Shown here: positions 1-18,020 of the stretch, one piece after another
Numbering within the stretch: the first letter of the stretch is position 1
Layout: each line of letters starts with the position of its first letter
NCBI GenBank assembly: GCA_049424145.1
Contig: JBMSSC010000048.1
Span: forward strand, 1 to 18,020
Origin: Bdellovibrionia bacterium
Lineage (GTDB): Bacteria > Bdellovibrionota > UBA1018
DNA length: 18,020 bases
Direction of reading: 5' to 3'
Position numbers and translations under genes: made by a program
The notes under the pieces: generated by a model
What the model saw: only the letters and a program-made list of their open reading frames with translations
What the model was told of the DNA's origin: nothing
Database searches by the model: none

Positions 1-333
1 TGAAATCGCCATCCAGGGAAGGGAGTCGTTGCCCCATGGTACGTCCATCTGCACGGGGTCAAACCTCTGGTCTTCCTGTTGATTTGAGGGATCAAGCGCC
101 TTAGTTTTTTGAAATAAAAACTGAAGCCTCGTTTGAGCCTGCTGAGGGTCTGAGGCTTGATCAATTAAATCATCACAGAATCGACACCAGCTGTAGAGCA
201 GAACGGCACCGAGCTGAATGCGCTTCCCAAAAAACCGGGAAGCAAAATAAAAACTCTTGGATCCTTTCTTCAGAATCTCTTGGGAAATCGCCTCTAATGC
301 CTTGAGGTCAAACGATTCTAACTGAGATTCCAC
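1..333 (-). CDS. crtB: Phytoene/squalene synthase family protein, N-terminal part (runs off the window edge; not in ORF track)
   Basis: Manual translation from GTG at 333: MESQLESFDLKALEAISQEILKKGSKSFYFASRFFGKRIQLGAVLLYSWCRFCDDLIDQASD... It contains the CrtB-type GSKSF..A and LYxWCRxCDDxxD (first Asp-rich) motifs. The start overlaps the end of fni by 16 nt. Confidence 0.9.
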   Translation of the reverse strand, partial: MESQLESFDLKALEAISQEILKKGSKSFYFASRFFGKRIQLGAVLLYSWCRFCDDLIDQASDPQQAQTRLQFLFQKTKALDPSNQQEDQRFDPVQMDVPWGNDSLPWMAIS

Positions 334-1358
334 TTTTTCTTTCTCAATGCCTCTAAGTTTTTACTCCCGGTGCAAAACAGGGCGACTTTGAGTTCAAACT
401 CCTGCTGAGCCATCCATTGATGAAGGGCTTGCTCCCCCTTTAAGGCTGCCATAAGAGCCGGCTTAGCGTAACCTATTCGATGGGACCCCAGAGCGATGAG
501 CTTGGCGGCATCCAAGCCACTGCGAACGCCACCTGAGGCCCAAATTTCTGTTTTCTCACGCAAAACCCCTTGAGCGGCAAGGACACTTTGCACGGTGGAT
601 TCCCCCCAGTGGGCAAACGTTTGAGCGGCCTGAGCCTGAAGGCTGTGCTCAGGGGCTCGAGCTCCCTCGATTCTTCCCCAATGAGTACCACCTAAACCAC
701 TGAGATCCACGGCACAGAGCTTCAGACGGGAGATGCGCTGGAGAGTTTTTTTTGAAAATCCACAACCCGTCTCCTTCAGAAGGATGGGAATCTTAAGACT
801 CTGAGTGAGTTTTTTTAATGCCGCAAAGCCTCCATGAAACTGGGGCGTCCCTTCTGGCTGAAGCACTTCTTGAAGGGCATTGAGGTGAATGGCTAGGGCA
901 TCGGCTCCTAAATCCGTCACCACACGCCGCACTTGGGAAACGGAGGCTTGAATCACTTGCGTGAGCCCGAGGTTTCCAATTAAGCCCAAGCGCGGAAACG
1001 AGCTTCGAAACGACTTCCATTCTTCTGAGGAGGACTCAAGATCACGCCGCTGAGAGCCGACTCCCATAACCCAACCGCGGGCCTCACAGACTTTCGCCAA
1101 AAGACGATTCATGGCCGGTGCATCGCCATGCCCAGCCGTCATGCCACACACGAAAAAAGGAGTTTGCAATTTTTTCCCTAAAAACTGGGACTGAATCGAG
1201 ACGTCCTGAAAATCCAACTCAGGCAGGGCTTCATGAACCAAATGAATTCGATCTAAACCGGAGGCTCCGAGGGCCTCGTTTTTCAGATCCAAGGAGTGTT
1301 GAATATGATCTGCTTTTCGTTTCTCAAACTGATCCAAATCCATGGGAGTTGCTCTCAA
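318..1358 (-). CDS. fni: Type 2 (FMN-dependent) isopentenyl-diphosphate delta-isomerase
   Basis: Motifs RKADHI, GMTAG, GVGSQR, GNLG, HLNALQEVLQPEG, KETGCG, GGTHW, SGGVRSGLDAAK. The TTG start overlaps the mvaD stop (TTGA, 1355-1358); alternative ATG at 1343. Confidence 0.95.
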   Translation of the reverse strand: MRATPMDLDQFEKRKADHIQHSLDLKNEALGASGLDRIHLVHEALPELDFQDVSIQSQFLGKKLQTPFFVCGMTAGHGDAPAMNRLLAKVCEARGWVMGVGSQRRDLESSSEEWKSFRSSFPRLGLIGNLGLTQVIQASVSQVRRVVTDLGADALAIHLNALQEVLQPEGTPQFHGGFAALKKLTQSLKIPILLKETGCGFSKKTLQRISRLKLCAVDLSGLGGTHWGRIEGARAPEHSLQAQAAQTFAHWGESTVQSVLAAQGVLREKTEIWASGGVRSGLDAAKLIALGSHRIGYAKPALMAALKGEQALHQWMAQQEFELKVALFCTGSKNLEALRKKKWNLS

Positions 1359-2458
1359 GTTTCAATCCAATCTGCTCCTAAACCCTGACGATCCTGAAGA
1401 ATCCGAAGCTCGGGGAACTGTCGTTCAATGCGATCCACCCACTGTGCGACCCTTGGGGTCTCCACTAAGAGATGAACATTGGGTCCCGCATCCAAGGTGA
1501 CAATGGGAGGGTGGGGGTCTTTTAAAAATGGGCTGAGCCACTTTAAAATGGCAAGGGTCATGGGCTCAAAATAGGTAAATGGCTCAGCACTGGTATGAAA
1601 CAAGCTATGCATCTCCCACATCTCAGACCAGGCTAACTGAGAGATCTGAGCGAGCTGGCCCTGCTGAAGCGCGTCGTTTAACTGCTGCACGCGATGCTGG
1701 GCACGTGAAATGCGATTGGACCAAAGAGGTGAAGAAAGGACTCGCTGATGAGCCTGCGACGAGGACACTTCTTTGGCGGAACTGGAAACTAAGAGGACCA
1801 GATCGGTCAGTTCAGGCAGAGATGCCGCAACGGAACTCACCTCGTTGTGATCCCAGAGGACCCACGGGCCTTCCAAGGACCGACAAGAACTGCCTGATCC
1901 CTGGCGGGAGAGATTGGCCAAAGCCCTCATGAAAGCACTTTTTTGTGAGCCGAGGGCTAAAAACTCCTTGGGCTCTTGCATGCAAGAGAGAACGGTGGCC
2001 AGGGTGAGCGCAGCAAAACTGGAAGCACTGGAGGCAATGCCTGAGGCGGTAGGAAATGTATTGGCCGATCGGAGGTGTAAGGGGCCAGGAGAAACGGCCT
2101 TCAATCCGAAGCGGGGCAAGAGAGTCTTTGCCTCCTGCTTGACCCGACTGAGATGATCCAGAACTTTCCTCGTGCCTGAGGCCGAAAGATCGGGCACTTG
2201 AAGAGTCAGGTGATCCAGTGGAGGAACTCCGCGCGGAAGCTCAGGAATGACGACGTCGGGGCCTTGGTTTTCAGAGGAGGCTGCCGACTGAGAAGAGTTC
2301 GAGGGGGACTGAACCTCTAGATCCACCCAAGTCGAGAGCTGACTGAGTGTCATTGACAAGCTTGGATTCGCAGGCAGATTAAGCGTGGAATCCGTCTTTC
2401 CCATGTACTTCACTAGGGCGATGTTCGAGGGGGCCGTCACTAGAAACCGTTTCCTCAA
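1355..2458 (-). CDS. mvaD: Diphosphomevalonate decarboxylase (GHMP family); start re-called at TTG 2458
   Basis: Motifs APSNIALVKYMGK, GIASSASSFAAL, SRQGSGSSCRS, DAGPNVH. TTG at 2458 has AAGGAG 6 nt upstream and gives a normal N-terminus (LRKRFLVTAPSN). The extra 80 codons in the ORF track (to 2698) show no recognisable homology. Confidence 0.93.
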   Translation of the reverse strand: MRKRFLVTAPSNIALVKYMGKTDSTLNLPANPSLSMTLSQLSTWVDLEVQSPSNSSQSAASSENQGPDVVIPELPRGVPPLDHLTLQVPDLSASGTRKVLDHLSRVKQEAKTLLPRFGLKAVSPGPLHLRSANTFPTASGIASSASSFAALTLATVLSCMQEPKEFLALGSQKSAFMRALANLSRQGSGSSCRSLEGPWVLWDHNEVSSVAASLPELTDLVLLVSSSAKEVSSSQAHQRVLSSPLWSNRISRAQHRVQQLNDALQQGQLAQISQLAWSEMWEMHSLFHTSAEPFTYFEPMTLAILKWLSPFLKDPHPPIVTLDAGPNVHLLVETPRVAQWVDRIERQFPELRILQDRQGLGADWIET

Positions 2459-2464
2459 GTCAAA

Positions 2465-2470
2465 CTCCTT
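2465..2470 (-). promoter_or_regulatory. Shine-Dalgarno sequence of mvaD
   Basis: Minus strand reads AAGGAG-tttgac-TTG. Confidence 0.8.
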
Positions 2471-2830
2471 TAGTTGCGGTACTCTTGTTTGGATACGCTT
2501 CTCTTCCTCACGAAAGAGGATTCCCCTATTCAGGCGATTCGTATCCGAATCGCTCCTAGACAGACTTCTAGGAGTTACAAGACAAGGGCTCTTAACCTCT
2601 ATCTCTTGCCAGCACTCAAATTGAGTAGGCCAGATTTTTGATCTCTCTTTTTCAGATTTTACACAAGCCAAGATGCTTTTCCATCTTGGAACCGTCAATC
2701 TGAATTTTCAGGGACAGACTGGTTCATTAGCACAACTCTGCGAGAAGGGGAACCCCGAACTCAAGTACGAGGTTTTAGGGCAAGTAAGATCCGAGTGATC
2801 ACACGCTTTGACCCTGTACCCCAAAACGCA
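2471..2830 (-). ncRNA. Candidate structured RNA / cis-regulatory leader upstream of mvaD-fni-crtB (no known family recognised)
   Basis: Consecutive inverted repeats: 2505-2509/2516-2520, 2534-2541/2546-2553 (8 bp), 2553-2560/2567-2574 (8 bp), 2577-2582/2604-2609, 2614-2618/2622-2626, and 2668-2675/2682-2689 (8 bp) nested in 2651-2658/2697-2704 (8 bp). Several stems extend only through G-U pairs on the minus strand. Confidence 0.45.
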
Positions 2831-2842
2831 AGACTGGGCCCG

Positions 2843-4786
2843 TTAAAGGACACTGGACATCATAAGTTGAGCAATCCGCTGAGAATACAAATGAGGATTC
2901 TCAATGGAAGACCCTTCATTGAGCAAAGCCTGTTGATAGAGGATCAACGACCACTCCTGAACTTTCTCAGAGGGCAAACTCAGCATCTTGTCATACAAAG
3001 GATGCTCAGGATTAATTTCAAGAATCCGTTTGGATTTGGGTAGACTCTGACCCATGGAGGCCATGAGCCGCTCCATGTGAGCGGAGGCGCCCTGATCCGA
3101 GGAAACCAAACAAACCGGGGAGTCCGTCAGACGATCGGAGACCTTAATCTCTTTGACCCATTGATCCAAGGAGGACTGCATGGATTCTAAAAGAGGCTTA
3201 AAACGCTCGGTGGCTTGTTCTCGCTTCTTTTGCTCCTCTTTTTTCTCTTCTTCAGTGGAGATATCTAGGTTTTCTTGGGTTGCGGATTGAAAGGACTTCC
3301 CATCAAACTGGCCCAGTCCCCCTGAAACCCAGGCATCCACGGAGTCACTCATGAGGAGAACTTCATACCCTTTGGCTTTCAGTTTTTCCAAATACGGGCT
3401 GTTTTTAATCTGCTCTAAAGAGTCCCCCGTGATGGTGTAGATGTCTTTTTGACCCGGCTTCATGCGTCCAACATACTCAGCAAGCGTGGTCCAGCCATCG
3501 GAGTGCGTGGAGTGAAAGAGGAGTAAATCCTTGAGCTTCTCAGAGGAGGAAGGCTCAAGCGGGATTCCCTCTTTTAAGGTGCACCCAAAGTTGGCCCAAA
3601 ACTTCTCATAGGAGGCACGATCCTGAGCGAGAAGATCTTTTAAGCTACTGAGGATTTTTGAGGTGAGAGCTTTTTTAATTCTGAGAATCTGACGATCCTG
3701 CTGGAGGATTTCTCGCGAGACATTCAAAGAGAGATCATCGCTATCCACCATTCCTTTGACAAATCTCAGGTAAGGAGGCAAGAGCTCCTCGCAATCAGCC
3801 TGAATAAAGACCCGCTTGACGTAGAGATTCAAACCGATTTTTCGATCCCGAAAATCATAGTTCAATGGCTTTTGTGAAGGCAGGTAGAGAATCGAACTAA
3901 ACTCCAAGGTTCCTTCCGCTTTATAGTGAATCGTCTTAAGGGGATTGGCCCAATCATGACTTAAATGCTTGTAGAAGTCCTGATACTCTTGCTCGGTGAT
4001 CTCGGAGGCTGCTCTGAGCCACAGGGCCTTTTGACTATTGAGGGTTTGATCCTCAATGACGGTTTCCTTTTGATCGCCTTGGCCTTTTTCTCGACTCACC
4101 TGCATGCGAATGGGATGAGCGACAAAGTCAGAGTACTTTCTCACGATCTCTTTGAGGGTCCATGAATCGGTGAAATCAGGATCCGACTCCTGAGACTCGG
4201 ACAACGCAGCATCGGCTGCCGCGTCAGCTCCCATGGGCTTCAGATGAAGCGTGATGGTGGTTCCATGCCCCTCAGCCCTAGGCTTCTCCTCAATCGTATA
4301 GGTCCCTTTTCCATCGGACTCCCAAAGAACACCCTGGGTGGCCCCTGCCTTTTGGGTGTGCAAGGTGACCCGATCGGCCACGATGAACGCGGAGTAAAAG
4401 CCCACGCCGAACTGACCAATGAGCTCCGGATGCTCTTTGAGCTCTTTTTTCATCTCAGGCAAACCGCGCTTGAGAAAAGCCTTGGTTCCTGAATGGGCGA
4501 TTGTCCCAATGTTTTCAATCACTTCGTCGCGAGTCATCCCAATGCCGTTGTCTGAGATCGCAAGCGTCCTCTGAGCGGAATCGGGACTCAGGCGAATCTC
4601 AAAACCTGAGGCAGGCAAGGGCAACTCGGAGTTCACGAGGCTTTCAAACTTGAGCTTCTCAATGGCATCTGAAGCATTGGAGATGAGCTCTCTTAAAAAG
4701 ATCTCTCGATTCGAATAAAGCGAGTGGATCATGAGCTCTAGGATTTCTTTTGATTCAGCTTGAAACGACTGGGTAACTTTCGACAT
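2843..4786 (-). CDS. htpG: Molecular chaperone HtpG (Hsp90)
   Basis: HSLYSNREIFLRELISNASDA, DNGIGMT, IAHSGT, IGQFGVGFYSAF, LNVSREILQ, ILEINPEHPL; full length 647 aa. Confidence 0.98.
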   Translation of the reverse strand: MSKVTQSFQAESKEILELMIHSLYSNREIFLRELISNASDAIEKLKFESLVNSELPLPASGFEIRLSPDSAQRTLAISDNGIGMTRDEVIENIGTIAHSGTKAFLKRGLPEMKKELKEHPELIGQFGVGFYSAFIVADRVTLHTQKAGATQGVLWESDGKGTYTIEEKPRAEGHGTTITLHLKPMGADAAADAALSESQESDPDFTDSWTLKEIVRKYSDFVAHPIRMQVSREKGQGDQKETVIEDQTLNSQKALWLRAASEITEQEYQDFYKHLSHDWANPLKTIHYKAEGTLEFSSILYLPSQKPLNYDFRDRKIGLNLYVKRVFIQADCEELLPPYLRFVKGMVDSDDLSLNVSREILQQDRQILRIKKALTSKILSSLKDLLAQDRASYEKFWANFGCTLKEGIPLEPSSSEKLKDLLLFHSTHSDGWTTLAEYVGRMKPGQKDIYTITGDSLEQIKNSPYLEKLKAKGYEVLLMSDSVDAWVSGGLGQFDGKSFQSATQENLDISTEEEKKEEQKKREQATERFKPLLESMQSSLDQWVKEIKVSDRLTDSPVCLVSSDQGASAHMERLMASMGQSLPKSKRILEINPEHPLYDKMLSLPSEKVQEWSLILYQQALLNEGSSIENPHLYSQRIAQLMMSSVL

Positions 4787-4794
4787 AGCCTAAT

Positions 4795-4822
4795 CAATAA
4801 GCACGATCCCCACTTTGTCAAG
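4795..4822 (-). promoter_or_regulatory. Putative RpoH (sigma32)-type heat-shock promoter of htpG
   Basis: Minus strand CTTG(ACA)-N17-CTTATTG resembles the CTTG-N17/18-CYTATNT RpoH consensus and ends 8 nt before the htpG ATG. It also contains a perfect TTGACA at 4816-4821. Confidence 0.5.
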
Positions 4823-4854
4823 CCGAAGGCCGGGAAACTTCTTGGCAAGAGGGC

Positions 4855-6573
4855 TCAAAAAAGCAAGCGAGAGGAGGAATGCACCGAGGAAACCCTAGAG
4901 CCGCCCCCCCTCCACGGAAGTGAGTTCGGCGGACAACACTCGCTCTCGGTCTCACTTTTGCCCATCCCCAGTTGCCCCAAACAGGCCAGCTCCAAGAGAA
5001 CACGAGAGAAACACGACACCACCCGGCGGAGCAGTAAAAACTCAGAAATCCCAATGGAGCGATTCACCAAAAACTCCGGACAGCACATGCGCCGCTCCAC
5101 CTCGGAGAGCACCTGGCCTGCGCCCAAACACGTGGGTTCACAATTTCGACCGGCACGAAGCTCGTTCCAGGCCAAAAGAAAGTGGTTCTTAAGGCGAGCC
5201 AGATCGGACCCAAAAACATCCTGCACCGTTCTGCGTTGATTTTCAGGGGCCAGTGAAATCATCTCATGCAGCTCCCAAAGTTCATGCACCACTTTCTCAA
5301 ATCGATCCATGACTCCGAGTCTCGACCAGCAGGAAAGGGAGTGCTGATTTTTTTGGCTCACCGCTAGGTTGGCCAAAAGCTCCTCAAGCACCCGAAAACG
5401 TCCGGAGAACTCGATTCGGAGCAACTGAATTTGTCCTGGCTGATGAACACTCTCAATGGCTTGAAATAGATCATGGGTCAGGACCTTCGCTTCACTCAAT
5501 AAAGTTCCTTGCCGCCGATTCGTTTCCTCAAAGGCACGAGCCGGAAGGTTCATGAGCATTTTTCGAACCACAGCGGGCATCCACACCTGAGCTGCGTTGT
5601 CTTTTTCCGGGAGTAAAACATGAAGGACTTTAACTAAAAAGGGCATCAGAATGGACCAAATCAACAAGTTGAGCGCATTGTAAACGCTATGAACGGCCGC
5701 CAACTGATGGCCGGGATGGAGTGTGAGGTGAAAAAATGACAGGAGCGGTGAAGTGATCAGTGCCACCACCGAGAGAAACGTCTTAAATAAAAGCAACGAC
5801 ATGAGCGCCCCCACGGATTTGATGAGAAAATGCCCGAGCGCTAGCCGCTTGACTTCAGAGCGATACCCGAGAGAAAAAATCAGGCCTGTGATCGACGTGC
5901 CCACGTTGGCTCCTAAAATCATGGCTGTTGCCGCGTAAACACTCAGTGAACCGCCATTGGCTAAACCAATGATCAAAAAGACCACGGTACTGCTAGACTG
6001 AACTAAGAGCGTGAGAAAGAAACCTATACCCAGAAAAAAAAGAAGGTGAAAAAACGACCCTCCATTTAAGAAAGACCTAGGCCCCCAGTTGGTCTGCACG
6101 GAGGTGAGCTGATCTAAGGCCTCTCCCATGAAATTCCAACTGACAAAAATTAAGCCCACCGCCAAGATTAACTCCAAGCTCTTTCGAGCCACGCGTCTTC
6201 GGTAAAAAGTCATCAAAACACTCGAGAGCACGATGAGCCCGGGACCAATGAACTTCGGATTACTGGCAAAAAACCAGGCTTTCAGCGTACTGCCAAAGGC
6301 TGCCCCTAAGCTCAGTAAAAGCCCATGCTCCAACGTGATCCAGCCGCGACCTAAAAACCCCATCGCACTGACAATGGTCAGACTACTTGCCTGAAGCAAG
6401 ACCGTTAGCCCCACTCCCGCCCCAATGGGTTTTAAAAACCCCTGCCCCACCCATCGGACAGTGGGCTCAATGTGCGCGGAAACCGCCTCATCGATCGCCT
6501 GAGTCAATAACCTTAAAGAGAAGAAAAACAGCCCCACTCCTGCCAGCGCATTGAACGCTTGAATTCCCGTCAT
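4855..6573 (-). CDS. Na+/phosphate cotransporter family protein (NptA/YjbB, SLC34-like)
   Basis: Multiple TM segments, two repeat motifs LQASS and VQSSS, ILGANVGTSIT, AAVHSVYNALN, and a soluble helical (PhoU-like) C-terminal region. The start overlaps the upstream stop (ATGA, 6570-6573). Confidence 0.9.
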   Translation of the reverse strand: MTGIQAFNALAGVGLFFFSLRLLTQAIDEAVSAHIEPTVRWVGQGFLKPIGAGVGLTVLLQASSLTIVSAMGFLGRGWITLEHGLLLSLGAAFGSTLKAWFFASNPKFIGPGLIVLSSVLMTFYRRRVARKSLELILAVGLIFVSWNFMGEALDQLTSVQTNWGPRSFLNGGSFFHLLFFLGIGFFLTLLVQSSSTVVFLIIGLANGGSLSVYAATAMILGANVGTSITGLIFSLGYRSEVKRLALGHFLIKSVGALMSLLLFKTFLSVVALITSPLLSFFHLTLHPGHQLAAVHSVYNALNLLIWSILMPFLVKVLHVLLPEKDNAAQVWMPAVVRKMLMNLPARAFEETNRRQGTLLSEAKVLTHDLFQAIESVHQPGQIQLLRIEFSGRFRVLEELLANLAVSQKNQHSLSCWSRLGVMDRFEKVVHELWELHEMISLAPENQRRTVQDVFGSDLARLKNHFLLAWNELRAGRNCEPTCLGAGQVLSEVERRMCCPEFLVNRSIGISEFLLLRRVVSCFSRVLLELACLGQLGMGKSETESECCPPNSLPWRGGGSRVSSVHSSSRLLF

Positions 6574-8207
6574 TCAGCCTCATCCTCATACCAATGCTCC
6601 CCGCGGGGAAACACCGCATCCAATCGAACAATTCCAGACTTATTGAGCACCAAACGCAAATGCTCAATCTGAGTCGTTTTCTTCCTAGGTTGATCCAATC
6701 CTTGGTCCCAGGCGCTCATCCTTAAAAAGAGGTTAAAGTAGTAAACCTTTGGGGCTCGAATCTGAATCGCACCTTCCTCAAAATCATAGATAGCGAGACT
6801 TTTCTCAGGGTTATCCAAGTACTGAAGAAACCCTCCCATATTAAAACGAAAAATATCCTTCAAAGAGAGCAACTCCGTTTCCATCTGAGAGGAGACGGTA
6901 GGATTTAAGGCAACTCGTTTTGAGTAGTGAATGATGTTCTCCTGATTTTCCCCAAACAAGTCCTCAGCTTGAGTTAAGTCCCGCACAAATCGAATGTCCT
7001 CAGGCAAGCTCTCACTGGAGAGGTATCGAACGGTTTCCTGATATTTTCCCACGCGAAGGTCCTGCTTTTTCCCTAAGCGATCAAAAAACGGATAGGTCAA
7101 TAAAACCTCATAATCGGGCAGAAATCCTTTCAGCTTCTCGTTAAAGTACTCTTTACTGATTTCTTTGATTCGATCCTTAAAGACGTAAATTAAAACCCCC
7201 ACGGAGGCCAGCACCATAAAGCGAACCCCAAAATCTCGTGCGCCCCGAGCCAACTGCGAATCCATTTTGGCAACCTCAGCCCACACGCCGGCTAAGGCGG
7301 CTCCAAAGCCCGCCATCATATTGCGATAAAGCCGATCCCGCTTGACCTCTTGAGTTTTGAGATAAAGGCTCTCTGAGACGAATTTCTTTAACATCCCATG
7401 GCGATGATAAAACTGCTCGAGGTTTCGATCCGTCGCAGCCCTCCCTGGGGTGACGTACCCCCGCTCGGCTCGATGCTGGTACTCGTTGGACAAAAAACGC
7501 CGAGCAAAACTCGAACGCGGGGAGGAAACCTGAGACAAAGAGATTTTGGAAAAACTCACCTCCAAGCGATTGGAGAGGTACTCATCTACCCAAAGCAAAG
7601 CGGAGGCCAAATCCGAGTCAAGCGCAATGCTCTGAAGCGAGGGCTTGAGGTAGCGCATCCGAAAATGTTCAACCAACTCGATGATCTCCGAGCCTTGAAT
7701 GACCCACTGATCATCGCTCAACGCGGGCTTATGATTGAACCAAGTTTTTAATCTCAGGTTCACATAATTGGCAAAAATCTTCACCTCCTGAATGGCACGA
7801 TGAGTCTGTTCGGGAAAAAACGGCTGACTCTGATCCAGCACCAGGAGGTTCTCCAAGGTGGGTAAAATGGCCGCATGAATGAGGTCTTTTTTAGGCGTAT
7901 GAATACGAACCAGGTTGGTCAGGTCTTGATAGAAGGACTCTCGTGGATAGACTTGAGAATTAAGGCCCAGGTTTTTTGGAGTAAAGAAATAAAAATCCAC
8001 CCAGTACGACATCTCAGATTTTTGTTCCCTTCGGCCTGATCCCTGTTCAGAGCGAACCTGAGGAACCTGATAATCGATGACGATTTCAAACTGACTTTGA
8101 TCATGAACACTGGCTTGCCACTGAACAGGATTTTGGTTCTCCACACGGTGAGAGGATCGATCCAGCATGATCCCCTCAATTTGCCCTGAGTTTGAAAACA
8201 AGTCCAC
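6570..8207 (-). CDS. Hypothetical membrane protein: large soluble N-domain, two TM helices, soluble C-domain
   Basis: 545-aa ORF inside an operon with coupled stop/start. Hydrophobic pair MMAGFGAALAGVWA and FMVLASVGVLIYVF followed by KDRIKE. Start uncertain (GTG 8207, ATG 8168 or GTG 8144). Confidence 0.85.
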   Translation of the reverse strand: MDLFSNSGQIEGIMLDRSSHRVENQNPVQWQASVHDQSQFEIVIDYQVPQVRSEQGSGRREQKSEMSYWVDFYFFTPKNLGLNSQVYPRESFYQDLTNLVRIHTPKKDLIHAAILPTLENLLVLDQSQPFFPEQTHRAIQEVKIFANYVNLRLKTWFNHKPALSDDQWVIQGSEIIELVEHFRMRYLKPSLQSIALDSDLASALLWVDEYLSNRLEVSFSKISLSQVSSPRSSFARRFLSNEYQHRAERGYVTPGRAATDRNLEQFYHRHGMLKKFVSESLYLKTQEVKRDRLYRNMMAGFGAALAGVWAEVAKMDSQLARGARDFGVRFMVLASVGVLIYVFKDRIKEISKEYFNEKLKGFLPDYEVLLTYPFFDRLGKKQDLRVGKYQETVRYLSSESLPEDIRFVRDLTQAEDLFGENQENIIHYSKRVALNPTVSSQMETELLSLKDIFRFNMGGFLQYLDNPEKSLAIYDFEEGAIQIRAPKVYYFNLFLRMSAWDQGLDQPRKKTTQIEHLRLVLNKSGIVRLDAVFPRGEHWYEDEAE

Positions 8208-8273
8208 CCGAGGATGGAATCGAAAGGAAAGTTAAATTGGAATTTTCTGAAAACTGAATGCCCCGTCAAAGAC

Positions 8274-9263
8274 TTAGATTGAGCGGATCACCCACAAGGT
8301 CAAAGCAGAAATAGCGGCAGCGGCAGGAATGGTTAAAATCCAGGCCCAGATAATTCGTGAGGCAATGCCCCAGCGAATCGTATGAGGAGAGTAAACACTG
8401 CCGGCACCCACGATGGCCCCCGTAATGGTGTGAGTGGTGGAAACAGGAATCCCAAGCCCCGTGGCTAAAAACAAGGTCATGGCTCCGGCCGTCTCAGCAC
8501 TGAATCCTCCAATCGGCTTCAGCTTTGTGATCTTAAGCCCCATGGTCTTCACAATCTTCCACCCTCCCATCAGGGTACCTAAGCCCATGGCCGTCTGACA
8601 AAGCAGAATGACCCAAAAAGGAACATGAAACTGAGGCCCCAGATAACCGGCTGAGAAAAGAAGGATCGCAATGATTCCCATCGTTTTTTGAGCATCATTG
8701 CCGCCATGCCCCAGGCTGTACAGGGCTGCCGAGAAAAACTGAAGGCGCCTAAACCACTTATCCACTAATCGCGGCGCAAGGTTCTTACAAATTTGCGCCG
8801 TCAGCACCGAAAGAAGACTCGCTAGGATCAAGCCTAAAAAAGGAGATAAGACGATGGAAACTAAAACCTTGAGTAACCCCTCATACTGAAGCGCACTGGA
8901 GCCGGCTCGCACCAAAACCGATCCCACCAGTCCGCCCACTAAGGCATGGGAGGAGCTCGAAGGTAAGGCAAAGTACCAAGTCACCAGATTCCAAGCGATG
9001 GCCCCAAATAGAGAAGAAAAGATCACCGCAGGACTGACCATCGCAGGATCCACTAAACCTCGCCCGATGGTGTTGGCCACTCGGGTTTCAAAAAATAAAA
9101 AGGCGATGAAATTGAAGGCCGCTGCCCAAATCACAGCATGCTGGGGCTTTAAAACGCGGGTTGAAACAATGGTTGCAATCGAGTTCGCCGCGTCATGGAA
9201 GCCATTAATAAAATCAAAAATGAGGGCCAGTAAGATAATAACAACTAGGGCATAAAGGTCCAT
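8274..9263 (-). CDS. pit: Inorganic phosphate transporter, PiT family (short form)
   Basis: Signature motifs GFHDAANSIAT, LPSSSSHALVGG, HGGNDAQKTMG, GIPVSTTHTITGAIVG; SD GAGGGG upstream. Confidence 0.95.
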   Translation of the reverse strand: MDLYALVVIILLALIFDFINGFHDAANSIATIVSTRVLKPQHAVIWAAAFNFIAFLFFETRVANTIGRGLVDPAMVSPAVIFSSLFGAIAWNLVTWYFALPSSSSHALVGGLVGSVLVRAGSSALQYEGLLKVLVSIVLSPFLGLILASLLSVLTAQICKNLAPRLVDKWFRRLQFFSAALYSLGHGGNDAQKTMGIIAILLFSAGYLGPQFHVPFWVILLCQTAMGLGTLMGGWKIVKTMGLKITKLKPIGGFSAETAGAMTLFLATGLGIPVSTTHTITGAIVGAGSVYSPHTIRWGIASRIIWAWILTIPAAAAISALTLWVIRSI

Positions 9264-9278
9264 GAATCTCCCCTCGGA

Positions 9279-9923
9279 TCAAGCGTATTCAAGAACGATG
9301 ACTTCGATTCGATTGGCAATCTCAACACAGCAGGAGATGAGTTGATTAAAAGTCGAGACTAAGTCCCGGTACTTCATCATCAGCTTGACGTCATCTGTTT
9401 CAAATAGATCCACTGAGATTTTCCTCAAAAGGACACGAGCCCGGTATTTTACTTGATGGATCTGAGCACAGATTTGAACTAGAGGATCCGGTTCTTTGAT
9501 TTTTCTCAACCCCGGAATGGCGCTCGAGACTAAATTCACCTGCTCGTTCACGAGCTGAGCCAATTCCAGAAGAACCGCCATCTGATTCTTTGAACTGGGA
9601 ACCTCTTTGGAAAGCCGGTAATCGGCCACAAAGCAGGTGAGCTGAGCTAATAACTCAACTCCTTTGGCCATTTTAAAAACCAAAGTGTGAATGTCATTTC
9701 TCTCAAACGGAGTGATGAACGTCTTGTGCAAGTACTCCAAAATCGTGTGGGTGATCTGATCTGCCTGAATTTCAACTTCAGAAAGTGCCATGGCTTTTGC
9801 CGAAGCCTCTGCGGGATGCTCCATGGAGGAGAGCATCATGGCCGAAGCTTGAGACAAAAGGTCGGCCATTTGATCAAATCGATCAAAATACTTCTCTTCT
9901 TTTGGCAGAATACTTTTTAACAT
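9279..9923 (-). CDS. DUF47 / PhoU-like Pit accessory protein
   Basis: ILPKEEKYFDRF, EIQADQITH, LHKTFITPFERNDI and the C-terminal ANRIEVIVLEYA are typical of DUF47; located immediately upstream of pit; SD AAGGA. Confidence 0.9.
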   Translation of the reverse strand: MLKSILPKEEKYFDRFDQMADLLSQASAMMLSSMEHPAEASAKAMALSEVEIQADQITHTILEYLHKTFITPFERNDIHTLVFKMAKGVELLAQLTCFVADYRLSKEVPSSKNQMAVLLELAQLVNEQVNLVSSAIPGLRKIKEPDPLVQICAQIHQVKYRARVLLRKISVDLFETDDVKLMMKYRDLVSTFNQLISCCVEIANRIEVIVLEYA

Positions 9924-10194
9924 TCAATCATCCTTTGCTTAAAAAGCACCGGATATCTACCATGAAGCGCCCGGGAAAGAAACAGAATCTTCCTTGAATT
10001 ATTCACGAAACTAGATAAAAAATGAACCTAAATATTTGAAATCTTTATTTTTTTTATTTTTTCAAATCCACTTCATTCAGGATTCAAGCCTCCCCCCTGC
10101 CTTCTTCCGCTTGCCCCTTCCGACTCCTCTGATTTCCTCTGCGTTTCTCATCACTTCTATGCTAAAAGCTCAGACTCTGCAGGAGAAACTGACC

Positions 10195-11490
10195 ATGGAC
10201 TCAAACTCACTCACCCTGATCAGCTGCACCTTAGGCGGCGGACTGGTTGGAGCTACCGCAACCCTTCTCACCCTCAAACATCAGCTCACGGAAAGAGCCA
10301 CGGCTCAGCTCCTGGTTCAGGAAAAACTCACCTGGACCCAAAGTCAGCTTGAGGACCTCAAGCAATCCCTCGCCTCTCATCAAGCGGAGCTCCTGGAACT
10401 GAGGAAAAAAGAAGCCGCCTGGTTGACGGAACAAAAGCATTTTCAAGAGCGAATCGACGCTCAAGCCCAATTCATGGAAAGCCTCAAAACTCAGTCCAAG
10501 CTTGAGTTTGAAAACCTCGCTCAAAGCGTTCTGGAGTTAAAATCCAAGACCTTCAGCGAGCAAACGGAGAAAAACTTAGACGGAATCCTCCGCCCATTGA
10601 GAGAGAAATTGGGAGAGTTTGAGAAAAAAGTAGAGTCCACCTACCGAATCGAAGCCAATGAGCGCATCGCATTAAAAACAGAAATCGAAAGACTGGTTCT
10701 GCTCAATGACCGCATGACTCAGGAAACCAGTCAACTCACCCAGGCCCTCAAAGGAGATTCCAAGTTCCAAGGCAACTGGGGAGAATTGGTTTTGGAAAAA
10801 GTCCTGGAGTCCTCGGGCTTAAGAGAAAATCATGAGTACACCCTGCAGCAAGAATACCGAAACGACGCAGGCGAGAAGTTTCGACCGGACGTCATCATTC
10901 ATCTTCCAGAAAACAAGCACCTCGTTGTGGATGCCAAGGTCTCTTTGAAAAGCTACGAGGCCTATTGCAACAGCCAGGAGAGCGCCCAACGCCAGGCATC
11001 CTTGGAGGGGCACCTCAAATCCGTTATGAAACACGTGGAGGAACTGGGCAGTAAGCACTACAGCAAACTCAAGGGCATCAAGTCCCCCGAGTTCGTCTTT
11101 TTATTCATGCCCATTGAGCCTGCCTTTCTTCTTGCAGCGCAGGCGGATCCCGAGCTCACGAGCAAAGCATGGAAGCAAGGGGTGGCCATCGTGACCGCCA
11201 CCTCGCTGTTAACGAGCTTAAAAACCGTAGCCTCAATCTGGAAGGTGGAGAATCAAAACAAGAACGCCTTAGAGATCGCACAAGAAGGCGCCAAGCTCTA
11301 TGACAAGTTTGTGGGTTTTCTTGAGGATTTTGAAAAGATTGGAAAAACCTTTGAACAAGGCCACTCCCAATTCACAAGCGCCATGGGAAAACTCAAAGAG
11401 GGACCGGGCAATATTTTTCGAAAAATGGAGCTTTTAAGAGAGCTCGGAGCCGCTCCCAATAAAAAGATCAAAGCCGAGCTGCTTGAGTAA
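10195..11490 (+). CDS. rmuC: DNA recombination protein RmuC; start re-called at ATG 10195
   Basis: N-terminal TM anchor, coiled coil, GNWGELVLEKVLESSGL, RPDVIIHLP, VVDAKVSL, FVFLFMPIE, LYDKF. AGGAG at 10181-10185 precedes ATG 10195. Confidence 0.95.
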   Translation: MDSNSLTLISCTLGGGLVGATATLLTLKHQLTERATAQLLVQEKLTWTQSQLEDLKQSLASHQAELLELRKKEAAWLTEQKHFQERIDAQAQFMESLKTQSKLEFENLAQSVLELKSKTFSEQTEKNLDGILRPLREKLGEFEKKVESTYRIEANERIALKTEIERLVLLNDRMTQETSQLTQALKGDSKFQGNWGELVLEKVLESSGLRENHEYTLQQEYRNDAGEKFRPDVIIHLPENKHLVVDAKVSLKSYEAYCNSQESAQRQASLEGHLKSVMKHVEELGSKHYSKLKGIKSPEFVFLFMPIEPAFLLAAQADPELTSKAWKQGVAIVTATSLLTSLKTVASIWKVENQNKNALEIAQEGAKLYDKFVGFLEDFEKIGKTFEQGHSQFTSAMGKLKEGPGNIFRKMELLRELGAAPNKKIKAELLE

Positions 11491-11984
11491 AACCCGACAA
11501 CTGAAGCAAGCCTGAGAGGTCAAAGAGAGACCGAAAAAAAAGCTTGGTTAACACGCTTTATGCAATAACGAGAAAGAAAAAAAACTTCACCTCAAAACTG
11601 GCCATCTGCTCTTTGTATTTTTGCCTCAATCTGCAGAGGCTTGCTTCTGTACGATTCTAAATGAATCGCCTTGATTTGAGCCCAAGCAATCTGCCCTTCT
11701 TTTCCAGAAAAGTTACGACTCCCTCTGATGGAATCCGCTTTTGAGCATCGTCATCTAAAAGATTCTCCAAGCCCAAACCATAAAGATGGAAATCAGCCAC
11801 TCCCCCTCTGTCCTCCGGCTCGACTCATCATGCCTGATCAATCTCTTCCGGAGTTTAAAGTATTGCTATGAAATATGAAAAAAGTTTTGAAACCATTCAA
11901 AGCCTACTGGAAATGGAGCATCTTATGTTATCTTTGAAAAAGGTCATTTCATAATTTTTTGGATACACTCATCGATAAAAAAAT

Positions 11985-12968
11985 ATGCCAAAAATAATCT
12001 TTATTTTGTTTTTTCTCGGTTGCCTCACGACTCCTCAAGCGTACTCGCTGGAGGTCCGTTGTTTTGATCAAAAAAAACAAATCCAGGCTGAGGTCTTCGA
12101 TTCAAACGTGAGGTATCCCGAGAGTCCTCTTTTTGAAGGTGGGGCGCTTTATTTCGTCGAGTATGCCCGAAGTCAGGTGATTCGCTTCAAAGGAAAAGAA
12201 AAAACCGTGTTCTGGAAAAGTCAGGGTTGCGGTCCCGCCGCCATTTCAGCTTTAGAGAATGGGGAGTTTTTGGTGTCCTGCTATGATCGAAATTCGATTG
12301 TGAAGCTATCCAAGACTGGAGAACAGGTTCAGGAGTTTTCATCTGATCACTTAGGTTTCCCCTTTCGCGGGCCCAATGACTTTACGCATCATCCTGAGTT
12401 TGGGATTTACTTTACCGCTTCAGGCGAGTTTCACCCTCAGGCTCCGGTGGAGGGGAAGATCCTCCACCTTTCAAATGACGGATTCAAAACCGTAGCGACG
12501 GGAATTCATTATGCCAATGGACTGGCCATTTCTGATCAAGGCCGCAGTCTTTTGGTCTCAGAGCACCTGAAGAATCGGATTCTCCGATACGAGATCAAGC
12601 CAGGGGGTCTTCTCTCGGACCGCCCCTCCGTGTTTGCTGATCTTTCCGTGCTTGGGCCCATCGCTGTGGACTTCTCCCAGGGTCTGTTGGGACCGGATGG
12701 TCTGCGAGTGGATGATGACGGTCGAGTCTATGTGGCTCACTACGGAGGGGCTCAAGTGCTCAAGCTCTCGCCATCGGGCGAGCTCATCGGAATCATTTCG
12801 ATCAGCGCTACCTACCCAAACATCACCAACCTTTGGATCCATGGGAGCACACTTTACCTCAGTGCCGTTCAGGACTCATCACGCCCAGGTGATGCGGGAC
12901 TTCTCTTCTCCATTCACGACCCTCATCTCGCATCGAGAAAGAATCTGGTCTGCCAGATTCTGGAGTAA
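11985..12968 (+). CDS. Secreted SMP-30/gluconolactonase/LRE family beta-propeller
   Basis: Signal peptide MPKIIFILFFLGCLTTPQAYS; motifs YPESP, GPNDF, YANGLA, GPDGL. Confidence 0.9.
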   Translation: MPKIIFILFFLGCLTTPQAYSLEVRCFDQKKQIQAEVFDSNVRYPESPLFEGGALYFVEYARSQVIRFKGKEKTVFWKSQGCGPAAISALENGEFLVSCYDRNSIVKLSKTGEQVQEFSSDHLGFPFRGPNDFTHHPEFGIYFTASGEFHPQAPVEGKILHLSNDGFKTVATGIHYANGLAISDQGRSLLVSEHLKNRILRYEIKPGGLLSDRPSVFADLSVLGPIAVDFSQGLLGPDGLRVDDDGRVYVAHYGGAQVLKLSPSGELIGIISISATYPNITNLWIHGSTLYLSAVQDSSRPGDAGLLFSIHDPHLASRKNLVCQILE

Positions 12969-13086
12969 ACCCGATTTCCCACCGACGAAATTCTCTCAAC
13001 CAAAGGAGTCACATCGAGCTTACGTGAGTGAGTGAGGTAGGCCATGAGAGAAGCTCTTCCGAGCATCAAAAAAGGAGGCAAAGCCC

Positions 13087-14874
13087 TTATTTTTTCTCCT
13101 GGGGCTTTTGCTTCAGCCATTCAATGGCTTGGATCAGAGCGGAGTCCATGGATCCATCCTCTTTTCTTTGTTTCCTCAGTCGTTCGTGACCTTGAATTCC
13201 CTGGCCCTCCACCTTAATGTCTTTCACCGGTGTATGAATGTCGTTGCCTGGATAGCGAATTTCGTAGGTTCCCGACTCCATCTTGAAATTCTCAGTATAG
13301 AGTCCTTGAGCCGCTCCTGGAGTGCTGCCGAAGACTCGGACGGCTGAGGGGTATAGAGGGCTTTCTGAAGCAGTCTGTCCTGCTCTGAGCTCATCATACT
13401 CCATCGGAGCTGCTGCACAGACCTCCGCTGCACAGAAGGAGTCCTTCACTAAAAAAGCAATTTTTCCTCGAAACGGTGTAATGGCCCCCAGGGTTTGACC
13501 TATTCCTGGAACCCTTTGTCCTGGCGAGGGAACTCTGATGGTATCTCTTAATTCCGGTTTCTCAAGCGGCAGGCTTTTGATCTTATAGATTCCTTCTTCA
13601 ATCTGAGTCTTGACTTCATCGAGGGAGGTCATGATGGGTAAGAATGGACTCAGCGCCTGCTGAAGGCCCTGTGGAAGATTTACCTTGCCTGAGGGCTGAT
13701 CCCGATGACAATCAATTGGGGGACATTTCTCAGTCAACAGGGACTCCTTGAGTTGATCAATCTTGGATTGACTCGCTAAAAATAGATTTCGTATTCGCTC
13801 TTGTAAGGCCGGAAATCGGAATAAGCCTTTGATCAATTCATTCTGATCCCTGGCCAGCCTGATGAAGTCGCCCTGAAGGGCTTGCTGCAAATTTCGGCAC
13901 TCACTGGGGAACGTCAGGACTCCATTAAGACGACTGACCACATCATGAAGGCGCAACACATAGCGATCCATGGCTTCATGGACCTTAGGTTCAGTCAAGT
14001 ACCCAGCAACTATGGTTTTCTCAAGCTCGTGAGCTTTGCCTACCTCATGAATGATGGGGGTTCCCTCCTTCAACAAGAAGCTTAAGAAATGATCGGGTCT
14101 TCCGCCAGGATTGCCGCGCAGGTCAACCACAACGTCTTTTTGCTTTTTTATTGCAAGCAAGAAAGCTTCCGCGACAATCTCCGGACGATACTCCCCCTCA
14201 AATGAGGGTACAGAGAGTCGAATCACTTGGCTTCCTTGGTAATCAATCTCCTGAAAGCTGGGTGCATAAATAACGCTCCGGCTCTTGCATTTAATATCCA
14301 TCTCCTCAGTTTCCCCGTTGAGTTTTCGCACGTGCACTCGGACGCTCTGTCCATCGGCGCACCCCTGAAACTCGGAGAAGGGTCTTCCGTTGACCGCCAG
14401 GATTTGATCGCCACGACCAATTCCATTTTCTGACAAACCTGAGTTTGGAAATAAAATTCGAATCTTTTCAACGTCATGACCCGAGGGATCAGGTTTGGTA
14501 TGGACTCCAAGCATACCCGGTTTTGCTTCGATCTCAAGTGAACCACTGGGCTCTAAGGGAGGCCGTTTTTGGATCGCAAGATGACTTAAATTCATCTCTT
14601 TGAGGACCTGACTGAGGATTTCAATCACTTGATCCGGGTTTTGCTGGATCCTCCTTTGAGTTTCAGGCGACCTTTTTTGAAAGAGTTGAAAAGCCGATCG
14701 GTAGGATTCCGGAGCACTGCTTCGATTTAAGGCCTTCTCTAAAGTATTTGAAACCTTTTGATAAATCATTGCAGCTTCTTCATCTTTTACCTGAGAGTCC
14801 GCAAATAAATAGGGAGTCAAAGCCACCCCAAAAAGGACATAGGATGTCAGTGTCTGAAAGAATGGACGTCTCAT
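13087..14874 (-). CDS. Secreted PDZ-containing S41-family (tail-specific protease-like) protein with atypical active site; start re-called at ATG 14874
   Basis: Signal peptide MRRPFFQTLTSYVLFGVALTPYLFA with GGAG upstream; LSHL; PDZ (GMLGV...GIGRGDQILAVNG); DLRGNPGG; SFCAAE; VFGSTPGA; VEGQGI. Confidence 0.85.
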   Translation of the reverse strand: MRRPFFQTLTSYVLFGVALTPYLFADSQVKDEEAAMIYQKVSNTLEKALNRSSAPESYRSAFQLFQKRSPETQRRIQQNPDQVIEILSQVLKEMNLSHLAIQKRPPLEPSGSLEIEAKPGMLGVHTKPDPSGHDVEKIRILFPNSGLSENGIGRGDQILAVNGRPFSEFQGCADGQSVRVHVRKLNGETEEMDIKCKSRSVIYAPSFQEIDYQGSQVIRLSVPSFEGEYRPEIVAEAFLLAIKKQKDVVVDLRGNPGGRPDHFLSFLLKEGTPIIHEVGKAHELEKTIVAGYLTEPKVHEAMDRYVLRLHDVVSRLNGVLTFPSECRNLQQALQGDFIRLARDQNELIKGLFRFPALQERIRNLFLASQSKIDQLKESLLTEKCPPIDCHRDQPSGKVNLPQGLQQALSPFLPIMTSLDEVKTQIEEGIYKIKSLPLEKPELRDTIRVPSPGQRVPGIGQTLGAITPFRGKIAFLVKDSFCAAEVCAAAPMEYDELRAGQTASESPLYPSAVRVFGSTPGAAQGLYTENFKMESGTYEIRYPGNDIHTPVKDIKVEGQGIQGHERLRKQRKEDGSMDSALIQAIEWLKQKPQEKK

Positions 14875-15616
14875 ACGGATCAACTCCAGAGAATTCGGAA
14901 AAAATGCGATGATTCGATGGAACCTCAAGCGTTCTACTGAGGGATCGGTAAGTTTTAGGTAAATATTAATGACCCCTACAAATCTTAATTAATTCTCAGT
15001 GAACATCAGATAGCGCTGAAATGATTGATAGATTGAATCGGTTAAGAATAATTAAAATTTGGCGCATCTAAAATCCGAAGTGAGTCTGTTAGAATCTCAC
15101 GACCCTAGTTGAAAAAGATAAGGCTTAGATGACTCAGATTCAATCCATACTCAGTTCCGTGCAGCAGCTCCGGGGAAGTATTGGAGGCGTCCTATCGCCT
15201 CAGGCTCAAGGGTCCAAGCAGGCATTCATTCAGTTTTGGATTCCGATGAGAGCCCTTGGGAGCGAGGTTAAACGGTTTGCCACTTGAGGTTTTGAGAGGT
15301 TAAAAGCTCAGTCAAGCGCTCCACACCCGATTGCCTATCAAAAAGATCGCGGAGGGGAGCGTGGCAAAGAGCTCGACCCACTTCACCGTGAATCGCCTAA
15401 TCGAAACAAAAACCAGCCTGACTCAGAGCGCAAAGACTGCAGATTGATTCTTCAAAGACCTATGAGGCAGAATCAGATCGGCCTCAAGCAACCTGGAAAA
15501 TCACCCAGAAATTGCTTTGTAAGCGACTCAATGCACAAACGATTCAATCTCTTCTTTGGAATCCCGATACGTCTTTAGGAACACTCTCCCCAGAAGAGGG
15601 AGAAAGGGATCAATCA

Positions 15617-16078
15617 ATGAAGAAAAAATCCATGACCGCTACACCCGTCCTGGAGACTCCACCCTATCGAAACCACACTCTGCTCATCGTCGATGATGAC
15701 GCTCTGCTACGAGGGGCTCTGGCGTTTGACTTCAAACGCAAAGGCTTTTGTGTGATTGCAGTAGAGAGCGGAAAAAAGGCCTTGGAAGTTCTTAAAACCA
15801 CGCCTGTTGATCTCATTCTTGCGGACCTGCGCATGTCCAACGGAGATGGAGGCTACCTCCTCACTCAATTAAAAAAGAGGAAAGAAGCACACCCTCCCCT
15901 CATTCTCCTCTCAGGCTTACTCGAGCTCAATCCCGAGGAATACATTCATCAAGGGGCATTGGCCGTATTTGAAAAACCGTTTTGCCGGCGAAAGCTTTTA
16001 AAACTCATCCTGAACACGTTAGAGGGTTCCCCTTGCTCGGAGCAAAGGCCTCAGACCCAGAATCAGGTGCTAGCATGA
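15617..16078 (+). CDS. Single-domain response regulator (REC only); start re-called at ATG 15617 (or 15632)
   Basis: LIVDDD, ILADLRM (phospho-Asp), LLSG, FEKPF; no output domain; AAGGGA upstream of 15617. Confidence 0.9.
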   Translation: MKKKSMTATPVLETPPYRNHTLLIVDDDALLRGALAFDFKRKGFCVIAVESGKKALEVLKTTPVDLILADLRMSNGDGGYLLTQLKKRKEAHPPLILLSGLLELNPEEYIHQGALAVFEKPFCRRKLLKLILNTLEGSPCSEQRPQTQNQVLA

Positions 16079-16308
16079 TGGACAACGAGGAGAAGAAATT
16101 TTTACATCAAATGGCAAGCCCCATTGCTGCAGCTCTCCTCCTGATGGACATTCTCATGGAGGACATCCAGAAGGAGCCTCAGGCTCAAGCTCGCCTAAAC
16201 CCGCCACTTGAGCAGCTTCATGAAGTCTTGCAAAAGGTCAAAAGCTCCCTGGAGGAAAGAAGAAAAACACTCATGCAAACCCCCCCCTTAGGAATGCCTA
16301 AGGCCTAG
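16075..16308 (+). CDS. 77-aa helical protein with an H-box-like motif (stand-alone HisKA/DHp-like domain); start re-called at 16075
   Basis: ATG 16075 overlaps the REC stop (ATGA). Sequence MMDNEEKKFLHQMASPIAAALLLMDILMEDIQKE...LEQLHEVLQKVKSSLEE resembles the H-box H-[DE]-x-x-[NST]-P-[LI] followed by a two-helix hairpin. Confidence 0.7.
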   Translation: MMDNEEKKFLHQMASPIAAALLLMDILMEDIQKEPQAQARLNPPLEQLHEVLQKVKSSLEERRKTLMQTPPLGMPKA

Positions 16309-16327
16309 AGAAAAGAGGTGAAATGCT

Positions 16328-17788
16328 ATGAATGCCCCTTCACCGTCTAATCCATTGAGAAGTTCTCCCGCAGGAGAGCTTCAAACCTCAAATGAAAAAC
16401 ACCACATCCTGCTGGTAGAGGATGATGATTTCTTTCGTTCCGCACTGAGTCAAACCTTAGCGGATGCAGGATTTCACATCACCTCGGTGCCTCATGCCAA
16501 ACATGCGCAAGAGGTCTTGGGGGACCAGCCCGTTCACCTCGTCTTATCCGACATTAACTTGCCTGGGATCAATGGCTTTGAGCTTTTGAAGAACCATCAG
16601 AGCGTCAAACCCAACATCCCCTTCATCTTGATGAGTGGGTTTTCCGAGTTAACCGACTCTGAGGAGGCCAACCAACTGGGTGCCAAGGCGGTTTTATCCA
16701 AGCCCTTTAGAAAAGAGGACCTCCTTCAAACCATCGATCAAGCCCTGTTTCCGCTGACGTCTCATGATACGCCCAACTTAGACTTTCAATTCAGTAAAGT
16801 GAAACTGCAGGAGTTTGTCTCCGGTCAGAACAGTCGCTTCCCGCTCTTCATTCGATTATCGGAGAGCAAATACATTAAAATTGCACACGCCGGGGACACC
16901 CTCCCCCCTGAGCGCCTGAAGGCTTATGCGGCCAAAGGAGTTCAGTACCTGTATCTAAAAAAGGAAGATTTTAAAAAGTACATGGAGATGAATCTTTCCC
17001 TCCTCCCCTTGGTGAGTGCCCAAAAGCAGTTTCCCAAGGAAAAAAAGATCGCCTTTCTTAAGCATTCAAGCGAAGTCATCTTAGAGCACCTCTATTTTAA
17101 CGAAGTGAAGCCTCAAAGCTTTAAAGACGCTCAAGCCCTGGTGGAGGGCACCTTAAATCTCCTTCAGGGGCCCAATTCAGAGTCCAACCCACTCTCCGAT
17201 GAGGCGTTCAACCTGCTTCCCCTCTTAAACGCGCACAGCGATCACCTCTACACGCACGCCTTAGGCGTGAGTCTCTACAGCGTGATGATTGCGCGGGAAC
17301 TCACCTGGAAATCCGAACAAACCCTCACCAAGCTTGCCCTAGGCGGACTCCTGCACGACATTGGAAAAAAAGAGCTCCCCCCGCAGCTTCTCAAAAAAGC
17401 TCGCCGTGAGTTTTCCGCCCAGGAACTGGAACTTTACGAATCTCACCCCCAACGCGGTGTGGAGCTACTCAGTCAAATCCCAAGCGTCCCCAGCGACGTT
17501 ATCCAAATCATTGCTCAGCACCATGAAAACTGCCTAGGCCTGGGATTTCCGCTTCGACTCAAACGGCATCACATTCACCCTCTGGCTCGCATCGTGGCCA
17601 TTGCAAACGAGTTTTGTAATGGGGTTCTCAAAGAACCCCTCCGCCAGCAACTCTCGCCGCAGCAGGCCATCCTTCGCATGCACACGATCCAGCCCGGCCG
17701 ATTTGACCCGGACTTCCTTGCAGCCTTAGCTCAACTCTTTGGACTCACCCTGCCCACTGAAACGAGCTCTTCGCGAGAGCGGGCTTGA
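16328..17788 (+). CDS. Response regulator with N-terminal REC and C-terminal HD-GYP-type domain (variant motifs)
   Basis: REC: LLVEDDD, VLSDINLP, LMSG, LSKPF. HD domain: YTHALGV, LLHDIGK, HPQRG, QHHE, GLGFP, ARIVAIANEF. SD AGAGGTG. Confidence 0.92.
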   Translation: MNAPSPSNPLRSSPAGELQTSNEKHHILLVEDDDFFRSALSQTLADAGFHITSVPHAKHAQEVLGDQPVHLVLSDINLPGINGFELLKNHQSVKPNIPFILMSGFSELTDSEEANQLGAKAVLSKPFRKEDLLQTIDQALFPLTSHDTPNLDFQFSKVKLQEFVSGQNSRFPLFIRLSESKYIKIAHAGDTLPPERLKAYAAKGVQYLYLKKEDFKKYMEMNLSLLPLVSAQKQFPKEKKIAFLKHSSEVILEHLYFNEVKPQSFKDAQALVEGTLNLLQGPNSESNPLSDEAFNLLPLLNAHSDHLYTHALGVSLYSVMIARELTWKSEQTLTKLALGGLLHDIGKKELPPQLLKKARREFSAQELELYESHPQRGVELLSQIPSVPSDVIQIIAQHHENCLGLGFPLRLKRHHIHPLARIVAIANEFCNGVLKEPLRQQLSPQQAILRMHTIQPGRFDPDFLAALAQLFGLTLPTETSSSRERA

Positions 17789-17823
17789 AAAAGGAGCCCC
17801 CCCCAAATGAAGCCAAAAACAGC

Positions 17824-18020
17824 TCAAAGGCCTAAAACCCAGGTGATAACCTCTCCCCGCCCTGCCTCTACACCCCCGTTTCCCCCGGCGCCGCTTGGAG
17901 AAATGAGCCTCTCACCGGTGACCTTGGGATCGACGGCACGCAAGCCATCGTTGCCGCCCAATTCGACAATCACCGCCTCAGGCTTCTCCGCCAGCGACCA
18001 GTCAAGACGGGAGCGCCCGC
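17824..18020 (-). pseudogene. tesA: Truncated TesA/arylesterase (SGNH hydrolase) fragment entering from the right edge
   Basis: Minus frame from 18018: GRSRLDWSLAEKPEAVIVELGGNDGLRAVDPKVT (SGNH block III GxND), then non-homologous GERLISPSGAGGNGG...VLGL* ending at 17824. No DxxH block V before the convergent HD-GYP gene. Confidence 0.75.

Follow-up and report, generated by a model that had tools for sequence, protein, structure and literature searches.

Bacteria of the phylum Bdellovibrionota encode a widespread family of short proteins made of a single helical hairpin of the HisKA (DHp) type with a conserved His, which has no name in the Pfam and NCBIfam libraries. The member that led us to this family lies in a window of 18,020 nucleotides (contig JBMSSC010000048.1 of a Bdellovibrionia bacterium), between the gene for a single-domain receiver (REC1) and the gene for a second receiver (REC2) joined to an HD domain (Table 1). 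Judged from sequence comparisons, we find it somewhat probable that the hairpin is a minimal histidine phosphotransferase that would pass phosphate along the route kinase, REC1, hairpin, REC-HD protein.

Table 1. Features of the hairpin locus and of the candidate donor kinase
Feature	Position	Strand	Remarks
REC1 single-domain receiver gene	15617-16078	+	153 aa; D70, S99, K120; distinct subfamily
Stand-alone DHp (HisKA-derived) helical hairpin gene	16075-16308	+	77 aa, FLHQMASPI
His11 codon	16105-16107	+	predicted phospho-acceptor
Arg62-Arg63 codons	16258-16263	+	family-specific conserved pair, end of helix 2
REC2, Bd1817-like N-terminal domain and degenerate HD-GYP gene	16328-17788	+	486 aa
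Candidate donor kinase, cut by contig end	contig C45, 17678-18349	minus	neighbouring-kinase subfamily

The coordinates of the original prediction match the sequence, as do the position of the His11 codon, the overlap of the REC1 stop with the hairpin start (ATGA, 16075-16078) and the 19 nt between the hairpin stop and the third gene. As it had also pointed out, the start given for this protein in the mechanical ORF list is wrong (TTG 15982, 108 aa); the 77-aa form is present in a public protein collection. Relatives mostly begin 7-20 residues before the His, and we therefore place the start at ATG 16075 or 16078. The 77-aa protein stops without a sensor or ATP-binding (CA/HATPase_c) domain. 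Pfam assigned REC to the first protein (E 1e-17) and REC (1e-23) plus HD_5 (4e-32) to the third. Both receivers had been described as keeping the phospho-Asp and the Lys of the KPF motif, and they do so: the acidic pair, the phospho-Asp (D70, D75), the Ser (S99, S103) and the KPF Lys (K120, K125) are intact, and the phosphorylation-site residues of REC1 and REC2 are conserved within their own alignments. A promoter and terminator scan of the operon gave 2 promoter-like sites compared with 1.4 in shuffled sequences, which is the shuffle level. The source genome has one copy of the hairpin, and REC1 is its sole match to the REC1 subfamily profile at E<=1e-40; its profile matches include 21 HATPase_c, 26 REC, 4 Hpt and 3 GGDEF domains. 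The sole HATPase_c match on the contig falls in a 647-aa ORF at 2843-4786, so the operon is without a kinase on its contig.

To begin with the hairpin ORF itself, a search with the single protein found matches in 25 of 115 other genomes of the window's order (E<=0.01), with His11, Arg62 and Arg63 invariant in the 26 sequences formed by the window's protein and the 25 genome matches. Thus, the frame is real and not a product of chance. A profile search of 1.84 billion sequences recovered 674 representatives at E<=1e-3, of which 278 reached <=1e-10. The best 150 hits were 62-195 aa long (median 78), 142 of them no longer than 110 aa, and their C-termini lay 4-35 residues past the Arg pair (median about 12). 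Glu6 was kept in 144 of these hits, Phe9 in 147, Pro16 in 142, Arg62 in 147 and Arg63 in 146; the His was present in 150/150 and in 78/79 genomic members, a conservation that is possibly inflated because a profile that contains the His was used for ranking and related sequences are not independent. These results bear out the original view of a stand-alone DHp protein and show it to be conserved, His included, and not a fragment. With a wider profile at E<=1e-6, 40 of 116 genomes of the window's order gave 44 matches: 41 in open frames of at most 164 aa, two full kinases and one fusion. In a sample of the phylum, matches at E<=1e-3 were found in 188 of 401 genomes, weak hits to full kinases being counted as well.

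Most of 34 named records carry the titles of Bdellovibrionota groups (Bdellovibrionales, Bacteriovoracaceae, Oligoflexus); the exceptions are one titled only 'bacterium' and one Sulfitobacter. Public members occur in B. bacteriovorus HD100 (CAE79853.1/Q6MLK4), Halobacteriovorax marinus and Bacteriovorax sp. PP10, with E values of 4e-11 to 6e-20 in a 20-protein search using a profile built without them, and nearly all public member proteins are named 'hypothetical' or 'uncharacterized'. Q6MLK4 is probably Bd2004, because its accession falls between those of Bd2002 and Bd2005. It was not found in the searched supplements of two proteomics papers (PMC12546842, PMC10627809). The searched literature, which leaves most subscription papers outside its reach, neither describes a characterised protein of the hairpin-only kind nor mentions Q6MLK4, CAE79853 or Bd2002-Bd2004. 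A word-indexed search with the single hairpin protein returned itself as the sole match, and a search of 7,995 longer candidates (173-2000 aa) returned none at E<=1e-3, which is weak evidence as that search missed known fusions. In the ESM Atlas, the nearest entries are 69-89-aa clusters from Bdellovibrionota, Planctomycetota, Thermomicrobiota and Pseudomonadota, which serve as leads only.

By sequence comparison, the family is derived from HisKA. A HisKA search had been proposed as a check, and its outcome was divided: the window's 77-mer, searched alone, had no HisKA match in Pfam and no match of any kind in NCBIfam, but 48 of 148 family members match Pfam HisKA at E<=0.01 (best 1.1e-7), the other 100 remaining without a match at that threshold. 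Aligned with hhalign to the DHp of neighbouring kinases, the family profile gave a probability of 92% and an E value of 6.5e-7 over 55 columns. AlphaFold2, run with 148 sequences, predicted helices at residues 2-31 and 35-68 with a mean pLDDT of 91.8, and a relative with a tandem duplication (P0013) was predicted to form four helices (pTM 0.78), which bears on a dimer only indirectly; the hairpin likely dimerises into a four-helix bundle. Fold searches with the hairpin and with P0013 found generic helical hairpins and bundles only and were non-discriminating, and PDB sequence searches with two family alignments gave nothing under E 0.1. Prediction of a complex of two hairpins with REC2, run without controls, gave scores of 0.27 and 0.26, where the mark was 0.32.

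In a quick tree of 69 columns, 76 hairpins were separated from 48 of 49 kinases (SH-aLRT 100), which argues for one old family and not for repeated decay. The remaining kinase, L192, a full kinase that matches the family profile (E 1.2e-9), fell among the hairpins on a long branch. This kinase and the lack of a Pfam HisKA or NCBIfam match for the window's protein alone would fit a set of kinase fragments that arose by repeated decay, or a spurious ORF. However, the short length is uniform over the 150 representatives and in 41 of the 44 order matches, the conserved residues are specific to the family, and the hairpins form one group in the tree, so that this explanation is hardly credible and, on the family lengths and the short frames of the order, largely refuted. 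The same lengths contradict the possibility, raised with the original prediction, that homologues would be full-length kinases and the window's protein a decayed fragment.

We next considered the residues that follow the His. In the HisKA motif H-E/D-x-x-T/N, the acidic residue is needed only for autokinase activity and the Thr or Asn only for phosphatase activity, as described in the literature (PMC3510030). The original prediction had taken the Gln after the His of the window's protein as an argument for a phosphotransferase. At the level of the family this argument fails, since 127 of the best 150 hits have Asp and 6 have Glu at H+1 (133/150 acidic) and Gln is found in 3 of 79 members. Compared with the neighbouring kinases, 39 of which could be aligned (5 of 44 did not align), the hairpins are more relaxed at both positions: H+1 is acidic in 63/79 hairpins vs 38/39 kinases, and H+4 is Thr or Asn in 48/79 vs 35/39. 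A family-level form of the argument thus appears to hold, in which the His is kept more tightly than H+1 or H+4. Because the His is kept while these neighbouring residues, specific to kinase and phosphatase activity, are relaxed, it may act as a carrier between receivers, and a relay is the best reading of the family. On this point the original prediction of a relay like Spo0F-Spo0B-Spo0A agrees with the preferred reading, although its Gln argument fails and its cyclic-dinucleotide output is unsupported.

The frequencies of Thr or Asn at H+4 (61%) and of an acidic residue at H+1 (80%) leave room for phosphatase activity and for phosphorylation in trans. A dedicated phosphatase or phosphate sink, in which a hairpin dimer would dock the phosphorylated form of REC1-type receivers, promote hydrolysis and shorten the signal of the kinase, is an unlikely but realistic alternative. 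NtrB's and EnvZ's isolated DHp domains are reported to be sufficient for phosphatase activity (PMC3510030), Thr or Asn stands at H+4 in 69 of the best 150 hairpins as well as in the 48/79 noted above, loci with a kinase, a hairpin and one receiver in succession are common, and REC1 can occur without a detected hairpin. Yet 70 of the same 150 sequences have Ser and 11 have Gly at H+4, where the window's protein also has Ser, while every one of the 150 has the His. Loci with both receiver types at the flanks and REC1-hairpin fusions also fit a relay better than a phosphatase.

Gene neighbourhoods were inspected at all 44 matches in the window's order and at 37 hand-picked loci outside it. Dropping the two full kinases and keeping the window and the fusion left 42 hairpin loci in the order, several of them near contig ends. 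A receiver gene lay within 350 bp in 33/42, confirming the expected tie between the hairpin and receiver genes, a kinase domain within 4 kb in 22/42, and an HD protein within 4 kb in 16/42. The description of the system as kinase-less therefore holds for the window's contig alone; relatives frequently carry full kinases in the cluster. Outside the order, the corresponding numbers were 5/37 for receivers, 8/37 for kinases and 2/37 for HD proteins, and in named Bacteriovorax records the hairpin gene is mostly without a signalling neighbour. Members of the REC1 subfamily, either on their own or joined to PilZ, are the hairpin's most regular partners. That REC1 and hairpin occur together is left out of the support, since the REC1 profile had itself been made from genes next to hairpins and the argument would be circular; no hairpin was detected at E<=1e-6 in 10 of the 30 genomes that have a REC1-type gene, some of these genomes being incomplete.

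Conservation of the three-gene order in relatives had been proposed as a check, and the order is not generally kept: both receiver types directly flank the hairpin in 7/42 order loci, including the window. Besides the window, three further loci have its receiver order. In two loci (L059 and L061) the genes run kinase, REC1, hairpin, REC-HD, and L066 has a REC1-PilZ gene in the place of REC1 in this layout; L067 and L074 have the reverse order, and in L065 the REC-HD gene is divergent. Five loci (L062, L068, L069, L073 and L108) read kinase, hairpin, REC1-PilZ; in these and in L109 and L207 the hairpin gene directly follows the kinase gene. Two genomes with the kinase, hairpin, REC1-PilZ layout, G042 and G038 (96% and 95% complete), showed no full-length REC-HD orthologue. 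REC1 and hairpin are fused in L194:4089-4712 (208 aa, on a 23-kb contig) and in P0120 (195 aa, on a 981-bp contig). On balance, the relay is supported by the linkage to receivers, the two fusions, the layout of L059 and L061 and the intact receiver sites; against it stand the many loci with a single receiver and the low frequency of nearby receivers outside the order.

The majority of the neighbouring kinases fall into one subfamily and carry a His of their own, and thus need no outside acceptor. The exceptions among the kinases read were an assembly-gap fragment and a hybrid kinase whose His lies outside the stretch read. A role as partner of these kinases, either as a trans-acceptor for their ATP-binding domain or as a decoy that pairs with their DHp or masks receivers, is improbable, although the family profile matches their DHp, the hairpin gene often comes directly after theirs, and most of the best 150 hairpins keep the acidic H+1 that autophosphorylation requires. 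In addition to the kinases' own His, H+1 is non-acidic in 16/79 hairpins, and a pure decoy would have no need for a nearly invariant His. In split kinases, e.g. Rhodobacter CheA3/CheA4, the His-bearing and ATP-binding parts are encoded separately. Unlike in those systems, no His-less partner kinase was found beside the hairpins, and a split kinase with a His-less neighbour was rejected: the sole CA-only frame, in L066, has ambiguous bases at its start and seems to reflect an assembly gap.

When 25 neighbouring kinases were compared with the source genome, 18 had as their best match the kinase that is cut by the end of contig C45. In the preferred relay, a kinase of the cluster-associated subfamily, most likely this one, would phosphorylate REC1 at D70, REC1~P would hand the phosphate to His11 of the hairpin, and His11 would hand it to D75 of the REC-HD protein. 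The transfer is probably reversible, and the same hairpin could drain phosphate.

We also considered that the family is functional and that the window's copy is decaying after loss of its cluster kinase. This copy has Lys7 and Gln12 in place of the consensus Arg and Asp, its branch in the quick tree is long (1.0 vs 0.12-0.69 for its nearest relatives), and its contig is without a kinase. However, decay is very improbable, as the frame is intact and overlaps the REC1 stop, Glu6, Phe9, His11, Pro16, Arg62 and Arg63 are all kept, both receivers remain intact, the genome encodes a kinase of the associated subfamily, and Gln at H+1 recurs among family members.

Among characterised systems, the hairpin resembles Spo0B of Bacillus subtilis and ChpT of Caulobacter and Brucella in being a DHp-type His domain without a working ATP-binding domain and in its proposed place between two receivers, as in L059 and L061, where a kinase, a single REC, a His protein and a REC-output protein follow one another. 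ChpT has a Pro (PMC9981736) that stands five residues past its His, and the same spacing is found in 142/150 hairpins. ChpT is described as retaining a degenerate CA-like domain (PMC9981736) and Spo0B as a degenerated kinase (PMC5898713); in contrast, the hairpin family has no C-terminal CA-like domain and ends soon after helix 2. Pfam families of Spo0B and ChpT were absent among the 22 families matched by the 148 members at E<=0.01. If the relay holds, the hairpin would thus work like Spo0B and ChpT and yet belong outside their families. The P2CS database has a category 'phosphotransfer protein, stand-alone HisKA' for HisKA proteins with neither REC nor HATPase (PMC4618731, PMC3018481), which in these descriptions serves as a computational bin for which no functional test is given. 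This category would miss the window's protein, which has no HisKA match, and 100/148 members fall short of E 0.01. Finally, the EnvZ and NtrB DHp fragments represent the same domain, but they are engineered, whereas the hairpins are a natural family in which about half to 60% carry the Thr or Asn.

Stand-alone HisKA proteins are therefore already known as a computational class, and the hairpin family is previously unannotated. We tentatively propose, as an idea that is possible but rather doubtful, that Bdellovibrionota have an old, dedicated family of 70-90-residue DHp-only phosphotransferases, which would be a third carrier architecture beside HPt and the pseudo-kinases (Spo0B, ChpT). Orphan copies, including Q6MLK4 of HD100, would act as a ChpT-like hub for scattered receivers, and the REC-hairpin fusions and the tandem duplication with one His lost would be steps toward single-chain HPt-like bundles. 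The characterised DHp-type phosphotransferases are pseudo-kinases with a dead ATP-binding domain; if our proposal is true, that domain is dispensable, and relays are being overlooked, as two thirds of the hairpins fall short of even E 0.01 against Pfam HisKA. One member is a 'hypothetical protein' of B. bacteriovorus HD100, a predator open to genetic work, which makes the function of the family experimentally approachable. Should the hairpin instead be a phosphatase or decoy, it would still be an unannotated regulator of two-component signalling across the phylum.

The protein encoded by the third gene had been labelled REC-HD-GYP. Its receiver and HD domain are confirmed, but the label needs the word 'degenerate', as catalytic and c-di-GMP-binding residues are missing. 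After REC2, its best PDB match is Bd1817 (3TM8), over the N-terminal and HD domains (E 8e-13). The metal-binding residues are kept (H310, HD 343-344, H373 and HH 398-399). Relative to the HD-GYP signature HHExh(D/N)GxGYP and the substrate-binding motifs KPG and RxxK/R, as given in a preprint (bioRxiv 10.1101/2021.11.05.467447), HHE is present at 398-400, Leu occupies the D/N position and GFP (406-408) replaces GYP. Set beside a canonical HD-GYP protein encoded in the same genome (C46), the third protein lacks KPG, carries Glu where RxxK/R has Arg, and has Asn427 and Cys430 in place of two Asp after the GYP region. One Asn of the protein sits at N265 of Bd1817, where most HD-GYP proteins carry Asp; no detectable activity was reported for Bd1817, which, unlike the third protein, has no receiver in front. 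Most of these departures are common to the relatives of the third protein. Hydrolysis of a cyclic dinucleotide by this protein is thus, as far as its residues indicate, unsupported, as is the predicted feeding of the relay into cyclic-dinucleotide signalling through this Bd1817-like degenerate HD-GYP output, which probably acts through binding to a partner or a nucleotide and not through c-di-GMP hydrolysis. Any connection to c-di-GMP would more likely run through the PilZ-fused receivers of relatives, whose motifs are retained in only some of the copies.

The hairpin, the stand-alone HisKA-derived DHp protein, was also found joined in frame to a receiver of the REC1 type, the single-domain receiver subfamily that adjoins it, as observed in P0120 and at locus L194, where the fusion gene is flanked by another receiver gene and a divergent REC-HD gene. 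A second form was seen in P0013 (142 aa, from a 1.4-kb contig), in which the hairpin is duplicated in tandem, both halves match the family profile and the first copy has lost its His. Single-sequence prediction gave four helices (pTM 0.78), so that the model resembles a bundle formed by one chain and carrying a single His. P0123 (153 aa) looks like P0013, with a poor profile score for its first half.

Among the related kinases, the full kinase at L192 was placed among the hairpins by a quick tree, on a long branch, and it may possibly represent the parent type of the hairpin family or be a recombinant. In the genome of the window, a gene for a BLUF blue-light sensor comes after the candidate donor kinase.

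Features in the window and at related loci
Feature	Location	Strand	Remark
Isoprenoid cluster	window 1-2698	-	
Phosphate-uptake cluster	window 4855-9923	-	
613-aa protein	window 13087-14928	-	PDZ and S41-peptidase matches weak, below cut-off
REC1-type receiver + hairpin, in-frame fusion	L194:4089-4712	-	
Full kinase, 464 aa	L192:3187-4578	+	His region resembles hairpin family, E 1.2e-9
Candidate donor kinase	L211:1678-2349	-	runs off end of contig C45
BLUF sensor gene	L211:696-1217	-	BLUF match E 4e-26
lon-linked f22 loci	L081, L084-L086, L089-L094, L096-L098, L106, L107, L111, L117		

Hairpin genes were also observed in other gene company. In family f22, lon lies upstream in 17 of the loci examined, often with an acyl-CoA synthetase gene in between, and no receiver gene was found near the hairpin in these 17. 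The hairpin gene of family f25 (L087, L110, L115, L118) is enclosed by a quinone-biosynthesis-like cluster encoding thioesterase, AMP-binding, OSBS, UbiA and polyprenyl synthase proteins. Furthermore, the record at L150 is titled Sulfitobacter, whereas its hairpin is closest to the Bacteriovoracaceae type, which is probably a labeling discrepancy.

Elsewhere in the window, the phosphate-uptake cluster encodes a DUF47 protein, a PHO4-family transporter, a 545-aa protein (6570-8207) that had no Pfam match at 1e-5, and a Na+/Pi cotransporter. The isoprenoid cluster comprises genes for diphosphomevalonate decarboxylase, an FMN_dh-family protein, which we take to be type 2 IPP isomerase, and a squalene/phytoene synthase that is truncated where the window begins. 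Finally, the gene for the 613-aa protein is divergent from the operon and separated from it by ~690 bp of non-coding DNA.
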